Sequence record: PZ386955.1
Reading direction: 5' to 3' (one strand)
Length of the DNA stretch: 64,000 nucleotides
From: a phage
The notes under the pieces are model-generated. The model was not told the origin of the DNA and ran no database searches. It was given only the letters and a program-made list of their open reading frames with translations. The number at the start of each line of letters is the position of its first letter. Within the stretch, counting starts at the first letter, position 1. Of this stretch, positions 1 through 64,000 are shown one piece after another. The translations under genes were made by a program, and so were the position numbers.

Positions 1-1
1 A

Positions 2-1906
2 AAGCGTAGAAGTTTTGCAAGTGGTTTTACCTTAAGAGATGCTCGTGAAGCATTGCTCTTTGAAACTGACGGTAACTACTATCAGTGGAAAGGTTCTCTA
101 CCTAAAGTTGTACCTGCTAACTCTACTCCTACATCTACTGGAGGGATTTCAGATACAGCTTGGAAAAATGTGGGTAATGCAGATGACATTGCTCAAATAG
201 AATCAGAATTAGATGCTATTGAAGCTGAAATTGAAGATCTTAGAGAATCCATCCCAGAAGCTGGTAAATCAGCTTACCAGATTGCCGTAGACAATGGTTT
301 CCAAGGTACTGAGACACAGTGGTTGGCTTCTTTAAAAGGTGATCCAGGTGCTCCATTAAAGCTACTAGGGACGCTATCTAATACCAACCAATTACCTACA
401 ACTGGAAACAATGCAGGGGATGCATGGATTGTAGGCGAGAATATGTATGCTTGGGATGGTACTGCTTGGAGAAAAGTAAACTCACAGGGGCCAGAAGGTA
501 AATCAGCTTATCAAGTTTGGCTTGCAGCAGGAAACCAAGGTACAGAACTAGACTATCTTGCTGCAATTAAAGGTGATAAAGGGGAGCCTGGCCCAGAGGG
601 GCCACAAGGTGTGCCAGGTAACAATGCTAATGGTTTTGATTACCAAGGTGCAGCTAATTCCGTTTCAGATCTTCCTTCTGCATCTCATGGAAACACATCT
701 CAAGCATGGAGTATTGGTACATATCTATACGTGTCAAACGGTGTAGAATGGATCAATATGGGTGCTATAGTGGGGCCAAAAGGAGATAAAGGCGACAAAG
801 GAGATAAGGGTAACACTGGTGATTCAGCTTATCAAGTCTGGTTAAACGCTGGTAACGTTGGTACTATTGACGAATATATTGCCTCTCTGAAAGGAGAAAA
901 AGGTGATAAGGGAGACAAGGGTGATCAAGGTGAACAGGGTATACAAGGCTTGACGGGGCCAACTGGTGCAGGGTTGACCATTATTGATATTCTGACTAAC
1001 ACTTCTGAACTACCACAAACTGGAGAAGATGGTGATGGTTATCTAATCAATAATGAACTTTGGGTCTGGTTGCAAGGAGCCACAGAGTGGACAAATGTTG
1101 GTCGTTTAGCTGGTACTCCAATCACTGCAAAAGGACACGTTGCGTCTGCAAGTGCGCTTCCTCCTACAGCCAATTACGGTGATGCTTATCTGACGGAAGA
1201 TACAGGTCATCTTTACATTTACACCTATAATGAACAAACTCAAACTGCTGAATATGTAGATATGGGTAGTTTGAAAGGTGATAAGGGTGAAAAAGGTGAC
1301 GCTGGTACTAACGGTACAGACGGTGCAACTTGGATTGTTAAAACAACAGATCCAATCTCTAGTGATGGTAAACAAGGGGATTATGCCTTTAATATCTCCA
1401 CTGGCGAGGTGTTCTTAAAAACATCTGCAACTGTCTGGACTTCTCAAGGTACACTACCTAGCATTACAGATGCACCTAGTGATGGTAAAATTTATGCTCG
1501 TAAAGATGGAGCATGGGAAGAACTAACTAGTTCTGTAGATGGTCAAGATATAGTTCCAACAAAAGTAACAACTAATTTTATAGAGGTTACAGCATATACC
1601 AACAACTCTGTTACAGGTGACTGGACACCTCCAGGAACACATAACATGAATGTGTTGAATCTTACTGGTAACTCTACTATAAAAGCATGGCCTGGTGTCG
1701 AAGATAGCACAAAACCTAAACCATTCTCTGCAATAGTTTATCTTATCCAAGATGCCACTGGAGGTCGTACTGTTACTTTAGATCCATCTTACAAAGTAAT
1801 TGGTTCTAGTGATATTAATACAGATCCTAACGGAGTAACAATACTACAACTAACATATTGTGGTGTTGGCGATTACGTGGATGCTATTGTTGCTAAACGC
1901 ACATAA
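2..1906 (+). CDS. tail fibre protein with collagen-like Gly-X-Y repeats (5' end lies upstream of window)
   Basis: Reading frame open from window edge (track start at 53 is TTG); GDKGDKGDKG and GEKGDKGDKGDQGEQGIQGLTGPTG triplet runs; hairpin terminator follows. Confidence 0.7.
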   Translation, partial: KRRSFASGFTLRDAREALLFETDGNYYQWKGSLPKVVPANSTPTSTGGISDTAWKNVGNADDIAQIESELDAIEAEIEDLRESIPEAGKSAYQIAVDNGFQGTETQWLASLKGDPGAPLKLLGTLSNTNQLPTTGNNAGDAWIVGENMYAWDGTAWRKVNSQGPEGKSAYQVWLAAGNQGTELDYLAAIKGDKGEPGPEGPQGVPGNNANGFDYQGAANSVSDLPSASHGNTSQAWSIGTYLYVSNGVEWINMGAIVGPKGDKGDKGDKGNTGDSAYQVWLNAGNVGTIDEYIASLKGEKGDKGDKGDQGEQGIQGLTGPTGAGLTIIDILTNTSELPQTGEDGDGYLINNELWVWLQGATEWTNVGRLAGTPITAKGHVASASALPPTANYGDAYLTEDTGHLYIYTYNEQTQTAEYVDMGSLKGDKGEKGDAGTNGTDGATWIVKTTDPISSDGKQGDYAFNISTGEVFLKTSATVWTSQGTLPSITDAPSDGKIYARKDGAWEELTSSVDGQDIVPTKVTTNFIEVTAYTNNSVTGDWTPPGTHNMNVLNLTGNSTIKAWPGVEDSTKPKPFSAIVYLIQDATGGRTVTLDPSYKVIGSSDINTDPNGVTILQLTYCGVGDYVDAIVAKRT

Positions 1907-1908
1907 TC

Positions 1909-1934
1909 AAAGCCCCTTCGGGGGCTTATTATTT
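1909..1934 (+). terminator. rho-independent terminator
   Basis: Hairpin AGCCCCTTCGGGGGCT followed by TATTATTT. Confidence 0.7.
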
Positions 1935-1945
1935 AAGGAGATTAA

Positions 1946-4765
1946 ATGTATCCTATTCCTTTATTTATGTCAACAACATCAGCTTCAGTAGTAACAGCTA
2001 CATCTATAACCACTTCCTCTATTGGTATTGCAATAGTTGGTAGTAAAAAGCAACTGACATACACAGTTTCACCGGAAGATGGTGCGTTATTTGATATAGC
2101 TTTTTCATCTTCAGATAATACCAAAATGGTTATAGATAATAGTGGTATGATGGAGTTTGTTGCCGAAGGTGGTTTTGATGCAATAATGACAGCTAAAAAT
2201 AATTTAGGTGCTGTCTTAACTGATCAATCTGGTGGTTATGCTTCAGAATTAAGCGTGTACACTGAAAGTCTATCAGCTATGGATGTAGGCACTACTCAAC
2301 AGTTGGTTGCTACAATCAGTCCAGAAGGTGCTAAAGATCTTCCAGACATGGTAATTACGTACACCACAACAGATCCAGAAGTAGCTACTGTAAGCCCTAC
2401 AGGATTAATAACTGCTCTTAAAGATGGTAATTGCCGTATAGGTTGTACTGCAACGTATCAAGGAACAGTGGTGGCCTCTGATAGTTCTTATTTAGGTGTT
2501 AATGCTATTCCTGTCATTTCTAATGTAACAGCCGTGGCAAACAGCTATGGAGACGTTCGTGTTGCTTGGGATGTAGCTGATCCGCTAGATGGTGATACTT
2601 ATACTGTAGAAGTATTAGATTTAAGTAATAATAGTGTCCAGTGGACTACAACAACCACGAATACTTACGCTTACTTTGATATCTCTGACTCTATTCCTCT
2701 TTATGGGTTTGCTCCAACATACCTTAAAATTAGCGTTAAGAGCACCAAAGCAGCAGCCGTTATCTTTAATAACTCAATAGCTACAGATGATTCATTCATT
2801 AAAGAAGTTATTGTCTTTGCTGGACAAGATAACGTAAATGCACACTTTACAGAATTATCTGGTGCAAATAAAGCAGCAATGAGTAGCACAACAGTCCGTA
2901 ATGCATATGCTACGCAACGTGGTTTAGCAAATGCTGAAGTTCTTCCGTTAAATACAGCTTCTGGATCATCAGCAGCAGATAAATATGCTGACGATAAAGC
3001 TGGAACAGGTACACCAGACAACTACTGGTATGATCTGGATAACACAGCAGATGGGCCATGCTTAACTAACTTTATCACTAAAGTCACACCTTATGCAAGT
3101 AAGGTTAAAGCAATTGTTTGGGGACAAGGTGAAAATGATGCTGTATCAGCATCTTCAACTGTTGCAGGTAGGTACAGTAACACTACACGTTACCATGATG
3201 CTACGATAGCTATCTTTGATAAGATGCGTACAATAGTTCCTGCTTCTCAAGCAAAAATTGTTTGGCAGATCCTAGGACGTTCTTATTTATATGGTGTAGA
3301 AGTTAATGGTGTGGATTGGCAGAAGTACAGAAATGTACAAAGAACCATCTCTACAGCACGTGATGATGTTATCATTGGTTCTTGGGTAGATGGTGCTGAA
3401 CGTTACAGTGGCTATGTTTATGAAGAAGGTATTGATGGTCGTATCCATTATGTTTCTTCTGTATACCAAACAGCAGCTACAAAACTTGCTAAATCGGCAG
3501 CAGACGGTACAGACTTAACATCAACGTCACCTGTTTGGGTTGATATGGCTGTTCCAACTGGAGCAACAGCTACTTCCCAATCTAATCAAGATACAATTTT
3601 AGCATGGGATGCTCAAGGCTATAGTAAACACTACTTCCGTAATATTAACGTCTTAACAGCATCTGTATTAACGGAACAAACGCTTAATACGAACAGCTAT
3701 ACGTTTACCTATGCAGATCAAGTAGCACAATATGGTTTTGCAGCAGGAACTACTATATTTGATGTTGCATATTATGACGAAGCAAATGATGTGTTATCTC
3801 CTTTAGTACGTTTTAATGTTAACGTTACAGCAGGAACCGAAGAAGATAAACCTGTCGTGATGGACTATGATTTGACGCAAGAAACTCTCCCATCAGATGT
3901 TAAGGTTAATGGTGGGAACTCTTTTGCTCGTGCTTCTGGAGATAAACTTGTAGCCACTAACACCTTGGTTGCTCCGTTGGAGTATGTTGGTACTACCCCT
4001 GTAGGTAGACGTGTAACAGCTAACACAGCTACACAAATTTTTGTCAACAACGCCTTAACAAGTGCAAGCCCGTGGGTAAAGACCAACTTAACTGTTGCAG
4101 CTTCATCTGATAACTCTCCGGCTGGAACTACTGCTAATGTATTCAAATTAACTCCGACTACAACCTCTAGTAGTCATATCTTAACTGCGACATATACTAA
4201 CGCGTACAACATATCTGCCGGACGTAACTGGTCTGCCTCTGTTTTCTTGAAAGCGAATGGGATTACTAAGGCCAAACTAAGATTAAAAGCAGGAACTGAA
4301 GTTAATGAGGGTACTTTTGATTTAGCAGCAGGTACATTCACAGGAAGTGAAGCTAATATTATATCTATGGGCAACGGTTGGTATCGTGCTATTCTGCATA
4401 AAACAGGGATAGCCAAACAGTCCTCCATAAGTTTTGAAATAATTGCCTTGGATGCAACTGGTGCGGAGATTTTCGCTGGAGATGGTACTAGTAACCTTGC
4501 AGTTTGGTTGCCACAGCTTGAAGGTGCTTCTACAGGAGAAACATCAAAAGCTGGATCGCCTTATGTCTGCACATATCCTGGAAATTTAGGAGGAGTATCC
4601 TTCACTATACCAAGGAACGGACATACTGGTGTGGATGTTTACTATTCCAACGGAGACGTTGTTCGTGACGTATTCTCTGGTACGGCATCTACTTGGACAA
4701 TAAACTACTCCAGCTTGTATGATTGGGGATCAGTCTTTATTACAGGTTTGAAATATTACGACTAA
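1946..4765 (+). CDS. tail fibre / receptor-binding protein with Ig-like (Big_2-type) domain and possible SGNH/SASA-like esterase segment
   Basis: 939 aa; segment VGTTQQLVATISPEG...VATVSPTGLITALKDGNCRIGCTATYQG resembles Big_2; FAGQDNVNAHF and IVWGQGENDA resemble sialate-O-acetylesterase blocks (nucleophile position uncertain). Confidence 0.55.
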   Translation: MYPIPLFMSTTSASVVTATSITTSSIGIAIVGSKKQLTYTVSPEDGALFDIAFSSSDNTKMVIDNSGMMEFVAEGGFDAIMTAKNNLGAVLTDQSGGYASELSVYTESLSAMDVGTTQQLVATISPEGAKDLPDMVITYTTTDPEVATVSPTGLITALKDGNCRIGCTATYQGTVVASDSSYLGVNAIPVISNVTAVANSYGDVRVAWDVADPLDGDTYTVEVLDLSNNSVQWTTTTTNTYAYFDISDSIPLYGFAPTYLKISVKSTKAAAVIFNNSIATDDSFIKEVIVFAGQDNVNAHFTELSGANKAAMSSTTVRNAYATQRGLANAEVLPLNTASGSSAADKYADDKAGTGTPDNYWYDLDNTADGPCLTNFITKVTPYASKVKAIVWGQGENDAVSASSTVAGRYSNTTRYHDATIAIFDKMRTIVPASQAKIVWQILGRSYLYGVEVNGVDWQKYRNVQRTISTARDDVIIGSWVDGAERYSGYVYEEGIDGRIHYVSSVYQTAATKLAKSAADGTDLTSTSPVWVDMAVPTGATATSQSNQDTILAWDAQGYSKHYFRNINVLTASVLTEQTLNTNSYTFTYADQVAQYGFAAGTTIFDVAYYDEANDVLSPLVRFNVNVTAGTEEDKPVVMDYDLTQETLPSDVKVNGGNSFARASGDKLVATNTLVAPLEYVGTTPVGRRVTANTATQIFVNNALTSASPWVKTNLTVAASSDNSPAGTTANVFKLTPTTTSSSHILTATYTNAYNISAGRNWSASVFLKANGITKAKLRLKAGTEVNEGTFDLAAGTFTGSEANIISMGNGWYRAILHKTGIAKQSSISFEIIALDATGAEIFAGDGTSNLAVWLPQLEGASTGETSKAGSPYVCTYPGNLGGVSFTIPRNGHTGVDVYYSNGDVVRDVFSGTASTWTINYSSLYDWGSVFITGLKYYD

Positions 4766-4770
4766 TAAAA

Positions 4771-4797
4771 AAGGAGCCATTAGGCTCCTTTTCTTTT
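4771..4797. terminator. bidirectional rho-independent terminator between convergent genes
   Basis: Hairpin AAGGAGCCATTAGGCTCCTT flanked by A-run upstream and TTCTTTT downstream. Confidence 0.7.
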
Positions 4798-4800
4798 ATC

Positions 4801-5232
4801 TTAATCAGTGAAAATTACACTTACATCTTCTTTAGAAAAGAGTTTATGATCTTCACCTTTTGTCTCAAGAGTTTCATACAGGTTAAGAAGTTCTGAAACA
4901 TCTTTCTCTACCAGTTTCTTCAATGTTGCAATTTTCTGTTTGCGACTCTTAATACGTTCAGCTACAACCTTACGTTGGTATCCAGCAGTACGATAACCTG
5001 AGAAAGTTACACCAGTGAGACTTGCAGTTACAGGATCGTAATGACGTTCAATCTGAAATTTATTAAAAGGTACAGCGTCATCACGAATAATCTTCCCACC
5101 ATTACTTACTTGACGAAGACCAGTAACTTGTTCTAGTCGTGCCATAGAAATCTTTGGAGACAGACCAGAGTCCAGGTTCATACCATTGTTAATCAGTGCT
5201 TTCAGGGTGATTTTGCTGTTCAGTGTACTCAT
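4801..5232 (-). CDS. hypothetical protein
   Basis: 143-aa ORF; GGAGGA SD upstream of ATG at 5232; 3' overlap with methyltransferase gene. Confidence 0.5.
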   Translation of the reverse strand: MSTLNSKITLKALINNGMNLDSGLSPKISMARLEQVTGLRQVSNGGKIIRDDAVPFNKFQIERHYDPVTASLTGVTFSGYRTAGYQRKVVAERIKSRKQKIATLKKLVEKDVSELLNLYETLETKGEDHKLFSKEDVSVIFTD

Positions 5233-5920
5233 TTAGTCGTTCCTCCGCTTGCTTAAAAATATTTACATCGGCTTCACAGCCTAAGTATTCTCTACCTGTT
5301 AAAAGTGCCGCAACTTGTGTTGTTGCACTTCCAGAGAAGAAGTCTAAGACTACATCTCCTTCGTTGGTGTGTATATTAATAAGGTCACAAAACAAAGTCA
5401 AGTGTTTTTGTGTTGGATGAAAACGATCTGCTCCTTGATAGATAGGATACTCAAACACACCCTTATGGTAGGAAGCATTGAAGGTTGGCTTAGAACCTTT
5501 AACACAAACAATAGCCATTTCTTTAGCGTTACTAAGGTAGTTAACACCACTGTTGATGGGTACAGGGTTTGTTTTAATCCATTCAATAGTACGGAACATA
5601 CGAAAACCAAGCGGTTCAAGGATTTCACGTAGCTCCTGGATCTTCCACATATCATACCAAACTATGCAAGTACCACCTTTTCTAAGCACCCTGTAGGCTT
5701 CTTTGAATACTTCTTTAAAGTAAGGAATATCTACAACATCCCAATCACCAAAGTTGTAAGATACACGGAATCTATCCGTATCTTTTCCAGTAGGCTCTCC
5801 AGACTGAAAATTTGTGTCACGAGAAATAGCATATGGTGGGTCAGTAAGAATCAAATCTACACTATTGCTTTCGAGGGTTTGCAGGTAGTTTAATGCAGTG
5901 TTGTTTACAAATTCGCTCAT
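5189..5920 (-). CDS. DNA N6-adenine (amino) methyltransferase, beta-class
   Basis: N-terminal DPPY motif (LILTDPPYAI) preceding FxGSGxT-type AdoMet motif (LDFFSGSATT); GAAGGAG SD. Confidence 0.85.
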   Translation of the reverse strand: MSEFVNNTALNYLQTLESNSVDLILTDPPYAISRDTNFQSGEPTGKDTDRFRVSYNFGDWDVVDIPYFKEVFKEAYRVLRKGGTCIVWYDMWKIQELREILEPLGFRMFRTIEWIKTNPVPINSGVNYLSNAKEMAIVCVKGSKPTFNASYHKGVFEYPIYQGADRFHPTQKHLTLFCDLINIHTNEGDVVLDFFSGSATTQVAALLTGREYLGCEADVNIFKQAEERLNEYTEQQNHPESTD

Positions 5921-5936
5921 TATATCTCCTTCAAAG

Positions 5937-5962
5937 AAAAGGAGCCGTTAGGCTCCTTATAT
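5937..5962 (-). terminator. rho-independent terminator
   Basis: Hairpin AAGGAGCC(TAAC)GGCTCCTT followed by TTTTCTTT on minus strand. Confidence 0.65.
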
Positions 5963-5980
5963 TCACACAATATTTAACTA

Positions 5981-6928
5981 TTAGAAACAGTGCAGGAAGT
6001 TTCGACCATACTGCAAACCAATAGGAGCAAATGGGATATCATCATCGAAATCTTGAACAACAGGTTCTGGTTCTTTCGGTGCTGGCTCTTTCTTCTCTAC
6101 TTTTTTAGTTTCTTTCTTAACTTCTTGTACTGGGGTAGACATTCCACGGATAGCAGCAGCTACTTTATCAGACAAAGCAAGAACTTCACGAGCAGCTTCA
6201 ATAATCTCTTCTGCCGTTACAGTTTTACCTGTATGATCACGACAAGCGTTAAGAATTGCGTGTCCAACTGAAGCACCAAGATCATAGTCAGTCACATCAA
6301 CGCCACGATCTTTAGCAATTTCAGCTTTCAGAGTAACAGTTGCAGATTGTACCACACCAGCCAAGTCGAAAGCATCACCTTTCACACCAGCACGTAGAAG
6401 CTCCAGAGCGCCGTTTACAGCGTGTCCTGTTTCAATCCCTACGGTATCACGTTTTTTGTAGTTAGGCTTGCTACCTTCGTTATTAGATGGCTTATTTCCA
6501 CCTTTTGAAGAAGATTGCGCTTGCTGAACACCTTCTGTTGAAAGAACAGTGATTTTACCTTTAGAGGAGTTGTAGTATGTTTTGCCATTCCATTCGGAAG
6601 GTTTAACATCCATAGTTAGTTCTACACCTTTTTCGATAGTAACCCACTTGTCACCATCTTTAACTTGCAGGTTTTCATGTTCTGGATGCAGTTTAACTTC
6701 ACCTAGGCTAACCCAAACACCTTTATCATCAGCACCAGCACCTTTCTCTTTAATAAGCAGAGATGCTTTGTGAGTTGATTCAATTTTCTTATCTGGCTGA
6801 CCTGCAACCTTAATATAAGAGACTTTCATTTCATCAAACTTATCCAGTTTGACATATTCAACGATACCTTCAGCCCAGAATGCTTCTTTTTTAGTACGAC
6901 GGTCGATTTCAGAATTAATTACTGGCAT
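5981..6928 (-). CDS. putative ssDNA-binding / replication accessory protein with SSB-like acidic DDDIPF motif
   Basis: 315 aa; Lys/Glu-rich linker then DFDDDIPF near C-terminus (SSB-tail hallmark, but 15 aa from the end). Confidence 0.35.
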   Translation of the reverse strand: MPVINSEIDRRTKKEAFWAEGIVEYVKLDKFDEMKVSYIKVAGQPDKKIESTHKASLLIKEKGAGADDKGVWVSLGEVKLHPEHENLQVKDGDKWVTIEKGVELTMDVKPSEWNGKTYYNSSKGKITVLSTEGVQQAQSSSKGGNKPSNNEGSKPNYKKRDTVGIETGHAVNGALELLRAGVKGDAFDLAGVVQSATVTLKAEIAKDRGVDVTDYDLGASVGHAILNACRDHTGKTVTAEEIIEAAREVLALSDKVAAAIRGMSTPVQEVKKETKKVEKKEPAPKEPEPVVQDFDDDIPFAPIGLQYGRNFLHCF

Positions 6929-6944
6929 AAATTCTCCTCTATAA

Positions 6945-7343
6945 TTACATTACTTTAACACAAAACTCTCGTAAAAGAGTAGCGTCAGTTTCTTCCAACA
7001 GGTATTTACCAAGACCAATACCAAATCCTATTTCACCACTTTCGAAATGGAGGATTTGTATCTTTTCTCCACCAAGGTTAATTACTTTTGCTTTTCCAGG
7101 ATTATCCAAAACATCTCGTATTGTATCCTGTAGTAGCATTAGTTCACGTTTTGTGATAGTGGTTTCAGATATCTCTTTGTTTTCTACTCTCACTGTTAAA
7201 CGATTGTATCCACCAAAGAGACATAGTATTTGAATAAAAAAGGTATTATCTTGAGGTTCAACATCTTTTTTAGTTAGCTCAAGACGATTAGTTTCTCTAC
7301 TATAGAACGTCTCGACTAAGATTTTAGAACGATTATCTGTCAT
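6945..7343 (-). CDS. hypothetical protein
   Basis: 132-aa ORF in co-directional gene block. Confidence 0.5.
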   Translation of the reverse strand: MTDNRSKILVETFYSRETNRLELTKKDVEPQDNTFFIQILCLFGGYNRLTVRVENKEISETTITKRELMLLQDTIRDVLDNPGKAKVINLGGEKIQILHFESGEIGFGIGLGKYLLEETDATLLREFCVKVM

Positions 7344-7386
7344 TCAAGTCCTCATAATAACACATAATTATAATGTTTGTCAACAC

Positions 7387-7980
7387 TTAAATTTTAAATT
7401 CTTCATTGTTAAATGAATCCAGTGTACGTACTTCTGGCTCTTTGGGAATGAAAACGTCTTTTACAAAGCGGAACATAGGGAAACGTTCTGCCATTTTACG
7501 GACGTGTGCTTCTTTACCTGTGTATCGGTGATTAATAGTACAAATATTAGTTTTCAGTGCAAATTCAAAATCTGGATGATATACATAATTTTGACCATCC
7601 CAGTAACACAAGCAAATAGCTACATCAAAGTTCCATACGATTTCACTGCGTACACCTTCTTCCATGATCATAAAGTTAAACTTAAGATCTTTATAGTATG
7701 CTTCAAATACCCATTTCAAATGTGGTAGTTCGGCATAAGTGTGTTCTGTTTGCTTAGTAAGTTGTTTAACATTACGTGCACCAACACCCAACATCAAAAA
7801 CTTCTCTACTAGCACGAGTGTATTGTGGTTAGGCATACGCAAGTAAATGTCAATGTCTTGTGCAGGTTTCTCTAATCGCCAATCACGTACAGCGCCGCCA
7901 GCTACAATTGCAAACGGATCTACCAGTTGGCACATACGTAATACTTCTAAAGCGCGTACTTTTTGATCTTCAATATTCAT
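7387..7980 (-). CDS. nucleotidyltransferase, pol-beta superfamily (CCA-adding / poly(A) polymerase head-domain type)
   Basis: GGAVRD...DIDI motif (hG[GS]-x12-DxD) at residues ~27-45; only 197 aa. Confidence 0.55.
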   Translation of the reverse strand: MNIEDQKVRALEVLRMCQLVDPFAIVAGGAVRDWRLEKPAQDIDIYLRMPNHNTLVLVEKFLMLGVGARNVKQLTKQTEHTYAELPHLKWVFEAYYKDLKFNFMIMEEGVRSEIVWNFDVAICLCYWDGQNYVYHPDFEFALKTNICTINHRYTGKEAHVRKMAERFPMFRFVKDVFIPKEPEVRTLDSFNNEEFKI

Positions 7981-8117
7981 ATTTTCTCCTATCTCTTATG
8001 GTCTTTGCGTTATTCTAGATGTTCAAACATCTAATTATGAAATGGTTTAAAAGTGTGGAACAACCTTGGCAATAACAGATTGTCCCACATAAAAACTCCT
8101 TTAAAATCAAATAGATA

Positions 8118-10697
8118 CTAGTGACAACTGGCCCATGAGTTACCAACATCGTAACCAGCAGTGAGAGGTACATTAAGATTGTAATACTCACCAGCTTTAT
8201 TAACAGCAATAGATGCTAATTCTCCAGCACGACTGTAGGCTGTAAACCAACCACCTTTCGGAGATTCATGTACGTTAGCCCAAATCTTGCCAGTACGTTT
8301 CTCTTCCTCTTCTTTCCAGGCATTAACTTTATCCAAACATTCTTTATCAATTTTCTTTTGTTCTTCTGGATCATCAACTTGAGTCCAACCTAAAGATTCT
8401 TTAGAGAACCATTTAAAATGCACCAGATCACGAGTTACTTCAAGCTGTGCTTCATCGTGGTATGCAATCATTTGTTGAACGAATGACTTATTTTTCCAGT
8501 CATCAACAAAAAAGTCAACAGCTAATCCTTCTTCTTCGATAAGATCGTCGTAGATAACCATTGCTCTTTTTGCACAAATAACACCACCACTCTGGAACAG
8601 AGAGTTAAGTATTGCGTGTGCAGATCGTGTAGGTACTTTTCTACCATCAATACCGAGAATGTATTTCTTACCTGTTTTAACCCAAAAATCATGCAGACGT
8701 TCTTTAAGAAGCGCAAGAGGTTTTGCAGCTTCCCAGAAAGCATCGTATACAAGCTGTCCTGTATACATATCACTACCAATAGTTTTTGCTACTTTTGCAG
8801 CTTGAGCACCATAAGTAATACCATACTTAACAGATTTAGCAGGGCTTCGTTCAAACTTACGACCAATAGTATCAGAAATACGTCGAGCCATCATTGTATG
8901 AACATCATTAGGTTTTTCCAACAATAGAGCATTACAATATTCGTGTGGTTCCTGCTCGTACCGCCAACAGTAGTGTGATTCTATTTTTGCCTCAAGAGAA
9001 TCAAAGTCATAACCAATTTGGAAGTATTTTGGAACTTCTACACCAAATAAGTTACGCATTTCATACCCGTACAAAGATGTTACACGTGGGATGTTTGCTA
9101 CTAACCTATGTTTCATACGAGACGTAGCTGCATCACACGTTGCAGCAGGAGTTGGTATACGACCATCAGCCCTTACTGCCGCCAGATACCCTTTATCATA
9201 ATCCTCTTCATCTTCTTCCCAATCAGCACCACCACCTAGAATAGAGTTTCTACGATGTTTATACGTAAGATACTGCACAATCTGCGTAGCATAAGGAAAC
9301 TTTTCACCTAGTGCTTCCAAGTTAGGACAAATATCCTTCTCTTGCCCTTTTGTAAAGGAAGGGTTAGTAAGCACTTTAACACCACGACCTTTAGCTTTAG
9401 CAATACGATCTCTTAGTTTCCATTCCAAAGTTTCTGGTGTGCACTCCAGATGATCACATCTATCCTGGCAGAAGTTAGATGCTAATGTTTGATCAACATA
9501 GTCACGAATAGCTTTCTCCATTTGTGCTTCATCTTTCTTAATCTTAGTGCCAGATTTAAGAGTGATATCTTTATCTTTATATTCAGATGGACTCCAACCT
9601 AAACCAACTAACCAATTTTTAATATGTGTAGTGTCATCTAAAGTAGCAGGTACTGTAGGATCACAAATAGGTTCTTCTGCTGGAATAGGTAGTTTAAACT
9701 CTTTACCTAATGCAAATAACCACCAACCATCTTCTTTTTGTACAAGTTCACCAGAATGTTTCTCTGCAAACTTTATCATGTTACTTGAAGGTTCACCATT
9801 CTTTTTAAACTGTAGTTTAGGTGGAATGAATGATTTCAAATAACCTTTAGTAGCAGGTTTAGGAGGTAGCACAGGTTCTGCCTCTAAACGACATGCTTCC
9901 ATTCGAGCATCCAGATCACGAATATTATCTTCTGCTTGTTTCATATTGAAAGCAAAGCCACGGTGCTCTTGACGTGTAATAATATCAGCTACACGTTGTT
10001 CTAAGTTAAATGGTTCAGACCACTTATTATAATCACCCCACTCTTCCATCAAATAACGGAACACTGCGGTGTTAGCTTTGTTATCGTAAATACAGTAATA
10101 CAGCATATCTGCTGCAAATGTTTTAAATCTTTCAGTTTCAGGAATGTTTTTTCTAAAATCAATTTTAACATCCCCTCCAGCTTTCTTAGATAACTCTGCC
10201 AGACTATGACCACCGAAGCGATCAGGGTTTAGTGTCTTACTTAAGATCATAGTATCACAAATTTCAATGTTACTATTACCCCAAGTATTGTACTTAATAC
10301 TGTAGTTGAGTTTAAAAAATAATTTAATTGCCAGTAAGTCGAAGTTAATGATGTTGTGTCCAACTACTTTGGTAATTTTATAGTTTGAATTACCTTTAAA
10401 TTTACCTGTTCCATTTACAAAATCAGGAAAATCTTTAAGAGGGAAATGGGTATATTCTAAATGCTCATATTCCTCCAGTCGGTATTCATACTTTCCGTCA
10501 GTCTCAATATACGGACGACCATCGAAAAGATATTTATCACCATCATGGAAAGCAATAATCTCTCCAGTATCATGACTTTCGCACACAATACAGTGCATTG
10601 CAAAACTATCTTTTAAACGATATGGACTTGCCAAGTAATCTACACTTTCGTCATTAAGCAAGTTGTTACTTTCAATGTCGAAAGTAAAAGCTCCCAT
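8118..10697 (-). CDS. DNA polymerase, family A, with 3'-5' exonuclease domain
   Basis: 859 aa; Exo I FDIES; motif A YDFDSLEAKI; motif B RSPAKSVKYGITYG; motif C YHDE. Confidence 0.9.
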   Translation of the reverse strand: MGAFTFDIESNNLLNDESVDYLASPYRLKDSFAMHCIVCESHDTGEIIAFHDGDKYLFDGRPYIETDGKYEYRLEEYEHLEYTHFPLKDFPDFVNGTGKFKGNSNYKITKVVGHNIINFDLLAIKLFFKLNYSIKYNTWGNSNIEICDTMILSKTLNPDRFGGHSLAELSKKAGGDVKIDFRKNIPETERFKTFAADMLYYCIYDNKANTAVFRYLMEEWGDYNKWSEPFNLEQRVADIITRQEHRGFAFNMKQAEDNIRDLDARMEACRLEAEPVLPPKPATKGYLKSFIPPKLQFKKNGEPSSNMIKFAEKHSGELVQKEDGWWLFALGKEFKLPIPAEEPICDPTVPATLDDTTHIKNWLVGLGWSPSEYKDKDITLKSGTKIKKDEAQMEKAIRDYVDQTLASNFCQDRCDHLECTPETLEWKLRDRIAKAKGRGVKVLTNPSFTKGQEKDICPNLEALGEKFPYATQIVQYLTYKHRRNSILGGGADWEEDEEDYDKGYLAAVRADGRIPTPAATCDAATSRMKHRLVANIPRVTSLYGYEMRNLFGVEVPKYFQIGYDFDSLEAKIESHYCWRYEQEPHEYCNALLLEKPNDVHTMMARRISDTIGRKFERSPAKSVKYGITYGAQAAKVAKTIGSDMYTGQLVYDAFWEAAKPLALLKERLHDFWVKTGKKYILGIDGRKVPTRSAHAILNSLFQSGGVICAKRAMVIYDDLIEEEGLAVDFFVDDWKNKSFVQQMIAYHDEAQLEVTRDLVHFKWFSKESLGWTQVDDPEEQKKIDKECLDKVNAWKEEEEKRTGKIWANVHESPKGGWFTAYSRAGELASIAVNKAGEYYNLNVPLTAGYDVGNSWASCH

Positions 10698-10787
10698 TCT
10701 CCCTCCTTAAAATATTTCTAAAGTCTTAATTTGTTAATACTGTACCATAAATTAATTGTTTTGTAAAGGGGCTTTCGCCCCTTCTTG

Positions 10788-11183
10788 TTATTTATTGTCA
10801 GCACTTAATTGTACTTTAATAAGGCAATTAGGGACACCATTGGTATTTCTCAAGCCTACACGTTCAATTTTAACTGTCCCTGTTAAGCCACTAAAAGTGG
10901 AAACAATGTTGTTAATGTTTTCATCCTTACTAGCGATATCAAGAACAACTTTATCACTAACATTTTTCAACATACGATCTACAAGCTCTCCCACAAAACC
11001 ACTGGTAGTTTGAATGAGAAGGTATAGGCAACCATCCTCAAACCACAAATGTTCACCATAAGCATAACCGTATGGTTCTAACTCCGATCCATCTTGAAAT
11101 TTAAACTTAGCAATAGTTTTCGTATAATCATACCCTAACGCATAAGGGGATACCCCATAGAGGATATTTTCGTTGTCTTTCAT
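10788..11183 (-). CDS. hypothetical protein
   Basis: Start reassigned to internal ATG at 11183 (AAGGAGAG SD) to remove overlap with primase-helicase. Confidence 0.5.
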   Translation of the reverse strand: MKDNENILYGVSPYALGYDYTKTIAKFKFQDGSELEPYGYAYGEHLWFEDGCLYLLIQTTSGFVGELVDRMLKNVSDKVVLDIASKDENINNIVSTFSGLTGTVKIERVGLRNTNGVPNCLIKVQLSADNK

Positions 11184-11193
11184 ATTTCTCTCC

Positions 11194-12966
11194 TTAATAA
11201 GAACCATCAGGAATATTCTCTGGGTTACTTGTGTATTGATCGTAATCGTGAAGTGTAGCTGTTTTAATCTCATAGAAGAAACTACCTGCTGCACCAGTCT
11301 CTGAGAACTCACGGTTCTTTAGAATGTAGCAATATGTGCGGTTACGTTCCATAGGATCTTCAGCTTGTTTATCACGCTCCAGCGCAATTGTGATACCAGC
11401 ACCTTTAGCAAGGAAGCTACTACCCATTGCATCATCTTCTACAATATGTTCATTACTATTGTTAGAAGACTTTTTAACGTGTGAAATTACAACAATGGTA
11501 ATTGCGTACTCTTTCATAATGCGTTTGAGCCACGTCGCAAGTTCCTCTTGTTGTGACACGTCCATACCAGAAAGCAAATCAGAATAAGGGTCGATAACAA
11601 GAATGGTTACTCCGAAATAAATAATCATTTCCAGAACCTTCTCTTTAATCACATCTACGTTAGCTCCACGATCATCACAAACATAGAAACGTGGTGTTCC
11701 ATCTTCCCGTTCGTAAAAATCACGAATCTTTTCTTCATTATCTTTTAAAATCTTTTCCTTCTCTTCTTTCGTTTTACGGTGAAGAGGGATATGCAAGAAT
11801 GAAGACAGTAAGTTACGAGAATACTTCTTATACGTTGCCTCCAAAGATAAAATACCAAGAGTATGTTCTGGGTGTGCAAGAATAATGTGCTTCGTAATCT
11901 CGTTAACCAACAGTGTTTTACCGATACTTGTTTTTGCAAGTATAACAGTAATTTCTTCTTCTACCAAGCCTCCACCTAACATATTAGAAGCAACACGCAT
12001 GAATGGAGGAAGGGTGATCATTTTAGCTTCCAGGCATTCCAAGGCTGCTTCATACAGTACGTTAGAAGCATAAACACCAGCAGGTGTGTACAGTTTAGCT
12101 TTGAAAAAGCGATCAAGAAAGTGATCAATTTTTCCTTCTACTAGTGCCTGGTTAGGATCTTTAACATCTGTTAGTTCCATCACGTAAACTTTATTACGTG
12201 GTAAGATTTTAACACATTTCTCAACTGCTGCACGTCCAGCTTCATCATTATCCATACATAGAACAATCTTTTTAAATTGATCTAAGAATTTATAACGATG
12301 TTGAAGCTGCTTATGCAGAGATGTTTCGCCACAAGTGCCAGATACTACAGCAGGAACAGGATATTTACCACCCTTGTTATAATCTTTTAGCATCTGTGTT
12401 GCAGCCAGCATATCGTGTTCACCACCAACGATTAGAATAGTACCGCTGTGGTTACGATATTTAAACTCCCCAAAAAGATCACAATCCTTTCCTGTTTCAC
12501 CGATAGGATGTGAGAAATCTTTTGGATCGATACGTTGTTTATACCCAGCAATATTGTAATCTTTAGTTGTAGGGTATAGTGTTGAAATTACTTCGCCAGT
12601 AGCTTCATCGTACATATAACGTACACCGAAAGGCTTAGAGATATCTTCACGAATACCGCGATAACCTTTTGGATTAGTTCCAGTGCTGGCTTTCAGTTTA
12701 TCATGTACTTCTGGATTAAACTCACTACCCAAGATATCCTCCTCTTCAATTTCTTCGCCGTGTGCATTTAACCATTTTTGATCAGGGATAGTAAAGCCAC
12801 AAGAAAAACAATGTGCGCCTCGATGGTCTTCATCGGCATCTAAGCCATATACCATCAAATTGTTTTGTGATCGATCACGCCCTCCTTTCATACAACGAGG
12901 ACACCCAGTATGTCCTTCTTGACTTAGATCAATATTATACCCATATTTATTTACAACATAAGACAC
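11194..12966 (-). CDS. DNA primase-helicase (T7 gp4-like: zinc ribbon, primase and DnaB-family helicase)
   Basis: N-terminal CPRC...CFSCG zinc ribbon; Walker A AKTSIGKT in C-terminal helicase half; 590 aa. Confidence 0.8.
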   Translation of the reverse strand: MSYVVNKYGYNIDLSQEGHTGCPRCMKGGRDRSQNNLMVYGLDADEDHRGAHCFSCGFTIPDQKWLNAHGEEIEEEDILGSEFNPEVHDKLKASTGTNPKGYRGIREDISKPFGVRYMYDEATGEVISTLYPTTKDYNIAGYKQRIDPKDFSHPIGETGKDCDLFGEFKYRNHSGTILIVGGEHDMLAATQMLKDYNKGGKYPVPAVVSGTCGETSLHKQLQHRYKFLDQFKKIVLCMDNDEAGRAAVEKCVKILPRNKVYVMELTDVKDPNQALVEGKIDHFLDRFFKAKLYTPAGVYASNVLYEAALECLEAKMITLPPFMRVASNMLGGGLVEEEITVILAKTSIGKTLLVNEITKHIILAHPEHTLGILSLEATYKKYSRNLLSSFLHIPLHRKTKEEKEKILKDNEEKIRDFYEREDGTPRFYVCDDRGANVDVIKEKVLEMIIYFGVTILVIDPYSDLLSGMDVSQQEELATWLKRIMKEYAITIVVISHVKKSSNNSNEHIVEDDAMGSSFLAKGAGITIALERDKQAEDPMERNRTYCYILKNREFSETGAAGSFFYEIKTATLHDYDQYTSNPENIPDGSY

Positions 12967-12978
12967 ATGATTCTCCTA

Positions 12979-13248
12979 CTAAAATGATTCGTTTGTCTCC
13001 ATAATATATTGCATTTCCAAATCTTCCATATGTTTCTTAAATTGGTAAACAATTTCCGATGGGGAAATATCTATATCAAAAAGTTCTTTTGTACCAGAAT
13101 AAAATCTAATACCATCAACAATAAGACCACCATAATAATCCCAATCACTTTCTCGTGAGAAAGGGTTAGGTTCTTCATAATAGTAATCTACTTCAACAAT
13201 AATAGGTTCTTTATTATCTTGTTTATACTCAAAATCAAAAGTGTTCAT
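12979..13248 (-). CDS. hypothetical protein
   Basis: 89-aa acidic ORF. Confidence 0.45.
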   Translation of the reverse strand: MNTFDFEYKQDNKEPIIVEVDYYYEEPNPFSRESDWDYYGGLIVDGIRFYSGTKELFDIDISPSEIVYQFKKHMEDLEMQYIMETNESF

Positions 13249-14192
13249 TATAAATCCTCGATAAGCAGTCTGCGGGTTTCATTTAAATCATCAATATTGT
13301 AGTTATCTCTTACATACTTAGCAAGAGCCAATCCTTTCTCAATACAAACATCAGGAGATTCGATTAAGTATTCTACAATATCTTTCCACTCTTTAACTGA
13401 ATCAGCAAAGAAGATTAGATCTTTAAACTCTTCAGTATAATAGTTCTCTCGTGGTGAACAAACGAGTGGCAAACCTTTAGCACCAGCTTCAAGAATTTTT
13501 AAATTACTTTTGGCATTATTAAAATGATTATTTACTAATGGAGCTATGGAGATTTGATGACCATCGTATGCTTCCATATAACACTCATAAGGACGAATAC
13601 CCTCATAAACACAATCTGGTTGAATATCTTCTTTAATTTGCAACCATTGAGCACTACTTAACTCTTCGTGATCTCTACGAAATCCACATAAAGTTAAATC
13701 TTTACCAAAACTAGGAAGAATAGCTAAATCATGTTTATGTGTTTCACTTCCCGCCCAAACCAGTGGACTTTTAGAATAACGATCTTTAGTAAGAACAAAC
13801 TGTCCTTCATCAAAAGGTAGTCCGTTAGGCACAATATGTACATTATCATTGTATTGGCTTAATTCAACCTTTAATGCTGGAGTTGTTGTAGTTACAAGAT
13901 CGCTTCTTTCAAGGAACCATTTTAGATCATCTCGGATTTGATTTTCAAATAATCCTTCAAGCATATGTCCTTCAGGAATAATTAAAGAATCATCCAGATC
14001 CATTACCAATTTAAACCCAAGTTGTTTAAGAGCCAGGAAACCTGGCTTTCCACGGGTTGGTACTCCATTGAACACAAAAATATTATGCTTAGGATTAATG
14101 GTCAGTTTGCGTTTATATGGCAAAATGATTCTATGAAAATCACATACACTATACTTTTCATTTTCGCGTGTGTCAAGAATAATGTTAGGCAT
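13248..14192 (-). CDS. putative glycosyltransferase (GT-B-like), paralogue 1
   Basis: C-terminal KILEAGAKGLPLVCSP resembles GT-B nucleotide-sugar motif; paralogous to 14204-15178. Confidence 0.4.
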   Translation of the reverse strand: MPNIILDTRENEKYSVCDFHRIILPYKRKLTINPKHNIFVFNGVPTRGKPGFLALKQLGFKLVMDLDDSLIIPEGHMLEGLFENQIRDDLKWFLERSDLVTTTTPALKVELSQYNDNVHIVPNGLPFDEGQFVLTKDRYSKSPLVWAGSETHKHDLAILPSFGKDLTLCGFRRDHEELSSAQWLQIKEDIQPDCVYEGIRPYECYMEAYDGHQISIAPLVNNHFNNAKSNLKILEAGAKGLPLVCSPRENYYTEEFKDLIFFADSVKEWKDIVEYLIESPDVCIEKGLALAKYVRDNYNIDDLNETRRLLIEDL

Positions 14193-14203
14193 ATCGCTCC
14201 TTA

Positions 14204-15178
14204 TTAAAGACTTTCAATAACTTGACGACGCAGTTCATTGGCATCTGCAAGATTATAATTAAGACGAACGTGTTCTGCAAGCATCATACCACGATCTTCT
14301 GTGTATCTAGGGTTCCTCATTAGCTTGACAACTTCATAATGCCAAGATGCTTTAGAGTCTGCATAAATAACAGCCTTTGCATCTACTGGATTGAAGTACG
14401 GCAGCACAGGAGAACAGATAATAGGAAGACCCTTTGCACCTGCTTCCAAAATCTTCAAATTGCTTTTACAGTTGTTGAAGTCATTATCTACCAGAGGAGC
14501 AATTGCAATACTGTGACCGTCATACACAGACATATACTCACCTAGATTTTTAATAGCTGGTTTATACTGTGCATTTGGAATTTTACGTTTTATTTTAACC
14601 CACTCCGCAGTAGTTAGATACTGACTATTATTTCCAACAGGTGCAGAAGGATACACTTCGTACCCTGCAATTGTCAATAGTGTATCATCAAATGTATTAG
14701 CTACAAGAGATAAATCAGGTTCATGGCTTGCTCCTCCAGCCCAAACAATAGGTGTGTCAGAATAACGGTCTTTTGTTAAAGTAAATTGACCTTCATCGTA
14801 AGGCAGTGCGTTTCTAATAACGACAACATTACGATTTAAATGACGAATTTTGTAAGCTAGGTATTCTGTTGTTACAGTAACCACATCTGCTAACTTAATC
14901 ATCTCTACAATAGTCTTTGAGTGATTAGTAAATACGCCAGCCATATAATGTTCAGGATTAAGCGAATAAAAATCATCTAAATCAACAATAATCTTAACAC
15001 CTTGTGCCTTCAGGCGTTTAACTTCGTCTGATCCACGAGAATACACTCTATTAAAAACTAAAACGTCTTTCTTAGGTTTAAACGTATTTCCAGCAAATGG
15101 CATTACAATACGATGGTAATCACAACCACTGCCTAACTTATTATCACACTTAAGTACAGGAGTATTAGGATTTACCAT
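14204..15178 (-). CDS. putative glycosyltransferase (GT-B-like), paralogue 2
   Basis: Shares VWAG...DGH(S/Q)I(A/S)IAPLV.N.FNN.KSNLKILEAGAKGLP blocks with 13248-14192; start at 15178 with AGGAGG SD. Confidence 0.4.
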   Translation of the reverse strand: MVNPNTPVLKCDNKLGSGCDYHRIVMPFAGNTFKPKKDVLVFNRVYSRGSDEVKRLKAQGVKIIVDLDDFYSLNPEHYMAGVFTNHSKTIVEMIKLADVVTVTTEYLAYKIRHLNRNVVVIRNALPYDEGQFTLTKDRYSDTPIVWAGGASHEPDLSLVANTFDDTLLTIAGYEVYPSAPVGNNSQYLTTAEWVKIKRKIPNAQYKPAIKNLGEYMSVYDGHSIAIAPLVDNDFNNCKSNLKILEAGAKGLPIICSPVLPYFNPVDAKAVIYADSKASWHYEVVKLMRNPRYTEDRGMMLAEHVRLNYNLADANELRRQVIESL

Positions 15179-15851
15179 ATTTTTGAGCCTCCTCATAAGA
15201 GATAAAAGTTTTACCATTGCGAAGATCCTCCAGTGATTGTTTATATTGTTCCCAGTTTACACCAATCCCCTGTTCTTTCTCTTCTTTTGACAGATTCGCA
15301 AAAGGTAAAGGATTGTCTCCAAACACATCGTCAGGATGGATAAACGCCATAATTCGAATAGGACATGGTACGCCGTGAATACCTCGGTTCAAACCTGCCA
15401 GTGGAACGCGCTGAATCCACTCTGCATCTTCATATCCATAACCGTGGGTGTATGAGCGGAAATAGCCAGCTTTCTCAATAACTGCACGGGAATACATACC
15501 AAACTGGCACATGCCTAGCTCCCAAATAACCACTTCTCCTTCAATACCTTTTACTTTATCTTTAAAGTATTCAGGCATACCAAAGAAATCCCAACCATTT
15601 TCCTTCGCCTGTTTTACAAAATATGTTTCCCAACCTGGAACAACAGGATAACAATCATCATCAAAAATAAACCAGTAGTCATACCCTTCATCATAAAACT
15701 TTTTCATCAGTTCATTACGGGCATATGCAACACCTTTTCGTTCACGATCATACTGTACAACAAAAGTAGCATTAGGATCAGTTACAAGATAATCTTTAAG
15801 AGGACGCTTACCTACAGTAATAACACCAACACCAATTTTTGTATTTTCCAA
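15165..15851 (-). CDS. putative glycosyltransferase (GT-A-like, DxD motif)
   Basis: YDYWFIFDDDCYP block typical of DxD nucleotide-sugar transferases. Confidence 0.45.
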   Translation of the reverse strand: MENTKIGVGVITVGKRPLKDYLVTDPNATFVVQYDRERKGVAYARNELMKKFYDEGYDYWFIFDDDCYPVVPGWETYFVKQAKENGWDFFGMPEYFKDKVKGIEGEVVIWELGMCQFGMYSRAVIEKAGYFRSYTHGYGYEDAEWIQRVPLAGLNRGIHGVPCPIRIMAFIHPDDVFGDNPLPFANLSKEEKEQGIGVNWEQYKQSLEDLRNGKTFISYEEAQKYGKS

Positions 15852-15860
15852 AATAACTCC

Positions 15861-16424
15861 TTAAATAATTTTATTCATGTCTTGACAATGTAAAAGGTGT
15901 GAAACAGCTTTTCTAGGATCATCATTACCTAAACGGTATGTGTGAAATAAATATAACCCACGTAGTAAACCTAGCCTTTTATTGTTAGCGTGCAATGCTT
16001 TAGAGAAAATTATATCAAACTGTATTGATCTTTCCTCAAAAGGAATTTCATTCCACAGACTCTTACGAAAGAGAAGAAAGAATCCTGCTAAGATAGCATC
16101 TGTAGGTACTTCCTCTATTGAGTTTCCCCATTCTAGATGTGCTCTTTTTGCAATCTCAATGTGGTGTAATATATTCGGATCTTCACTTCTTTCATTATTA
16201 AATAATTGATATGTTGATCCCAATCTGTTACAAGATGCACCAAGAACATCAAAATCAGGATTTGAACGGACAATTGATTCCAGCCAAGCAGGTTGTTCTG
16301 GAAGAAGAAACATTGTATCAATGTCTCTTAGGCAAATCCAACTATCTTCTGGTAAGACACTTATTGTGTCATTGATACCTTTTCCAATATCTCCAGAAAG
16401 ATAGGGAGTTATGTGAAATATCAT
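15861..16424 (-). CDS. hypothetical protein (possible nucleotide-sugar transferase)
   Basis: 187 aa, ICLRDIDTMF acidic motif; adjacent to glycosyltransferase genes. Confidence 0.35.
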   Translation of the reverse strand: MIFHITPYLSGDIGKGINDTISVLPEDSWICLRDIDTMFLLPEQPAWLESIVRSNPDFDVLGASCNRLGSTYQLFNNERSEDPNILHHIEIAKRAHLEWGNSIEEVPTDAILAGFFLLFRKSLWNEIPFEERSIQFDIIFSKALHANNKRLGLLRGLYLFHTYRLGNDDPRKAVSHLLHCQDMNKII

Positions 16425-16481
16425 ACTCCCTCCGTATTATTACTTTAGCATTTTTAGACTAAAAAGTCCAAATGGTTTTAC

Positions 16482-16676
16482 CTATTGATTACGTTTTGCG
16501 AGTTCCATTTGGATAGCTAAACTGTGATCTCGTGCTTCCATATACTCTTTATATGTTTCATTAAGATGATCACGACAAACATCACGCAGTTTAATCAGTT
16601 TATCTGTAGGGATACCACTAAGATCATCCCAAGATTTTACAACTTCACCAGTATCATTGATCCCAATGGTTTTCAT
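16482..16676 (-). CDS. hypothetical protein
   Basis: 64-aa ORF. Confidence 0.4.
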   Translation of the reverse strand: MKTIGINDTGEVVKSWDDLSGIPTDKLIKLRDVCRDHLNETYKEYMEARDHSLAIQMELAKRNQ

Positions 16677-16884
16677 CTACAACCTCCTTAATTGCTACAG
16701 CACAGTTTTTGCAGATACACTGCCCTTTACCTTTAGAAATCTGGATGTAAGGTTCATTTTCATTTTCGCCCTTACGTGAGTCATATATTACAGAATTGAA
16801 GCACACAACGCAAATATTTTTTAAGATTGTATACTTATCAACTTTCTTTTTTGTTTTAAAGTTAACTTCAATAACATCAGCCAT
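16654..16884 (-). CDS. Cys-rich zinc-ribbon protein
   Basis: CVVCF...CICKNC motifs; start set at ATG 16884 overlapping upstream stop. Confidence 0.4.
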   Translation of the reverse strand: MADVIEVNFKTKKKVDKYTILKNICVVCFNSVIYDSRKGENENEPYIQISKGKGQCICKNCAVAIKEVVDENHWDQ

Positions 16885-17162
16885 CAGTGTAACACTCCCA
16901 GTATGTTGCTTTGTGACATAACCATAGAACATTCAACATTATCGTGACTACGTGAAAAACGTTCCCAAACATCTTCATCGACTCGTAAAGCTATACAAGG
17001 ATAGACGTTATCATTGATCATTTCAATTGAATAAACATCCACATTGTCTTCGTCTTCGATGAACATCATTGCAAACTGTTCTAAATGTTTCCTAATGTAA
17101 TGTACATCCTCTTCTGTAAGACCAATAACAAGATAACTTGCAACGATAATGCCATCTTTCAT
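16884..17162 (-). CDS. hypothetical protein
   Basis: 92-aa ORF. Confidence 0.4.
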   Translation of the reverse strand: MKDGIIVASYLVIGLTEEDVHYIRKHLEQFAMMFIEDEDNVDVYSIEMINDNVYPCIALRVDEDVWERFSRSHDNVECSMVMSQSNILGVLH

Positions 17163-17172
17163 CTATATCTCC

Positions 17173-17682
17173 TTAGCGATAGAATTGATGTTCTTTGTAG
17201 CGGTACACTAGAACCATATCTTTTTCCCAGTGTGCTCTTATTGTAGATTTTTTAAAGTATAATGCTCCTTTTGTAATATCTAATGCAATTCGTAATTCTG
17301 GAAAATGCGTATCGAGATAAAGTAGACGTTCTGCTATAGCCTTAGCTTCCTTCCACTTATCACGTTCCATAACGTTGAATGTCTTTGTGTAAGAGAATTG
17401 TCCTTTTTGAAACAAAACTTCTTTTATAGTATCAGGGAAATATGAATCTCTAGCCCTATTCAATACTACATTACCAACAGCAGACATACCGCGCTTTCCT
17501 TGATTACGACTTTCTGCATAGATTGCACAAGCTAATAGATTTTCTTTACTATCACGCTTTGTACACTTGTGAACTACTTTAGCAGTTTTTACGTTTGCAG
17601 CTTCGGCTTGCGCCACAACAGGTGTAAATGTAAAAGCAGTTAAGGATAGTAACGCAATTGCGACAAAGGTTTTTATTGACAA
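17173..17682 (-). CDS. secreted cell-wall hydrolase, SleB/Hydrolase_2 family (candidate lysis enzyme)
   Basis: N-terminal signal peptide (LLSLTAFTFTPVVAQA); AIYAESRNQG...VGNVVLNRARDSYFPDTIKEVLFQKGQFS matches SleB-type block. Confidence 0.65.
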   Translation of the reverse strand: MSIKTFVAIALLSLTAFTFTPVVAQAEAANVKTAKVVHKCTKRDSKENLLACAIYAESRNQGKRGMSAVGNVVLNRARDSYFPDTIKEVLFQKGQFSYTKTFNVMERDKWKEAKAIAERLLYLDTHFPELRIALDITKGALYFKKSTIRAHWEKDMVLVYRYKEHQFYR

Positions 17683-17774
17683 ACTTGCCTCCTATTTTGT
17701 TAAACGAACTTTTATTGTAACACAGAAGAGGCTGTTTTGCAAGTGGAGGGGGATTATCCCCCTCTTACACTCTG

Positions 17775-18377
17775 TTAGATATTGTAAACCTTCGTATGAG
17801 TTACTACACCATCTTCTACAAAATCAATACGTTCTTGATCCGTAACTAGTGCAGACAACACTTTAAATTTAATTTTTACACGTTCAAAAGCTGGTTGACC
17901 ATCTTTAAGATAATTATGTTCGGTTGTCACTGTCTTGTTTACAAAATCAACTTTCGCTTTACCGTTTTCGCGTAGGTGGAATGTTTTTCCTGCTTTGTAC
18001 ACAATTTCAACATTACCTTCGAGAATAATTCCTTCAAAAAGTTCACCCTCTTCTTCATTTTCTTCACTTTTGAACAGACGACGAAACTCTTCCATATCAA
18101 GATAAACAACATCTTCAGAATAACTATCAGTAAGGTATGTCTTACCATCCATTAACCCGAAATATTGCCAGATCGCAGAATAAACATCACTAGTTGATCC
18201 AAGGGTTTCTCTGAGTTTAGTTCCACGGATTACTTCATAAACTTCAAAATTGAAACCAGACTGCAAAGCATCAAACAGTACATCACTAACTTCTACAGCA
18301 TAATCTTGATTGTTGTCAACATCCACAAGAAAATTGCCGCTACGAATAAGTTTTTGACCTTCTAAAGTAATACCCAT
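17775..18377 (-). CDS. hypothetical protein
   Basis: 200-aa ORF. Confidence 0.5.
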   Translation of the reverse strand: MGITLEGQKLIRSGNFLVDVDNNQDYAVEVSDVLFDALQSGFNFEVYEVIRGTKLRETLGSTSDVYSAIWQYFGLMDGKTYLTDSYSEDVVYLDMEEFRRLFKSEENEEEGELFEGIILEGNVEIVYKAGKTFHLRENGKAKVDFVNKTVTTEHNYLKDGQPAFERVKIKFKVLSALVTDQERIDFVEDGVVTHTKVYNI

Positions 18378-18400
18378 TGTTTTCTCCTCTTTTATTTAAA

Positions 18401-18425
18401 ATATGCGCCCCGAAGGGCGCTATGA
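18401..18425 (-). terminator. rho-independent terminator
   Basis: Hairpin GCGCCCCGAAGGGCGC immediately downstream of TerD-family gene. Confidence 0.6.
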
Positions 18426-18429
18426 TTTA

Positions 18430-19026
18430 TTACTCGAACCAATCGTCGCCAGCGCCAAACGCTTTAACTACATCGTAAATGTCAAGCCCAGCTTTACCCA
18501 CACCATACGCTTTCAGTTTCCATTCGCTATCTTCTCGCACCAGGGAGGCAACGTGGCAAATGGTGTTACCTGCAAGTTCTGGAGCCAAGAAGTCAAAGTC
18601 CAGCAGTTCAACATTACGTTCATCATCGAAGATTTTAAGGAAACCTTCGGTAGCGTGACCAAGGCGTTTCTTACCCGTTTCGTCATCAATAGTAATTACG
18701 AATGCAATTTCCTGTGCTTCAGCAGAGATATTATCCAGTGTAACATCAATCTGCTCCATCTGTCCTACACCATCACGAACATCTTCACCTGCAAAAGTAG
18801 AACGTTCAGGATCAAATTTCTGCGCGTAGCACACCAGGTGACGAGGAGACAACAGTTCCGGCAGACCAGATGCATTGTGTCGGCAAATCAGAGCACTAAC
18901 ATCCAGATCCAGTTTTTCGTTAGATTTCCAAGAGAATTCCAGACGAATGCGTTTCAGTGCTGGTGCAATCTTTTTCAGAGAAACTTTTTCGCTAGAACCT
19001 TTTTTCAGGGAAATTTTCTGAGTCAT
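18430..19026 (-). CDS. TerD-family protein
   Basis: Blocks ISLKKGSSEKVSLKK, LDLDVSALIC, AGEDVRDGVGQMEQIDVTL, IAFVITIDD, SEWKLKAYGVGKAGL align with E. coli TerD blocks. Confidence 0.85.
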   Translation of the reverse strand: MTQKISLKKGSSEKVSLKKIAPALKRIRLEFSWKSNEKLDLDVSALICRHNASGLPELLSPRHLVCYAQKFDPERSTFAGEDVRDGVGQMEQIDVTLDNISAEAQEIAFVITIDDETGKKRLGHATEGFLKIFDDERNVELLDFDFLAPELAGNTICHVASLVREDSEWKLKAYGVGKAGLDIYDVVKAFGAGDDWFE

Positions 19027-19098
19027 AATTTATTATCTCCTTTGTTGTTAATTTACGTTGTCTATTTTACTAATCTTTTCTACAAAGTCAAGCGTTTT

Positions 19099-19893
19099 TT
19101 ACGCTTTTGCTCCAAATTTTTTAACCCACTCACCAAACTCTTCGGATAGCAGTTTATCGTAAAGTTCTTCGTCAGACAAGGACAAATCTGCAATACCGAT
19201 AAAATCAACATTATCGTATTCTTTTGCCAAGTCTTTCAGGAATTTAAAGTTTGCATTACCTACACCAACCATAAACCAGTAAACAGGCGTATTGCGGTGT
19301 TTGTTCAGTAAGCTACGTACTGCTGAAGTATCCATGTTCTCCCCGTCAGTTTGGAAGAAAATCATTGCAGGAGTACGATCAACTTGTGCATCAGTATCTA
19401 CAACCTGTTCTACAACAGTACGTGTTACTTCTACAAGTTCTTTTTTACCAGTTAGTTTAGCAAGGAAACCTTTAGCCGGAACTTCTTCATACTCAACGAC
19501 TTCGCGTGTAATATTTTTCATAGGTACACTACCGAAGTATGTATCATAGATCTCTTGCATTACTGGAGCATAAGCAGTACCACCGTTGATGCAAACATTA
19601 GACATGCAAGAGCCGACATAATCATCATACACATCAGCCGTTGCAGGAGGCAGTTCAAAAGAAGAACTATTGAAAGCCCACATGTCAATCTGTGCATTAT
19701 CATCAAACTTCATACCAAACGGCAGCAGTTTACCTACAAAATCGCTAACAGTGCCATCACGATACAGCTCACACATACTACCCGAAATATCTAAGGCGCT
19801 ACCTACACGAAGAACAACATCGTTAATCTTTTTCTTACGCAGGGATACAGTAAGAGTTTCTTGACGTTTTTTAAGACTGATTTTATTGGACAT
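19099..19893 (-). CDS. von Willebrand factor A (vWA) domain protein, TerY-like
   Basis: MIDAS-type DISGSM motif. Confidence 0.5.
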   Translation of the reverse strand: MSNKISLKKRQETLTVSLRKKKINDVVLRVGSALDISGSMCELYRDGTVSDFVGKLLPFGMKFDDNAQIDMWAFNSSSFELPPATADVYDDYVGSCMSNVCINGGTAYAPVMQEIYDTYFGSVPMKNITREVVEYEEVPAKGFLAKLTGKKELVEVTRTVVEQVVDTDAQVDRTPAMIFFQTDGENMDTSAVRSLLNKHRNTPVYWFMVGVGNANFKFLKDLAKEYDNVDFIGIADLSLSDEELYDKLLSEEFGEWVKKFGAKA

Positions 19894-19894
19894 A

Positions 19895-20164
19895 TTATTT
19901 CTCCTTTCTGACTGTAATGTTAGTAACTTCTAAATCCACTTCTACCACTTCTGTATCATATAAAATACAGTTAAGTTGACCTCTTTGTGAACCGTTAAGA
20001 CACATTGCTTGGTTTGTATTAACCTTAATAAACACTAAGTTTCTGAACGTATCTAAACCAGCATCTTGATAGGCAACATAATATACGAATGTATCACCTG
20101 TGTCAAGTTCTCCAAAACATTTAGGTTCATCTGATTTGTCGTCTTTGATATTAAATTTAAGCAC
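19895..20164 (-). CDS. hypothetical protein
   Basis: 89-aa ORF. Confidence 0.45.
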   Translation of the reverse strand: MLKFNIKDDKSDEPKCFGELDTGDTFVYYVAYQDAGLDTFRNLVFIKVNTNQAMCLNGSQRGQLNCILYDTEVVEVDLEVTNITVRKEK

Positions 20165-20720
20165 TGTCTTCTCCTTTACCTGCTCTCAAGCCTAAATAGA
20201 AAGCCTCTCTAGTGATTTTTTGCAACTCGTTTAAAGAGATAGTTACAACTAAATCATCTTCAATTTCTAGCTTTGAGTCTTCTTCTGTCTCAATGCAAGT
20301 ATTATGCACTTTGTGGTAAGGATTGTCAACACGTTTAAATTTATTATTTTCAGTGCTGAAGAAGCAATCTGGATCTTCTTCTCCATCACCCCAACCCTGG
20401 TTAGGGTCTTCTTCAGATCTTTCTGTTGGGATCTCACCTGTAAAGTGTTCTTCTAATACCAGAGCAATCCCATCTCCAAGATCGGAAGAGAACATCAAAT
20501 TACAAACTTCTTCCCAAGGCATAGACCACTTGAATCTTTTACGATTGCCATGTTTATCTTCTTCGTTAGAGAAAACACTACCATAGCTATCATAATTCCC
20601 ATACATCTCTTCGACAACCTTACCACCTTTCAAAAGAAATAGGTAGCAAGGAGAGCCATCGAAAGAGGTAGAAAGAGCAGCATTACCAGACTCTTTGCAC
20701 AAGAAACTAAAACACCCCAT
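20157..20720 (-). CDS. hypothetical acidic protein
   Basis: 187-aa ORF. Confidence 0.45.
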   Translation of the reverse strand: MGCFSFLCKESGNAALSTSFDGSPCYLFLLKGGKVVEEMYGNYDSYGSVFSNEEDKHGNRKRFKWSMPWEEVCNLMFSSDLGDGIALVLEEHFTGEIPTERSEEDPNQGWGDGEEDPDCFFSTENNKFKRVDNPYHKVHNTCIETEEDSKLEIEDDLVVTISLNELQKITREAFYLGLRAGKGEDSA

Positions 20721-20920
20721 TATACACCAGCCTTAAGATCAATTAAAGCCAAAGTTGTTTCAGAGTGTGTTTGCTCGTCTACAGGTGCAGTCATATGATA
20801 ATACAAAAAATCTTCGGCATCATACCAATCTGATTCTTGACCTTGTTTCCAACCATCAATGAAAGCATCTTCCATAATGGTTTGCAATTCTTCACGAGTT
20901 AAGTGAATATCTTTACTCAT
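20720..20920 (-). CDS. hypothetical protein
   Basis: 66-aa ORF. Confidence 0.4.
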   Translation of the reverse strand: MSKDIHLTREELQTIMEDAFIDGWKQGQESDWYDAEDFLYYHMTAPVDEQTHSETTLALIDLKAGV

Positions 20921-21126
20921 TACACATTCTCCTCTTTTACCAATTCCATCGTTGAACTATCAAAACCATCTTTAGAAGAATAGGTATAGACAGAACGTAG
21001 TTCTCGCAGGACAGTGAATACATTGGGATCATCTAACCAAGCATCCTGGAGGAGAACATAACGATCTTCATTGTCGTACTGGACAGCAATCATAGAACCA
21101 GACAGTTTGTAAATTTTAATATTCAT
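20920..21126 (-). CDS. hypothetical protein
   Basis: Start set at ATG 21126 with AAGGAG SD. Confidence 0.4.
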   Translation of the reverse strand: MNIKIYKLSGSMIAVQYDNEDRYVLLQDAWLDDPNVFTVLRELRSVYTYSSKDGFDSSTMELVKEENV

Positions 21127-21139
21127 AATATATTTCTCC

Positions 21140-22243
21140 TTAAAGTAGACCACGTTTAACAGTTTGAATCATACCATCTTCAAGAGATTGCACTTCTTGA
21201 ATGTAATCAATACGCGCAGCACGGGCTTCAGTGTTGATTCGGTTAGTTTCTTCCAACATTTTAACTAAGTTTTCTTGATCGCGACGTAATGTTTCAATAT
21301 CCAATACTTGACGATTAGCAAGTTGTGTAGCTTCAATTTGGTTTTGTGCAGCCAGATCACTACCCATTGCAATAGCAGCATTAAATTCATTCAGCACATT
21401 GTTCTGTGTATCGGCTGCTTTCTTCTGGCGTAGACTTTCAATATACATAGAAAAGTTTGCAGAGTAAGCAGGGATAACATTATTCACAATATTACGGGCT
21501 GATCGCATCAAACTTGCAGATACTTTCTGCATACTTTGTACCCGTGGCCCCATCTGAACACACAGTAAACGCAAGGCTTTCAGGTCTGCAATACGAATTT
21601 CAAGCAGATCCATAGTATCACGAGTACGTTGACGCTCTTCTACTTCATTTTCAGGTAGTGTATTAAGGCGAACTTCTTCTTTTTCATAAGTAGCTGTTAG
21701 AAGCTCTATATCCCTGTTTAAGCTAAGAGCATATTTTGCAATAGCCTCTTCTAAACGTTGCAGATATCGTAAAGAATCTTCTTCTTTTTTCAAGTCTGTT
21801 TGTAGTGTCTTTACCAAACCTTCAATACGGTTATTGATGGTGTCAAATTCTCCAAACAAATCTTCTTTCATACCTAATACTTTCTTAACTAGTTTACCTA
21901 AGCCTTTAGATTGTTTAATAGAGTTAGGATCAAGTTGCTTTGCTTGCTTAATAAGTGCAGTTAAACGTTCACTCATTTCATCCCCCTGAGATGAACGCTG
22001 GTGTTTAAGCACTTCAGCATTAAGGTTACGAAGAGTAAGTCCTGCATCAGCACCAACTTGTTCAATCTCTTCACGAGACATTGGAGGCAGCATTTGTACA
22101 GGTCGTGCAACAGCAGGGGCATATACAGGGCTTGCATCCATAGCACTTGGAGCAAACAAAGACTTACTTTTTTCTGTTGTTGCCGTGAATACACTCATTT
22201 CAGACGGTTTGCTTTTTACGGCACTGATAAAAGGACTGGACAT
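21140..22243 (-). CDS. coiled-coil protein, possibly TelA-like (toxic anion resistance family)
   Basis: 367 aa, helical/coiled-coil composition, size and Ter-gene context; no diagnostic motif confirmed. Confidence 0.35.
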   Translation of the reverse strand: MSSPFISAVKSKPSEMSVFTATTEKSKSLFAPSAMDASPVYAPAVARPVQMLPPMSREEIEQVGADAGLTLRNLNAEVLKHQRSSQGDEMSERLTALIKQAKQLDPNSIKQSKGLGKLVKKVLGMKEDLFGEFDTINNRIEGLVKTLQTDLKKEEDSLRYLQRLEEAIAKYALSLNRDIELLTATYEKEEVRLNTLPENEVEERQRTRDTMDLLEIRIADLKALRLLCVQMGPRVQSMQKVSASLMRSARNIVNNVIPAYSANFSMYIESLRQKKAADTQNNVLNEFNAAIAMGSDLAAQNQIEATQLANRQVLDIETLRRDQENLVKMLEETNRINTEARAARIDYIQEVQSLEDGMIQTVKRGLL

Positions 22244-22311
22244 TCAATTTCCTCCATATTCTTTAGTAGATGGTGATACCTCTGTACCACCATCATAACA
22301 CAAATTAAGTA

Positions 22312-23163
22312 TTAAACAAACATATCTAAATAATTTGTAGTAATAAATGCTCCATCTGCTTCCAGATTAACATAACCAGTAGCATTAGTGGTTAAGAAAT
22401 CCAGATCGAAGGACTCTTTAACACCCCGTACCTCAACACGAGAGATATCGAATACAGGTAGTGTAACAGCCTCTTCGTGCAATACCGTACCTTTGTAGGT
22501 TGCCTTAATGATAAACTTGATATTACCCGTTCCAGCATCATACAAAACACTTTCAAACCCTTTGAGAGTATACTTATCACCAGAAGTGAAGTGCAAAGTT
22601 GCTTTGTTTACAGTACGTTTCTTACGAGGAGTTCCTTTCACACGTTTATGATCACTACGTTTTTTGTATTTAGGAATGAATACAAACGATACATTGTGAA
22701 GAAAGGTATCAACATCAAGGATTTTAATATCCTCTGTTGCAGCAAATTTTGAAGTTGTTGCATCAAAATGCTTTTCCCTGCGATCATACATAAAGATATC
22801 AAACCGATCTTCTAAATCAAACAAATTATGTATTTTAATTTCAGAATGCTTGCGCATTGCAGCAACCTTGAACTCTTCAAAACGTGGGTGTTCTACAAGT
22901 TCTTCAAGTTTTACACCAAAGACAGTATATTGCTTCGGAGTTTTTTCTGGTGTTGGCATTACAGAAGCATAATCCCCGATTGCGCTCTTAAAGCAAAATT
23001 GTTCTTGACCTGTATTTTTACCAACGAATTTACAGTATTCGTCATCGTGCATACTTTCCTGGGTAGTACCAACAAACTCAAAACCATCTTTATTCTTCTC
23101 AAGAATTTCTTGATTAAAGATCCAACCTTCCAGGCGATACACTTTACCAACTTCTAGTTTCAT
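22312..23163 (-). CDS. hypothetical protein
   Basis: 283-aa ORF. Confidence 0.5.
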   Translation of the reverse strand: MKLEVGKVYRLEGWIFNQEILEKNKDGFEFVGTTQESMHDDEYCKFVGKNTGQEQFCFKSAIGDYASVMPTPEKTPKQYTVFGVKLEELVEHPRFEEFKVAAMRKHSEIKIHNLFDLEDRFDIFMYDRREKHFDATTSKFAATEDIKILDVDTFLHNVSFVFIPKYKKRSDHKRVKGTPRKKRTVNKATLHFTSGDKYTLKGFESVLYDAGTGNIKFIIKATYKGTVLHEEAVTLPVFDISRVEVRGVKESFDLDFLTTNATGYVNLEADGAFITTNYLDMFV

Positions 23164-23198
23164 CTGTTTCTCCTTCTTATTTAATCTGTATTAAATTA

Positions 23199-23789
23199 TT
23201 AACGACGACGTGAGCTACTAAAACTACGTTTCGACGAAGAATAACTTTTCGAAGACTTACTATAAGAGCTAATAGGGCTTGAGTAAGACTTACGAGCAGA
23301 GTAATTACTATTCACTTTTGTTGTTGATGGGCGTGAATACGTTTGTACACTTTGCTGCTTAATTGTGTTTTGTTTAGTGGTTGTATATGTATTCCCTTGT
23401 TTATCATAAAAACTATGCTTTTGTGTTGTATATGCTTTACTGTTAGTTATAGGAGCAGCGTTGTTATTAATAATTGTTGTGCTGCTACCACCATCCCTAT
23501 AACCACCACCGCCACTATTACCACTCAACATATGACCAAGAAGCATACCTGTAGCGAACTCACCTACGCCAGAAGAACCACTGCCGCCTCCTTGAACAAC
23601 AACTGTTGAAGGTTGTGCAGGTGCTGCTTGAACAACTTGAGGTGCAGGTTGATTTACATATTGCTCATCTACCATCTGATTTGGTGTTTGTTGGTAACGT
23701 TGATTTTGTACATTTTCAGAATCATCACAACCTACCAGCAATACACTACCTAAAACAACTGCAACAATAAAAGATTTAATGTTTTTCAT
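23199..23789 (-). CDS. putative lipoprotein with Gly-rich and Ser/Tyr/Lys-rich regions
   Basis: Signal peptide ending LLVGC (lipobox-like); start at ATG 23789 with SD. Confidence 0.5.
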   Translation of the reverse strand: MKNIKSFIVAVVLGSVLLVGCDDSENVQNQRYQQTPNQMVDEQYVNQPAPQVVQAAPAQPSTVVVQGGGSGSSGVGEFATGMLLGHMLSGNSGGGGYRDGGSSTTIINNNAAPITNSKAYTTQKHSFYDKQGNTYTTTKQNTIKQQSVQTYSRPSTTKVNSNYSARKSYSSPISSYSKSSKSYSSSKRSFSSSRRR

Positions 23790-23995
23790 TTGTAACCCTC
23801 TCATTTAAAGTCTCAACACAATTTTTAAAATCCCTAGAGAAACAATACATCTGTTCTCCGTTCCTGTTGATAGTAATTGTATGGTTATCAATATATGTTG
23901 TCAAGATAAAAATCAAACAAAACAACCCTAGAGCAAAACAAATATTTTCAAACAGAATCCAAAGAACACGTAAAACCACCATCAGATCACCTCAA

Positions 23996-24018
23996 CAAAG
24001 CCCCCGAAGGGGCTTAAT
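23996..24018 (-). terminator. rho-independent terminator
   Basis: Hairpin AAGCCCCTTCGGGGGCTT followed by TTTGTT on minus strand, downstream of TerC-family gene. Confidence 0.6.
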
Positions 24019-24021
24019 GAA

Positions 24022-24999
24022 TTAAGCAACAGTCTGGTCTTCTTTTTCAGGGAAGATTAAACTTGCAATAACACCCAACCCAAGAGTACCTAACACGATA
24101 TACATACTGATCGTCGGGTCAATGTGTGCTGGCAGGAAACTCATTTTTGCGTGCAGAGTTTCTGCAAACGGATGATACATCAGTTTTACACCCACAAACA
24201 CCAAGACTACGATAACTGCTTTCTCCAGATGAACCAAATACTTCAGTGCAACACTAAGAACAAAGAACAGAGCACGTAAACCTAAGATTGCACAGAGCAT
24301 CGAAGAGAACACCAGCAGAGGTTCTTGTGTCACTGCAATTACTGCTGGAACAGAGTCTACTGCAAAGATTACGTCAACCATTTCCATTACAAACACACAA
24401 ACCAGAGCCGGAGTTGCTACACGAACACCATTTTTGATTGTGAAGAACTTCTCACCATCCATCTGATCAGATACAGGGAACAGCTTACGAACAATGCGAG
24501 TAGCCCAGTGTTTAGAGTAATCAACTTCTGCATCATTATCTCCAGCGAATACCATTTTAGCCGCACAGAAAAGGATGACAGCACCGAAGAAGATATTAAC
24601 ATACCAGCCCAAACTCAACAAGTAAGTGCCTACTGCTACAAACACACCTCGGAAGACAATCGCACCTGCAATACCCCAAAGTAGAATCTTGTGTTGTAAG
24701 TGTGTGCTTTTAATACCAAAACTTGCGAATACTGCCACAAATACTACTAAGTTATCTACAGAAAGAGATTTCTCCAACACATACCCACTCAAGAACAAGC
24801 TCGCAAAATCAGCACCGTGTTGGAAGTATACAAAACCATAGTAGGCTAATGATACTCCAATCCAGAAAATTGACCAGCCAATTGCAGATTTAAATGAAAT
24901 TTCTTTGTTTTCTCTGTGTCCAAAGAAGTCAATACAAATCGACAAGACTAAAATACCCACTAAAACAACCACATCAATAATTGGGAAACCCAGTTGCAT
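24022..24999 (-). CDS. TerC-family integral membrane protein
   Basis: Multi-pass hydrophobic; YVLEKSLSVDNLVVF matches TerC signature. Confidence 0.75.
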   Translation of the reverse strand: MQLGFPIIDVVVLVGILVLSICIDFFGHRENKEISFKSAIGWSIFWIGVSLAYYGFVYFQHGADFASLFLSGYVLEKSLSVDNLVVFVAVFASFGIKSTHLQHKILLWGIAGAIVFRGVFVAVGTYLLSLGWYVNIFFGAVILFCAAKMVFAGDNDAEVDYSKHWATRIVRKLFPVSDQMDGEKFFTIKNGVRVATPALVCVFVMEMVDVIFAVDSVPAVIAVTQEPLLVFSSMLCAILGLRALFFVLSVALKYLVHLEKAVIVVLVFVGVKLMYHPFAETLHAKMSFLPAHIDPTISMYIVLGTLGLGVIASLIFPEKEDQTVA

Positions 25000-25076
25000 T
25001 CTTTTCTCCTCTTTAATGCGGAGGACAATCCTCCGCTCTATGTCTTATACTATAAACTGTTTTTAAAGAAAGTCAA

Positions 25077-25325
25077 CTAGTTCAGTTCTGTAATTTTAAG
25101 TTTATCTTCTTTGTTAATGATAGGGAAAGCTACAGCATCACCTACATCATCAATAAAGCAAATAGCAAGACCACCTTCCACTTTGCTAACCTGACCATTA
25201 AAGGCATGATACGGGGCAGGAACTTCATCTCCATCTTCAATGAGAATAGCCTCGTAAACCTTGCCGATAGTACAATCACGGGTGTTTATAAATTTTTCAA
25301 GCACTTCAACATTTACTTTACGCAT
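25077..25325 (-). CDS. hypothetical protein
   Basis: 82-aa ORF. Confidence 0.45.
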   Translation of the reverse strand: MRKVNVEVLEKFINTRDCTIGKVYEAILIEDGDEVPAPYHAFNGQVSKVEGGLAICFIDDVGDAVAFPIINKEDKLKITELN

Positions 25326-25339
25326 ATAAAGATCCTCTC

Positions 25340-25546
25340 TTATTTGTTAGATTGAAAGATACCACGGAGTACCGCAAGAATGAACGTCACACAGACTACA
25401 CTCCAAAACGTTACAGGAACATGATGCCAGTCTAAGCCGATAATGTCAATCATATAATTGTATGCTAAAAGCAGTAGCCAACTAGGGATTAACACAATCA
25501 AGAACACAACAATAAAACAACCTAATACTGCTAAAACACCTGCCAT
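25340..25546 (-). CDS. small membrane protein
   Basis: 68 aa, two hydrophobic segments. Confidence 0.4.
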   Translation of the reverse strand: MAGVLAVLGCFIVVFLIVLIPSWLLLLAYNYMIDIIGLDWHHVPVTFWSVVCVTFILAVLRGIFQSNK

Positions 25547-25555
25547 ACTTTCTCC

Positions 25556-26272
25556 TTATTTCAGTTTGTAAACAATTACATTTAAACCTTTGTTTACTAG
25601 AGTTTCTTCGATCATAAGTTTTACAATATTCCAAGAACCTCCAGCCAAACCACAACCAAGCATTGGTAAACCTACAATTTTACCGCCTGAAGATACAACA
25701 TCGTCTCCCATACTATCTAGCGCATTGTAGATAGCTTCATAATTCAGGTCACGCTTACCTTCCTCACGACGACTATAACCATATTGTCCATATAAATTAT
25801 AAATTGTCAAATTGTTTTCTGTATATTTGGTAAACGTACCTAATTTTTTATAATCACCACGTTTAGTGGCACAATCTGCTTTAAACGCACCAGGCCACTT
25901 GCTTTTAATTTTTGGTGCAATACCACTACCCATAGTGCAAAAACAGTTACAGCAGTGTGCTATAGCGTCTATATCGCCTCTCTCGGCTGCTGCTAAAAGA
26001 TCACCGTATACCTCAATGATACCTGCTGGATAACTTGTTACAATTTCATCTTCCCAGTACATTTTCTCTACACCACCGATCAGTGCAAAGTTTTGTGTAA
26101 TGCGATCATCAATATAGTTAAGACCTGAAACATACACAGCGTATTCATCCTGTGCTGTAATACCTTGCACACGAATTCTTAAGACACCATCTTTATCTGT
26201 TGCTACACGCCCAAAATCTTTTTCTGTAATATTGGTGATAGGATCTCCGAAAGTCATTACTTTATTAGACAT
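25556..26272 (-). CDS. macro-domain protein (ADP-ribose binding/processing)
   Basis: DIDAIAHCCNCFCTMGSGIAPKI and IVGLPMLGCGLAGGSW resemble macro blocks; start at ATG 26272 with SD. Confidence 0.55.
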   Translation of the reverse strand: MSNKVMTFGDPITNITEKDFGRVATDKDGVLRIRVQGITAQDEYAVYVSGLNYIDDRITQNFALIGGVEKMYWEDEIVTSYPAGIIEVYGDLLAAAERGDIDAIAHCCNCFCTMGSGIAPKIKSKWPGAFKADCATKRGDYKKLGTFTKYTENNLTIYNLYGQYGYSRREEGKRDLNYEAIYNALDSMGDDVVSSGGKIVGLPMLGCGLAGGSWNIVKLMIEETLVNKGLNVIVYKLK

Positions 26273-27122
26273 AATAATCCCCTTTAACATTAGATTTGTT
26301 GATAATGTTGCTTTCAAAAAATTGACGTAGGAAATCAAAGTTCTCTTTGTATTTTTCAATGTTATTGTAACCTTCTGCAAGGCAACCAAAGAACAGTTGT
26401 TCTACATAATACAAAGGAAGTTGTGAAAGTGCAATTTTAAAATCAACTTCGCTTTGACTCATTAGATACTTAATAGGACGAACCAAACATTTAGCATCAG
26501 TTTCTTGCTTAATCATTTTAATAAAAGCTGCCAGATTATTGATATAGTTGAAGTTAAGTGCAGCTTCGGTATTGGCTTCTGTACCTTCATACTTTGCAAA
26601 GTACAGGAAAAACGTATCGTTTTCAACACCTTCTTTGTCTAAAATTTCAATAAGTTTTTCTTCGTGCGTTCCTGTAATATTAACATCATCAATGAAAATC
26701 AGAGTTTTATTACCCCAGAAATCACGATTGATAGAGAAAGTGTCACCATCGATCAAAGCCTTACGATCTTCTTTGCTAAGAAATCCATAATCATTGATAT
26801 AGCTCACTTTACGATGAACGATATCCCACTCCACTGGTTTACCACCTTTGATAGAGATTAGGTAGTTGAGGTGATCTACAAAATGTTCAGATAACACTGT
26901 AGCTGCATTTTTCACATAGTTATATGGAGATGGAATAACAACAAAACTTTCATTTACCAGTCGTTCTTCATACTTAGAAAAGAAACTTTCAGCCAGAATG
27001 CGCCCCATTCTTTTTGCTGCCTGGTTACTACCAAACTTTAGCTTGGAATAATCTGCAATGTTAAATTTTGCTTCCTTCAGGTTAGTAAAAGTATTAGCAA
27101 AATGTTGAATTTGATTACGCAT
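26265..27122 (-). CDS. phosphoribosyltransferase-like protein
   Basis: KTLIFIDDVNITGT resembles type I PRTase PRPP-binding motif. Confidence 0.4.
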   Translation of the reverse strand: MRNQIQHFANTFTNLKEAKFNIADYSKLKFGSNQAAKRMGRILAESFFSKYEERLVNESFVVIPSPYNYVKNAATVLSEHFVDHLNYLISIKGGKPVEWDIVHRKVSYINDYGFLSKEDRKALIDGDTFSINRDFWGNKTLIFIDDVNITGTHEEKLIEILDKEGVENDTFFLYFAKYEGTEANTEAALNFNYINNLAAFIKMIKQETDAKCLVRPIKYLMSQSEVDFKIALSQLPLYYVEQLFFGCLAEGYNNIEKYKENFDFLRQFFESNIINKSNVKGDYYV

Positions 27123-27771
27123 TAATAAGTTCCTCTTTTTTAAGTTTAGCCAACAAGTCTTCTGGATTAATAATATGACAGAACTTCATCCCTATGTCAA
27201 CAGCTTTTCCATCATAAATCAAACTATCTCCAACGTGTAAAATCTCCTCTGGTGCAAGATCAAACGTCACCATTTCATCAAAAGAGAGTTTAAAAAACCT
27301 AGGATCTGGTTTACACAAGCAAAACTCGTCAGAAAAATGCATAAAGTCGAATGGTAATTTTGTTAAACCAGAATATACAGCTAAGAAACTACCTGGTACA
27401 AAATTAGTATTGCTCTTAATACTCAAAGAATAGGTTGAACTTAGCTCTTCCAACTTCTTGCAAAGTTCAGGATTCAATGTTGGAGGATGTTTTATAAACA
27501 TTGCTAAACAGTCTCTTTTTAACCCATCCACTTTATCAAGATCAATGTTCAAACGAGTAGAAAGTGTAACCCAAGCATCCTTAGACGTTCCACAAATGCC
27601 TTTTTCTGCTTTTAAATCCAAGAGGGTTTTTACCTCTTTATATACGGTAGCTGCTTCTACCTCAGAACAAGAGGCATACTCGGCAATGACCTTGTTGCGC
27701 TCTTCTGCATACAAAGGGTTAGCAGTAATAAGAGTATTCCATACATCAAAAGAAATATGCTTAACAGTCAT
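27115..27771 (-). CDS. HAD-superfamily hydrolase
   Basis: FDVWNTLI (motif I-like), CKPDPRFF (motif III), HVGDSLIYDG (motif IV); GGAGGA SD before ATG 27771. Confidence 0.5.
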   Translation of the reverse strand: MTVKHISFDVWNTLITANPLYAEERNKVIAEYASCSEVEAATVYKEVKTLLDLKAEKGICGTSKDAWVTLSTRLNIDLDKVDGLKRDCLAMFIKHPPTLNPELCKKLEELSSTYSLSIKSNTNFVPGSFLAVYSGLTKLPFDFMHFSDEFCLCKPDPRFFKLSFDEMVTFDLAPEEILHVGDSLIYDGKAVDIGMKFCHIINPEDLLAKLKKEELINA

Positions 27772-27940
27772 TTTTAATCCTCCGTCCAAAAGAATATCAT
27801 CTGCTTAATTTTATTGATCTCTTGATGTAGTAACTTTCCAGCATGTGATTGATCTTTAATATTGACAGCAAGAATTTCAAGTTCCGTTAGTTTTTCTTGG
27901 ATAGCTTTATATTCATCATCTGTAAGCATTTTCTTCCCCT

Positions 27941-28144
27941 TTAGAATGGTAATCTTTGTATGTCACTTATACCCACACCAAGAAGTCTAGCAATATCCTT
28001 ATCTAAAAGCAACTCTTTTTGTTCTAAAATGTTAATCAGATCTCCTAATACTTCTTTAATGTCACGATCATTTTTAGCAACGTGACCACCTGCCGTATCA
28101 ACTTTATCTTTAAAAACAAAGTAATGATCCATAATACCCTCCAT
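27941..28144 (-). CDS. hypothetical protein
   Basis: 67-aa ORF. Confidence 0.4.
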   Translation of the reverse strand: MEGIMDHYFVFKDKVDTAGGHVAKNDRDIKEVLGDLINILEQKELLLDKDIARLLGVGISDIQRLPF

Positions 28145-28149
28145 ATAAA

Positions 28150-28175
28150 TAAAGGAGGCTTTCGCCTCCTTTTAT
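28150..28175 (-). terminator. rho-independent terminator
   Basis: Hairpin AAAGGAGGC(TTTC)GCCTCCTTT. Confidence 0.6.
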
Positions 28176-28178
28176 CAC

Positions 28179-29339
28179 TTAGTAAGAACGACCACCAAAC
28201 ACATACTCTGTGTAGTTTTTACGTTCTTTGTTTTTAATAACAACTTCAATGTTGTTGCCTTTATCATCGGTGAACACAAAGTGATAACCGTCACCACCCA
28301 TTGTACGGATGTGTTTTTCATCATACGTCAGCAAGATACGGTCTACACCCCAGTAGTAGTCACCTTCTTCATCTTTATCTTCTACGGTAACGACTCCTTC
28401 CATTTCAGGAAGATGCTCTTCTCCTAGCTTATGGTCTACAGCTACAACATAACGATTACCGCTAAACAAACCCTGTGCTGTCATACCGTCAATATCGGTA
28501 TCTGCCGAAACATCTCCTGTACGGTCTACACCGTTGACTTTCAGAAGTTTAACTTCTTTTGCAGCATAGCGGTGTTCAGTAATACTGATACCCATTAATG
28601 CAAGTGCATCAGAGAATTTGTCATTAGGGTAACGGTTAAGTTCTTCTACTAAGGACTGAACAATATCAAAGTTCAAATCCACGGAAAGATTATAAAGCGT
28701 TTCAAAATCTGGTAAAAAGGCTTTGTTCTCCAGATTTTTAGCCAGATAGTCATCCATAGTAGCTTTAGGTAGTTTCTTATAGCTAAAGCTGTAGAAAATA
28801 CGGCTAGGACGATTACGCAAAAATTCTGATACATAACCATCATTTTTAGTCAATACAAACAGCTTGTCATAGCCACCAACACCATCCAGCAGGGTAAGCA
28901 AACCATCCTGTGCATCTTTTTCAGCATACAGTTTATCAAATTCATCGATCATAATCATCACAGGTTGTGTGATTTTAGACATAAAATTGATAAAGCCTTC
29001 ACCATTAAAAGCACTACCGATAGAAATAGTAGGAATACCCATTTCACGAAGAGCAGAAGACAGCATTTTAGCTTGCAAAGTTTTACCGCTACCCTTCGTA
29101 CCCTCAAGGAGAACACCTGTGTTTTTACCTTTGCGGCTAAGGAACGTCTTGATAATACGTTCTGATTTATCATCAGTATCACCGTATGTTACTGAAGGGA
29201 CTTCCATATCGTTTTTAGGATACAGGAAGAACTCACCACTTTGAGTAACACCTACACCAAAAGTTCCTGCTGGAATTTCTTCGATATCTGTACCAGACTT
29301 CTGACGCAGGAAGATTTGATTGCCGAATACTGTAAACAT
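28179..29339 (-). CDS. AAA+ ATPase, paralogue A
   Basis: Walker A GTKGSGKT, Walker B IMIDEFDK, LLTLLDG; N-terminal 250 aa paralogous to 43581-45191. Confidence 0.6.
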   Translation of the reverse strand: MFTVFGNQIFLRQKSGTDIEEIPAGTFGVGVTQSGEFFLYPKNDMEVPSVTYGDTDDKSERIIKTFLSRKGKNTGVLLEGTKGSGKTLQAKMLSSALREMGIPTISIGSAFNGEGFINFMSKITQPVMIMIDEFDKLYAEKDAQDGLLTLLDGVGGYDKLFVLTKNDGYVSEFLRNRPSRIFYSFSYKKLPKATMDDYLAKNLENKAFLPDFETLYNLSVDLNFDIVQSLVEELNRYPNDKFSDALALMGISITEHRYAAKEVKLLKVNGVDRTGDVSADTDIDGMTAQGLFSGNRYVVAVDHKLGEEHLPEMEGVVTVEDKDEEGDYYWGVDRILLTYDEKHIRTMGGDGYHFVFTDDKGNNIEVVIKNKERKNYTEYVFGGRSY

Positions 29340-29359
29340 AGTTTTCTCCTCTATTTAAT

Positions 29360-29830
29360 TTAGTCAGATTCCCAAATGTTGTCTTTCTTAATCCACATTC
29401 GTTGATTATCTGAACCTCTATAACGTTTCGTTGTTGGTTGATTCATATCATACTTACCATCTATCACTATGTCAACCAGTTTTTTAATTTTTTCTGGAAT
29501 TTCCTCAAAAAGATATCCTGTATATAAGACAATATCTTTTTTGTTTCCAAAACAATCTCTTACCTTCTCAAGAACATACTCTACAGTGTCAATGTTCTCT
29601 TTGTCAAGAGGTTCACCACCTAAAACTGTTAATCCTTTAATGAAAGGTCGAGATAAATCTTTCAAGATAAGACCTAATGTTTCAGTAGTGAACTCTTGTC
29701 CGTAGTTATACGACCAGGCTTTCTGGTTAAAGCAGCCACGGCAACCGTGGCTACAACCGCTCACCCACAAAGAGCATCTTACACCGTCACCGTTGAGCAT
29801 GTCAACAGGTTCATATCCGGCGTAATTCAA
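29360..29830 (-). CDS. nrdG: anaerobic ribonucleotide reductase activating protein (radical SAM)
   Basis: CSHGCRGC cluster near N-terminus; 156 aa; immediately downstream of nrdD. Confidence 0.85.
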   Translation of the reverse strand: MNYAGYEPVDMLNGDGVRCSLWVSGCSHGCRGCFNQKAWSYNYGQEFTTETLGLILKDLSRPFIKGLTVLGGEPLDKENIDTVEYVLEKVRDCFGNKKDIVLYTGYLFEEIPEKIKKLVDIVIDGKYDMNQPTTKRYRGSDNQRMWIKKDNIWESD

Positions 29831-31626
29831 AAATGTTTCTCCCTTTCTAGTACCTCTTGCATTTTACCTTTATTATAAGGGCGAGAGTTAGGGGCAGACA
29901 GGTATCCTGACACTCTTCTGATTACAGATATAGATTCTTCCTCATGATTGCCACAACTTGGACACTCGAAGCCTTTAGCTGTTGCCTTAAATTCACCATG
30001 AAAACCACATTTGAAACACTGATCTACAGGTTGGTTCACGCCAAAATAAGGAATTTTGTTGTAGGCATAATCTACAAGGGTTTCCAGTGCTTGCAAGTTA
30101 TTTTTAAGGTTTGGTGTTTCTACATAACCTATGTTCCCACCATTACTGATTTGTGCAAAACCTTCCTCATAATCCCACTTTTGGAACGGGGTAGTGTGCA
30201 TCCATACAGGTTGATGGAAAGAGTTTGTCAAGTAGTCACGATCAATAGAACCAGGATAGCGATCATTTAATGCTTTGGCAAATTTATAGCACAAGGATTC
30301 TGCTGGTGTTCCATACAAACTAAAAGCTAAACCAGAACGTTCTTTAAATGTGCCACAGATATCCTTCATATATTGAAGGATGTTTTTACCCATTGCTTTT
30401 GGATTGGTGTTACCTGGGTATAAAATCTCCATAGCTTCTGCTAAACCTACATAACCGATACTAATAGAGGCATAACCACCTTCGAATAGTTTACCAATCT
30501 CTTCATTAGCTTCTAGTCGAGCTAAAGCCCCTTCCATAAACAATGTAGGGTTTTGAGATGCTTTGGTATGTCTAATACGGTTAACACGTAGCATATGTGC
30601 CTTATACGCCATCTCCATATGTTGTTCCAACAGTTCAGTAAATAAGATGCCCTTTTCACGGGACTCTGCTGCAATGATAGGTAAGTTTAAAGAAACTACG
30701 CCTAAGTTGAAACGACCATCATATTTTTCACCCTGCTCTGTTGCATAGTATGACAAGAAGCTACGGCAACCCATGCTTGTGACGCGACCATCTGAAGATC
30801 CTGTAACTTCTTTGTTTAAAGGTACAGAGATAAAATCAGGATAAATGCGTTCAGCACAACACTCCATTGCCAGTTGCTTCAAATCATAATTTGGATCGCC
30901 AGCTTTCATGTTAACACCATCTTCCAAGAAGAAGATAACTTTAGGAAACACAGGAGTTACCCTATCTTTTCCCAACCCTTGTTTGTGCACCATTAGGTAG
31001 TTTTTAGTGATCATTCTACCAAAAGCAGAGGTATCCAAACCTAAACTAATTGTTATAAAAGGTGACTGACCATTTACACTCATTAGAGTGTTCACCTGGT
31101 AGATTAAAGTTTGCATTGCATCATAGACCTGTTTATCTACCATACGCATAGCAATATCATAATCGCCAACATCGGCATATATTTTATTAAAACTTGCTTT
31201 AACGTATTGACTAAGCCCAGTATCAACATGTGCACAAGTTTGTCCACCATATTGGCTAGAAGCTACTGCTTGAATAATTTGAGTTAGGACAGTAGTCGCT
31301 ACACCGATAGATTTTGGTTTTTCAATATGTGCATTACCAATACGGAAACCGTTCTCAAGCATATCTTGGTAATTTACCAGGCAACAATTAGTTAAAGGTG
31401 AGAGTAAATAATCTAAATCGTGAATGTGACCATACCCACTTTTATGCCATTCTGCCAGATCTTCCGGTAAAATATGGGTCATTGCCATGTGCTTGCTTAG
31501 GATACCTGCTAGTAAGTCTCGGTGAGTATTAACAATCATTGCAGGTTTGTTTGCATTTTCACGAGTAAATTCTTCGGATGTTTGTTCGAGGAATCCGATT
31601 ACATCCTCATATAGTTTTTGGGTCAT
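29827..31626 (-). CDS. nrdD: anaerobic ribonucleoside-triphosphate reductase
   Basis: C-terminal glycyl-radical motif RRVSGYL and CxxC...CxxC zinc site; start reassigned to ATG 31626 (GGAGGA SD). Confidence 0.9.
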   Translation of the reverse strand: MTQKLYEDVIGFLEQTSEEFTRENANKPAMIVNTHRDLLAGILSKHMAMTHILPEDLAEWHKSGYGHIHDLDYLLSPLTNCCLVNYQDMLENGFRIGNAHIEKPKSIGVATTVLTQIIQAVASSQYGGQTCAHVDTGLSQYVKASFNKIYADVGDYDIAMRMVDKQVYDAMQTLIYQVNTLMSVNGQSPFITISLGLDTSAFGRMITKNYLMVHKQGLGKDRVTPVFPKVIFFLEDGVNMKAGDPNYDLKQLAMECCAERIYPDFISVPLNKEVTGSSDGRVTSMGCRSFLSYYATEQGEKYDGRFNLGVVSLNLPIIAAESREKGILFTELLEQHMEMAYKAHMLRVNRIRHTKASQNPTLFMEGALARLEANEEIGKLFEGGYASISIGYVGLAEAMEILYPGNTNPKAMGKNILQYMKDICGTFKERSGLAFSLYGTPAESLCYKFAKALNDRYPGSIDRDYLTNSFHQPVWMHTTPFQKWDYEEGFAQISNGGNIGYVETPNLKNNLQALETLVDYAYNKIPYFGVNQPVDQCFKCGFHGEFKATAKGFECPSCGNHEEESISVIRRVSGYLSAPNSRPYNKGKMQEVLEREKHF

Positions 31627-31642
31627 TAATCCTCCGTGGAAA

Positions 31643-31670
31643 ATAAAAGCCAGCATTAAGCTGGCTTTAG
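31643..31670 (-). terminator. rho-independent terminator / attenuator upstream of nrdD
   Basis: Hairpin AAAGCCAGC(ATTA)GCTGGCTTT. Confidence 0.5.
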
Positions 31671-31715
31671 GGTGGATCTTTATTTTAAATCTTTTTCGTA
31701 AGATTGTCCTTGATC

Positions 31716-32666
31716 TTAGTCAAGGTTTTTGGTAATACGTGTACAACCATCAGAAGTCAAACCGTCAACTTGAGTTTCCCAAGTGCCATGAATATTTCGG
31801 AACAATGTTGTTACACCTTTTGGTTCATTAATAATGATTGCCATAACAAGTTTAGGATCGATAACAGACATAATCTTTTCCTCAATACCCTCTGTAATAA
31901 CATTATTACGCACAATATTAATTACATCTTCTTGTACAGAAAGGGTACTTACGTTCTTAAGAGTATATACCTGCTGCGTAGTGTAAATGATACGAACATA
32001 ACTTACAGAACGAGTAGGCACAGGTTTACGCGGTCGGCGAAAACGTGGTTTTGGTGAAGATTCAGTCTTACTTTCATTTTTTGAATAATACTCCTCAAAC
32101 AGTTTAGTAAATGTTTTTACATCAACTACAAACCGATCTTTCCTATATGGAGAATTCTTATGTGCACCATTAATACCACTGTTTTCATCGAAGAAAGTAA
32201 TGTTTTCTTCAGTTGAATACATTAGATAATGATCTGCATTTTTCCAATGTGGTTGTGGACAACGAGGATTACAAACGGAAAGCAGATAATTAATATTTTC
32301 TTCCGTAGCCTCAGTATCCAGGAAACACGTATTATGCACAGTCAGTTGTACTTTTTCAGTCATATCTTTTTCTTTATCCTCTTTAGCAAGATATTCAGTA
32401 CGAATAATCTCCAGAAAACCTTCAGGTGTTACTTCCATAAATTTATATTCAGGATGAAGCTCCATATATTCAAATCCACAACCATCTAATTGCTGTAGGA
32501 AGTTAGGGTAGAAGAACAAATCATTAACACTGTGAATCAGATCATTGATTTCTGCTTCAGTTGTGTAACCAAAACTCTTGTGAATTGCTTCGTTAAGAAT
32601 ATGCAGGATACCCATCTCTTCTGCTGCTTTTTTAACTTCCAGTTTATTAGCGTAAAATGCAATCAT
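31716..32666 (-). CDS. hypothetical protein
   Basis: 316-aa ORF. Confidence 0.5.
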   Translation of the reverse strand: MIAFYANKLEVKKAAEEMGILHILNEAIHKSFGYTTEAEINDLIHSVNDLFFYPNFLQQLDGCGFEYMELHPEYKFMEVTPEGFLEIIRTEYLAKEDKEKDMTEKVQLTVHNTCFLDTEATEENINYLLSVCNPRCPQPHWKNADHYLMYSTEENITFFDENSGINGAHKNSPYRKDRFVVDVKTFTKLFEEYYSKNESKTESSPKPRFRRPRKPVPTRSVSYVRIIYTTQQVYTLKNVSTLSVQEDVINIVRNNVITEGIEEKIMSVIDPKLVMAIIINEPKGVTTLFRNIHGTWETQVDGLTSDGCTRITKNLD

Positions 32667-32683
32667 TATGTTCTCCTTCTAAA

Positions 32684-33118
32684 TTAGTTTAAAATTTCTT
32701 TTGCAATGGTAGAAGCAAGTTTTCCATCATATTGATTCGGATACTCTGCTTTAAGGTGTTTCATCATATCTGGCATTTTCTTGCCTGTCAAGGCAAATTC
32801 TTCAGCAATAGCTCGAAGATCATCTTCAGATAGCATTTCTGGCAAATATTTTTCCAGAGTGGTGATATCACGCATAGCTCGCTCACACTTGCTAATGGAG
32901 GCATTAACTTTCTTAAGCGAGTCTAGTTCCTCTTTAGCGTGTGCAATACCAATCTTAACAATGTTAATCATAATATCGTCTTCTGATTTATTCAGATTTG
33001 CCTTTTGAGTACGAGCAAGGTCAAACTCACCAATAATATTAGTTAACAAAGCAAAAGCACCCTTATCGGTTGTACGTGCTAAGATACGATCTGCTTTCAT
33101 TTGTGTCACAATAGACAT
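32684..33118 (-). CDS. GatB/YqeY-domain protein
   Basis: EKYLPEMLSEDDLRAIAEE and YDGKLASTIAKEIL resemble YqeY blocks. Confidence 0.45.
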   Translation of the reverse strand: MSIVTQMKADRILARTTDKGAFALLTNIIGEFDLARTQKANLNKSEDDIMINIVKIGIAHAKEELDSLKKVNASISKCERAMRDITTLEKYLPEMLSEDDLRAIAEEFALTGKKMPDMMKHLKAEYPNQYDGKLASTIAKEILN

Positions 33119-33130
33119 TCTATTCTCCTC

Positions 33131-33703
33131 TTATTTGCTAATGCTTTGAATCTTATTTACAACACGGTTTATTGCCAGTGAAGCCCTAGGTTCCGCAATA
33201 CCTGTTGCATAGATATAAGGATGACCTTTTGGAGACTCCCTCATACCGAATGAACCTAATTCTAAACCATATTCATCCTCTACGTCAACCCCAATATTAG
33301 TGGGTACTAAATATGTTTTAACTCCATAATAAGTAGAGAAGAAACAGCGCATAGAGTTAGCATACTCTTCAATTGTAGCATCAGGGTAGAACTCAATCAA
33401 CTCCAATTTCAAGAAAATATTAAAATGGGTATCATCTAAATTTTCTTCTGTGCGGTAACATGGTGTTAGTGCCATATACGGATTACCTACTGCAAATTCA
33501 AAACCATCCTTCTCCATTTGCAGGAAAGATTGTTCTGCACTAGCTACATAGTATTTACCGTTAGGATGCCCTAATGGGCGATCCTCTTTATTTTCTGGTA
33601 GTGTGTACGCCAGTATATCAGCATCCACGAGATATGGAACTTCCAACATTTGTGCAAACCGACCATAGTAATCAATAGCTTGAGCTATTACTGCAACATT
33701 CAT
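33131..33703 (-). CDS. hypothetical protein
   Basis: 190-aa ORF; weak resemblance to class II aaRS-like core (CYRTEE, GIAEPRASLAINR) not verifiable here. Confidence 0.5.
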   Translation of the reverse strand: MNVAVIAQAIDYYGRFAQMLEVPYLVDADILAYTLPENKEDRPLGHPNGKYYVASAEQSFLQMEKDGFEFAVGNPYMALTPCYRTEENLDDTHFNIFLKLELIEFYPDATIEEYANSMRCFFSTYYGVKTYLVPTNIGVDVEDEYGLELGSFGMRESPKGHPYIYATGIAEPRASLAINRVVNKIQSISK

Positions 33704-33951
33704 GATCGACCTCCATTGCGGAATGCACGTTTAGTAATGTTTGACATAGTGATCAAATCTTGAAGCGTCATACCAGGAAAATGCTGTTCAAGAACACCTT
33801 CAACAGCGCCTACAATATCTGATAACTCAATAAGTTGCATCAGCTTGCAATCTTGATCAATAGCATCTTGAAGTTCATAAAGCTCTTCTTGAATCTTAGC
33901 AACAGAACCATATTCCTCTTTGCTAATCTCCTTCAAATGATACCCTGCCAC
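33700..33951 (-). CDS. small helical protein, possibly MazG-like nucleotide pyrophosphohydrolase
   Basis: EELYELQDAI...ELSDIVGAVEGVL pattern. Confidence 0.35.
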   Translation of the reverse strand: MAGYHLKEISKEEYGSVAKIQEELYELQDAIDQDCKLMQLIELSDIVGAVEGVLEQHFPGMTLQDLITMSNITKRAFRNGGRS

Positions 33952-33961
33952 TTTAACCCCC

Positions 33962-35698
33962 TTAGTTTACCAGTTTATTTATATCTGGTAAAAGATTTAT
34001 TTCACCTAAAAAATCACCTTCACCTTCCTCTAACCAACTCTCATATGCTTGTGCATGATTATAGTTACCATCAAAAGAATCTGCAACAAATTTTTCTACA
34101 GCTTTTCGAGATGTGCCAGCGCCAAATACACCAAGTTTAATACCATTGATCGGTAAAGTGGTACTTGTGGGTACTTTCTCTGTTGCAACACGGTTGATAT
34201 CTATAATCTCCTGTACGGTTGTGTTCCATTGTAAGCATTTAACACAACGGGTATGCGCTACATACAGTAGGTTTCGCTCTGCCTCTTCCAGTCCTACCCA
34301 TTCACCAGTCTTTTTATCATAGTTGGAAGGAAAATCATTAGCAACAATAACCTGATCCCACTCCAAACCTTTAGACTTGTGTGCTGTAGTAAGTGTGACT
34401 TTTGCTGTAGGAGAATTTCTGTGCGTTCTAAGTGTATGTGCTATGGTGTTCGCCTTACCAGAAACTACGATGTTTAACAAGCGTTTAGCATCTGGATCAG
34501 CCTCTGCACACTCAACAAATTCATCCCAGTCTGCGTAAGGTAATACAGTTTCATGTTTTACTTTCTCAATATCTCCTCTACGAAGAGCATTAACACTATC
34601 TACCATAGAGATAAAATCCCTGGTATCTACGTTAATAATAATTTCTTCCCCATCTGCAATACGATCCATTGCCTCCATAAGCAAGGTTAAATTCTTGCGA
34701 AAGATGATAGTGTAAGGTTTTGTATAGTCTACAACATCTGATTTGTAGCTACCTACTACAGTATCAAAGCCTTTACCAACCAAAGGGTGACGCAAAGGTT
34801 CTTTATCGCTTAAAATCATATTGGCAATGTTTGCCACTTTTGGGCCAAAACGGAAGCAAGCAGTTAATGGAAGCTCTGCCCCATATGTAGATGTTTCCTT
34901 CATCATATTTTGGCTTCCACGGAACTGGTAGATGCTCTGATATTCGTCACCCACCACTACTACTTGTTTTGCAGATTTAGCATTTCGCAGAATAGACAAG
35001 AATGCAGGGTTAACATCCTGGAATTCATCACCAAAAATAATATCATAACCAAGATCAGCACCAGACAATTCAAACAATTTTACATAGGTGTCATGCGTCA
35101 TCAAAGTATCTGTGTTAGGATCGATGCGCTCTCGCCACAATTGTTTTGCATACTTAACTACTTCTGTAATTAGTTTGTGTTCGTTAATACCTTTTCTTTT
35201 AATATCTGCAAGATGTACACTAGGAAAATGTTTACGGCTGATAAAAGGATCATCCGAAAATTCAAACTTACCTACGGTTTGTTTGATCATTAAACCAATC
35301 ATAGCACGAGTTAAAAGTGTTTTCCCTCGTTTATCAATAAGATTATTAATCTTAAATTTCTTTGCTATTTCGCTACCTGTACCTGCAACGTTAACATACT
35401 GTCCTTCTGGTCGTGACAGTTTTGCACGTAAACGATGATCCAGGAATTGATAGCAAATAGAATGCAATGTACGGCATTCTACATTTAGTGGCATCTTACG
35501 TCGTGCTTCTTCTGCCATGCTTTTATTGAAAGCTAAGTAAAGAATGCGATCTTCTGTACTGTTAGCCAGCAAATAAAGTGTTGACGTTTTGCCTGATCCA
35601 GATTTAGCTTGGATAGTTAAAAAGCGATGGTCTGGAAAAGCCTCCTTAATAGCTGTTTGCTCTTCTGTTGGAGTGAAGCTCAACTCTTTCTTAGCCAT
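33962..35698 (-). CDS. superfamily 1 DNA helicase (UvrD/Rep-like)
   Basis: Motif I AKSGSGKT, motif II GDEFQDVN, motif III VVVGDEYQSIYQFRGS; start at ATG 35698. Confidence 0.8.
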   Translation of the reverse strand: MAKKELSFTPTEEQTAIKEAFPDHRFLTIQAKSGSGKTSTLYLLANSTEDRILYLAFNKSMAEEARRKMPLNVECRTLHSICYQFLDHRLRAKLSRPEGQYVNVAGTGSEIAKKFKINNLIDKRGKTLLTRAMIGLMIKQTVGKFEFSDDPFISRKHFPSVHLADIKRKGINEHKLITEVVKYAKQLWRERIDPNTDTLMTHDTYVKLFELSGADLGYDIIFGDEFQDVNPAFLSILRNAKSAKQVVVVGDEYQSIYQFRGSQNMMKETSTYGAELPLTACFRFGPKVANIANMILSDKEPLRHPLVGKGFDTVVGSYKSDVVDYTKPYTIIFRKNLTLLMEAMDRIADGEEIIINVDTRDFISMVDSVNALRRGDIEKVKHETVLPYADWDEFVECAEADPDAKRLLNIVVSGKANTIAHTLRTHRNSPTAKVTLTTAHKSKGLEWDQVIVANDFPSNYDKKTGEWVGLEEAERNLLYVAHTRCVKCLQWNTTVQEIIDINRVATEKVPTSTTLPINGIKLGVFGAGTSRKAVEKFVADSFDGNYNHAQAYESWLEEGEGDFLGEINLLPDINKLVN

Positions 35699-35699
35699 T

Positions 35700-36176
35700 T
35701 CAACCTCTCTTAATTTGTTTAACAAGCATAGGAACAAAATCTCGTTTTAAAATTTGTTCAATAATATGATCAGGTAGCTGTTGGAAATTATAATTAAAAG
35801 CTACTGTCTCACCTTTAGGTGTTTCTACCCGCACATATAACATGTTACGAAGTTTATCCACTTGTGCTGTATATTCTAAACCATGTAATTGATGCATTGC
35901 AAACATCAAATCATCAGTTTCAGTTTGGAATCTATCATTTGCTTGCATTAAAGACAAGGTAAAAGGTAGATTTTCCCTAAGAGCCACCTTCTTAGGAACT
36001 AGTGAAGGAAAATACTCACCAATAACTTCCTGTGTAAGCTGGATACACTCTTTTTCAAGTTGGTTTTGTTCCTTAAGTTCACAAACACTTTTTTGTAAAG
36101 TGTTAACCTCTTTTTGCAAAGCTGCTAGTTGAGCACTTAACTTTCTTTTTTGATTACGACCAAAACGTTTAGACAT
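35700..36176 (-). CDS. hypothetical coiled-coil protein
   Basis: 158-aa ORF. Confidence 0.5.
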   Translation of the reverse strand: MSKRFGRNQKRKLSAQLAALQKEVNTLQKSVCELKEQNQLEKECIQLTQEVIGEYFPSLVPKKVALRENLPFTLSLMQANDRFQTETDDLMFAMHQLHGLEYTAQVDKLRNMLYVRVETPKGETVAFNYNFQQLPDHIIEQILKRDFVPMLVKQIKRG

Positions 36177-36184
36177 ATTTCCCC

Positions 36185-36700
36185 CTAGTAAAACCCTTTA
36201 ACAATCTGTATTAACTCGGCACAACGGTTGACCAACTTTTCCTCATACAATACACGTTGTGGCATATGTTGTATAATATACTCCATTTGCTCATGCCATG
36301 TCCACTTTTCTTTTTTGTCCGGGATAACATCACTAGCACGAGAATTATCTTTTAATGTTTGTATAATCCAATTGCTTGGAAAGTGCTCTCCACCTTTCTT
36401 AAATGGTTTATAGTGGCCTAGAGTGAATTGAGAATCCCCTGTTAGAGCACCCAATTTATTTAGATGGATAATCAAACTACGAAACACATAGTATTCATAG
36501 ATGTTATCCACCGTATAGCAAGCATAATATTTCAAGATGCCCTTATCTCGCGGATACTTACCAACATCCAGATTGCACCAGTTGACATTTTCTGGATCAT
36601 AGTGGTGTTCCTTAAGCCATATTTCTCTTTCATCAAAGTCTGGATATATTACCGCTCTGCTTACAGAGTCAACAAGTGGAGATTGAGCATCAAAAAACAT
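36185..36700 (-). CDS. hypothetical protein
   Basis: 171-aa ORF. Confidence 0.5.
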   Translation of the reverse strand: MFFDAQSPLVDSVSRAVIYPDFDEREIWLKEHHYDPENVNWCNLDVGKYPRDKGILKYYACYTVDNIYEYYVFRSLIIHLNKLGALTGDSQFTLGHYKPFKKGGEHFPSNWIIQTLKDNSRASDVIPDKKEKWTWHEQMEYIIQHMPQRVLYEEKLVNRCAELIQIVKGFY

Positions 36701-36721
36701 TATATTTTCCTTATTGGTTTG

Positions 36722-37087
36722 TTAAACGTTTTCTAAATCTTTTAAGGCATTACCCAACGTTAGAACAATAACATCGTTTGCTGCCTCTTCCCCATTGATA
36801 TTGGTGAAATTTGGTGTTACAAAAGTAACCATATAAAACTCGTCCACCTGGAAGATAGCAATAACACCATCCATCTTAACATCTTGACGAAAGGAAAAAC
36901 CAATCATCTTCTCTTGCAAAGGCATATCCCCTTCCTTCATTACCGCTAGGGAGTTTTCAGGAATGTTATATTTATCTGCTCCAATGTAGATGTACGTAAT
37001 GTTATCTTTATCGTGATGATACAGGGTTGCTTTTTCCATATCTAAACCTGACAGATCAAATACGTTAATTTCTTGTGTAGTCTTCAT
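36722..37087 (-). CDS. hypothetical protein
   Basis: Start at ATG 37087 with GGGAGGA SD. Confidence 0.45.
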   Translation of the reverse strand: MKTTQEINVFDLSGLDMEKATLYHHDKDNITYIYIGADKYNIPENSLAVMKEGDMPLQEKMIGFSFRQDVKMDGVIAIFQVDEFYMVTFVTPNFTNINGEEAANDVIVLTLGNALKDLENV

Positions 37088-37451
37088 AAATATCCTCCCA
37101 AATCCAATAATCATCTGTGTAAGTAGGATGCCTTTTATCCCACTCTGTTCTAGCCCAAGCAACCGCTGCTACCAACACATCACCATGACAAGGTTGAGGT
37201 GAGCAGAAGCAAACTAAGTCTTTCCCTTCTAATTCTAACAAATCCTCAAGAGTGATTTTACCACAACGAATTTGTTCCCACAACCACTCTTTATATCTTT
37301 GTATAGTTGACCCTCGTGGTTCATCATCCTTTAACTTAAAAGGATTTGCAAACTTTGAGGCTTTTAACCCCATATGAGGCATAGCTCTGCCAATGTAAAC
37401 TGCACCTTCAGGTATTACTTTACCTAAGTGGTAGAAATTCAATACTCTCAT
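37065..37451 (-). CDS. hypothetical protein with C-x-C...CHGD motif
   Basis: YIGR...NPF and CFCSPQPCHGDVL blocks; start at ATG 37451. Confidence 0.45.
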   Translation of the reverse strand: MRVLNFYHLGKVIPEGAVYIGRAMPHMGLKASKFANPFKLKDDEPRGSTIQRYKEWLWEQIRCGKITLEDLLELEGKDLVCFCSPQPCHGDVLVAAVAWARTEWDKRHPTYTDDYWIWEDIYEDYTRN

Positions 37452-37452
37452 A

Positions 37453-37803
37453 TTAACCCAAACACATTTGTGCAATCAAGCCCTGTATAAATTTATTAGC
37501 TTCTTTACTGTCGTAGTCAGTTTCTTCTGGATATCCATCTTCATCGTACACAACTGTACCTTCAATATACCCTGCCTCAATTAAGGCGCGGATCATATCA
37601 AATTGCCAGCATGAGTTACCAAATGGACGTTTACCATTAAAACACTCTTCTTCTCTCCATAACGTAGAGAGTAGTTGTCGGAAATATTCCCGTACAGTGA
37701 CAGTACCAAGATCTGAATCCTCAAACATAACATCCAGGGCATCAGGATTGCTTTTCTCTACATAAGGGATATATTTAACACCATTAATAGTTACATCAAG
37801 CAC
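37453..37803 (-). CDS. hypothetical protein
   Basis: 116-aa ORF. Confidence 0.45.
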   Translation of the reverse strand: MLDVTINGVKYIPYVEKSNPDALDVMFEDSDLGTVTVREYFRQLLSTLWREEECFNGKRPFGNSCWQFDMIRALIEAGYIEGTVVYDEDGYPEETDYDSKEANKFIQGLIAQMCLG

Positions 37804-38166
37804 TTATTTCTCCTTATCATCATATTCTAGGAACATATCTGCACGATATGCTTTACGCTCTTCAAACTTAGCAGGATCTACAACAATAAGCAATACAAGG
37901 TTAACATCTAAATACTTCTTAACAAATAGAAATAAATCTTTTCCACAGTTAAAACCTATACCAGTATAGGCATCCCCATATTGATCTACTGATTTGATCT
38001 TCTTACTAACCGTACACTCTATGCTATTCTTTTCTTCTTGGTATAAGGCTTTCCCACCCCAATATGTAAAGAATTTAGTACCGTCAGCACCAAGTTTAAA
38101 ACCCTCTGTTGCATGTCCCGCAAATGAAAGTAAGCATAACCAAGTGATCATCAGGTACTTTAGCAT
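37804..38166 (-). CDS. putative secreted protein
   Basis: Signal peptide MLKYLMITWLCLLSFAGHA. Confidence 0.45.
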   Translation of the reverse strand: MLKYLMITWLCLLSFAGHATEGFKLGADGTKFFTYWGGKALYQEEKNSIECTVSKKIKSVDQYGDAYTGIGFNCGKDLFLFVKKYLDVNLVLLIVVDPAKFEERKAYRADMFLEYDDKEK

Positions 38167-38167
38167 T

Positions 38168-38650
38168 TTAACCACCCAATTGCAAATGTTTAGAAAGAAC
38201 AATATCCCACTGATCACCACAACCGTTATCTATGCGGAACATAATGTACGTATCATCTTCTTCTACGACATATAATACTTCATAGGAATTACAACAGCCT
38301 TCCCAATTTTTAACAGCCTCTGGTGTATCATGTGTAAAAATTTCATTACCATCATATGACCAAAACAAAGGGGTAAGGTTTTCGAAGGTCAGTGAAGTAG
38401 GGTTTACTTCATCTTTAACTGCTTCCTCATATTCTTTATGCGTTTGTACTGCTTTAGTTAGTGTACTCATGTCTATCTCCTTTTCTCCTTCTTGACTATG
38501 GAGGATAGCAAACTCTCTAAACTCCACTTCACGCCACGTTTTTAGGTAGTGCTTTATAATTTTATCAACATCTGCCTGTTCAACATTACTTTTCAAGCAA
38601 TAGTAATCATGGTCTTCGCCCATTCTACCCCATATGCTATACATTGTCAT
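38168..38650 (-). CDS. hypothetical protein
   Basis: 160-aa ORF. Confidence 0.45.
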   Translation of the reverse strand: MTMYSIWGRMGEDHDYYCLKSNVEQADVDKIIKHYLKTWREVEFREFAILHSQEGEKEIDMSTLTKAVQTHKEYEEAVKDEVNPTSLTFENLTPLFWSYDGNEIFTHDTPEAVKNWEGCCNSYEVLYVVEEDDTYIMFRIDNGCGDQWDIVLSKHLQLGG

Positions 38651-38918
38651 CTGATTGATCCTTTACATTGTTCTTGGCATACACAGGAATAACATCATTA
38701 TGATCTTTATTACTTTCATCTGTTAAAGCCCAAAACAACTTACCTGCTGGATGTTTAAAGATGTAAGCAATAGGTTCCTCTTCCTGGGCTTCTTTGCTAC
38801 GGATACCATCCCGCCAGGCAAGCCAAGTGTAGATCATCACTTCTTGACGTTCTTCTTCGTTAGGCCACATATGTGATGGAAAGTTTTTATCAAACCATTG
38901 CTTAAATTCTTCAGTCAT
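38637..38918 (-). CDS. hypothetical protein
   Basis: 93-aa ORF. Confidence 0.45.
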   Translation of the reverse strand: MTEEFKQWFDKNFPSHMWPNEEERQEVMIYTWLAWRDGIRSKEAQEEEPIAYIFKHPAGKLFWALTDESNKDHNDVIPVYAKNNVKDQSDDNV

Positions 38919-39153
38919 AGTCTACTCCTTAGCGTACAAAGTTAACTTCTGCTTCTTTCAGCTTTGACACTTCTACATAACCACCATGATCATCTTTAAT
39001 CCATTCTTTTCCTTTACGGATGATAACAGGATATGTAGAGTGAGTAAGTTTAGGTACAGATCTTTTTGTTTTAGTGATAGAAATGTTTTGCATAGTAGTC
39101 TCCTTAGTAAATTTTACATAGAGTCTAGATTATTTAGTAGATAGAGTCAATAA

Positions 39154-39420
39154 CTAATTACTGTTAGATCTGTATTCTGTCTTCCATTCACAATGGTAAA
39201 CTTCAACAGGTTCTAACTTCCAATGTTCAGGAACTAATTCAGGGCAATATCTACAAAAGAGAAATAGATAGATAACTAAGACAGGTATTAAATAGTAAAA
39301 TGGTATACGATCATAACCATACTTACGAGATAACATGTAGACATATAGATAGGGTATAACAATTAATCCTATAACTATAAGTAAGAAGAGAAGTATAAAC
39401 CTTAGTGTAGTAACATCCAT
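39154..39420 (-). CDS. small membrane protein
   Basis: Two hydrophobic helices. Confidence 0.45.
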   Translation of the reverse strand: MDVTTLRFILLFLLIVIGLIVIPYLYVYMLSRKYGYDRIPFYYLIPVLVIYLFLFCRYCPELVPEHWKLEPVEVYHCEWKTEYRSNSN

Positions 39421-39583
39421 AGTATTCTCCTATACAGTAATATACTCTGTTCCTGCCCCTCCATGAGTGACAGGAACAATATCTATAGAGAATACTAACT
39501 CGCTTCGCTCGTCACCTTTCAGGTTTAGGGTAGCATGTTTTTCTGAAAAAGTCAATACTCTCCACAAAACTTTACAAAATACT

Positions 39584-39856
39584 TTACATAGGTACAACAG
39601 AGTCTGTTTTGAAGTCGTACATATGATTTACACCTGTGATTTTTGACATAGAGATTGCACGTTTAGCACCTGCAATTACCTGGTCTGTCTTCTTAATCTC
39701 TTCACGGAACTTACGTACAGTTAAAGAGAAGAAACGATGATCCATCCATTGACGATTCACACGATCACGCTTGAAGTGACGGAAATCTTCAATCTGTTTA
39801 TTGCGCAATCGGCGCAGTACATGCAATAGTTGATAGTAAGGGTGTTTATTTTTCAT
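39584..39856 (-). CDS. hypothetical basic protein
   Basis: 90-aa ORF. Confidence 0.45.
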   Translation of the reverse strand: MKNKHPYYQLLHVLRRLRNKQIEDFRHFKRDRVNRQWMDHRFFSLTVRKFREEIKKTDQVIAGAKRAISMSKITGVNHMYDFKTDSVVPM

Positions 39857-39859
39857 AAT

Positions 39860-40288
39860 TTATTCTCCAAATCGAAAATCGTCAATATCATCAAACCATA
39901 CACAATGGCGAGTCCTTTCTTTTTCTGTTGCAGACATTGTTTCAACAGCTTTAGGACTAAGCACAACAGGAATGTAACGAACAGGTCGTTCATAATAGTA
40001 GCCATACTTTTCTGTATTAGCTGCCTCAAAGACTTTACGGCGTTCTTCAAGATCTTCTATGGTGAATCCTACCATATAACCATCATGTTTGCTACCCCAT
40101 CCTTCCTCACTTTCAACAATCGGGATATAAAAGCCGTTACGCGTCCCTGACGCTGGTTTTTCTTGAGCCTGAAGGCAAGCCTCCCATCCTGCTTTAAAGA
40201 CGTTATAGAGCGATTTACGCACGTTATGAGTGCCGCTTTCGCTTGCTGGATAGAGTTCATTAAATTTGTCTTGAATTTGTTGTGTCAT
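39860..40288 (-). CDS. hypothetical protein
   Basis: 142-aa ORF. Confidence 0.45.
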   Translation of the reverse strand: MTQQIQDKFNELYPASESGTHNVRKSLYNVFKAGWEACLQAQEKPASGTRNGFYIPIVESEEGWGSKHDGYMVGFTIEDLEERRKVFEAANTEKYGYYYERPVRYIPVVLSPKAVETMSATEKERTRHCVWFDDIDDFRFGE

Positions 40289-40431
40289 ACTCGCCCCTTA
40301 GTGATTATTTGACCAACTAAACAAATAGCTTGTAGTACAATAAAGAAGTAGCCTAATTTTACACTACCCAATACCCAGAATGCAATGTTTGCAAACAAAC
40401 AAAAAGCAATATTAAGTCTAAAGAATAACAT

Positions 40432-40632
40432 TTAATCCCCTTCATATTTAGGTAAAGGCATATATGCCACAATAGGAGGGTAATCAAAGTGAAAATGATG
40501 GTTCACCACAATAATCTTACCAGACATACTTTTATGCACTTCACAATACCCTTTTTCACCATCTTCCATTACCACCACATACTCACCTAGTGGGATATCG
40601 TATGGATCTTCTACTTTTACCCATTCTGTCAT
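40432..40632 (-). CDS. hypothetical protein
   Basis: 66-aa ORF. Confidence 0.4.
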   Translation of the reverse strand: MTEWVKVEDPYDIPLGEYVVVMEDGEKGYCEVHKSMSGKIIVVNHHFHFDYPPIVAYMPLPKYEGD

Positions 40633-40898
40633 TTTGGAAACACCTCTTGTCCATCTTCATGCATTTGTAGTAAAGTTTCACAGATTTCATACACATCTTG
40701 GTATGTTACAACTGAGAGATCAGAGTCTTGATCTTCGACAAGCATAGCACAAAGAGCTTTAATATCAATACCTTTACAATGTTCCGTAGCTATACGGTAC
40801 ATTTCACCATCCTCCCAAACAATTGGTTGCGGAAGCAAAACGTCTGTACCATCTTCACAAGTTACAATGTAATCTGCAATATTATCACGAATTTTCAT
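40629..40898 (-). CDS. hypothetical protein
   Basis: 89-aa ORF, overlapping stop/start with neighbours. Confidence 0.4.
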   Translation of the reverse strand: MKIRDNIADYIVTCEDGTDVLLPQPIVWEDGEMYRIATEHCKGIDIKALCAMLVEDQDSDLSVVTYQDVYEICETLLQMHEDGQEVFPK

Positions 40899-41152
40899 TG
40901 TACTACCCCCTTAAATCCAGATGTGCTGCCAGTTTTAACTTTTGCTTTAAGATGTTCCAACTCTACCATAGGTGTTGCTACTTGTATAGGATTTTCCTCA
41001 ACCTGATGAATATAATATTCATAATAAGCATACTTACCAATAGAGTGCAGATACTTAATTGCATGTTCAGGCGAATCTGCTTCGACATACCCTAAATCTT
41101 TTGTGGTACGACCTTCGCAATCACCTTCGGTAGTTACATGATAAAGTGTCAT
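40895..41152 (-). CDS. hypothetical protein
   Basis: 85-aa ORF. Confidence 0.4.
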   Translation of the reverse strand: MTLYHVTTEGDCEGRTTKDLGYVEADSPEHAIKYLHSIGKYAYYEYYIHQVEENPIQVATPMVELEHLKAKVKTGSTSGFKGVVQ

Positions 41153-41281
41153 AAAACCTCCTCATAGTAGGGTAAAGCCTTAATCAGTTGTTCTGAAGTG
41201 CCATTTTGCACCCACGTAACACCATTGTCAACAGAAACATACCCTTTTTTGTCAATAAATTTACGCAGACAGCCAGTGAAC

Positions 41282-41461
41282 TTATTTTTGTAGATCATTT
41301 CTTCTTTCCTTTTTGATTACAGCCCCATCACTCCCTTGCCAAACTTCCGATCTGAATTCCATCTCAAACCACTCACCACCGCAAAAACGGTTATGTTCAA
41401 CACGTCTATCTTCCTTCATTGCTTCTTTAGCTTCGATAGAAGTTAGTTCGATGTTTTGCAT
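41282..41461 (-). CDS. hypothetical protein (first gene of leftward block)
   Basis: Start reassigned to ATG 41461 with GGAGAAAAACAAA SD. Confidence 0.35.
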   Translation of the reverse strand: MQNIELTSIEAKEAMKEDRRVEHNRFCGGEWFEMEFRSEVWQGSDGAVIKKERRNDLQK

Positions 41462-41579
41462 TTGTTTTTCTCCTTTCATTTGGTATGCGCTAATCTTAAC
41501 AAAATAAAAATGTATGTCAATACTTGATTTGAAATTAGTTTCTGGTACTCTGTGGGTATCGTAACAAAAGAGGTTAGAT

Positions 41580-41870
41580 ATGAACATCACACTAGCAACT
41601 AAGAATATTACAGAAACTTTTGATGGTTTTGGCATTATTATTGCTGTTCATGGGCATAACGAAAAATGGTTAGCCTCTTTTGAAGAGGACAAAGAACGCA
41701 ATGTACGTTTGAATGCACCAATCAAAGTTTTACACCAGGTAGGTGAGAATAAGAAACAATGGAGATCATACAAAGAGTGGAACATTACGAACGAGTTAAT
41801 ACACAAACTTGACAAAGTGATAAACATGTTCGACAATGCACCAAGCAGTGCAAAACGTGTTTTACTATAA
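41580..41870 (+). CDS. hypothetical protein
   Basis: AAAGAGG SD. Confidence 0.45.
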   Translation: MNITLATKNITETFDGFGIIIAVHGHNEKWLASFEEDKERNVRLNAPIKVLHQVGENKKQWRSYKEWNITNELIHKLDKVINMFDNAPSSAKRVLL

Positions 41871-41881
41871 AGGAGAGTGAT

Positions 41882-42235
41882 ATGAAAATTGTACACGATG
41901 AAATTCAATTTGAAGAGAGTGATCTTCTTGATCTGGATGTGACACTAAGTAAACTGATCTACAACGCACTTTCTGCATATCGTGCAAAAGTGATAGCCAC
42001 AAACAATGTTAAAATTCCTAGTGGGTTACTTCGTCGGATGTACCCACACGCTAAAGGTGACTATCTACCTTATATGGAAGAACGAGCAGCAGAACACTGG
42101 TTAGAAATTCTTGAAAAAATGGAGTCCTCTTTTAAAGATTCAACTCCACCTGAAGAAGTTAATGAAAAACAACGGCAAGAGCGTTTAGAAGGTCGTATTT
42201 TGTTTGCTAAGTATTTCCATAATTTGTGGAGCTAA
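41882..42235 (+). CDS. hypothetical protein
   Basis: AAAGGAGAG SD. Confidence 0.45.
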   Translation: MKIVHDEIQFEESDLLDLDVTLSKLIYNALSAYRAKVIATNNVKIPSGLLRRMYPHAKGDYLPYMEERAAEHWLEILEKMESSFKDSTPPEEVNEKQRQERLEGRILFAKYFHNLWS

Positions 42236-42333
42236 ACATATCTGGTAAAATCACTTATATGTTCTTAGTATACTTGTGTAAAGAAGTTATCTAACAGGTG
42301 TTGAGTGGACTATTAAATTAGGAGGGCTTTAAT

Positions 42334-42672
42334 ATGTTTAGTAAAGAAATGAGAGAAGTAATTGCCACTTTGGTAGTTGATCATGGTGTTGAAGTTGAGC
42401 GTCACGTTTGGAACGATGAACCTCCTTTCTTCGATTTGGCATCACGAGCTAAAAGTCATATGCACCTGCTGGAAGACGGTAATGAGTTTGTTCTCCGTAT
42501 GCGTTATGATCGAGAGTTTCGAATTCCGCTTGACACTGAACCAGATGGTGTAGTAATGTGGTTGGCAGAACATTTCGCATACGATGCACTACATGGAAGA
42601 AGTTTTGGTAATGAGCGTTGGGATGCCATTTGTCGTAAGCATAATATTGAACCAGAGTACGGGAGTATGTAA
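42334..42672 (+). CDS. hypothetical protein
   Basis: AGGAGGG SD. Confidence 0.45.
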   Translation: MFSKEMREVIATLVVDHGVEVERHVWNDEPPFFDLASRAKSHMHLLEDGNEFVLRMRYDREFRIPLDTEPDGVVMWLAEHFAYDALHGRSFGNERWDAICRKHNIEPEYGSM

Positions 42673-42923
42673 TGTTAAGTATCAAACCTAAAATGATAAC
42701 AGAAGACGAAGCAGACTTTATTTTCAAATGTGGACGTGTATGGAGAGAATTCACAAAAGGAAATGAAGTGGTGGTTGTTGTTGAACACAAGATATCTATC
42801 CAGGATCTGTTTGGACAATATATTGATGTTATTAAATTAGGTATTGACAAGGGTTTAGTTGAGGTGTTAACATTAGATCAAGTTGAAGCAGAGCACCTCG
42901 ATAAAGTGGTGGTTGAATTTTAA
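42672..42923 (+). CDS. hypothetical protein
   Basis: GGGAG SD; start overlaps upstream stop. Confidence 0.45.
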   Translation: MLSIKPKMITEDEADFIFKCGRVWREFTKGNEVVVVVEHKISIQDLFGQYIDVIKLGIDKGLVEVLTLDQVEAEHLDKVVVEF

Positions 42924-42943
42924 AATACAGACGGGAGAAAGGT

Positions 42944-43117
42944 ATGAGTTTCTTTGTTACAGTATTTATGGCTATCTGGATTGTAGTCTCACTCGTTCTT
43001 TTCCTGGTGGGTTGTCTGGAAGAGATTAAGAAAGCGGTTATTTGCGGTTTCTTTGGCTTTATTATCTCTCCTGCCTGGATGTGGTTCTTCATTATGATTG
43101 GTTTCCTTAAAAGGTAA
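42944..43117 (+). CDS. small membrane protein
   Basis: 57 aa, two hydrophobic segments, GGGAGAAAGG SD; below ORF-track size cut-off. Confidence 0.35.
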   Translation: MSFFVTVFMAIWIVVSLVLFLVGCLEEIKKAVICGFFGFIISPAWMWFFIMIGFLKR

Positions 43118-43131
43118 GTGAGGAATAAAGA

Positions 43132-43569
43132 ATGAGTAAAACAAACGTAATCGCAGATAAAGCAACGGATGTACTTCTGAACATGGTTAACGTCACTATT
43201 CAAACAATGAGTGATGTTGTAGAGTTTGGAAAACAACAAATTCCAGAAGTAATCCATCAATTATTAGTGTGGAAAGCAGTATCCGCAGGTTTATGGCAAC
43301 TTTTTAGTATTTGCTTTATGTTTATTACTTTTATTGCTGTGCGGAACCTCGTAAAAGCAATTAAAGATAAAGAATGCCTGTGGTCACGAGATCGCTATGG
43401 TGAAGTATCTGCTTTACCTATTGTTGGTCTTGTTGTCTGTGCTTTCTTTTTCTTTTTAGGATTTGTTATTTTCTTTTCGAATTTTGATTGGCTAAAAATC
43501 ATTATTGCACCAAAAGTGTATCTGATTGAATTTGCTGCTGATTTAATTCGTTCATCTCAACAAAAATAA
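43132..43569 (+). CDS. membrane protein
   Basis: 145 aa, multiple hydrophobic segments. Confidence 0.45.
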   Translation: MSKTNVIADKATDVLLNMVNVTIQTMSDVVEFGKQQIPEVIHQLLVWKAVSAGLWQLFSICFMFITFIAVRNLVKAIKDKECLWSRDRYGEVSALPIVGLVVCAFFFFLGFVIFFSNFDWLKIIIAPKVYLIEFAADLIRSSQQK

Positions 43570-43580
43570 AAGGGGTTAAA

Positions 43581-45191
43581 ATGAAATACACGATTTATGG
43601 TGATATTGTAAGTGTAAATAAAGATATGGGCGTGGAATCTAACTATCTTCCACCTGGATTCTATACTGTTAGTCGTGATCCCCTTGGCAATTATTTTTTA
43701 AGCCGTGGTAATCTAACAGGTGTACCGGATGTTCTGTATGGTGAAACAGAAAAACGAGCAAATCACGTTATCCGTACATTCCATCGCCGGAGTGCACAAG
43801 GTAAAAATACAGGCTTGCTTCTGACAGGAACTAAGGGTAGTGGTAAAACTATGTTAGCCAAACTCATTAGTCGTGATCTTGTAGAAGAAGGTATTCCAAC
43901 TATTATGGTTACTCAAGCCTACAGTGATGCTAATTTCATTGAACTTATTAGCAAGATCACCGACAAAGCAGTGATTATTTTTGACGAGTTTGATAAAGTA
44001 TATGAGAAGAAACAAGATCAAGAAGCACTTCTCACTTTGTTAGATGGTACTGGCAGTGGTAATAAACTGTTTATTCTAACTAAAAACAGTGGCTTTATCT
44101 CTGAATTCTTTCTAAATCGTCCTAGTCGTGTGTTTTATAATTTTAATTATGATAAAATCTCACTAGAAACTATGATTGACTATTTAGATAAAAACCTGGA
44201 TAACAAAGCACACTTTGATAATTTCCAAAGACTTTGGGATGTAAGTTTAGAGTTGTCCTTTGATGTGATCCAAGGTATAGTAGAAGAACTTAATTTCTAC
44301 CCTGATTTATCCTTTAAAGAATGCATCTCTATGATGGGCGTTTCTTTGGGTGGTGGTAATAAATGGGATACTACAAGTATTAACAATTTTAAACGTGGTA
44401 GCGGTTGTCCACAATGTAAGAGGGAGAGACAAACAATGTCCGACGATCAACATATTGCAGATTTCTTTTCTACAGGGGAATTTAAGGAAGGCACTATCTT
44501 CACCAATACAGGGAAACGTAACAAGCGTGATGCAGTATGGATGGTTGAGTGTCCTGTTTGCTCCCATGATGAATATGTTCAAGCAGGTGTTTGTGATGGT
44601 AAATTTTACTCTGCAGGACATAACCTTAAACAAGGGTATATTCCGTGTCGTTGTGGGAACTATCAGTATACAGAAGACCAGATCACCTATAGGGTAAAAA
44701 AGGAAGTAGAAGGGAAAGGGTATGTCTGGGTAGATTGGATTACCAAACCCTCTTCTATAGGTAAGTTTAAATATCTTTGTCTTGTGCATGGTGAGCAGAT
44801 AGGGAGTGCTCGTAATTTATTAAGCCTCGGTCAAGGTTGTCCACAGTGTGCTGGTCATAATCAACAGCAATTATATATTAATATTGTTAAAGATAATGAT
44901 ATTATAGTTGCTCTTAAGTTTGGTATATCTAAAGATAGCGATAGACGATTAAACGGTCAAAATAGCCGTAATCTGTTTTTTATGGAGCGTATTTGTTTAT
45001 ATGATTTTAGCACAGTGAAACAATGTAGGGCTGCTGAAAGAGCTATAAAGAAAAAATTAAAAACTGGTATTTTAACGGCAAGAGAGTTGAAAGATGGTTA
45101 TACAGAAACAGTAAGTGTTTCTGATTTGGAAAATCTTCAAAAAATTATTACACAATATGGTGGCAAATTAGTATACAGTAAGGAGATGTAA
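43581..45191 (+). CDS. AAA+ ATPase fused to zinc-ribbon repeats and a C-terminal GIY-YIG/T5orf172-like domain, paralogue B
   Basis: Walker A GTKGSGKT, Walker B IIFDEFDK, LLTLLDG; then GCPQC, CPVCSHDE, CRCG, GCPQCAGH; C-terminus IVALKFGISKDSDRRL. Confidence 0.6.
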   Translation: MKYTIYGDIVSVNKDMGVESNYLPPGFYTVSRDPLGNYFLSRGNLTGVPDVLYGETEKRANHVIRTFHRRSAQGKNTGLLLTGTKGSGKTMLAKLISRDLVEEGIPTIMVTQAYSDANFIELISKITDKAVIIFDEFDKVYEKKQDQEALLTLLDGTGSGNKLFILTKNSGFISEFFLNRPSRVFYNFNYDKISLETMIDYLDKNLDNKAHFDNFQRLWDVSLELSFDVIQGIVEELNFYPDLSFKECISMMGVSLGGGNKWDTTSINNFKRGSGCPQCKRERQTMSDDQHIADFFSTGEFKEGTIFTNTGKRNKRDAVWMVECPVCSHDEYVQAGVCDGKFYSAGHNLKQGYIPCRCGNYQYTEDQITYRVKKEVEGKGYVWVDWITKPSSIGKFKYLCLVHGEQIGSARNLLSLGQGCPQCAGHNQQQLYINIVKDNDIIVALKFGISKDSDRRLNGQNSRNLFFMERICLYDFSTVKQCRAAERAIKKKLKTGILTARELKDGYTETVSVSDLENLQKIITQYGGKLVYSKEM

Positions 45192-45743
45192 ATGCGGATT
45201 ACTGATAAGTATGTGTTCTTCTTCTCGGCAAAAGATGAATTTAGCAACTGGTATCTATCATCTTTTATTGAACCTTTAGCTCCCAAGTATAATAATTCTA
45301 TTACAAGTTCTGTTGAATTTACTTGTGTGGAACAATATATGATGTGGAGAAAAGCATGTTTGTTTTATGATTACAACATTGCATCTTCTATTTTAACCGG
45401 AGATCTAAGATATACAGGAGAAAAAGAACAGGCATATTATAAGCGACTAGGCAGATTAGTTAAAGATTATGATGAAGATACCTGGGCTTCTTTACGGGAG
45501 AAGATTGTCAAGCGTGGTTTGTATCTTAAATACACACAAAATGAAGATCTCAAAAATAAACTTATAGCTTACGCAGATAAGGAGTTTGTAGAGGCAAGTC
45601 CTTATGATTCTATTTATGGTATCAAAATGGGGATGTGGGATCGGGACGTGGAAAATAAGGATTGTTGGAAAGGACAAAATCTTTTAGGAAAATGGCATAC
45701 AGACCTTGCTGTTTATCTAAAATCACAATCTGATATTTCCTGA
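45192..45743 (+). CDS. NADAR-family protein (YbiA-like ADP-ribose N-glycosidase fold)
   Basis: Blocks FFFSAKDEFSNW, FTCVEQYMMWRKACLFYD, EASPYDSIYGIKMG match E. coli YbiA/NADAR blocks; start overlaps stop of upstream ATPase gene. Confidence 0.8.
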   Translation: MRITDKYVFFFSAKDEFSNWYLSSFIEPLAPKYNNSITSSVEFTCVEQYMMWRKACLFYDYNIASSILTGDLRYTGEKEQAYYKRLGRLVKDYDEDTWASLREKIVKRGLYLKYTQNEDLKNKLIAYADKEFVEASPYDSIYGIKMGMWDRDVENKDCWKGQNLLGKWHTDLAVYLKSQSDIS

Positions 45744-45960
45744 TATTTTGAAAATTTTTACTTTTATAAAAAGGGGTGTGGGTTTCATGTACGGAAATCC
45801 ACCCTCTGAATAATATATCCAGAGTAAATATTATTCTGTACTCTGTTAATAAAGTATTTAATTTGTTTGTTGGACTATGGTATCTGATCTTTAAAAGGCA
45901 TACTATCTCTTAACTACTATTTATAACAGAACAGTAAAATCATTTTTATAAAAAGGACAA

Positions 45961-46160
45961 AATTATTTAAAGTTTTTACAGATTTTTGGATACAAATTTT
46001 GAAAATGAAAAGTTCAAGTTTGGTCAAAATTATTTAAAGTTTTTGTACGTATTTCTATCCAGATTTTGAAAATGAAAACTTCAATTTTTTAAAAATTCCC
46101 CAGTTTATTTAAAGTTTTTTTGCCTTTTTCCGTAGAAAAATCAAAAATGAAAAGTTCAAT
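45961..46160. repeat. three tandem ~65-75-bp direct repeats
   Basis: Each unit has ATTATTTAAAGTTTTT then TTTGAAAATGAAAAGTTCAA (internal TTGAA/TTCAA inverted repeat). Confidence 0.7.
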
Positions 46161-46183
46161 TTCGTGTTTTTATAGGTGTGTGT

Positions 46184-46198
46184 ATGATAATCATTCTC
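46184..46198. promoter_or_regulatory. Fur-box-like palindrome within palindromic cluster
   Basis: ATGATAATCATTCTC vs Fur consensus ATGATAATCATTATC; followed by TCATTCTCAGTAAGAGAATGA and GAGAATTTTTCTC palindromes to 46250. Confidence 0.4.
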
Positions 46199-46477
46199 AG
46201 TAAGAGAATGAGAATCGTTAGCAAATGAGAATTTTTCTCATTTAGAGAATAACGCGCAGGGGTGGTGTTTGTCTCGCGCTCCCGTGTCCCCTCGCCATAC
46301 AATAAGAATAGCATAACCAACAACAAAAGCAAGCGATTATTTCTATCTTTACATTTCTTTACAAATTTATTTTAGACGAGCTACCGGCGATCAACCTTCC
46401 AACCAGTAGTGCCCTGGTATGTTAGCCCCGCCTTTACGCCGTGGGGGTGGCGCTTCCTCTTCTGTATGTAAAACAGT

Positions 46478-46500
46478 ATAAGCCCGATCCCTGGGCTTGT
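46478..46500 (-). terminator. possible rho-independent terminator
   Basis: Hairpin AAGCCCAGGGATCGGGCTT downstream of minus-strand ORF. Confidence 0.4.
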
Positions 46501-46505
46501 CAAGA

Positions 46506-46772
46506 TTATTTTTTGTTTTCTTGCCAGGATAGGACACCTAACCAAAAATACATGTCGCCCCGCGCCCCTGGCGGGATCTTGCTTTCCCCGCCGCCACTGC
46601 AAGCCCATAGATAACCATTTGCGAACGTATCAAAATGATCTATCTCTTCCACCTTATGATCGCCCAGGTTGAGAACGGTTTCAACCTTTAAGCCCGTTGC
46701 GCTTGCTACCTGGTGCACCGTGCCGCCTTGCCAGCCCAATGAGTGCATAAGGTGTAAAGTAGTATTTGTCAT
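46506..46772 (-). CDS. hypothetical protein encoded in GC-rich island
   Basis: 88-aa ORF with AAGGG SD, own promoter and terminator; GC-rich codon usage. Confidence 0.4.
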   Translation of the reverse strand: MTNTTLHLMHSLGWQGGTVHQVASATGLKVETVLNLGDHKVEEIDHFDTFANGYLWACSGGGESKIPPGARGDMYFWLGVLSWQENKK

Positions 46773-46819
46773 GGTATCGCCCTTTCTTTGATGTGCGCCC
46801 TGGTTGGCGCGGTAGAAAG

Positions 46820-46848
46820 ATAATAGCCCTTTCCTTTATAGATAGCAA
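46820..46848 (-). promoter_or_regulatory. sigma70-type promoter (leftward)
   Basis: TTGCTA-N17-TATTAT on minus strand. Confidence 0.5.
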
Positions 46849-46883
46849 GCAAAAAAGAAATGAAAAAAGATTAAAAAAGGGGG

Positions 46884-46912
46884 TTGACGTTCCTCACCTG
46901 GTAGCGTATTAT
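46884..46912 (+). promoter_or_regulatory. sigma70-type promoter (rightward), divergent from previous
   Basis: TTGACG-N17-TATTAT; leader contains start-stop minicistron AAGGAGGGCGCA-ATG-TAG. Confidence 0.55.
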
Positions 46913-47039
46913 TCATCTTGTCGAGGGGGGCGAGGCACAACGACAATAAACAAAAGGAGGGCGCAATGTAGGACGGGCAAAGGTGAGGATCTCCATAATC
47001 CACCGTCACAATAACATTACTTATAAAAGGTTGATAACG

Positions 47040-47135
47040 ATGATCAAGAAAGAAAACAGCTTGACGGTTGGAACGATTAACGCTATCATTCTAGCCGTTC
47101 CATTTTGGATTGTAGTAGCGGTTATTATCTTTTAA
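47040..47135 (+). CDS. 31-aa hydrophobic peptide (type I toxin-like / small membrane protein)
   Basis: MIKKENSLTVGTINAIILAVPFWIVVAVIIF; SD AAAAGG; downstream of long leader. Confidence 0.3.
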   Translation: MIKKENSLTVGTINAIILAVPFWIVVAVIIF

Positions 47136-47143
47136 AAATATTC

Positions 47144-47201
47144 TTGACAACGTTTTTTAATCTGATAAGATGTATCACATAGGGCGGCAATAGTGCCGCT
47201 C
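47144..47201 (+). promoter_or_regulatory. early promoter + GC hairpin cassette
   Basis: TTGACA-N16-TAAGAT then GGGCGGCAATAGTGCCGC hairpin, ~25 nt before ATG. Confidence 0.6.
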
Positions 47202-47223
47202 ATAACAGAAGAGAGAAATAATC

Positions 47224-47496
47224 ATGGCATCATATAGCGCATCAATGATCGTAGCTGGCATCACTGGTAAACCTATGCGCGGTGGCGGATCTTTCGCTAA
47301 TATTAATATTGATGGGCGTTTATCCCTGGACGCAGCGATCACCGTGGCACGGGAAACATTTAAAAAAGAATGTAATTTCAATAAACAAGATTATCTCGGC
47401 TTCGTTATTGAAAAAACCGCGCGCTTTGTTGATTATAAAAGCCCGAAAATGGTTGATACTACACTAAAAGCGCAAGATGTAGCATTTTTGCTTTAA
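47224..47496 (+). CDS. hypothetical early protein
   Basis: AGAGAGAAA SD; follows cassette. Confidence 0.5.
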   Translation: MASYSASMIVAGITGKPMRGGGSFANINIDGRLSLDAAITVARETFKKECNFNKQDYLGFVIEKTARFVDYKSPKMVDTTLKAQDVAFLL

Positions 47497-47499
47497 GGC

Positions 47500-47559
47500 T
47501 TGACACTGAAAAATAATTTGGTAATATCTACTACATAGGGCGGGAAATGGTTTCCCGCC
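47500..47559 (+). promoter_or_regulatory. early promoter + GC hairpin cassette
   Basis: TTGACA-N16-TAATAT; hairpin GGGCGGGAAATGGTTTCCCGCC. Confidence 0.65.
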
Positions 47560-47581
47560 AAATCAAAGAAAGGGTAACACA

Positions 47582-47944
47582 ATGAGCAAGCAAATCAATA
47601 CTATCATGTTAAACCTGGTATCTTTCCGCGATGACGTGAAAAATCTTTCGCGTGATGCAGTAGATGCACGGATCGAAAGCTATCGCTCACAGATCGCAAC
47701 ATTACCGCTAAAACGTGATCAACATGCCGCTAATATGATGCTTAATGCTATGCTTAAAAAGATGATTCAATGTGATCTTACCCTGGCTTATGAATATGCT
47801 GGCGATCTCTTTGTAACATACAATAAGCCCGTTCCAGGTATGAGCACAACCAAAGAATTGCATGCCTTAAATCTGCGACAAGATGCATGGGATAATATGC
47901 GCCGCGTTATGGTATGGGTAGAAAGCGGCAAAATTTACGCATAA
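47582..47944 (+). CDS. hypothetical early protein
   Basis: AAAGAAAGGG SD; follows cassette. Confidence 0.5.
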   Translation: MSKQINTIMLNLVSFRDDVKNLSRDAVDARIESYRSQIATLPLKRDQHAANMMLNAMLKKMIQCDLTLAYEYAGDLFVTYNKPVPGMSTTKELHALNLRQDAWDNMRRVMVWVESGKIYA

Positions 47945-47948
47945 AGGC

Positions 47949-48004
47949 TTTACATTACACGAAAACCTGATAAGCTATCTTAAAGCGGGAATAGTTCCCG
48001 CTTT
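47949..48004 (+). promoter_or_regulatory. early promoter + GC hairpin cassette
   Basis: TTTACA-N16-TAAGCT; hairpin AAAGCGGGAATAGTTCCCGCTTT. Confidence 0.55.
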
Positions 48005-48020
48005 CATAGGATAAAACTTT

Positions 48021-48167
48021 ATGAAACAATATGTAATGAGTATTCACACCAAAAACGGCGCTACTGTTACGACTCCGGCACGGTTTGCACTTGTAAACCG
48101 TTGCAAGAGACTAAAACGAGAGTTAAAAAATAACCGTGCAACGGGCTTTAAACGCTGGGGAGGATAA
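48021..48167 (+). CDS. hypothetical small basic protein
   Basis: 48 aa; below ORF-track cut-off; follows cassette. Confidence 0.35.
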   Translation: MKQYVMSIHTKNGATVTTPARFALVNRCKRLKRELKNNRATGFKRWGG

Positions 48168-48169
48168 TC

Positions 48170-48442
48170 TTGTTTTTTCTAAAAGTTTTTGATAATGTGA
48201 TCGCTTTTGAACATGCTACAACGTTCAACCTGGCGAGATACGCTATCAGGTTTAAAGATAATGTTTATCCCCGTGCTGGAGGCGGTTACACTATTTTTAA
48301 TCATCGTAACGCTCAATTAACGGATATAACGAATCCAGATCCTGGAGTGTATCGCATAGGCTGGCTACCGTCAAAAGACGCGGCAAGCATGTTTAAGGTG
48401 TGTAAACTACTAACAGAAGAGGCGAACGAACATGGGGCGTGA
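48170..48442 (+). CDS. hypothetical early protein (TTG start)
   Basis: GGGGAGGA SD 6 nt before TTG. Confidence 0.45.
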   Translation: MFFLKVFDNVIAFEHATTFNLARYAIRFKDNVYPRAGGGYTIFNHRNAQLTDITNPDPGVYRIGWLPSKDAASMFKVCKLLTEEANEHGA

Positions 48443-48986
48443 ATATGTGATCCAGTCCTGGGTAAAGCATGATGCTGATGATCCGCGCATAATACCAGAT
48501 GACATGATCGATCACATGGTAGGGTATAGCGGGGAGCAGATAGGAAATCGAGCGGCAAAGAGCAACGGTCACACAAAAACGCGATCCGTTCGCCCTGGTT
48601 GGCTGGCAAATGGTAACGCTGACATTGCAAGCGCCGCAGATCCAAGCGATGACGCTAAAAATAATCCCTTATACAGCATTGATCCGGCTTTTAAGGTGTT
48701 AGAAGAGTATCCCGCTAAATTAGCCGCACTAGATAAGGCATACGAAGAAAAGCGCATGGCATGGACGGTATACAACACCGCTAAGATGGTGCTAGATGCA
48801 AAATTGATTAAAGCCCAGGAGAAGATCAATAAACTTGTTACCATAGCGCAAGAGGAAGACCAGGACGACCAGGAGGAAGAGGAAGAAATCATGCCTACCC
48901 TGGAAGAGGAAGAGATCCAGCCATACATGCCGACGGAAGAGGAAAAAAGACAAGCTCTAAAAAATTATGAAAATTGTGTTGTGTAA
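48432..48986 (+). CDS. hypothetical protein with poly-acidic C-terminus
   Basis: C-terminal QEEDQDDQEEEEEIMPTLEEEEIQPYMPTEEE. Confidence 0.5.
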   Translation: MGREYVIQSWVKHDADDPRIIPDDMIDHMVGYSGEQIGNRAAKSNGHTKTRSVRPGWLANGNADIASAADPSDDAKNNPLYSIDPAFKVLEEYPAKLAALDKAYEEKRMAWTVYNTAKMVLDAKLIKAQEKINKLVTIAQEEDQDDQEEEEEIMPTLEEEEIQPYMPTEEEKRQALKNYENCVV

Positions 48987-48989
48987 GGC

Positions 48990-49047
48990 TTGACATATAC
49001 AAACAAGCCCCGTAATATGTACCACATAAAGCGGGGCAACGCCCCAT
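48990..49047 (+). promoter_or_regulatory. early promoter + GC hairpin cassette
   Basis: TTGACA-N17-TAATAT; hairpin GCGGGGCAACGCCCC. Confidence 0.6.
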
Positions 49048-49067
49048 AAGGTGAAATAAAAAATCAC

Positions 49068-49095
49068 TTGACACCTGAAATCAGTAAGCTATAAT
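49068..49095 (+). promoter_or_regulatory. sigma70 consensus promoter
   Basis: TTGACA-N16-TATAAT. Confidence 0.65.
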
Positions 49096-49132
49096 GCTTA
49101 TATAGATTGAAACATTACTAAGGAATAAAAGC

Positions 49133-49312
49133 ATGGCTATTATTGCAAAGACTGAGATCGTAGGTTTAGATTCTATCATCCTGGCATATGAGGAAGCTAT
49201 AGAAATGTATGTGGTTTCCTATGGTGATTATATCCGTGAATATAAATCTATTGATCTAGCTTTTGAATGCTATATTCGCCAGGTCAATAAAGCCTATGAT
49301 GATTATCGTTAA
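49133..49312 (+). CDS. hypothetical small protein
   Basis: 59 aa, AAGGAA SD; below ORF-track cut-off. Confidence 0.4.
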   Translation: MAIIAKTEIVGLDSIILAYEEAIEMYVVSYGDYIREYKSIDLAFECYIRQVNKAYDDYR

Positions 49313-49407
49313 AAGTTTTAGTCTTGTGCTATTGACAACGAACGATAGTACAAGCATAATAACTTTTATCGGGAATACTCCTAACTAATCAAAAGAGATC
49401 AAAGACT

Positions 49408-49773
49408 ATGGCTAAAAATATCAATGTTTCTGCTTATGCTACCCTGGCTAACACTGCTAAAATTGAACTATCCAGCATTGAAGCGGTACATATTAGCGCC
49501 CGTCGCTGGTTTCAAAAGTCTTATGGTAACACTTATTTCTCTTTGATGGTTGACGTTGAGATCGGCGGTAAACTGATTGAAGTCGTTAACGTTCCGTTTC
49601 ACTATGGCTACGGGGATCATTTTGATACCGTCGCCCTGGAAGAATTTAGCAAGGTTATCAACCTGGAAGGTAAAGACTTTTCAAATTATGCTTACCTTTC
49701 CCGTTTTTGCCGTGATAATGGGATCGCTGTATACAGTCATGCAAGCGATGTTAAACGTAAAAAAGATTTATAA
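49408..49773 (+). CDS. hypothetical early protein
   Basis: AAAGAGA SD. Confidence 0.5.
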   Translation: MAKNINVSAYATLANTAKIELSSIEAVHISARRWFQKSYGNTYFSLMVDVEIGGKLIEVVNVPFHYGYGDHFDTVALEEFSKVINLEGKDFSNYAYLSRFCRDNGIAVYSHASDVKRKKDL

Positions 49774-49779
49774 AAAGCA

Positions 49780-49840
49780 TTGACAGCACGAATAAAAAGC
49801 ATATAATACTTATATCGAGAGCGGGAATAGTTCCCGCCTC
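49780..49840 (+). promoter_or_regulatory. early promoter + GC hairpin cassette
   Basis: TTGACA-N16-TATAAT; hairpin GAGCGGGAATAGTTCCCGCCTC. Confidence 0.7.
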
Positions 49841-49862
49841 ACTGAAAAAAGAGATTAACATC

Positions 49863-50102
49863 ATGGCTAAATCTAAAATGTTCTTAGGTCACAAAAACAA
49901 AACTCATTGGAATGTAAGCCTTTGGATCAACAACGATGAAGGTTTTTATAATCTTGCGCGTGAATTTATCGCAGCTAACACCAATAAGAATGACGCAGCG
50001 CGTGATATGATGTTATTTCTTGAAAGTATGGATCAAGATAAAACGCCAGACGGTTACAAGTTCAGTAAAACTGCGATCCGCGCCGCGATGGTTGGAATGT
50101 AA
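49863..50102 (+). CDS. hypothetical early protein
   Basis: AAAAGAGA SD; follows cassette. Confidence 0.5.
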   Translation: MAKSKMFLGHKNKTHWNVSLWINNDEGFYNLAREFIAANTNKNDAARDMMLFLESMDQDKTPDGYKFSKTAIRAAMVGM

Positions 50103-50197
50103 AGGAGACATAAAAATGAAACATCGTTCGACCTATCTCACAAAACGTTTTAGCTTAGATCATAAATTGGGCTATTACGGAAGAAATAGAAAATAAT

Positions 50198-50256
50198 TTG
50201 ACACTGTTTAAAATTCTGGTATAGTTTATCACATAGGGCGGGAAATGGTTTCCCGC
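50198..50256 (+). promoter_or_regulatory. early promoter + GC hairpin cassette
   Basis: TTGACA-N16-TATAGT; hairpin GGGCGGGAAATGGTTTCCCGCC. Confidence 0.7.
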
Positions 50257-50279
50257 CAAATGAAAGAAAGGTTATCATT

Positions 50280-50507
50280 ATGGCTATCGTTATTGTTCGT
50301 GTATCCGGCACGGTTGGAATCTCCCAGGTAGTAGCAGTTATCACCGAGAAGAAAGGGGATGATCTTCACTCTTCCTTGAATAGCTGGGCGGTCGCTAACT
50401 TCGGGCAATGGTCGAGCGTTGAGTACATCGAATCCTACCAGGTGCCAACGATTAGCCTAACCGATCTAAATGTTGATCGCTTGTTGTGCCTGGATGGATT
50501 AAACTAA
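50280..50507 (+). CDS. hypothetical early protein
   Basis: GAAAGAAAGG SD; follows cassette. Confidence 0.5.
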   Translation: MAIVIVRVSGTVGISQVVAVITEKKGDDLHSSLNSWAVANFGQWSSVEYIESYQVPTISLTDLNVDRLLCLDGLN

Positions 50508-50515
50508 AAATAATC

Positions 50516-50573
50516 TTGACAAGATAACTAAAATCAGTAAAATGTAATGCATCGGGCGGCAATAGTGCCGCTC
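50516..50573 (+). promoter_or_regulatory. early promoter + GC hairpin cassette
   Basis: TTGACA-N16-TAAAAT; hairpin GGGCGGCAATAGTGCCGC. Confidence 0.65.
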
Positions 50574-50594
50574 ATAGTAAGAGAGATTATCAAG

Positions 50595-50810
50595 ATGGCT
50601 AATATCCGCACACTGTTAAAAAATGCAAGTCAAGTTTTATTTTCAGATGACGAGTATTTCAACAAAGACATTACAGGCGTGAAAAATTTAAAAGACGTGA
50701 AGGATGTTATCGGTATCCGTGGATCTTTACGTAAAGGTGACATATACGGTAACAAGGTGCAATATAAACTGTCAAAAGATTATGATTTTACTTTGACAAT
50801 TATCAACTAA
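50595..50810 (+). CDS. hypothetical early protein
   Basis: Start moved to ATG 50595 (AGAGAGA SD); track start lies inside the hairpin. Confidence 0.5.
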   Translation: MANIRTLLKNASQVLFSDDEYFNKDITGVKNLKDVKDVIGIRGSLRKGDIYGNKVQYKLSKDYDFTLTIIN

Positions 50811-50821
50811 GGGATCACAAA

Positions 50822-50980
50822 ATGAAAACTTGCCAATGTGGTAAAAAGTCTATCTCTGGTTTAAAACGTGGCGTTGCTCTTTGTCAATATCACTATAACG
50901 CTCAAACGTGGGGTAAGCAGTGGGCGGATCAGGTGGAAGAGGCAAAGAAAGAAAATATAAAAGTAGTTGCAAAGAAATAA
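50822..50980 (+). CDS. small Cys-containing protein
   Basis: 52 aa with CQCG...C motif; below ORF-track cut-off. Confidence 0.4.
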   Translation: MKTCQCGKKSISGLKRGVALCQYHYNAQTWGKQWADQVEEAKKENIKVVAKK

Positions 50981-51005
50981 AAATAGAGTAAACTGTATTC
51001 ATCAA

Positions 51006-51027
51006 GGCGGTGGAATAGCCAACCGCC
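51006..51027 (+). promoter_or_regulatory. GC hairpin (cassette variant)
   Basis: GGCGGTGGAATAGCCAACCGCC imperfect hairpin ~25 nt before ATG; weak TTGCAA/TAAACT upstream. Confidence 0.4.
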
Positions 51028-51051
51028 TAACAAAGAGAAGAGGAAAACACC

Positions 51052-51222
51052 ATGATCACTTTCGCCACCCGTGAAGCCGCTCGCAACGTTGCACGTAAAG
51101 TTAATGCCGCCAACCTGGGCGCTACGCTTAAAGCCCCGGTAAAAGATGAATCAGGAAAATGGATCTTCCCTGGTCTGCGTCACGCTGATAAGCTGGGAAC
51201 ATTAACGTTAAAAAATAAATAA
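51052..51222 (+). CDS. hypothetical small protein
   Basis: 56 aa; GAGAAGAGGAAA SD. Confidence 0.4.
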   Translation: MITFATREAARNVARKVNAANLGATLKAPVKDESGKWIFPGLRHADKLGTLTLKNK

Positions 51223-51229
51223 TATCCGC

Positions 51230-51288
51230 TTGACAGTAGCATGATTTATAAGTAAAGTAACAACAACGGCGGGAAATGGTTTCCCGCC
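51230..51288 (+). promoter_or_regulatory. early promoter + GC hairpin cassette
   Basis: TTGACA-N17-TAAAGT; hairpin CGGCGGGAAATGGTTTCCCGCC. Confidence 0.65.
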
Positions 51289-51308
51289 AACAATAAAGAG
51301 ATAAGATT

Positions 51309-51668
51309 ATGAAATCAGTAAAAGCAATCAAAACTTACATTGTATCGGCTATTTCTTTTGAAGGTACTACAACCGAAAAAGAAAAAATCACCGAACTGAT
51401 GCGCCGTTTTAATTCTGAATACTGGTATCCCGATAATCAAAAACGTTACAATTATAACGTGATCAAGGCGATAGCCTCATGGTTACAAGGTTTACCGTCA
51501 GACATTAACATCGCCTTTGATTATAACGAGATTGATCATTTATTAATTGAATGGAAGTACATAAAAGAAACAAGCAAAGAAACAACCGTTACCCGTGAGC
51601 GGGAAAATTATTGGTTATATATTGCAAGCATGATCGTAATCCTGGCAAAACAGCATAACGTGGCGTAA
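51309..51668 (+). CDS. hypothetical early protein
   Basis: AAAGAGA SD; follows cassette. Confidence 0.5.
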   Translation: MKSVKAIKTYIVSAISFEGTTTEKEKITELMRRFNSEYWYPDNQKRYNYNVIKAIASWLQGLPSDINIAFDYNEIDHLLIEWKYIKETSKETTVTRERENYWLYIASMIVILAKQHNVA

Positions 51669-51683
51669 TTAAGAGGAAGAAAC

Positions 51684-51821
51684 ATGAACGCATCACAGCA
51701 GATCGAAAAATTCAACCGCAGCAAGGCGCGTAAAGATTGGAACGAAGAGATCACCAAAAAAGGCGACAAGCGGAACAAAACAAAGAGAGATCGCAGCACA
51801 AAAAGATACTGGAACGAATAA
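51684..51821 (+). CDS. small basic protein
   Basis: 45 aa, Lys/Arg-rich; AAGAGGAAG SD. Confidence 0.35.
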   Translation: MNASQQIEKFNRSKARKDWNEEITKKGDKRNKTKRDRSTKRYWNE

Positions 51822-51825
51822 CAAA

Positions 51826-51852
51826 AAAGGGCGCAATAAGCGCCCTTTTAGC
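51826..51852 (+). terminator. rho-independent terminator
   Basis: Hairpin AAGGGCGC(AATA)AGCGCCCTT + TTTAG. Confidence 0.7.
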
Positions 51853-51939
51853 TTATATAGAGGCTTGTTACCCATAGGCAATGGTAACGCCAGGATAAGC
51901 CTATAAACCACGTTAGACAGCTTTACAGGAGCTTTAAAA

Positions 51940-52122
51940 ATGAAATTAGACGAAATAAGCAAGGCACTAGCCCAGGGGCAAAGGTTATGCGCCCGATATC
52001 GTGATCAATATGGCTTCATAACTAGCGGCGTGATCCTGGGGATTGAAGGCAATAAGATTTTTATTGACACGTTGAAAAACGTTGTATATAGTGACAATAT
52101 AATCTCAATAAAACATATATGA
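51940..52122 (+). CDS. hypothetical protein
   Basis: AGGAG SD. Confidence 0.4.
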   Translation: MKLDEISKALAQGQRLCARYRDQYGFITSGVILGIEGNKIFIDTLKNVVYSDNIISIKHI

Positions 52123-52130
52123 GGCAAGAA

Positions 52131-52532
52131 ATGAAAAAATTATTGATCGCTGGTTTAATCTCTTTTGGCATGGTTGGAACATCTAGCGCGGCGATATCCT
52201 CCACAGTAGCAGAATTAAGCGCCGTTGATGCAATGGAAAACGTCATGCTTATTAATAATGCGATCCCCGATGAAATCATGGAGGATTCACACATGATCGC
52301 TTATGGTGCTGTTACACAACTAACGGCAAAAATAGATAAATCTATTGTTAATGGCTTAAATGAAGATGTACCATGTGAAATTATTACCAGTGTGCTGACT
52401 ACTCAAAATTTTACGCCGTGGTTAAAAAGTATTCAAAAAGTACACAGTACAGCCGCAGATCGTAGCAATGAAAAACTAGTGTCAGCCCTTGCAACGTATA
52501 CCCTAGCAAAATGCACCGAGATAAAAGATTGA
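52131..52532 (+). CDS. putative secreted/periplasmic protein
   Basis: Signal peptide MKKLLIAGLISFGMVGTSSAA; start at ATG 52131. Confidence 0.5.
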   Translation: MKKLLIAGLISFGMVGTSSAAISSTVAELSAVDAMENVMLINNAIPDEIMEDSHMIAYGAVTQLTAKIDKSIVNGLNEDVPCEIITSVLTTQNFTPWLKSIQKVHSTAADRSNEKLVSALATYTLAKCTEIKD

Positions 52533-52579
52533 CAACATAGAAAGCACGTTATAAGATACACACAACAAAGGAGAACTAC

Positions 52580-52882
52580 ATGAACGGCATAGCTAAAACG
52601 TTTTTTCTTTTTTCTGGTGTAAATGATCCATCAATAAAAGTCGATAGTGTAAAAGAAAACAATACTATCACCGCTAAATTGTTTCAAGATGAAACAAATA
52701 ACGTGCTAATCATTAATCTTAAAGAAATAACGAAAGGTTATTATACTATTGCTTACCATGCGATTTATCATGCTGGTACTAGTGAGGAAGTGCAAACAAG
52801 CAACAACGAAAGCGCGGCGCTACCTGGTGATCTGGTACTGGGCGTTATCAGTTTAATTGTCAATGATTTTTTTAAGGAGTAA
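52580..52882 (+). CDS. hypothetical protein
   Basis: AAAGGAGAA SD. Confidence 0.45.
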   Translation: MNGIAKTFFLFSGVNDPSIKVDSVKENNTITAKLFQDETNNVLIINLKEITKGYYTIAYHAIYHAGTSEEVQTSNNESAALPGDLVLGVISLIVNDFFKE

Positions 52883-53140
52883 AACCATGCCCTATTTACA
52901 TTTATTTTTCGGTATCTTATTGACGGGATCTTTTTTCTTCTGTATGCTTGTTTCTATTGTAAACCACGTTTTAAGACATTAAGGAAACAGCATGAAAATT
53001 ATTCCCGTACAATATAGCGTAATAAATCCAGCATACGAGGAAGGAAGGAAAACAAGCATGGCTTTATGTTGTATTGCTACTATAGCCATGTTGTTATACA
53101 TTGTGTTTTAATAGGTTTTATAGTTGTACGCTTTAAAGGC

Positions 53141-53168
53141 TTGACAATTTTTTGTTATGCTTTAAACT
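53141..53168 (+). promoter_or_regulatory. sigma70-type promoter
   Basis: TTGACA-N16-TAAACT. Confidence 0.45.
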
Positions 53169-53211
53169 ATATCTTGAAAACGGCAAAGGCCGCAAACAAA
53201 AGGGTAAAATT

Positions 53212-53535
53212 ATGAAATCTGTGATCGGTGTTTATTTGGATAACTCTGATTTTTTCTATCATCGCGCTCGTTTCCTTGATGCTATTGATATGATAGAATC
53301 AGGCTTTAAAGAGTATCGCCTTGCACATGATGACCTGGAAGCATTACAGGGCAATAGTGTTTTTACATTGCAAGCTAAAGCACTATGCAAAAGCCGGATC
53401 GACATTGCGAGCAAAAAGATAGAACGCGGCATGTCCTGGTTGCGCACCGCAGAAATCAACATGGGGCAATGGTACGGCGAAAACTTAGAAAATAAACATA
53501 CTTTTGTCAATGTAGAAAATATTGAAGATTATTGA
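53212..53535 (+). CDS. hypothetical early protein
   Basis: Start at ATG 53212 (AAAAGGG SD). Confidence 0.5.
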   Translation: MKSVIGVYLDNSDFFYHRARFLDAIDMIESGFKEYRLAHDDLEALQGNSVFTLQAKALCKSRIDIASKKIERGMSWLRTAEINMGQWYGENLENKHTFVNVENIEDY

Positions 53536-53598
53536 TTGACAGCACACCTAACAGATAGTATATTGTATCTCATAGAGCGGGGAAATGGTTTCCCCGCC
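53536..53598 (+). promoter_or_regulatory. early promoter + GC hairpin cassette
   Basis: TTGACA-N17-TATATT; hairpin GAGCGGGGAAATGGTTTCCCCGCC. Confidence 0.7.
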
Positions 53599-53617
53599 TT
53601 AACAGAAGAGATAAGAT

Positions 53618-53902
53618 ATGAAGATCACAAAAGCACTTTCCAACTATGCAGCACGTCGCGGATTATGTTTAACCGTTGAAAATTTAGGGAAAGAAGATTT
53701 TTTGTGCTTTTGGGAGCTTGAGAATGATAATGAGTGGATCTTCTCTTATTCTATCTGCGAAGATCAAAACGGTTGTTTATTAACCTGGCGCGGTAATATC
53801 TATTTACCGGAAGAAATCAAGGAAGAATTACCAGGCACGATCATGACTGAGAAACAGCTTAAGGAAGTGATTAATTTTGTAGGGCAAAACATTAAAAAAT
53901 AA
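53618..53902 (+). CDS. hypothetical early protein
   Basis: AGAAGAGA SD; follows cassette. Confidence 0.5.
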   Translation: MKITKALSNYAARRGLCLTVENLGKEDFLCFWELENDNEWIFSYSICEDQNGCLLTWRGNIYLPEEIKEELPGTIMTEKQLKEVINFVGQNIKK

Positions 53903-53903
53903 T

Positions 53904-53964
53904 TTGACACCAGGCAAACAACGTAGTAAAGTTTATCACATAGGGCGGGAAATGGTTTCCCGCT
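53904..53964 (+). promoter_or_regulatory. early promoter + GC hairpin cassette
   Basis: TTGACA-N17-TAAAGT; hairpin GGGCGGGAAATGGTTTCCCGC. Confidence 0.65.
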
Positions 53965-53985
53965 CACAACAAAAGAGAACAAATC

Positions 53986-54156
53986 ATGATCCCGACTATG
54001 TTTTACGTATCGCGCAAAGGTCACAATATTTTTTGGTCTGAAGATTTAAATGAAGCCATGACGTTTGCCCGTGATCGTGTTGCTATCGGTGGCGTTAACA
54101 TTACTGTAACCGATGAAAACGGCATTGAATACTATAACGGCGACGATGAAGAGTAA
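53986..54156 (+). CDS. hypothetical small protein
   Basis: 56 aa; AAAGAGAA SD; below ORF-track cut-off. Confidence 0.4.
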   Translation: MIPTMFYVSRKGHNIFWSEDLNEAMTFARDRVAIGGVNITVTDENGIEYYNGDDEE

Positions 54157-54161
54157 TTAAT

Positions 54162-54184
54162 GAGGCGGGGGAGTATTCCCCGCC
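54162..54184 (+). promoter_or_regulatory. GC hairpin (cassette variant without obvious promoter)
   Basis: GAGGCGGGGGAGTATTCCCCGCC. Confidence 0.45.
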
Positions 54185-54203
54185 GTCAATAAAGAGGTAA
54201 ATC

Positions 54204-54473
54204 ATGAAAATATCATTGGACGTTGCAATCAAGGCCATCGAATCCGGTTACACCCTGGTAAAAGATGATAAGGCTAAAATAGTGCATCATGTTAACAAGG
54301 AAACAGGCGAAAGCATGATCACATATAAAGCCGCCTACTTTCTCCAATCAGTAGCAGATCCGCGCGTACAGCGCCAGGTCACGGCGGCTATTGCTAAAAA
54401 ATTATGTGCTTTACAGGGCACAAGTTTTAACGAGATCCCGCCGTGTTTTGACTGGTCGAGCTTGAAAAAATAG
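54204..54473 (+). CDS. hypothetical early protein
   Basis: AAAGAGG SD. Confidence 0.5.
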   Translation: MKISLDVAIKAIESGYTLVKDDKAKIVHHVNKETGESMITYKAAYFLQSVADPRVQRQVTAAIAKKLCALQGTSFNEIPPCFDWSSLKK

Positions 54474-54474
54474 T

Positions 54475-54532
54475 TTGACAAAAATTATAAATCGGGTAGA
54501 ATGTATTTCGTAGGGCGGCAATAGTGCCGCTC
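54475..54532 (+). promoter_or_regulatory. early promoter + GC hairpin cassette
   Basis: TTGACA-N16-TAGAAT; hairpin GGGCGGCAATAGTGCCGC. Confidence 0.65.
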
Positions 54533-54553
54533 GCAACTAAAAGAGAAATCATC

Positions 54554-54748
54554 ATGGCGCTTAAAAAACTAACAAGCAATACTCGTTGGGATGAAATCGA
54601 CGGGGAAGTATACATTTTCGCCCGTAAACCAGGTGATCAAAAATGGTCAAAGGCTTTTACTTGTCACCCTGCAACAATAGATCTAATAAAAAGTAAAGGT
54701 TTACGTGAAGCAGTAGCGAGAAGTTTACTGATTCCTTGTAAAAAATAG
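54554..54748 (+). CDS. hypothetical early protein
   Basis: Start at ATG 54554 (AAAGAGAAA SD). Confidence 0.45.
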   Translation: MALKKLTSNTRWDEIDGEVYIFARKPGDQKWSKAFTCHPATIDLIKSKGLREAVARSLLIPCKK

Positions 54749-54810
54749 TTTGACAATATGCGGTTATCTGGTAAAGTGTACCACGTAGGGCGGGGCAATA
54801 AGGCAACGCC
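54749..54810 (+). promoter_or_regulatory. early promoter + GC hairpin cassette (variant hairpin)
   Basis: TTGACA-N17-TAAAGT; GGGCGGGGCAATAAGGCAACGCCC. Confidence 0.55.
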
Positions 54811-54829
54811 CACTAATGAGGGTAAAATC

Positions 54830-54934
54830 ATGTTAGAGAAAATTTTCACGGTTGTAATAGTGGGCCTGGCGTTATCGGTTGGAGTGATTGCAACTATGGC
54901 TAACATGATCCTATCTTCCCACGGTATTGGATAA
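54830..54934 (+). CDS. 34-aa hydrophobic peptide
   Basis: MLEKIFTVVIVGLALSVGVIATMANMILSSHGIG; GAGGG SD. Confidence 0.3.
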   Translation: MLEKIFTVVIVGLALSVGVIATMANMILSSHGIG

Positions 54935-54944
54935 GGTGAATCAA

Positions 54945-55160
54945 ATGATCACGAATAAGACAGGTAAAACGGAATTTTTACGCGGCTTGCAAATAGGTAA
55001 ACCTGAGATCTGGCATTGCACTAAAAGACCACGTGACGAAATGAAAGATTTCACCGCTACTTTACAACGTGTTAAAATATCTATCACACAGAAAAAAGCC
55101 TTGTTAGTAGTAGAAAATGAGATACCGCAAACCATTATTATTGTCGAGCGTACAGCATGA
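54945..55160 (+). CDS. hypothetical protein
   Basis: Start at ATG 54945. Confidence 0.45.
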   Translation: MITNKTGKTEFLRGLQIGKPEIWHCTKRPRDEMKDFTATLQRVKISITQKKALLVVENEIPQTIIIVERTA

Positions 55161-55543
55161 AAACTGAAATCATTATTGAAATCATCAACGGTTATAAAGA
55201 AGCCTTTATTTTTGCTGAATCAGCCAGGGATCATGAAGGCTATTTTATTGATAACTTAGACGATTATGATTTTTCAGATCAAGCCCATCAGAGGATCATT
55301 CATGACGTAGCGGCTTATTGTGATGCCAATGATGCTGCTATCTCTGAGGCAATGAGCGACGGCGCTACAGCAAACCAGATCGGGAATGATTTACATTTTA
55401 CCCGTAACGGTCACGGCGTAGGCTTTTGGGATCGCCCTGAAATATACACTACTAACACCGCCAACCGCCTAACAAATGCAGCTAAATTAATGCCATCGGT
55501 GCATGCTTACATTGGTGAAGATAATTTGATTTATATTGAATAA
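55157..55543 (+). CDS. hypothetical acidic protein
   Basis: Start overlaps upstream stop (ATGA). Confidence 0.5.
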   Translation: MKTEIIIEIINGYKEAFIFAESARDHEGYFIDNLDDYDFSDQAHQRIIHDVAAYCDANDAAISEAMSDGATANQIGNDLHFTRNGHGVGFWDRPEIYTTNTANRLTNAAKLMPSVHAYIGEDNLIYIE

Positions 55544-55549
55544 AAAGTA

Positions 55550-55608
55550 TTGACACCGATCCCCAGTATGTTATTATTTACCACGTAGGCGGGAAATGGT
55601 TTCCCGCC
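55550..55608 (+). promoter_or_regulatory. early promoter + GC hairpin cassette
   Basis: TTGACA-N16-TATTAT; hairpin GGCGGGAAATGGTTTCCCGCC. Confidence 0.7.
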
Positions 55609-55631
55609 AGGTAATCAAAAAGGTAAATACT

Positions 55632-56021
55632 ATGCGCAACCTGGTTTCTGTTTCTAACGTTGAAAAATTCCAATCCTTGCAGGGTATCGTTAACAACGTA
55701 GCGCCTTTTTTAGTCAATGGCTTGATTGCAAAGATGAAAAATAAACATCATGCGGCATGGTCTGCTTACTGCTTTGATAATGATGAAAAAGCGGCTGAAA
55801 TGATGTTAAATATGCTGTTAGACAGTGTAGAATCATCTTTACCGGAAAACATCGCAGAAGAGATCACCTATCGTTATAATATGGCGATCACTTACCAGGA
55901 AGTGGCGCAGTTTAACATGATGGATGAAGATGACCAACAGGATCAGGAAATGTTTTGGGAGTATGCAGATCGTCAATCGGCTTTTGATGAAAAGTTAGCG
56001 ATGTATTATAACGAATATTAA
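55632..56021 (+). CDS. hypothetical early protein
   Basis: Start at ATG 55632 (AAAAAGG SD). Confidence 0.5.
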   Translation: MRNLVSVSNVEKFQSLQGIVNNVAPFLVNGLIAKMKNKHHAAWSAYCFDNDEKAAEMMLNMLLDSVESSLPENIAEEITYRYNMAITYQEVAQFNMMDEDDQQDQEMFWEYADRQSAFDEKLAMYYNEY

Positions 56022-56035
56022 TACACGGCAAAAGA

Positions 56036-56062
56036 AAGGGGCGCACTAAGCGCCCTTTTTTG
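56036..56062 (+). terminator. rho-independent terminator
   Basis: Hairpin AAAGGGGCGC(ACTA)AGCGCCCTTTTTT. Confidence 0.75.
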
Positions 56063-56406
56063 TATTCTTTTTTCACAATGGAAGCGACACGTAAAGAATA
56101 GGCGTAAAGGTGGCGTAAAACCATCTAAAACCGACTGTAACCGCTTAAACAAGGTAGGAATGATTAATCACCTTACCAGGATGAAAAAGCTGTTATAAAG
56201 CTATCTAGAGCGTTTAAAGCACATAGGAAATAATTTGCTTTTTATCTTGCCTTTTGTCCTACTTTTGATTATTATTATGGAACGGGCGGCACCTGGGAGC
56301 AGGGGAAGATAATCACCGGAAGATCCCGCTATATATTGATAGCTAATATCTATTAAACAACAAAACATCAAAGGAATAAACTATCAAATCTTTACAATCT
56401 TATCTA

Positions 56407-56435
56407 TTGACCAATAAATCACAATAGTTTAATAT
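56407..56435 (+). promoter_or_regulatory. sigma70-type promoter
   Basis: TTGACC-N17-TAATAT. Confidence 0.45.
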
Positions 56436-56483
56436 TGTTTTTAGAGGGTAGAATATTCCCCGAACGAAAACAGGAAAAAGAAA

Positions 56484-56720
56484 ATGAAAGAAGTCATGAT
56501 CCTCAAAAAATCACCTATTTTACGTGGCGGTTTTATCGCTTACTCTGATGATCTGTTAATTGCAACAGTTGCAAAAATACTAAAATCAGAAGATGACAGT
56601 AAAAACGGCGTTTATCGTATCTGTTTCACCCGTGGAAAATTACAAGGCAAGATCGCTTATGCCTTTGATTTACAAGATGTAAACGATAAAATATGCGCTG
56701 TTATTGATTATGCAAAATAA
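56484..56720 (+). CDS. hypothetical protein
   Basis: AGGAAAAAG SD. Confidence 0.45.
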   Translation: MKEVMILKKSPILRGGFIAYSDDLLIATVAKILKSEDDSKNGVYRICFTRGKLQGKIAYAFDLQDVNDKICAVIDYAK

Positions 56721-56732
56721 TTAATTTTCTTA

Positions 56733-56761
56733 TTGACACCGGATCACGCTTACATTATTAT
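56733..56761 (+). promoter_or_regulatory. sigma70-type promoter (cassette with degenerate hairpin)
   Basis: TTGACA-N17-TATTAT. Confidence 0.5.
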
Positions 56762-56807
56762 TTATCACGTAGGGCAAATCATTTTAAACGGTAAACGAGG
56801 AATCACC

Positions 56808-57191
56808 ATGAGCAATATCATCAACCTGGCGGCTACTGTAAACGGTAAAGATTTTAACGGCGCTGTAGATCGTGATCCTATGTGGTGCTTATCAGTGTTT
56901 AAAGGCGATCTGGTTGAAGTTAGAACAACCGAAGGTTATAGCGACGATTATAAATGCGAGATTCATTTACACAACTGGTACACGGGTAAAACTTATGCGC
57001 TGAATCATGCGTTTATCGGGAAAATTGAATATCGCGAGATGATCGACGAGGAAACCGGGCAAGATTTTAGCGAAAACGTTTATATTCGTTCCGAGACATT
57101 AGCCGAACGTTTGATCGAGAAGATGAAAGCAAAAAATAAAATTAATTTAGCTCATTGGATTGATATAACAAACGATCCAGCTTATCAATAA
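56808..57191 (+). CDS. hypothetical protein
   Basis: Start at ATG 56808 (ACGAGGAA SD). Confidence 0.5.
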   Translation: MSNIINLAATVNGKDFNGAVDRDPMWCLSVFKGDLVEVRTTEGYSDDYKCEIHLHNWYTGKTYALNHAFIGKIEYREMIDEETGQDFSENVYIRSETLAERLIEKMKAKNKINLAHWIDITNDPAYQ

Positions 57192-57206
57192 ATAACATTT
57201 CACACC

Positions 57207-57232
57207 AGGGCGCACAAAGCGCCCTTTCTTTT
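57207..57232 (+). terminator. rho-independent terminator
   Basis: Hairpin AGGGCGC(ACAA)AGCGCCCT + TTCTTTT. Confidence 0.7.
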
Positions 57233-57440
57233 ACCTCAATAAAGATGATAGCTTTTACCTATCAAAAACGTTCACCGAAAAAAGTGAATAGATCGCGGTA
57301 TCGAGCTAATCAAGGAGCAGATGAACAACCATACCATGAAGATCATAAGGCGCTTACAACGCGTTTTAGACCGCTTGTTTTTAATTTCTCCATGTAACTA
57401 TCTGGCAAAAACAGCCTTTTTCTTGTCTTTCCTCTTAAAT

Positions 57441-57456
57441 AATAATCATTCTCATT
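57441..57456. promoter_or_regulatory. Fur-box-like half-palindrome
   Basis: AATAATCATTCTCATT. Confidence 0.35.
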
Positions 57457-57492
57457 TGTAGCTGATTATTTATGCAATAAACTGAATAATGC

Positions 57493-57510
57493 AATAATGA
57501 TAATCATTCT
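57493..57510. promoter_or_regulatory. Fur-box-like palindrome
   Basis: AATAATGATAATCATTCT (16/19 to GATAATGATAATCATTATC). Confidence 0.45.
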
Positions 57511-58362
57511 TAACTTAAGACCATCTAACCTATAAAATAATAAGCTATCTAACTAAATTAAAGCTAATTATCTCACCTTTATTTATAACTTACTGTTACT
57601 ATCTCATTGATAACCTTATATTAAACAACAATAACTAATATAAATCATTACCAAGCTAAAGATAAGCTATCTAACCTTTAAAACTATAACTATAATCTAT
57701 CGAATTGTTGCACAAAGTAACTATTAAATTGTTAGTAACATTACTAAATAATTAATATCCTATCTATTTATGATCTAATCTTTACCTTCCTATCTATTAC
57801 CTAAATAATCATTTCATACAATAACTATAACAAGAAATATAATTCGCAAGCGTATCATTAGCAGCCTATGCCGGACACATAGGCGGCTAATAATAACGCA
57901 ACTACACACCCCACATAATAACCATCACCGATAGTTATTATTTGTGCTTATGTAGCTTGCAACAATTGCAAGCGCAACAATATACATGGTATATTGTATC
58001 CCTTACATTGTTGCGGTGCGTTATTATTAGCTAATGTTTAGAACATTGGCTATAATATAAGCTATCCAATAATAATAAGCTATACAATAATAAACATAGT
58101 GAATAATGACCCCCGATGATCATAATGCGCCACCTTCCAGGGGGCGCTATGTGAACACAAAGAAACCTTTCTTGTCAAGAAAAATATTGCCACTATTGCG
58201 CAAAATTATTTATATCTGAATAGATGATTTTTCATACTATTGCCCCCAATACTATCCCTATTTGTTGCCCTAACTATTGTCATTTGTTGAGCCTACTTTC
58301 TTAAAAGCGCAATAAATCAGAATTATCTTGATTTTTAGGGCGTTTTATAGTATAGAAAATAT

Positions 58363-58381
58363 GCAAATGATAATCATTATC
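58363..58381. promoter_or_regulatory. Fur-box-like palindrome
   Basis: GCAAATGATAATCATTATC: 16 contiguous identities to Fur consensus; just downstream of TTGATT...TATAGA promoter-like site. Confidence 0.5.
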
Positions 58382-58548
58382 AGCTATCTTCCACGGGTGG
58401 CACTATTTCACGCAGGATCATTTCATTTGGCAAGGTGTATATAGATGTTTAGACTTGCCAAGCCATTGATTTACTTAGAATTTATCTGTTTTGTTGTGAG
58501 TAGTACCTTTCTTGCTCAGAAAATAATCAAAAGTCTTATAAGTCATTG

Positions 58549-58579
58549 AATGATAATGCAAATGATAATTATTCTCATT
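58549..58579. promoter_or_regulatory. tandem Fur-box-like palindromes
   Basis: GAATGATAATGCAAATGATAATTATTCTCATT. Confidence 0.45.
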
Positions 58580-58950
58580 GATATTTGAGGGGGACGGTCG
58601 GCAGAAATCGGGGGGCGCTGAAAATCGCGTTAAGCACCTCTCGCAAGCGAGCAGTATTTTGCGGCAAGTTATTGATATTATTGACTTTACGCTTATGAAA
58701 AGGGGGTGTGTCGAAATAAATCGGGTATACCGGAAAAATTTTGTGGCATAGATATTTATTTGTCTATATTATGTACAAAGGGGTGTGTTAAAAATAATAG
58801 GTATATATAGAATAATTGATAGGGAATACCTATACTAATTCCTATACTAAATCCTTCATTAATGATGTTTCTATGGTGCTGTTCTTGTAATAGATGAAAA
58901 GACGCTGTATGATGTGTGGCATGAAACGTAAATTTATAAAGGAGTCTGAT

Positions 58951-59310
58951 ATGTGTGTTCCTATTAGCAGTCCACTGCTGTTAGAATTTTACAAAGCATG
59001 GATGGAAGATCATTCCTCAATGCATCGTGAGAATGTTGGTTTGTGTATTTGCCTTATGGATTATCTGGCAACCACTATGTCAAAGAAAAAACCTACGCAA
59101 GAAGATATAGAACATTTCAAGATGGTTCGCAGTAAAACGCTAGAAGAGATGAAATTGCAATTCACGTGTGCTGGGCTATCATCATTCCTGCCCTTTAATG
59201 ATGACCTTCTGTGTTATGAAGATGAAGGTAAGAAACATTCTTGCCATACTAACCCAGGGAGATTGCAGTGGGTGAAAGATCGTATTGCCGATTCATGTAA
59301 GGGTGTGTAG
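58951..59310 (+). CDS. Cys/His-rich small protein, paralogue family member 1
   Basis: Start at ATG 58951 (AAGGAG SD); blocks LL.FYKAW, GLC.CL.DY, QFTCAGL, PFN.D, CHTN, RLQWVKDRI shared with three other ORFs. Confidence 0.5.
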   Translation: MCVPISSPLLLEFYKAWMEDHSSMHRENVGLCICLMDYLATTMSKKKPTQEDIEHFKMVRSKTLEEMKLQFTCAGLSSFLPFNDDLLCYEDEGKKHSCHTNPGRLQWVKDRIADSCKGV

Positions 59311-59311
59311 A

Positions 59312-59467
59312 ATGTGGGAATTGGTTGGAATAGTTTGGTTAATGATAAAAGCAGGTTTTGTCGGTTTCGGACTTCTTATAATTTTGTGTATGTTCCTTAG
59401 TGCAATACAGGCATTCTTTTATCTGCTAGGTAGAATACTTAAGTTAGGAGGTGATCATGAAAAGTAA
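59312..59467 (+). CDS. small membrane protein
   Basis: 51 aa hydrophobic. Confidence 0.35.
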   Translation: MWELVGIVWLMIKAGFVGFGLLIILCMFLSAIQAFFYLLGRILKLGGDHEK

Positions 59468-59825
59468 TATTCCGTTGAGTAGTGCAGCTTTAATACGATT
59501 CTATAAAGCATGGATTGCCAACCATCCGGCAATGAATCGCACAACGAGTGGCTTGTGTGGTTGTCTGGTAGATTATGTAGATGATTTTGTTGGTGAGGTA
59601 ACTAGAGAAGAAGATAAAAGATGGCGTGATCGTTTGTTGGATAGTTTGAAATACGAAATGAGGAAACAATTTACATGTGCAGGACTGGACTACAATCTTC
59701 CGTTCAATGCAGATTGCATGGATTACCTTTCAGAGTGTATAGACTTGGCGTGTCATACCAACACGTTACGTCTTCAATGGGTGAAAGACAGAATCGAAGA
59801 TGCAAATAATGCTTGCATTGAATAG
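59457..59825 (+). CDS. Cys/His-rich small protein, paralogue family member 2
   Basis: AGGAGG SD 5 nt before ATG 59457; LIRFYKAW...GLCGCLVDY...QFTCAGL...CHTNTLRLQWVKDRIED. Confidence 0.5.
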   Translation: MKSNIPLSSAALIRFYKAWIANHPAMNRTTSGLCGCLVDYVDDFVGEVTREEDKRWRDRLLDSLKYEMRKQFTCAGLDYNLPFNADCMDYLSECIDLACHTNTLRLQWVKDRIEDANNACIE

Positions 59826-59895
59826 AAATGTCTGTACACTGTGTTCCATAAGATATGCAATATCGCGCATAACAAACTACTAATGAGAGGTGTAA

Positions 59896-60354
59896 ATGAA
59901 AACTGTATCTTTGTATCTTGCTAACACGGAGCGTGTACATAATCTTGTAAAAGAATGCGGTGTGAGTGTTCAATTTAACATAGGAAAGCCTTCCGTGGTG
60001 ACAGGCAGTGAGATGTGTGTTATTGATTTCCTCAATGAATATTTTCGTGGAAAACCTATTGCTCGTCACTTCATTCAAGAAATGCGAGATGTACTACAGG
60101 CTTATGAATTCTACCCAGAAATTTGTGAACGCTATGAAACTATTCTTAGTTCTGTAGAAGATCCAGATACTAGTGAAACAGGTGTTTCCCACTTACTGTG
60201 GATGTTGAATGAAATTCAGGATGGGTGTAATGGTATGTCTGAAACCAAACGCCATCGTTGGCTAGGCTATATTCAGGGTGTTATGGTTATGAAAAACCTT
60301 ATTACCGTTGATGATGAACGTAATGCTACACGCCCCGTCTTTAATGGAGCATAA
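59896..60354 (+). CDS. hypothetical protein
   Basis: GAGAGGTG SD. Confidence 0.5.
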   Translation: MKTVSLYLANTERVHNLVKECGVSVQFNIGKPSVVTGSEMCVIDFLNEYFRGKPIARHFIQEMRDVLQAYEFYPEICERYETILSSVEDPDTSETGVSHLLWMLNEIQDGCNGMSETKRHRWLGYIQGVMVMKNLITVDDERNATRPVFNGA

Positions 60355-60355
60355 C

Positions 60356-60571
60356 ATGAAAAGCATTCAGGTGTGTATTGAAAATAATTGTGGTTATCTG
60401 GGGTTGACACATGTTGCTTTCCCTCTTATGTTAGATGCTGATATCGCTTACAGCGGAGTTGCTTATGTGTCATTCAAGACAATGAGCCAAGTACCTGGCT
60501 GGAAGTGGGAAGTAGTTGATGTTGTTGAAGGAGAAGATTATGTTTTCCTTCCACACGAATATACTGTTTAA
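60356..60571 (+). CDS. hypothetical protein
   Basis: Start at ATG 60356 (GGAG SD). Confidence 0.45.
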   Translation: MKSIQVCIENNCGYLGLTHVAFPLMLDADIAYSGVAYVSFKTMSQVPGWKWEVVDVVEGEDYVFLPHEYTV

Positions 60572-60586
60572 AGAGAGGAAAAGAAG

Positions 60587-60763
60587 ATGGATAAACAAAC
60601 TACTGTGTACTTAGTAACAAAGAATACCCCAGGCTGGAGCCAATGCAGCACTGTACCTTACAAGATCTGTGCAACATTAGAACTAGCACAACGCGCAGAA
60701 GCAGAAGTGGATGCCATGCAATACAGCTATGGTGAAATCATTCCTTTTACTCTTGAACAATAA
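60587..60763 (+). CDS. hypothetical small protein
   Basis: 58 aa; AGAGAGGAAAAG SD; below ORF-track cut-off. Confidence 0.4.
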   Translation: MDKQTTVYLVTKNTPGWSQCSTVPYKICATLELAQRAEAEVDAMQYSYGEIIPFTLEQ

Positions 60764-60774
60764 GGATTTGTGTA

Positions 60775-61227
60775 ATGTTTGAAATTGGTAAAGTGTATCG
60801 TTTTAAAAACCCATCTTATATCCGTAAGTTTGCTAACATGTCTGAGTGCAATAGCAGGATTGCTTCTTTTTTAGGTGATTCCTATTTTCGTGTATTAGAT
60901 GTGGATGATTGGTATGGTGTCACTGCTTTGCAATCCTTAGCAGGAGAACAAGAAATTATCGCTCAAAATGAAGGAGACTTTCTTCAGTGTTACACGTTGC
61001 TTGCAAAAAGTGAGTTTGAGTATTTTGTAGAAGTCTTAGAGGAAGCACCAAAAAGTAAACACGAAGAGAAATACCTGCTTGTAGTGGATGGAGTTCCGAT
61101 CATGGAAACCATCTCCCGTGAGGAAGTTGAAAAAGAGGCGAAACGTTACAAGCTGGATCGTACACAGAGTGTAGTTGAAGTCTATTCTCTTGTTGGTGTT
61201 GCAGATATTAGTGTGAACATCGTATAA
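60775..61227 (+). CDS. hypothetical protein
   Basis: AAGGA SD. Confidence 0.5.
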   Translation: MFEIGKVYRFKNPSYIRKFANMSECNSRIASFLGDSYFRVLDVDDWYGVTALQSLAGEQEIIAQNEGDFLQCYTLLAKSEFEYFVEVLEEAPKSKHEEKYLLVVDGVPIMETISREEVEKEAKRYKLDRTQSVVEVYSLVGVADISVNIV

Positions 61228-61230
61228 TAT

Positions 61231-61443
61231 ATGTGTAATGACAGATACATTCTTCGTGTATCTGATAAGTCTCCTATGTTTGACTGGCGGGGCTGGTGGC
61301 TACTAGCTCCGATGCAAGGTCTGACAGACGTGGAAAAGGAGGCTTATGTGTATACAAAAGAAGAGATAGAAGATAGCCTTTATTTGACAGATAACATTAA
61401 GAATGGTATCTTTGAGTGTAAATTGAAAGGAGAGGAAGAATGA
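61231..61443 (+). CDS. hypothetical protein
   Basis: 70-aa ORF, weak SD. Confidence 0.4.
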   Translation: MCNDRYILRVSDKSPMFDWRGWWLLAPMQGLTDVEKEAYVYTKEEIEDSLYLTDNIKNGIFECKLKGEEE

Positions 61444-61739
61444 CTATTACAGAAAAACTGCGCTGTATTGCAAAGCAAAGTGGAGAAGGTTTATGGTTTC
61501 CTATTGAGGAAATTATTCAGGACTGTTATGATCAGGCTAAGACTGGCAAATACTCCAAAGCATTTAAACCATCTGTTTTCGGTTTGGATGACTATCCAAA
61601 AAATGAACAAGCAAAGAAACGACAAGTTGATTTGATTGATCTTGCTATGGAAGCACTACGAGAGCATGGGCTTAGTAAGGTGTATGCTTTAAACACCAAA
61701 GAGGGCTTTGTAGATTCAGTGATCGTAGACTGGTATTAA
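61440..61739 (+). CDS. hypothetical protein
   Basis: AAAGGAGAGGAAGA SD; start overlaps upstream stop. Confidence 0.5.
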   Translation: MTITEKLRCIAKQSGEGLWFPIEEIIQDCYDQAKTGKYSKAFKPSVFGLDDYPKNEQAKKRQVDLIDLAMEALREHGLSKVYALNTKEGFVDSVIVDWY

Positions 61740-61748
61740 GGAGAAGTC

Positions 61749-62117
61749 ATGCAAGAGAATAATAAAGTGTGTAACATGAAAAGCAGCCCCTATTTGCTAC
61801 AATTTTATGAATGGTGGTTAGAACAAGAAGATACAAACTTTAGCAAAAAGCACTATGGTCTTTGCACGTGTCTTGTAGACTTCTTATACAATATTGCTTG
61901 GATAAAAGATGTTGAGAATCTAGCAAACCTTCAGTCCTCTGTACGAGAGGAAATGAAGGAACAATTTAAGAAAGCGGGTTTGAACCATTTACATCCGTTT
62001 AATACGGATTTCTCGCACTACTTTACGGAAACAGAGCTAGGCATTGCACACCTTAACAAAGAACGTGTACAATGGGTGATTGATCGTATTCGTGATATGG
62101 AGGAATATAATGGTTAA
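61749..62117 (+). CDS. Cys/His-rich small protein, paralogue family member 3
   Basis: LLQFYEWW...GLCTCLVDF...QFKKAGL...HPFNTD...RVQWVIDRIRD. Confidence 0.5.
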   Translation: MQENNKVCNMKSSPYLLQFYEWWLEQEDTNFSKKHYGLCTCLVDFLYNIAWIKDVENLANLQSSVREEMKEQFKKAGLNHLHPFNTDFSHYFTETELGIAHLNKERVQWVIDRIRDMEEYNG

Positions 62118-62319
62118 GTTTAAAACTTTCTGTGCAATCTCTGTTTGTCTTATTCTTGCATACGTGTTATTCTCTGGTATCATTCGTTTAGGTGAGTATA
62201 TGGCAAGAGAAGCTCGTGAAAGTGAAGCTAAAAAAGAACAGTGCATCGTGTTAAAGCACCAAAGGGATGCTGAAAAATTTCTTGAACAGGATTGTGGGCG
62301 CTATGTGAATTATAATTAG
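62110..62319 (+). CDS. small membrane protein
   Basis: GGAGGA SD; N-terminal hydrophobic helix. Confidence 0.4.
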   Translation: MVKFKTFCAISVCLILAYVLFSGIIRLGEYMAREARESEAKKEQCIVLKHQRDAEKFLEQDCGRYVNYN

Positions 62320-62328
62320 GAGGGAAGT

Positions 62329-62577
62329 ATGTTAGATATTTTTACCTTTGATCGTGTTGGTACACCGATTACCGAAGAAGAACGTACCAAAATTGAACAA
62401 GAATTGGATGCTTTACGTGCGTCTCTTACAGACACAGTCTCACTACAACGTGAAGCTGCACATCTCACAGAGATCACTGGTATTCAGTGGAGCACGGAGT
62501 GGGTTGTAATTACAATTGAAGCGGATATTTGGGGACATGAAGAGACGCTACGTACCGGAGTAGTAACGGTTTGGTGA
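62329..62577 (+). CDS. hypothetical protein
   Basis: AGGAGGGAAG SD. Confidence 0.45.
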   Translation: MLDIFTFDRVGTPITEEERTKIEQELDALRASLTDTVSLQREAAHLTEITGIQWSTEWVVITIEADIWGHEETLRTGVVTVW

Positions 62578-62623
62578 TAGATGTTATTCTTTTGTGTTTC
62601 TTGATATATAAATAGGAGGGTTT

Positions 62624-62848
62624 ATGGTAAAACGTCTGGAATGGGATGCGTGTACTGCTCACGCTTGTCACTGTGATATTGTTGAAGATCCTAATGGAGA
62701 GATGGTGTATTATGAGGATTACGAAGCATTGCACAATGCTGTGATTGCTTTACTGGATGATATTAGCTCACGCTATCCAGGACAACAATTCACGTGTCCA
62801 CATATCCAACTATTAGCCGAACTTACGGAGTATCCAAGTGTTCCATAA
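62624..62848 (+). CDS. hypothetical protein
   Basis: AGGAGGG SD. Confidence 0.45.
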   Translation: MVKRLEWDACTAHACHCDIVEDPNGEMVYYEDYEALHNAVIALLDDISSRYPGQQFTCPHIQLLAELTEYPSVP

Positions 62849-62849
62849 T

Positions 62850-63017
62850 ATGGGTGTCCCTGAACAACTGCTCTTTATTGTAGGATTAGTAGGCTTATTG
62901 GCGGCTGGCGCTAAAGCCGCTTCTCACACGCATCACATAATGTTAAGATTTCTATTCCTACTCCCTTCTATCCTCGTACTATTAGTCATACTGATCGATA
63001 ACATTTTTCACAATTAA
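62850..63017 (+). CDS. small membrane protein
   Basis: 55 aa, two hydrophobic segments; below ORF-track cut-off. Confidence 0.35.
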   Translation: MGVPEQLLFIVGLVGLLAAGAKAASHTHHIMLRFLFLLPSILVLLVILIDNIFHN

Positions 63018-63026
63018 GGAGAGGTT

Positions 63027-63611
63027 ATGAGTAAAATTATACCAAGCAGTTATGAATTATTACAGTTTTATGTATATTATATAGACTGGGTTAGTAGATT
63101 GAATGTTAAAGACAATGCGATGTTTAGTAAAAACATCTGTTTAACAGAAAGTATCTTCCGTTACTGGCACACAGGTAGAAAGTGTACACACAGTGAAGCT
63201 ATGCGCATTGTAGGAGAATATCTGGAGCAATTGCAAAAAGCAGAACTTCCTGTCCTTCACCCATTCAACGAATCTAAAGAAGAATTAGAACAAGAATGTA
63301 GGGAAGGTAAGTGCCATTTGAATGAAAAACGTATCGAATGGGTGAGGCAACGTTTAGCCGATGCAGGGAATCCTCCTAGTGACTCTGACTATACGTGGTA
63401 TGATGTAGAGGGTTTAGTTCAAGGTTTTGAGGCTTGTGCTATAGGTAATACCAACTTTGCCAAAGTTTTATGCGAGGTTTATGATCTGGCAGATAAAATC
63501 CGAAATCACGGATGGAAACAAGAGCATAAAGAATCATATGAACGCCTTGACAAGATTTTCAAACAGATCTATTCTAACCACAAAGAGATGTTCCAAATGG
63601 AGGATGTGTAA
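63027..63611 (+). CDS. Cys/His-rich protein, paralogue family member 4 (extended C-terminus)
   Basis: LLQFYVYY...ICLTE...LPVLHPFNES...CHLNEKRIEWVRQRLAD; AAGGAGAGG SD. Confidence 0.5.
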   Translation: MSKIIPSSYELLQFYVYYIDWVSRLNVKDNAMFSKNICLTESIFRYWHTGRKCTHSEAMRIVGEYLEQLQKAELPVLHPFNESKEELEQECREGKCHLNEKRIEWVRQRLADAGNPPSDSDYTWYDVEGLVQGFEACAIGNTNFAKVLCEVYDLADKIRNHGWKQEHKESYERLDKIFKQIYSNHKEMFQMEDV

Positions 63612-64000
63612 TGAAAGAGATTATGTTTGAAGGGCATCGTTACGAAGTTCCAGACAATGCAAATTTCATGGCTCGTGATATCACTGGAGATGTGTTCTGG
63701 TTTGAAGATGAACCTGTGTTTTCTTCGAACAAACACTGGTTTTCACAACAATCTTCCTCGGAAAATATGACTTTTGGCTACGTAGAGCCTAAAGTGCGCT
63801 GCAAAGCAGCTTCTTCTTTGGTAAAAATTTCCCAAGATGATCAAGAAAATACTCCAGATGTTGTTAGTGCACTACTGAAGTACATTGCAGAACTTGAGAA
63901 GAAAATTAAAGAAGCAGAAACTAAGGTGAAAGCACGATCAGCCATCATTGAAGCTATGTCTGAACGTATCTTAGAGCTAGAAGATTTGTGTGGAGAGGCT
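63610..64000 (+). CDS. hypothetical protein (3' end beyond window)
   Basis: ATG overlaps upstream stop; frame open to window end. Confidence 0.4.

Follow-up and report, generated by a model that had tools for sequence, protein, structure and literature searches.

The closest described counterpart of the downstream gene at the locus studied here is AdfN^Bas60, a NADAR protein carried by the BASEL phages Bas60, Bas61 and Bas62 (Johannesman, Carlson & LeRoux, Nat Commun 2025; PMC11825919 / PMC11257639). It is reported to neutralise DarT1 and to rescue three DarTG1-sensitive phages, and DarTG2 is described there as not countered (PMC11257639; PMC11825919). The protein was assayed via ectopic expression, and NADAR alone is reported as sufficient against DarTG1 (PMC11257639). 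DarG1/BC4488 antitoxins and the P. nicotianae enzyme PnNADAR (Schuller et al., Mol Cell 2023; PDB 8bau) belong to the same superfamily as the gene studied here, with the same active-site constellation and guanine-ADPr hydrolysis chemistry. For the upstream neighbour, the nearest described genes are the T5orf172 homing-endonuclease genes (HEGs) with CapR/DUF723/DUF4379 modules (Barth et al., NAR Genom Bioinform 2023; PMC10448857), where the CapR zinc-finger motif is given as CxxC...CxC and where a repeat-mediated in-frame deletion is reported for ICP1 gp174*.

The window, a 64,000-nucleotide stretch of phage DNA (PZ386955.1), is from a myovirus of E. coli of the Justusliebigvirus type. Two adjoining ORFs, which a sequence-only reading had correctly delimited, were subjected to profile search and alignment, and the upstream one also to structural comparison (Table 1). 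By alignment with relatives, the apparent AAA+/CapR/T5orf172 fusion encoded upstream is a strain-specific chimera and not an evolved, recurring architecture. We consider it very probable that the two ORFs are unrelated neighbours, an AdfN^Bas60-type NADAR gene and a strain-specific deletion chimera that is probably neutral or mildly defective and not a partner of the NADAR.

Table 1. Features of the locus and of the ATPase paralog, with positions in the window.
Feature	Position	Strand	Basis
Chimeric ORF, 536 aa: ATPase residues 1-263 and homing-endonuclease residues 118-390, joined in frame	43581..45191	+	split BLAST, junction, PHROG
ATPase-derived part: N-terminal beta-domain, complete AAA+ alpha/beta core, helical lid	43581..44352	+	99% identity to P0018
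Walker A, GTKGSGKT, residues 83-90	43827..43850	+	sequence
Walker B, VIIFDE, residues 131-136	43971..43988	+	sequence
Recombination junction, one copy of the 18-bp direct repeat GTGGTAATAAATGGGATA	44353..44370	+	relatives' alignment
Endonuclease-derived DNA-binding region: half zinc finger, then CapR-type modules	44371..44867	+	Pfam CapR, model
T5orf172 / GIY-YIG-fold nuclease domain	44868..45188	+	invariant Y, R, E
Shine-Dalgarno AAGGAG for NADAR, inside the 3' end of the upstream ORF	45180..45185	+	sequence
NADAR gene, 183 aa, AdfN^Bas60 ortholog	45192..45743	+	Pfam, PHROG, phmmer, Bas60 identity
Second, intact ATPase paralog, 386-aa ORF, beside nrdG/nrdD	28179..29339	-	tblastn, ORF list, PHROG

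In relatives, a 375-aa ATPase gene is followed by a terminator, a separate endonuclease gene of 325-477 aa and the NADAR gene, and these three genes are syntenic across Justusliebigvirus and Phapecoctavirus. In annotated relatives a 74-bp spacer separates the 375-aa ATPase from a 390-aa endonuclease, and the terminator (positions 4825-4846 of relative L001) lies within the stretch deleted in the window. The gene adjoining the NADAR is a free-standing T5orf172 homing-endonuclease gene, with the ATPase gene upstream of the terminator. ATPase and endonuclease were also separate genes on the contigs that carry an identical NADAR. One of the relatives, L003, has lost the AAA+ core by an independent deletion and has a frameshifted endonuclease, and its NADAR is intact and identical to that of the window. 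The ATPase copy (phrog_2376) was accordingly judged dispensable and the NADAR retained, on the basis of two independent natural deletions. ESCO5 has two extra ORFs between endonuclease and NADAR, and in a Klebsiella relative the ATPase is present, with neither endonuclease nor NADAR in the 1.2 kb downstream to the record end. No NADAR was found within 6-12 kb of the ATPase homologs of LAh_6, SE131, an Erwinia jumbo phage, Deep Blue and EFDG1. No tRNA and no Rfam family were detected in or around the locus.

The window holds one copy of the 18-bp repeat. Relatives have two, the first within the ATPase gene and the second within the endonuclease gene, at a distance of 764 bp and with matching codon phase. 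Split BLAST alignment of the chimeric ORF to PHB05 and Bas62 gave an 18-bp overlap and a 764-bp gap, and the junction is in frame at base level. The chance expectation for an 18-mer common to two genes of such size is about 2-7e-5. Using PHROG, the chimera was divided into phrog_2376 (ATPase, residues 1-302) and phrog_681 (endonuclease, residues 258-535), and in the AlphaFold model of P0018, the 99%-identical ATPase of a relative, the junction position corresponds to the linker between lid and C-terminal domain. An ancestral origin of the repeat in the ATPase family was considered and rejected, as it is absent from the ATPase genes of ESCO5 and Klebsiella; the endonuclease copy is absent in Bas60.

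The contiguous junction was absent from 62 related phage records, and the exact 536-aa protein was not found by exact look-up among about 15 billion proteins. In the homolog search the fusion was covered to 59% at most by any match, and no match paired AAA with CapR/DUF723. Exact pattern search of IMG/VR did not recover the junction, a negative that carries little weight because the parental-junction control was equally without match and the bare 18-mer occurred in two relatives only, one undeleted (L021) and one a fragment (L022). The junction was also not found in a scan of JGI metagenomes, which was run without a control. The sequence-only reading had described a T5orf172-like fusion; its C-terminal segment does fit the GIY-YIG fold, and the fusion itself was not confirmed, the two genes being separate in every relative examined.

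We propose that recombination between the two identical, in-phase direct repeats removed 764 bp. The ATPase thereby lost its C-terminal beta-domain together with the intrinsic terminator, and the endonuclease its ribosome-binding site and residues 1-117, equal to about 1.5 CapR zinc fingers. The CapR repeats of this endonuclease are a known hotspot of recombination. With the terminator between them gone, the NADAR would now share a transcript with the upstream operon. Most likely the chimera is a by-product, neutral or mildly defective, in a region that the phage can do without.

The sequence-only reading had proposed profile-HMM searches and a fold comparison as checks, and both were run, the fold comparison on the ATPase and nuclease parts, with the NADAR, AAA and CapR profiles all above their cutoffs. 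The Walker A and B motifs that it had noted are present (Table 1), and the match to Pfam AAA (PF00004) reached 37.8 bits against a cutoff of 21.2. The AlphaFold model of P0018 (pLDDT 90.2) is divided into domains at residues 1-43, 56-190, 195-252 and 262-363, and its best fold matches in Foldseek were Bcs1, proteasomal Rpt, NSF and YjoB (E about 1e-8 to 1e-9). The Walker motifs, the Pfam AAA match and the predicted core-plus-lid fold place the ATPase part in the classic clade of AAA+ ATPases (Bcs1, Rpt, NSF, B. subtilis YjoB); phrog_2376 is set apart from these by an N-terminal beta-domain specific to phages and by a C-terminal beta-domain that relatives have. The latter (112 aa in relatives) is missing from the chimera, where endonuclease sequence stands instead. 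As the phrog_2376 alignment extends to residue 302, a zinc finger of the ATPase family's own was considered, and was rejected on the Cys-poor beta-domain at the C-terminus of relatives. Hda, IstB and RuvB identities (NCBIfam) were also rejected; all scored far below their cutoffs and were therefore taken as generic P-loop similarity. In PADLOC the ATPase gave a marginal match (mad8, E=8.5e-4), and the chimera and the endonuclease gave none. The paralog elsewhere in the window has about 42% identity to the ATPase and matches phrog_2376 (E=6.7e-104) over profile positions 4-359 of 363.

CapR (PF21817) was matched by the endonuclease part with E=1.4e-18 and 67.3 bits (cutoff 24.2), best over residues 301-359. 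Four CxxC pairs had been claimed for the upstream protein; the actual count is three CxxC (276, 324, 420) and one CxC (356), arranged as CPQC 276, whose CxC partner is lost, CPVC 324 / CRC 356, and CPQC 420. The first zinc finger is broken at the junction, and in the model of the fragment pLDDT is below 50 over the first 26 residues. The T5orf172 profile (cutoff 20 bits) gave a sub-threshold 18.9 bits with the whole chimera and 20.7 bits with the fragment alone; 23 of 27 homologs matched it at E<=0.01. Homologs share invariant Y, R and E positions in the nuclease domain (LYINIV...KFGIS...R...AAERAI), in agreement with the GIY-YIG fold. Endonuclease length among relatives ranges over 325-477 aa (329/355/390/477-aa variants), with varying repeat number. 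The parental gene can thus be assigned to the T5orf172/GIY-YIG homing-endonuclease class with CapR repeats, its mobility being putative; the differing repeat numbers and the lack of the gene in the 1.2 kb that follow the ATPase in the Klebsiella record are indirect signs of homing. The chimera's C-terminal 273 residues resemble the HEGs described in PMC10448857, and its deletion resembles that reported there for ICP1 gp174*, in the same kind of gene; the recombination partner in the window was the neighbouring ATPase gene, giving an inter-genic chimera instead of the intragenic repeat loss described in that paper.

At the boundary between the two ORFs the NADAR start had been read as overlapping the upstream stop. 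The sequence is ATG(M536)-TAA-ATG, so that no nucleotide separates stop from start, and a canonical AAGGAG is placed 6 nt upstream. The same arrangement was found at the endonuclease/NADAR junction in PHB05, Bas62 and Bas60, and by this comparison the abutting codons in the window are inherited from the relatives' endonuclease-NADAR boundary. Translational coupling by re-initiation at TAA-ATG is possible.

The NADAR assignment itself held. The ORF matched PF08719 with E=2.5e-36 and 125.8 bits (cutoff 35.1), covering positions 9-154 of 163, as well as phrog_1017 (E=4.5e-50) and the PADLOC candidate-defence NADAR model PDC-M42C. It was aligned to P. nicotianae NADAR 8bau with phmmer (E=2.7e-13; ~30% identity over the aligned region), and residues were mapped to the PnNADAR ADPr-contacting list of PMC11543638. 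All ADP-ribose-contacting and catalytic positions in that list were matched, with E95 standing for D and Y142 for W; the key residues are E47, K54, K84, R88, Y93, E95, W98, R102, E134, D139 and Y142. The catalytic Glu and the phosphate-binding Lys are E47 and K54, equivalent to E43/K50 of PnNADAR and E88/K95 of E. coli C7. Compared with bas60_0111 of Bas60, 180 of 183 residues are identical (98.4%), and none of the three substitutions (N62S, A99T, S178T) falls at a key position. Both genes are of the same genus, of 183 aa and in the same genomic position, directly after T5orf172 endonuclease sequence, and differ in that the upstream gene of the window is a deletion chimera and that of the Bas60 type an intact endonuclease. 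By alignment, enzyme class and orthology identify the ORF as the Justusliebigvirus copy of AdfN^Bas60. The counter-defence role against DarT proposed by the sequence-only reading is already published for this 98.4%-identical ortholog (PMC11257639; PMC11825919), and we infer by analogy that this exact allele would counter DarT1. As a stand-alone ADP-ribosylglycohydrolase it would take off the ADP-ribose with which the host toxin DarT1 marks guanines in phage DNA, and the phage could then replicate in E. coli that carries DarTG1. NADAR identity and an anti-DarT guanine de-ADP-ribosylation role, both published for this phage lineage, are therefore supported. Membership in the DarG1/BC4488 antitoxin class was rejected, since the ORF has Glu (E134) where the antitoxins have Asp at the discriminating last-strand position and has the chimera as its upstream neighbour. 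No ART domain was found in the six flanking ORFs scanned, and the ORF is not adjacent to a DarT toxin.

Glu at position 134 is the YbiA-family state of the subfamily-discriminating residue as given in PMC11125620, and the ORF exceeds the cutoff of TIGR02464, 'riboflavin biosynthesis intermediates N-glycosidase' (110.5 bits vs 73.7, NCBIfam), so that it carries both sequence marks of the YbiA subfamily; database labels are 'YbiA-like N-glycosidase' or 'GTP cyclohydrolase II'. The gene could then be an auxiliary metabolic gene, mainly encoding a YbiA-type N-glycosidase that detoxifies riboflavin-pathway intermediates and not an anti-DarT enzyme. We regard this as very unlikely, because the Bas60 protein is reported to act on DarT1 and to rescue DarTG1-sensitive phages, and is placed in the published tree outside the YbiA-like clade, among non-YbiA, non-DarT-associated bacterial NADARs (PMC11257639). 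Furthermore, guanine-ADP-ribose was hydrolysed in vitro by every NADAR subtype assayed in PMC11125620, and riboflavin genes were not found among the flanking ORFs scanned. The upstream neighbour of the NADAR might be its dedicated partner, as the sequence-only reading had suggested in describing a translationally coupled two-gene module for counter-defence or DNA repair. The zero spacer between the ORFs and the three-gene synteny in two genera would fit such a module, and on synteny a loose functional association of ATPase, endonuclease and NADAR is possible. However, the fusion was found in this one sequence only, relatives have a terminator and a selfish endonuclease gene between ATPase and NADAR, L003 keeps its NADAR without the ATPase core, and distant ATPase homologs have no NADAR nearby. 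In addition, ectopically expressed NADAR is reported as enough against DarTG1 by itself (PMC11257639), and the predicted ATPase fold is of the classic protein-remodelling AAA kind and not of a DNA-repair type (Foldseek). A dedicated module is thus highly improbable.

The chimera could also be an artefact of sequencing or assembly in which 764 bp were dropped in silico from a real three-gene phage, given that the junction is unique to this sequence and its breakpoints lie exactly on the repeat. Collapse during assembly is unlikely, since reads and the usual assembly k-mers are far longer than 18 bp. In-frame repeat-mediated deletions are moreover documented for this endonuclease family (PMC10448857), and the locus has other natural indels (the endonuclease length variants and the L003 deletion), so that we consider an artefact improbable. 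If the deletion is real it might be adaptive, with loss of the terminator and the endonuclease start raising NADAR expression, and/or with a new function of the chimera. The terminator does lie within the deleted stretch; the reading frame is kept, the join falls exactly on a domain linker, and both the AAA+ module and the invariant nuclease residues survive. Against this stand its occurrence in one sequence only and a broken first zinc finger that is predicted to be disordered. Besides, one third of random repeat-mediated deletions would be expected to stay in frame, and in the present case the repeats owe their matching phase to a common coding motif. An adaptive origin therefore has only a slim chance of being correct. 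Since the AAA+ module is intact, the nuclease domain apparently so, and the in-frame deletion at a domain boundary, a functional chimera is possible. Little probability is attached to a non-neutral deletion that would have placed adfN under read-through from the upstream operon and tethered a functional AAA+ motor to a sequence-specific CapR/GIY-YIG DNA-targeting module, and as little to a related reading in which the endonuclease gene next to adfN normally serves as a homing driver that carries it between co-infecting phages. A chance by-product of recombination beside an AdfN^Bas60-type gene is the reading we prefer.

The dissolution of an apparently exotic fusion partner on alignment with close relatives is a caution for genome scans, and neither a novel architecture nor a counter-defence system of two genes should be recorded on the strength of this chimera. 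To the phage factors against DarTG1, a class already characterised, the window adds just another NADAR allele. The locus illustrates how CapR zinc-finger repeats in T5orf172 genes can drive recombination with a neighbouring gene. Across the genus the anti-defence gene lies directly against a homing-endonuclease gene, which could aid its horizontal spread.

The NADAR region of the window was 96-99% identical to Justusliebigvirus phages of the Stephanstirmvirinae (among them JohannJBalmer/Bas62, PHB05 and phi92). The 3.5-kb query aligned as three pieces over ~4.3 kb in these genomes, and the locus was studied more closely because of this mismatch in length. In PHB05, Bas62 and Bas60, a 375-aa ATPase gene is followed by a 74-bp spacer, an endonuclease gene (390 aa in PHB05 and Bas62, 467 aa in Bas60) and the NADAR gene, which begins directly after the endonuclease stop codon. 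Window positions 42900-44370 aligned to 3001-4471 of the PHB05 locus, and 44353-46400 to 5218-7317. Both alignments overlap by 18 bp, GTGGTAATAAATGGGATA, found twice in relatives (4454-4471 and 5218-5235 in L001, the locus of an undeleted relative) and once in the window (44353-44370). Each copy is read in the same phase, as G-N-K-W-D; loss of the 764 bp between them, missing in the window, therefore fused the first 263 residues of the ATPase in frame to residues 118-390 of the endonuclease. The 536-aa "fusion" of the sequence-only reading is a chimera made by this deletion. A PHROG scan divided it likewise: the ATPase family phrog_2376 covered its residues 1-302, ending at profile position 304/363, and the endonuclease family phrog_681 covered residues 258-535, from profile position 276. 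The deletion removed the C-terminal 112 residues of the ATPase, a terminator-like hairpin (L001 4825-4846; 9-bp stem, UUCG loop, T-tail), and the ribosome-binding site and first 117 residues of the endonuclease.

Features of the window at and around the NADAR locus
Feature	Position	Strand	Size	Remark
Chimeric ORF	43581-45191	+	536 aa
NADAR ORF	45192-45743	+	183 aa
Shine-Dalgarno AAGGAG ahead of NADAR	45180-45185	+		sequence read
ORF directly upstream of chimera	43132-43569		145 aa	phrog_3054
AT-rich tandem repeat	45958-46160		~67 bp	2 copies at 45958-46088 (TRF); degenerate third reaching ~46160
Strand switch, divergent intergenic region	~41300-41580
ATPase paralog, intact	28179-29339	-	386 aa	phrog_2376; ~42% identical to truncated copy
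nrdG	29360-29830
nrdD	29827-31656

Both ORFs proposed from the sequence alone were present on the plus strand, and the stop and start codons between them, described as overlapping, abut instead (ATG TAA ATG). The Walker motifs previously noted in the chimera were read as GTKGSGKT (residues 83-90) and VIIFDE (residues 131-136), with a Pfam AAA score of 37.8 bits. The CapR zinc-finger domain scored 67.3 bits; T5orf172 scored 18.9 bits on the whole chimera, below the cutoff of 20, and 20.7 bits on the isolated window fragment. The cysteine pairs, counted earlier as four CxxC, are three CxxC and one CxC. The first zinc finger is left without its CxC half and is predicted to be disordered in the model.

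T5orf172 is a GIY-YIG subfamily whose homing-endonuclease genes carry repeated CapR/DUF723/DUF4379 CxxC...CxC zinc-finger DNA-binding modules, and the nucleotide-level repeats in these genes are described as favouring recombination and in-frame deletions (Barth et al. 2023, PMC10448857). The parental endonuclease is, as judged by sequence, a member of this family. CapR was matched in 27/27 of its homologs and T5orf172 in 23/27, with invariant Tyr, Arg and Glu columns; lengths of 325, 329, 355, 390, 467 and 477 aa among relatives are consistent with repeat gain and loss.

The AlphaFold model (pLDDT 90.2) of P0018, a relative's full-length ATPase with 99% identity, comprised four parts: beta-domains at the N-terminus (1-43) and the C-terminus (262-363), and between them an AAA+ alpha/beta core (56-190) and a helical lid (195-252). 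Foldseek matched it to Bcs1, proteasomal Rpt subunits, NSF and YjoB (E ~1e-8 to 1e-9), and on this predicted structure the parental ATPase groups with classic-clade protein-remodelling AAA ATPases. The junction (residues 258-263) falls in the linker following the lid, so the chimera would retain a complete AAA+ module and lack only the C-terminal domain. The window's intact paralog adjoins the anaerobic ribonucleotide reductase genes nrdG and nrdD. Homologs of phrog_2376 in Enterococcus phage EFDG1, an Erwinia jumbo phage, SE131 and LAh_6 lie repeatedly in or beside phage tRNA gene clusters, and two distant homologs lie near a ~500-aa protein annotated 'RNA-binding protein'; these neighbourhoods may hint at the function of the ATPase family.

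By chance, an in-phase 18-mer shared by two ~1.1-kb genes is expected at only ~2-7e-5. Neither ESCO5 nor the Klebsiella phage has the 18-mer in its ATPase gene, and Bas60 lacks the endonuclease copy. This 18-bp match of the ATPase gene to a CapR repeat in the adjacent endonuclease gene goes far beyond chance and is confined to some Justusliebigvirus genomes, pointing to a past micro-conversion between these genes as a possible origin.

The chimera was found only in the window sequence. The contiguous junction was present in 0/62 phage records matching a 300-bp junction-spanning probe, and the exact chimera was not found among ~15 billion proteins, a collection holding the window NADAR protein in a cluster of 108 members. 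In 5.8 billion clusters, no match covered more than 59% of the chimera; homologs were AAA (~375 aa) or CapR/DUF723 (325-477 aa) proteins, never both. Public contigs with an identical NADAR carried separate ATPase and endonuclease genes, and an exact-pattern scan of JGI metagenomes did not find the junction. The same negative in IMG/VR is weak because the parental-junction control was also absent there; only two relatives were present, one clearly undeleted.

The evidence speaks against the ATPase being a partner of NADAR, and their linkage is not conserved. In relatives, a terminator-like hairpin and a selfish endonuclease gene separate them, with two more small ORFs between endonuclease and NADAR in Phapecoctavirus ESCO5, and a Klebsiella subfamily member with the ATPase had neither endonuclease nor NADAR in the 1.2 kb downstream, to the record's end. 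A 139-kb contig (L003; ENA ERZ27299273 k141_42669) carries an independent natural rearrangement at 2180-4000, in which the whole AAA+ core is gone and the 145-aa membrane-protein gene upstream runs out of frame into what remains of the ATPase C-terminus. The T5orf172 endonuclease of this contig carries a frameshift; its NADAR is intact and identical to the window copy. No NADAR lay within 6-12 kb of ATPase homologs in Aeromonas LAh_6, Salmonella SE131, the Erwinia jumbo phage, Bacillus Deep Blue and Enterococcus EFDG1. These layouts, together with the window's intact paralog, argue against the proposed two-gene module: the adjoining ORFs are real, but reading them as a fusion protein and its partner in such a module was wrong.

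The NADAR assignment stood (Pfam PF08719, 125.8 bits, cutoff 35.1, E=2.5e-36; phrog_1017, E=4.5e-50). The protein differs from AdfN^Bas60, the Bas60 NADAR, at 3/183 positions (N62S, A99T, S178T), from that of Bas62 at 3 and from that of PHB05 at 1. Aligned with the P. nicotianae NADAR structure 8bau (E=2.7e-13), the protein matched the ADP-ribose and catalytic positions given in Schuller et al. 2023 (PMC11543638), whose loss would have counted against the assignment (window=P. nicotianae: E47=E43, K54=K50, K84=K75, R88=R79, Y93=Y84, E95=D86, W98=W89, R102=R93, E134=E125, D139=D130, Y142=W133). These comparisons establish, at the level of sequence, its class, an intact active site and orthology to AdfN^Bas60; the window allele is presumably active. 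A NADAR gene with ~98.6% identity to that of this E. coli phage group also occurs in four records labelled 'Campylobacter phage', host C. jejuni (MG065639, MG065645, MG065656, MG065689), probably mislabelled or contaminant genomes.

A metabolic role, as a YbiA-type N-glycosidase of riboflavin intermediates, is a formal alternative: the discriminating last-strand residue is Glu, the YbiA-family state, and the cutoff of NCBIfam TIGR02464, a model for N-glycosidases of such intermediates, is exceeded, which accounts for database annotation as "YbiA-like N-glycosidase" or "GTP cyclohydrolase II". However, all NADAR subtypes tested in PMC11125620 hydrolysed guanine-ADPr in vitro, and direct experiments on the ortholog favour an anti-DarTG1 role. 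Johannesman, Carlson and LeRoux (PMC11257639, published as PMC11825919) describe a NADAR common to Bas60, Bas61 and Bas62; expressed ectopically, it let three DarTG1-sensitive phages replicate several logs better and neutralised DarT1 toxicity without phage, and it did not counter DarTG2. The counter-defence reading of NADAR was correct, yet already published for Justusliebigvirus.

Around the locus, genes left of the strand switch lie on the minus strand and a small-ORF block leading to the ATPase-NADAR cluster on the plus strand, with promoter-like sites on both strands and a GC skew sign change near 42 kb. The membrane-protein-like phrog_3054 ORF, weakly matching the 'membrane protein' moron family phrog_1486, is kept across Justusliebigvirus and truncated in L003. 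The tandem repeat, in a 1.4-kb non-coding stretch downstream of NADAR, had no tRNA or Rfam match and is annotated 'repeat_region' in one relative.

An adaptive or neo-functional chimera, or spread of adfN driven by the homing endonuclease, is very improbable. The chimera would rather be a neutral or mildly defective by-product of the deletion. With the terminator deleted, NADAR may be co-transcribed with the upstream operon starting near 41580, and, going by the published activity of the Bas60 ortholog, it would remove guanine-ADP-ribose and guard the phage against DarTG1.

Follow-up and report, generated by a model that had tools for sequence, protein, structure and literature searches.

Three Bipartite Repeat Units in a Conserved Non-Coding Module of rV5/phi92-like Phages: A Candidate Transcription-Activated Replication Origin

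Introduction

What is the role of the three tandem repeats and the cluster of palindromes that lie between the rightward gene block and the early region of a phi92-like phage? The DNA analysed here (64,000 nucleotides, hereafter the window) comes from a phi92-like myophage (Justusliebigvirus, Stephanstirmvirinae), and over 45000-47500 it shares 97-98% identity with outra, ESCO8, arall and other phages. The initial annotation of the locus suggested an iteron-like replication origin, a packaging or transfer signal, or an array of regulator binding sites. Few coliphages have a broader host range than the rV5/phi92-like myoviruses (Vequintavirinae and Stephanstirmvirinae), which find wide use in therapy cocktails and in model collections, BASEL for example. 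The authors of the rV5 genome sought its origin by skew, without success, and their map bears an unexplained 'non-coding' box (PMC3606486). Our literature search brought up no work on replication origins, Fur boxes or transcriptomes of these phages, and I found no published description of the module reported here, of its RNA or of its Fur-type boxes. The analysis suggests, tentatively, that the module is a transcription-activated lytic replication origin; this is the most likely single mechanism, with a probability of roughly 0.37.

Results

The Repeats Lie in a Large Gap at the Border of the Early Region

The structural genes (~4.8 to 41.6 kb) are oriented leftward, and from 41.6 kb on the genes are oriented rightward, this second block being closed by a NADAR/YbiA-like gene (45192-45743). 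The gap that holds the array separates the rightward block from the early region, a run of small ORFs without an assigned function that starts at ~46.9 kb and has consensus sigma70 promoters ahead of its ORFs (46884, 47061, 47144 and 47500). The non-coding stretch had been put at about 600 bp, but the ORF-free part measures 762 bp (45744-46505) and, past one small ORF on the minus strand, non-coding DNA continues to ~46880:

46506 to 46772, minus strand: 88-aa ORF with no assigned function (phrog_19316), the sole ORF inside the non-coding island

A fold comparison gave no informative match for the 88-aa protein. Searches of 30 neighbouring ORFs against Pfam and PHROGs revealed no Rep, O or DnaA-like initiator, no DNA-binding domain and no Fur-like protein, and ARAGORN found no tRNA or tmRNA in the 64-kb window. 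The GC skew is positive on both sides of the array, where no origin-type skew switch was found. In several genome annotations, spurious ORFs are drawn over elements of the module, and in the inny GenBank record the array carries only a 'repeat_region' annotation.

Each Repeat Contains a Bipartite Inverted Site

The three tandem repeats of about 70 bp described in the initial annotation are real. Tandem Repeats Finder reported 45958-46088 (period 67, 2.0 copies, 82% matches, score 185), and a repeat search returned three copies of 79 nt each, which begin at 45942, 46009 and 46084 and so are spaced by 67 and 75 bp, with copies 2 and 3 showing 73% and 71% identity to copy 1. The 16-mer ATTATTTAAAGTTTTT, which had been assigned to all three repeats, is without mismatch in the first two copies and differs at one position in the third, and the partly palindromic 19-mer TTGAAAATGAAAAGTTCAA is exact in copy 1 alone, with 1 mismatch in copy 2 and 2 in copy 3. 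All three copies contain two boxes, box A (TTATTTAAAGTTTTT), with exact copies at 45963, 46030 and 46105, and box B (AAAATGAAAAGTTCAA), found at 46002, 46069 (1 mismatch) and 46144, which is three occurrences against 0.32 expected by chance. Since boxes A and B are TTRAASTTTT 10-mers in opposite orientation, each unit is a bipartite inverted site:

45963 to 46017: unit 1, inverted TTRAASTTTT 10-mer pair, box A 45963-45977 and box B 46002-46017
46030 to 46084: unit 2, inverted TTRAASTTTT 10-mer pair, box A 46030-46044 and box B 46069-46084
46105 to 46159: unit 3, inverted TTRAASTTTT 10-mer pair, box A 46105-46119 and box B 46144-46159

In 3/3 units, box B follows box A at an offset of 39 bp, and the gaps between units measure 28 and 36 bp. 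The repeats are specific to this locus within the window: all six copies of TTRAASTTTT in the 64 kb lie in the array, in alternating orientation, box B has no further match outside the array, and box A has a single one, at 14206 with 2 mismatches. Unit 3 is the positional orthologue across the Stephanstirmvirinae, where it has ...CCCAG ahead of it.

At ~23% GC the array is AT-rich, and over lengths of 200-300 bp it ranks second in the window for low stability (z ~3.7), after the stretch 57530-57829 in the gap adjacent to the direct terminal repeat (DTR). When the units were considered as sigma70 promoters, no conserved -35/-10 geometry was found on either strand. The region 45700-46900 contains no DnaA (TTWTNCACA) or IHF (WATCAANNNNTTR) boxes, and the region is also without an oriC 13-mer and is not enriched in GATC.

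The Number and Geometry of the Units Are Conserved across Phage Lineages

A gapped pattern derived from the conserved core retrieved 46 loci, 41 of them distinct and 35 with full flanks. The order of the elements on the minus strand (promoter, transcript region, one to five palindromes, units) is invariant in 35/35 fully flanked loci and in KPP-1. As these loci indicate, the repeats and palindromes belong to a non-coding module that is conserved across the rV5/phi92-like phage group and that reaches well past position 46250, where the feature had previously been taken to end.

Three bipartite units were found in every lineage inspected, with a qualification for Phapecoctavirus, two loci of which have only two full copies, 138 bp apart, and a degenerate middle unit, and for W70, which has four short unit copies. 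Where three units are clear, they are spaced by 61-69 and 74-80 bp, and the span from the first to the third is ~141-142 bp in four genera and 138-149 bp elsewhere (142 bp in the window and in SSE121, 141 bp in KPP-1 and in Klebsiella phi1). The units themselves fall into types by lineage, an S-type (TTATTTAAAs...AAAAGTTCAA), a V-type (AATACGAT...CGATCGAGAAC) and a separate W70 type, and the homologous array of the L146/L136 lineage has 45% GC. A unit sequence that varies while number and geometry are kept is the pattern expected for a co-evolving, lineage-specific binder that forms a complex of fixed geometry.

The same comparison bears on whether the array could be a neutral, recent tandem duplication without function, an origin that would be in keeping with the slippage repeats common in AT-rich intergenic DNA. 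The units are 71-73% identical to one another, yet each is near-invariant among 8 Justusliebigvirus genomes, what few differences there are being located in the spacers, and three units with the same span and unrelated sequences are present in other subfamilies. This conservation pattern refutes a neutral duplication, to which we give practically no weight.

A Conserved Promoter Points toward the Array

On the minus strand, the following elements were found between the 88-aa ORF and the NADAR/YbiA-like gene:

46475 to 46503, minus strand: sigma70 promoter TTGACA-17-TATACT, 11/12 match to the consensus, pointing left toward the array
46386 to 46432, minus strand: predicted 5' hairpin of the transcript (RNAalifold, 39 sequences), GGCGGGGCUAAC.UACC(variable loop)GGU.G.AAGGU..AUCGCC
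46346 to 46363, minus strand: pair of direct TGTAAAGA octamers at a distance of 10 bp (GTAAA-N5-GTAAA); octamers invariant, spacer variable
46249 to 46298, minus strand: GC-rich long hairpin with an AUGGCG...CGUUAU closing stem, followed by UUAUUCUCU; proposed 3' hairpin and leaky terminator of the conserved transcript
45766 to 45804, minus strand: intrinsic-terminator-like hairpin, followed by UUUUU (CCCCUUUUUAU); z = -2.4 for the fold of 45740-45830

Transcription is predicted to start at ~46467-46469. The promoter hexamers are kept while the spacer diverges in 35/35 loci and in KPP-1; the spacer is a GC hairpin, which may double as a terminator for the upstream ORF. There is no conserved ORF downstream of this promoter, hence leftward transcription appears to be there either for the RNA as such or for an effect on the DNA. 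The 3' hairpin, together with UUAUUCUCU, is proposed to end an RNA of ~190-225 nt just ahead of the proximal palindrome. Any leftward transcription that crosses the array would likely end at the hairpin at 45766-45804, the sequence of which is conserved in 8 Justusliebigvirus genomes. The GTAAA-N5-GTAAA pair matches the CpxR box consensus, and we regard it as a lead only.

The stretch up to the 88-aa ORF has 80% mean column identity across subfamilies. Within it, a 76-bp element (46223-46298) is 80-95% identical in Phapecoctavirus, Seunavirus, Klebsiella and Cronobacter phages, and the flanks beside it no longer align in these phages. We considered whether the 76-bp element might be coding sequence, and this was rejected, as a 1-nt indel between lineages excludes a conserved frame. 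More generally, the transcript stretch is not coding because its indels are not multiples of three.

In the predicted 5' hairpin, all pairs are retained in the 39 sequences, one of them being A-U in 25/39 and G-C in 14/39 and broken in none, and the apical stem varies in both length and sequence. The consensus folding energies of the two strands are close (-26.4 vs -23.8 kcal/mol) and covariation is low, the high sequence conservation leaving scant room for it. With so little difference between the strands, the conserved promoter and one covarying hairpin provide most of the case for an RNA, and an RNA structure in the conserved transcript is weakly supported by the modelling. A search of Rfam with 44500-48500 (E up to 10) gave no credible match.

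The Palindromes Resemble Fur Boxes

The palindromes reported after the repeats (46186-46215 and 46227-46239) are likewise present and resolve into sites with a 7-1-7 architecture (TGAKAATnATTMTCA). A scan with the degenerate motif TGAKAATNATTMTCA, allowing ≤1 mismatch, gave six matches in the window against 0.10 expected, all of them within the two large non-coding gaps, two near the array and four elsewhere:

46185 to 46199: 7-1-7 palindrome TGATAATCATTCTCA of the Fur-box type, matching the Fur-box 7-1-7 pattern
46209 to 46223: weak 7-1-7 palindrome TGAGAATCGTTAGCA, with better copies at the same position in relatives
46226 to 46240: proximal 7-1-7 palindrome TGAGAATTTTTCTCA, its offset from the GC-rich core being -38 throughout the genera compared, except in W70 (-36)
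57440 to 57454, 57498 to 57512, 58368 to 58382 and 58563 to 58577: Fur-type palindromes of the second non-coding gap (TGAKAATNATTMTCA scan)

The offset of the proximal palindrome from the GC-rich core is fixed wherever it is measurable. The number of palindromes differs among close relatives, and the window and Eryne have 52-59-bp deletions. The site at 58368 (TGATAATCATTATCA) is a perfect 7-1-7 match, and 58363-58381 fits the Fur 19-mer at 17/19 positions. As a test of specificity, the same degenerate motif was run on 590-640 kb of E. coli K-12 with ≤2 mismatches; the single match in these 50 kb was the Fur box of the entC promoter, which has 16 contiguous bases in common with the phage site at 58368.

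The phage palindromes share the 7-1-7 architecture and the central C/G of the Fur box (GATAATGATAATCATTATC or, as a 7-1-7 site, TGATAATnATTATCA), and they are clustered, as Fur sites often are. However, the consensus of 68 distinct phage sites, AAATGAGAAT-S-ATTCTCATTT, differs from that of Fur at one base per half-site, with G (65%) or T (32%) at half-site position 4, where Fur prefers T, and it has conserved AAA/TTT flanks. A further difference from Fur boxes is that the sites near the array overlap no recognisable promoter, no promoter-like site being found over the palindromes in 46185-46240. Given the difference of one base per half-site, the binder may be host Fur or a phage protein of closely related specificity. 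Taken together, the inverted 10-mers at a fixed offset, the conserved number and span of the units and the Fur-box-type palindromes support, at the sequence level, the earlier proposal of an array of regulator binding sites.

Should the binder be host Fur itself, Fur could gate the origin or the module as a whole, or the phage genomes, with at least six boxes each, could titrate Fur and so de-repress host iron uptake. We consider this reading rather unlikely. In a Keio screen with LL12, LPS biosynthesis genes were the only ones required (PMC7229145).

The Module Lies Inward of the Physical Genome End

A packaging signal was another of the initial suggestions, and is taken here as a pac or cos recognition site for the terminase. 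TerS-binding arrays such as cosB and the SPP1 pac consist of repeated boxes tens of bp apart, as does the array, and several GenBank records begin in or near this region; these record starts look arbitrary, as the assemblies are circular or reopened. The position of the physical end argues against such a role. The close relative BME3 has a 342-bp DTR that was determined with PhageTerm and is annotated in its record (PMC12210895), and its homologue in the window is found in the second non-coding gap:

58363 to 58704: homologue of the 342-bp direct terminal repeat of BME3 (physical end), 97.4% identity

This homologue lies 12.1 kb to the right of the array (8.3% of the genome) and starts exactly at a Fur-type palindrome. 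Since a megablast search with the W70 region retrieved neither rV5 nor LL12, KPP-1 (Mydovirus, Vequintavirinae) was used to relate the module to a DTR. In KPP-1, the DTR is 514 bp long (116,316-116,829; PMC9862379), palindromes lie on its right edge and immediately beyond it, and the full module, with three units spaced by 67 and 74 bp, lies ~8.1 kb inward. In between, small early genes are oriented toward the DTR, which mirrors the layout of the window, and the 30 kb of KPP-1 beyond the DTR contain no comparable gap. With PhageTerm-derived DTRs about 12 kb (BME3 homologue) and 8 kb (KPP-1) away from the array, a packaging or terminus function is disfavoured, and we judge it very improbable.

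This layout could instead mark a checkpoint for DNA entry of the kind known from T5, in which the module would be the inner boundary of the first-entering, DTR-proximal early block, and bound host or virion proteins would pause or anchor the DNA until early proteins have been made. The succession of DTR, palindromes, end-directed small early genes and module is the same in two subfamilies, with a distance from module to DTR of 12.1 kb in the window and ~8.1 kb in KPP-1, and the T5 iss resembles the module as repeat-rich untranslated DNA located ~8% from the end (10.1101/866236). A weak point in favour is that the Vequintavirinae, like T5-like phages, are highly sensitive to daunorubicin (PMC13250531). 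On the other hand, the DTRs measure 342-514 bp, compared to ~10 kb in T5, the module lacks DnaA boxes, the iss has no conserved promoter or RNA component, and the T5 stop itself has no proven basis in sequence. We found no literature report of two-step transfer in these phages, and a role in DNA entry seems unlikely to us.

Discussion

A Transcription-Activated Origin as the Most Likely Single Mechanism

We propose that each of the three repeats is a bipartite site for protein binding, that together they form part of a cis-acting module bordering the early-gene block on its inner side, and that this module may be a lytic origin activated by transcription. Host RNA polymerase would fire from the strong early sigma70 promoter (46503-46475) toward the array, and a lineage-specific phage protein would assemble on the three units (46159-45963), which span 141-142 bp from the first to the third. 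Transcription, the 3' end of the RNA, or both could help to open or prime the adjacent DNA of low stability. The palindromes (46240-46185), bound by Fur or by a Fur-like phage protein, would gate read-through between the promoter and the array, and leftward transcription would stop at the terminator at ~45800-45766.

In favour of an origin are the locus-specific repeats, the conserved promoter and transcript, the invariant order of the elements and the low stability of the array. Several observations count against it: a hairpin resembling a terminator separates the promoter from the array; DnaA and IHF boxes, an initiator gene and a skew switch were not found in the searches described above; the 67/75-bp pitch is atypical of iterons; the AT-richness is absent from the L146/L136 arrays (45% GC); and a less stable stretch (57530-57829) lies beside the DTR. 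The AT-rich array starts ~310 bp downstream of the transcription start site, beyond the terminator-like hairpin and the palindromes. The iteron-like origin first suggested is plausible, a conserved early promoter being directed into the low-stability array, and stays a candidate in view of the missing boxes, initiator gene and skew switch and of the atypical pitch.

The same elements may also be read as a non-replicative locus, made of an early small RNA gene and an operator array, that controls or insulates transcription at the border or organises the local DNA, in which a phage regulator would occupy the units and Fur, or a factor like it, the palindromes. The promoter and transcript are conserved and the terminator-like 3' hairpin precedes the palindromes, as such a locus would have it, and there is no skew switch at the array. 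The palindromes also occur in the other gap and at the DTR edges, both in the window and in KPP-1, which points to a general operator of these phages rather than an origin-specific element. Possible boxes for host regulators, of the Fur type (checked against entC) and the CpxR-like GTAAA-N5-GTAAA, fit this reading as well. However, the array is ~650 bp away from the first early promoters, beyond the RNA gene, and is thus poorly placed to regulate them; no conserved promoter geometry was found in or beside the units, and no target gene downstream. In addition, the strict three-unit geometry of 141-142 bp suggests a defined nucleoprotein machine over simple operators. A purely regulatory locus is possible in our view and somewhat less likely than the transcription-activated origin, which we retain as the best reading.

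Whichever function is served, the module provides a conserved target of ~750 bp with defined elements, by which the question of the origin in these phages becomes directly testable, and it points to an undescribed, conserved, early non-coding RNA. The palindromes suggest a possible link between host iron sensing through Fur and the development of lytic phages. If the Fur reading were true, strictly lytic phages would place arrays of host Fur operators at key cis-acting DNA, namely between an early promoter and a candidate origin and at the edge of the terminal repeat, and the whole module, with its promoter, RNA, operators and three units, would be a new type of phage origin. If Fur were titrated, the resulting iron uptake would supply the iron-dependent ribonucleotide reductases of the phage.

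Comparison with Known Systems

The T4 origins oriF and oriG consist of a promoter and an AT-rich unwinding element, and oriE of an early promoter and evenly spaced direct repeats, the role of which is unproven; the T4 origins, oriE included, are close to switches in the direction of transcription (PMC3016281). The module would be similar in that a promoter usable early fires into easily unwound DNA. In T4, however, the unwinding element is directly downstream of the promoter, whereas in the module ~230 nt of structured RNA and the palindromes would intervene, and the oriE repeats are 12 nt long, whereas the units are 55-bp bipartite sites 67-75 bp apart. The T4 origins and the module have no sequence similarity.

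In lambda (pR into ori-lambda) and in P1 (P53/Op53 into oriL), operator-controlled transcription activates an origin. The logic of the module would be alike, with palindromic operators, a promoter and transcription toward repeated initiator sites. In lambda and P1, however, the origin is within the initiator gene (O or repL) and the operators overlap the promoter, whereas the module has no initiator gene and its palindromes lie downstream of the transcript.

The T5 iss is an untranslated region of ~1.2 kb with direct and inverted repeats, palindromes and DnaA boxes, located ~8% from the end (10.1101/866236). Like the module, it is ~1 kb of untranslated DNA that bounds, on the inner side, a block of small early genes near the genome end, is dense in repeats and palindromes, contains boxes for host proteins and is better conserved than the neighbouring ORFs. 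The boxes are of the DnaA type, paired inside large inverted repeats, in the iss, which lies within a 10-kb terminal repeat, and of the Fur type in the module, which is associated with a 342-bp DTR; furthermore, the iss is without the conserved promoter and RNA that the module has.

Classical iterons are 17-22 bp long, have a pitch of ~20-23 bp and lie by an initiator gene and DnaA/IHF sites. The units of the module differ from them: each is a bipartite site of 55 bp, they recur at intervals of 67 and 75 bp, and no initiator gene, DnaA or IHF sites were found with them. The module nevertheless resembles iteron origins (R6K gamma, RK2, P1 oriR and ori-lambda) in having multiple direct binding units beside AT-rich DNA, and in a repeat sequence that co-varies with the lineage, as would be expected if the units track a cognate binding protein.

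A candidate early non-coding RNA and its promoter

The minus-strand segment 46243-46503 holds a candidate early non-coding RNA, new and conserved, with a length of about 190-225 nt. Its sigma70 promoter was kept in 35 of the 35 related loci, and the candidate RNA itself, which had no match in Rfam, showed 80% identity across two subfamilies and contained one hairpin with covariation. The spacer of this minus-strand promoter (46480-46498 in the window) and the homologous spacers form a GC-rich hairpin, whose sequence varies by genus while the pairing potential is maintained; this hairpin may have a second role in terminating transcription of the small ORF upstream.

Small ORFs and gene calls at the module

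The genes called at the module include hypothetical CDSs that several GenBank records place directly on top of the three repeat units (L155, L002 and L008 being the loci of KPP-1, Eryne and W70):

46506-46772, minus strand: 88-aa protein, phrog_19316
L155:6934-7278: KPP-1 KPP_12311, CDS over the repeat units
L002:3418-3528: Eryne, CDS over the repeat units
L008:1172-1411: W70_22, CDS over the repeat units

AlphaFold gave a confident five-helix model of the 88-aa protein (pLDDT 94), which had no significant structural or Pfam match. An unrelated ORF of 60-63 aa occupies the same position in Seunavirus and Mydovirus (KPP_12301; unannotated in SSE121). The three CDSs overlying the repeat units are probably spurious gene calls.

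Palindromes and a second non-coding gap

Compared with related phages (L001, L003, L120 and L122), the palindromes at 46185-46240 differ in copy number among genomes that are otherwise 97-98% identical, with 2-3 copies in the window and five in BME3 and EC.P2. These differences are deletions, whose endpoints lie within or beside palindrome copies. Four further Fur-type palindromes lie in another large gap without coding sequence, 1.7 kb long (57192-58893), which also holds the counterpart of the BME3 direct terminal repeat (DTR):

58363-58704: DTR homologue

One of the four is located precisely at the DTR start. The least stable DNA in the window is also in this gap, at 57530-57829, and the motif ATAAGCTATC(T/C)AA recurs there at ~57538, 57661, 58058 and 58076.

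Other ORFs and database records

The 536-aa ORF at 43581-45191 fuses an AAA ATPase N-terminus to a CapR/T5orf172 endonuclease C-terminus. Since these parts are two separate genes in inny and Eryne (1128 and ~1173-1194 bp), an in-frame deletion of ~760 bp appears to have joined them. Arrays with a period of 9 bp (GGAGACAAG and similar, 779-940), coding for collagen-like Gly-X-Y, lie within a 617-aa ORF (53-1906) that presumably encodes a tail fibre.

The host labels of 'Campylobacter phage' A150, A145 and B15 (MG065639, MG065645 and MG065650) look doubtful, because these records closely match the coliphage genomes, A150 with ~89% identity across the non-coding gap and B15 with 93% over the 76-bp element only (46223-46298).

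An invariant octamer pair

Two copies of the octamer TGTAAAGA, both invariant, lie 10 bp apart at 46346-46363 and are separated by a variable spacer. Stephanstirmvirinae, Seunavirus and Mydovirus all retain the pair, which is not conserved in W70. Its pattern is GTAAA-N5-GTAAA, which we take to be the CpxR box consensus.

Follow-up and report, generated by a model that had tools for sequence, protein, structure and literature searches.

The window, a 64,000-nt stretch of phage DNA, is 98.9% identical to Justusliebigvirus genomes, and only gp224 and gp225 are annotated at the corresponding locus in phi92. A divergent, back-to-back pair of promoters, both of sigma-70 type, lies at the centre of the locus (Table 1); leftward of it are orf88, a second promoter (P2), a non-coding element (E1) and a series of smaller motifs and repeats, and rightward are a leader and the gene for a 31-aa peptide. 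The GC-rich island of the original prediction is borne out by a windowed GC run, since the GC peak of the entire 64 kb sits here at all three scales tested (z = 4.0-4.25, window average 0.378), and the lowest-GC 200-bp stretch of the window (45921, GC 0.20) adjoins it. The excess can be attributed to the foreign composition of orf88 together with stems rich in GC, both those within E1 and those of the 5' hairpins. Taking the explanation as a whole, we consider it fairly probable that the island is not a single unit: it would mark where, on the left, the early genes of an E. coli phage of phi92 type (Justusliebigvirus) are bounded, and host sigma-70 RNA polymerase would transcribe from it in both directions.

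Table 1. Features of the locus by window position; n/12 denotes promoter matches.
Feature	Position	Strand	Remarks
GC maximum, 650 bp scale	46371 (46371-47020)		0.489
GC maximum, 400 bp scale	46411		0.52
GC maximum, 200 bp scale	46551		0.555
Direct repeats, family D1	45942..46162		three, ~70-79 bp, iteron-like, GC ~0.2
Fur-box-like palindrome cluster	46185..46240		TGATAATCATTCTCA, TGAGAATCGTTAGCA, TGAGAATTTTTCTCA; pattern TGATAATNATTATCA with 1, 3, 3 mismatches
E2 stem-loop	46250..46300	minus	GC-rich, conserved loop GACAAACACC, directly after P3
P3, promoter-like	46305..46332	minus	TTGCTT-16-TATTCT, 8/12, by eye
Paired direct motifs	46346..46363	minus	two TGTAAAGA, one helical turn apart, just upstream of P3 -35
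E1 non-coding element	46365..46471 (core ~46375-46468)	minus	~95-105 nt
P2 promoter	46503..46475	minus	TTGACA-17-TATACT, upstream of E1, 11/12, best match in region
orf88 terminator-like hairpin	46498..46480	minus	AAGCCCAGGGAUCGGGCUU, inside P2 spacer
orf88	46506..46772	minus	88 aa, phi92 gp224 family, phrog_19316; small all-helical protein
orf88 SD	46780-46786	minus	GAAAGGG
orf88 mRNA 5'-UTR hairpin	46795..46810	minus	GCGCC-N6-GGCGC, read from sequence
P1, orf88 promoter	46848..46820	minus	TTGCTA-17-TATTAT, 9/12
Rightward promoter	46884..46912	plus	TTGACG-17-TATTAT, 10/12; first of early cassette promoter array
Leader	46914..47036	plus	123 nt, Justusliebigvirus-type records only
Start-stop	46954..46971	plus	AAGGAGG (46954-46960)-N5-ATG-TAG (46966-46971)
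31-aa peptide	47040..47135	plus	MIKKENSLTVGTINAIILAVPFWIVVAVIIF, ESCO13 gp162 family; polar N-terminus, one C-terminal hydrophobic helix
Next early cassette promoter	47144..47171	plus	TTGACA-16-TAAGAT with TG, then hairpin GGGCGGCAATAGTGCCGC
Best Rfam match, L2-Alphaproteobacteria	47172-47218		17.2 bits, gathering score 37.8

The predicted minus-strand 88-aa ORF (orf88) is present with a promoter of its own (P1), and the P1 region is 88% identical in Phapecoctavirus. The hairpin in its mRNA leader follows a promoter-then-GC-hairpin arrangement shared with other early promoters (47144, 47500). The terminator also claimed for orf88 stands as a hairpin, with a weak and displaced U tract, and relatives have a different hairpin at this place. 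Protein searches returned 21 homologues down to ~41% identity; orthologues from related loci are 32-39% identical, and syntenic ones occur in W70, Kashira, phiTE and L049. With a dN/dS of 0.04-0.31 and retention at the same locus across several genera, orf88 is a genuine gene, maintained by purifying selection in many phages of the phi92-like and phAPEC8-like groups. Its product is modelled by AlphaFold2 with a pLDDT of 93.4, and structural-analogue and profile searches gave no significant match; an HTH DNA-binding assignment was not supported, since neither by profile nor by fold did an HTH domain match significantly. Pfam and NCBIfam searches were empty for both orf88 and the 31-aa peptide.

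The whole island had been taken for a horizontally acquired moron whose plus-strand part was a type I toxin-like or membrane-regulator locus with a structured leader and a start-stop minicistron, a reading that we consider improbable. Its moron component fits orf88 in several respects: the GC and GC3 of the gene are atypical (GC3 0.53 vs 0.25-0.28 for neighbouring genes and the DNA polymerase gene, which settles the proposed codon-usage check in favour of a deviation), an autonomous promoter and a hairpin enclose this one extra gene, and the slot is patchily occupied in related phages, which carry orf88, DUF7170, another 69-aa ORF or nothing there. A host origin does not follow, as the proposed comparison with host genomes gave no match to the island among 5,426 complete E. 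coli genomes, and the orf88 homologues that are named or lie on long contigs nearly all belong to rV5-like phage-sized contigs or phage records (for one homologue cluster the 146-kb contig is named as an E. coli assembly of NCBI). Moreover, the most GC-rich non-coding part of the island is not an acquisition but its most conserved ancestral piece. The allele of ESCO13 (Phapecoctavirus) encodes a 100% identical protein with a dS of 0.07 despite DNA polymerase genes that are only ~75% identical between the two genera, and therefore makes exchange between related phages likely. Mosaic alleles, foreign codon usage and the variable slot likewise suggest that orf88 was likely exchanged in this way.

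On the plus strand, the predicted promoter was found as described, and it is conserved into Phapecoctavirus as far as its -10, where homology ends at 46913 to pick up again at 47037. The peptide gene downstream is likewise present, and its conservation, on which the prediction had been staked, is extensive: it is found at the protein level in 109 phage records (tblastn, >=80% coverage), the ORF is intact in 10 of 10 distinct variants (31-35 aa), and synonymous changes are in large excess per site (Sd/S much greater than Nd/N). It is thus a genuine gene on which purifying selection acts in many phages, both phi92-like and phAPEC8-like, and conservation suggests that a single-helix membrane peptide is translated from it, with a C-terminus of 19 hydrophobic residues (mean KD 2.77). 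Such a peptide of ~30 aa with one hydrophobic helix behind a 120-nt leader does resemble a type I toxin, and a 9/12 promoter-like site antisense to the 3' end of its gene (47136..47109) is the sole candidate source of an antisense or overlapping antitoxin sRNA. This site is however absent, as judged by eye, from the divergent phi92-type allele, and 9/12 matches occur near chance frequency (12 vs 7.7 expected in a first scan, 37 vs 26 in a second). No antitoxin RNA was recognised by Rfam, the sole match, ohsC, being located elsewhere (E = 6.9, 16.3 bits vs a gathering score of 50).

The leader, described as structured in the original prediction, folds worse than shuffled sequence (MFE -16.2 vs -21.4 +/- 3.1 kcal/mol, z = +1.66), and as it is absent from Phapecoctavirus, a structured, ribosome-binding-site-sequestering leader conserved with the toxin was not found. 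In that genus a standard early promoter of its own and a short standard leader precede the peptide, at a distance of ~1.6 kb downstream from the divergent promoter pair, and in ESCO13 it has its own promoter and SD. The predicted AAGGAGG and ATG-TAG do occur in the window but are not conserved: the codon after ATG is TAG in four of six distinct leaders and CAG or CAA in the other two, with the SD altered in one. The site reads ATG CAG GAC GGG CAA AGG TGA in phi92 and ATG CAA ... in L017, a 6-codon mini-ORF in both, with a degraded SD in L017, and nothing indicates that the start-stop has been selected for. With no conserved antisense or adjacent sRNA, an unconserved start-stop and leader, and a cassette that is ordinary in the sister genus, the toxin or regulator claim lacks the features that would define it. 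The peptide opens a series of ~19 early cassettes, each a promoter plus a small ORF; start-stop, toxin-like peptide and moron are nothing unusual for the early region of a phage.

Leftward of orf88 and next to it lies P2, a promoter stronger than P1, and after it the non-coding element E1. Neither was part of the original prediction, and E1 is the most conserved feature of the locus. In distant Vequintavirinae (Mydovirus, Certrevirus and others) E1 is matched at 82-85% identity over query positions 107-233 of a distant blastn search, and overall it is 82-97% conserved across Stephanstirmvirinae and Vequintavirinae, being kept, with ~240 copies in GenBank, in >200 phage genomes from these two subfamilies whose named host genera number at least seven (Escherichia, Klebsiella, Salmonella, Cronobacter, Pectobacterium, Serratia and Erwinia). 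The DNA polymerase gene of the phage gave zero Vequintavirinae matches and only the ~75% identity already noted in Phapecoctavirus, so E1 is conserved far better than this gene. In all genera P2 retains its -35 and -10 hexamers; the sequence between them diverges, and its length is 17-18 bp wherever it was counted by eye. Every related locus examined has one copy of E1, except that of Ro1, in which an HNH homing-endonuclease gene interrupts E1, with a second promoter and a variant copy of E1 beyond it.

From this cassette in Ro1, from the mosaic arrangement of modules between genera and from the low dS of the ESCO13 orf88, one might conclude that E1 belongs to a selfish or neutral segment which has recently spread horizontally, and that its conservation reflects no function. 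We regard such an origin as very improbable. In the same alignment, core columns of E1 are 0.86-0.97 identical, as against 0.4-0.55 in the P2 and P3 promoter spacers, which argues for selection and against recent transfer; the flanks (promoter spacers, hairpin loops and the orf88/DUF7170 slot) are saturated with changes. In addition, the three diverged structural types A, B and C share one architecture. Of type A, 35 unique variants come from rV5-like phage genomes or fragments with the same flanking promoter and motifs.

This architecture comprises a 5' hairpin (CGCC/GGCG), an A-rich linker, a long-range helix (GGCGG/UCGCC) that encloses a variable hairpin, and an invariant tail, AUCGCCGG. 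A covariance model of E1 (R1) has a single match in the window, at 113.5 bits. Compensatory changes occur in a hairpin of fixed position: A-U (13) against G-C (14), U-A to G-C in type C, A-U to U-A in L175, and G.U/A-U wobble changes in type B; the wobble pairs are compatible with the minus-sense strand only. Double changes affect just two of the 16 pairs of the model, its helix P1 is invariant and its helix P2 changes on one side only; conservation of E1 is therefore mostly at the sequence level. Folding energy was no better than that of shuffled sequence (z -0.1 to +1.4). It is accordingly worth considering that E1 works as DNA, either as part of an origin (initiator or primosome loading, or a single-strand initiation signal) or as another protein site, with the promoter only opening or activating the region. 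Around 50 near-invariant columns, predicted loops and linkers included, are unexplained by base pairing, there is no thermodynamic signal, the element adjoins iteron-like AT-rich repeats and palindromic operators, and in Ro1 it is targeted by a homing endonuclease; the rV5 genome paper draws no more than a 'non-coding' box and did not succeed in locating the replication origin (PMC3606486). We nevertheless think a DNA site unlikely, because the conserved halves are split by a hairpin that varies by up to ~10 nt with a co-varying stem, which suits a folded single strand and not a duplex site, because the G.U pairs fit one strand only, and because every genus retains a promoter precisely in front of the element.

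Rfam yielded nothing credible at E <= 1 over 45500-48000 or at E <= 10 over 46150-46520, with no score at or near a gathering threshold for E1, E2 or the leader, and an ARAGORN scan found no tRNA or tmRNA. A coding function for E1 was rejected on the basis of 1-nt indels, loop lengths that are not multiples of three and the lack of a start codon. Metagenome and genome collections were scanned by pattern, a copy being accepted as credible when it shared the flanking promoter and the TGTAAAGA motifs. Every credible copy came from a phage-type contig or fragment; matches in MAGs and short freshwater contigs were chance occurrences in coding DNA, except for the phage-like L052, which is filed as a MAG. 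Matches to a looser pattern and to a type B/C pattern were mostly chance, with only L172, L199, L202, L209, L214 and L235 real. The pseudo-ToxI of phiTE, a type III antitoxin mimic, is a different locus, the E1 orthologue of that phage being at ~39.7 kb. A CRISPR I-E repeat mimic, a boxA/nut-like site and an anti-SD decoy (GGAAGGUGGAUC) were each set aside, as inspection by eye showed the motifs to be missing from types B and C or to differ from phage to phage. The literature searched held no transcript data for any of these phages, no E1 sequence, and no sRNA or origin work on them.

Leftward of E1, no terminator-like site follows on the minus strand, with only a short U run before the TGTAAAGA motifs. 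This motif pair is conserved in most genera and may be UP-element-like or a protein site. P3 falls below the promoter-scan threshold in the window and is stronger in relatives (e.g. TTGCAA-17-TATATT), and its position and spacing are conserved in alignments. The stems of E2 vary between genera around a constant loop, and its fold is not significant (z = -0.69). Next, the Fur 7-1-7 consensus TGATAATnATTATCA is matched with one mismatch at 46185-46199; the Fur pattern has 27 matches in the window vs 10.05 +/- 3.45 expected, a number reached in 0 of 100 shuffles, and the position is conserved across genera, with a perfect box at the orthologous place in 4MG. The boxes at 46185-46240 thus match the Fur operator consensus beyond chance and are candidate sites. 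The D1 repeats (three copies, 71-73% identity to the reference copy) lie downstream, in the minus sense, of the leftward promoters.

As no intrinsic terminator follows it, E1 most likely forms the 5' portion, probably the leader, of a non-coding RNA that is transcribed leftward and early. It would be transcribed from P2 and also by read-through from orf88, and the RNA would fold into the 5' hairpin and the long-range helix around the variable hairpin. The transcript would then cross the P3-like site, the E2 hairpin, the Fur-box-like operators and the three AT-rich ~70-bp repeats, and E1 most likely acts in cis on leftward transcription, through read-through or antitermination, or else as an RNA that primes or activates a replication origin. 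It is the layout that suggests an origin, antitermination or priming.

A role in trans, as an early sRNA or as a protein decoy for a conserved Enterobacterales factor (RNA polymerase, ribosome, CsrA or an RNase), would agree with the strong promoter of E1, with its possible production from the orf88 3'-UTR, with its purine-rich GGA motifs and SD-like GGAAGGUGGAUC, and with its invariance over phages of many host genera, as expected for a conserved host partner. This appears to us slightly less likely even than a DNA site: Hfq-type sRNAs end in a Rho-independent terminator and U tail, neither of which follows E1, type B variants lack the SD-like motif, and P3, E2, the operator boxes and the AT-rich module accompany the element in every case, a linkage suggestive of action in cis. 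Action in cis is thus most likely, ahead of that of a trans-acting Hfq-type sRNA. We put forward, tentatively, that E1 is the first representative of a new family of phage RNAs, ~100 nt long, made by the host polymerase at the start of infection and working through a conserved Enterobacterales machine, for example as an RNA that drives polymerase read-through into a replication origin or as an origin primer or activator RNA. Either role would explain the near letter-for-letter retention of E1 despite polymerase genes that have diverged past DNA alignment.

Myophages resembling rV5, phi92 and PVP-SE1 are isolated in many places and serve in therapy and biocontrol. In E1 they have a single-copy, promoter-linked non-coding element that has outlasted every alignable gene between two subfamilies and that is absent from Rfam and unannotated. 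Its place beside iteron-like repeats and near-consensus Fur boxes provides a testable handle on early regulation and the origin, and E1 can serve as a marker sequence for the whole phage group.

Among known systems, orf88 is like the morons of lambda/HK97-type phages in its own sigma-70 promoter, downstream hairpin, atypical GC and GC3 and variable slot, but unlike them it is not host-derived, is under purifying selection at one locus in several genera, and belongs to a virulent phage, where it lies among the early control elements and not in a prophage late operon. The peptide gene shares a ~30-aa hydrophobic product and a long 5' leader with type I toxin-antitoxin systems (hok/sok, tisB/istR, shoB/ohsC, ibs/sib, zor/orz), from which it differs in having no conserved antisense or divergent sRNA and no Rfam antitoxin match, an unstructured and lineage-specific leader, and a sister-genus counterpart that is a standard early cassette. 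Start-stop (ATG-stop) minimal ORFs have been seen by ribosome profiling in E. coli, and the window has the same strong SD, 5-nt spacer and ATG followed at once by TAG, whereas close relatives have CAG or CAA in place of the stop and one has a degraded SD. The sRNAs of MicL/DapZ type are derived from 3'-UTRs with an internal promoter; E1 similarly begins ~35 nt past the orf88 stop codon, with P2 overlapping the terminator hairpin of that gene, but it has no U-tailed terminator and is kept when the upstream gene differs or is missing. Leaders that act in cis by modifying or using polymerase include the HK022 put RNA, ColE1 RNA II and the T4 R-loop origins (oriF/oriG), and the T7 primary origin is a promoter plus AT-rich DNA. 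With these E1 would share a functional analogy, and not a membership: it lies a few nt after a strong promoter, has two stem-loop domains, and is followed by no ORF or terminator and then by an AT-rich repeated region, in a phage with a family-A polymerase and its own primase-helicase.

The GC-rich island falls within a stretch (46200-47250) sharing 98.9% identity with Justusliebigvirus genomes (phages outra, ESCO8 and phi92-like phages of the Stephanstirmvirinae). The 64-kb window comprises three blocks, the first of tail genes, the second on the minus strand encoding DNA polymerase, primase-helicase, NrdD and a helicase, and the third, from ~43 kb onward, of plus-strand genes. The island sits in a gene-poor gap of 1.5 kb, bounded on one side by a NADAR-domain gene and on the other by the first of the annotated small early genes, and a promoter scan found ~19 strong plus-strand TTGACA promoters between 47 and 56 kb, each preceding a small ORF, which together form an early-gene cassette array. 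GC content does peak here: against a window mean of 0.378, the whole-window maxima at 200, 400 and 650 bp lie in the island (0.555, 0.52 and 0.489; z about 4), and the lowest-GC 200-bp stretch (0.20) directly adjoins it at 45921. The scan recovered both promoters already named and the hairpin 3' of the 88-aa ORF (orf88), which is located within the spacer of the region's best promoter match, P2 (TTGACA-17-TATACT), a site previously overlooked. The 536-aa protein encoded beside the NADAR-domain gene combines an AAA ATPase (phrog_2376) with a CapR-homology, T5orf172-type endonuclease-like C-terminal half; its phi92 counterpart is annotated as two genes, gp221 and gp222, and a paralogous ATPase in the window is without the C-terminal extension.

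Features of the island and of related regions (window positions)
Feature	Position	Strand	Remark
ATPase paralogue	28179..29339		
536-aa protein	43581-45191		
NADAR-domain gene	45192..45743		
Three AT-rich repeats, ~70 bp	45942-46162		fifth after E1
Fur-box-like palindrome cluster	46185-46240		fourth after E1
Stem-loop, conserved loop GACAAACACC		minus	third after E1
P3, promoter-like site	46305..46332	minus	second after E1
Two TGTAAAGA motifs		minus	first after E1
E1, non-coding element	46365-46471	minus	
P2, E1 promoter	46503..46475	minus	
orf88	46506..46772	minus	
P1, orf88 promoter	46848..46820	minus	
Rightward promoter	46884..46912	plus	
Leader segment	46914-47036	plus	
AAGGAGG-N5-ATG-TAG	46954-46971		
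Hydrophobic peptide gene	47040..47135	plus	31 aa
First annotated small early gene	47224..47496		
Second AT-rich non-coding region	57400-58890		~1.5 kb

The most interesting component of the island is E1. In a sensitive blastn search with 46240-47140 as query, the most widely shared piece was query positions 107-233 (window 46346-46472), present at 82-85% identity in phages of Klebsiella, Proteus, Cronobacter, Pectobacterium, Enterobacter and Raoultella and left unannotated in most matching records; when the DNA polymerase gene served as query instead, this search returned no Vequintavirinae. Pattern scans of IMG/VR, metagenomes and GTDB genomes yielded 35 unique variants of allele type A, each of them from an rV5-like phage genome or a fragment with the same flanking promoter and motifs; other matches were chance occurrences in unrelated coding DNA. 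A covariance model identified a single copy in the window (113.5 bits). In an alignment of 11 genera, P2 retains its -35 and -10, spaced 17-18 bp apart in those counted by eye, and the sequence between them has diverged. Per-column conservation climbs to 0.86-0.97 a few bases past the -10 and drops again in the spacer of P3. This profile points to selection on a transcribed element and is at odds with recent transfer. Coding is ruled out by 1-nt indels, loop lengths not divisible by three and the lack of a start codon, and no terminator was found 3' of E1.

RNAalifold predicts three helices in E1: a 5' hairpin (CGCC/GGCG), a long-range helix (GGCGG/UCGCC) and an enclosed hairpin. Support for them is uneven: double changes are seen in just 2 of 16 pairs, and the folding energies match those of shuffled sequences. 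The enclosed hairpin is well supported. At one of its pairs 13 sequences have A-U and 14 have G-C, and its apical loop ranges from 4 to ~10 nt. Types B (Klebsiella phage P8734, plus a second copy in Raoultella phage Ro1) and C (an Erwinia phage and five IMG/VR contigs) have different sequences and still form the hairpin at the same place, with compensatory changes from U-A to G-C, A-U to U-A, G.U to A-U and C-G to U.G. In the long-range helix, the 5' strand reads GGCGG, GGUGAU or YUGGC according to type, pairing with the invariant AUCGCCGG still being possible, and wobble pairs are valid in the minus sense only. In Ro1 (L009 746-1600) an HNH endonuclease gene is inserted within E1, after ...GGATCGCTGGTA, and has 3' of it a TTGACA promoter and then the divergent type B copy, a type which is the native single copy in P8734; this arrangement suggests that a homing endonuclease targets the conserved element.

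The order of elements downstream of E1 is conserved across the genera compared, the second TGTAAAGA and the repeat sequences varying within it. It is possible that E1 acts at the DNA level, or that it is a trans-acting RNA. We infer that it most likely forms the 5' portion of a non-coding transcript that runs leftward and acts in cis, because it starts at a promoter, is without ORF or terminator and is in every case accompanied by the operator and AT-rich repeat module, in a phage with a family-A polymerase and its own primase-helicase. Such a transcript would begin at P2 and affect read-through, or activate or prime an origin.

Near-consensus Fur boxes (TGATAATnATTATCA) also occur at 57440-57512 and 58362-58577, and at 1425-1439 of a related locus (L008); sites in the window at up to 3 mismatches number 27 versus about 10 expected. 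There is a perfect box at 58368-58382, and 58362-58380 agrees with the classical Fur consensus at 17/19 positions, counted by eye. Across genera the first cluster keeps its position, with a perfect box there in phage 4MG; the putative binder of all these sites would be either host Fur or a phage protein. The AT-rich direct repeats (70-79 bp, about 20% GC) have TTTGAAAATGAAAAGTTCAA in common and look like iterons, and GAAA(A/T)TGAAA-like motifs are found at the orthologous place in phiTE, whose genome is about 50% GC. The second AT-rich region holds the window's lowest 400-bp GC (0.225 at 57441), TAAGCTATCTAAC-like repeated motifs and Fur boxes but no ORF of 60 aa or more, and could be another origin-like or regulatory region.

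orf88 corresponds to phi92 gp224 (family phrog_19316) and has no match in Pfam or NCBIfam. A large protein search gave 21 homologues, the lowest at about 41% identity, and identity falls to 32-39% for orthologues extracted from related loci; those of Phapecoctavirus, W70, Serratia phage Kashira, phiTE and metagenomic relatives keep the same position, ending ~60 nt ahead of E1. The motifs LGWQGGTVHQVA..TGL.V..L.L and FWLGV are (near-)invariant and dN/dS is 0.04-0.31. The slot is occupied by a DUF7170 protein in Mydovirus and some Seunavirus phages and by a different ORF in SalP219, and is empty in PBES02. The argument from foreign composition holds in part, for orf88 (GC3 0.53 versus 0.25-0.28 in neighbouring genes and the polymerase); none of the 5,426 complete E. 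coli genomes searched carries the gene. The Phapecoctavirus phage ESCO13 has an allele with identical protein and dS of 0.07 despite about 75% DNA identity between Justusliebigvirus and Phapecoctavirus polymerase genes, which argues for exchange of the module among related phages; the nepoznato allele is 72% identical. On sequence evidence, orf88 is a real gene in a variable, probably exchanged slot.

The rightward promoter is common to Phapecoctavirus as far as the -10. There it precedes a standard 5' hairpin and a 65-aa gene, and the peptide gene (ESCO13 gp162) lies ~1.6 kb further on with its own promoter, hairpin and SD; in Justusliebigvirus a 123-nt leader segment, which lacks a homologue in both of the Phapecoctavirus loci compared, links the promoter straight to the peptide ATG. 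The start-stop and the 31-aa ORF are present as described, but the supposedly structured leader is less stably folded than its shuffled versions (z = +1.66). ATG-TAG occurs in 4/6 distinct leaders, replaced by ATG-CAG...TGA in phi92 and by ATG-CAA...TGA in one further locus (L017), where the SD is also altered; selection on it is not visible in these comparisons. The peptide itself is conserved, tblastn finding it in 109 records at at least 80% coverage. In all ten distinct variants the frame is open (31-35 codons) and the N-terminal MI(K/N)K(E/G)NSLTVGTINAI and hydrophobic tail are retained, with a per-site excess of synonymous differences. The sole antisense promoter-like site (9/12 match) lies within AT-rich codons and is not retained in the phi92-type allele, read by eye. 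The toxin-like reading is wrong on present evidence, and the peptide is best viewed as a small membrane protein of the early region.

In phi92 (L001 3455-3736) an additional 93-aa gene absent from the window, gp225, follows the peptide gene and precedes the next promoter, and the 34-aa peptide ORF is unannotated. Homopolymer G runs vary among near-identical phages (G5 to G7 in the leader, 46925-46930; G3 to G7 in the E1 loop, 46419-46425), reflecting either a tendency of these tracts to slip or mistakes in the sequencing or assembly of the deposited genomes. Those early promoters that were inspected closely (47144, 47500 and ESCO13 cassettes) are followed within ~10 nt by a GC-rich stem-loop, with consensus CA(C/T)ATAGGGCGG-loop-CCGCC, such that each of these transcripts gains a 5' hairpin (47144-47220, 47500-47560); P1, P2 and P3 share this layout, with stems of other sequence (46795-46810 for P1).

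The original observations are partly confirmed and their interpretation partly supported, and we read the island as the phage's early control hub. The genes here are already deposited as hypothetical proteins. A literature search found no paper describing E1, which is undescribed as far as these tools show; the rV5 genome paper noted a 'non-coding' box and left the origin unlocated (PMC3606486). In kind, E1 would be a phage-encoded non-coding or leader RNA.
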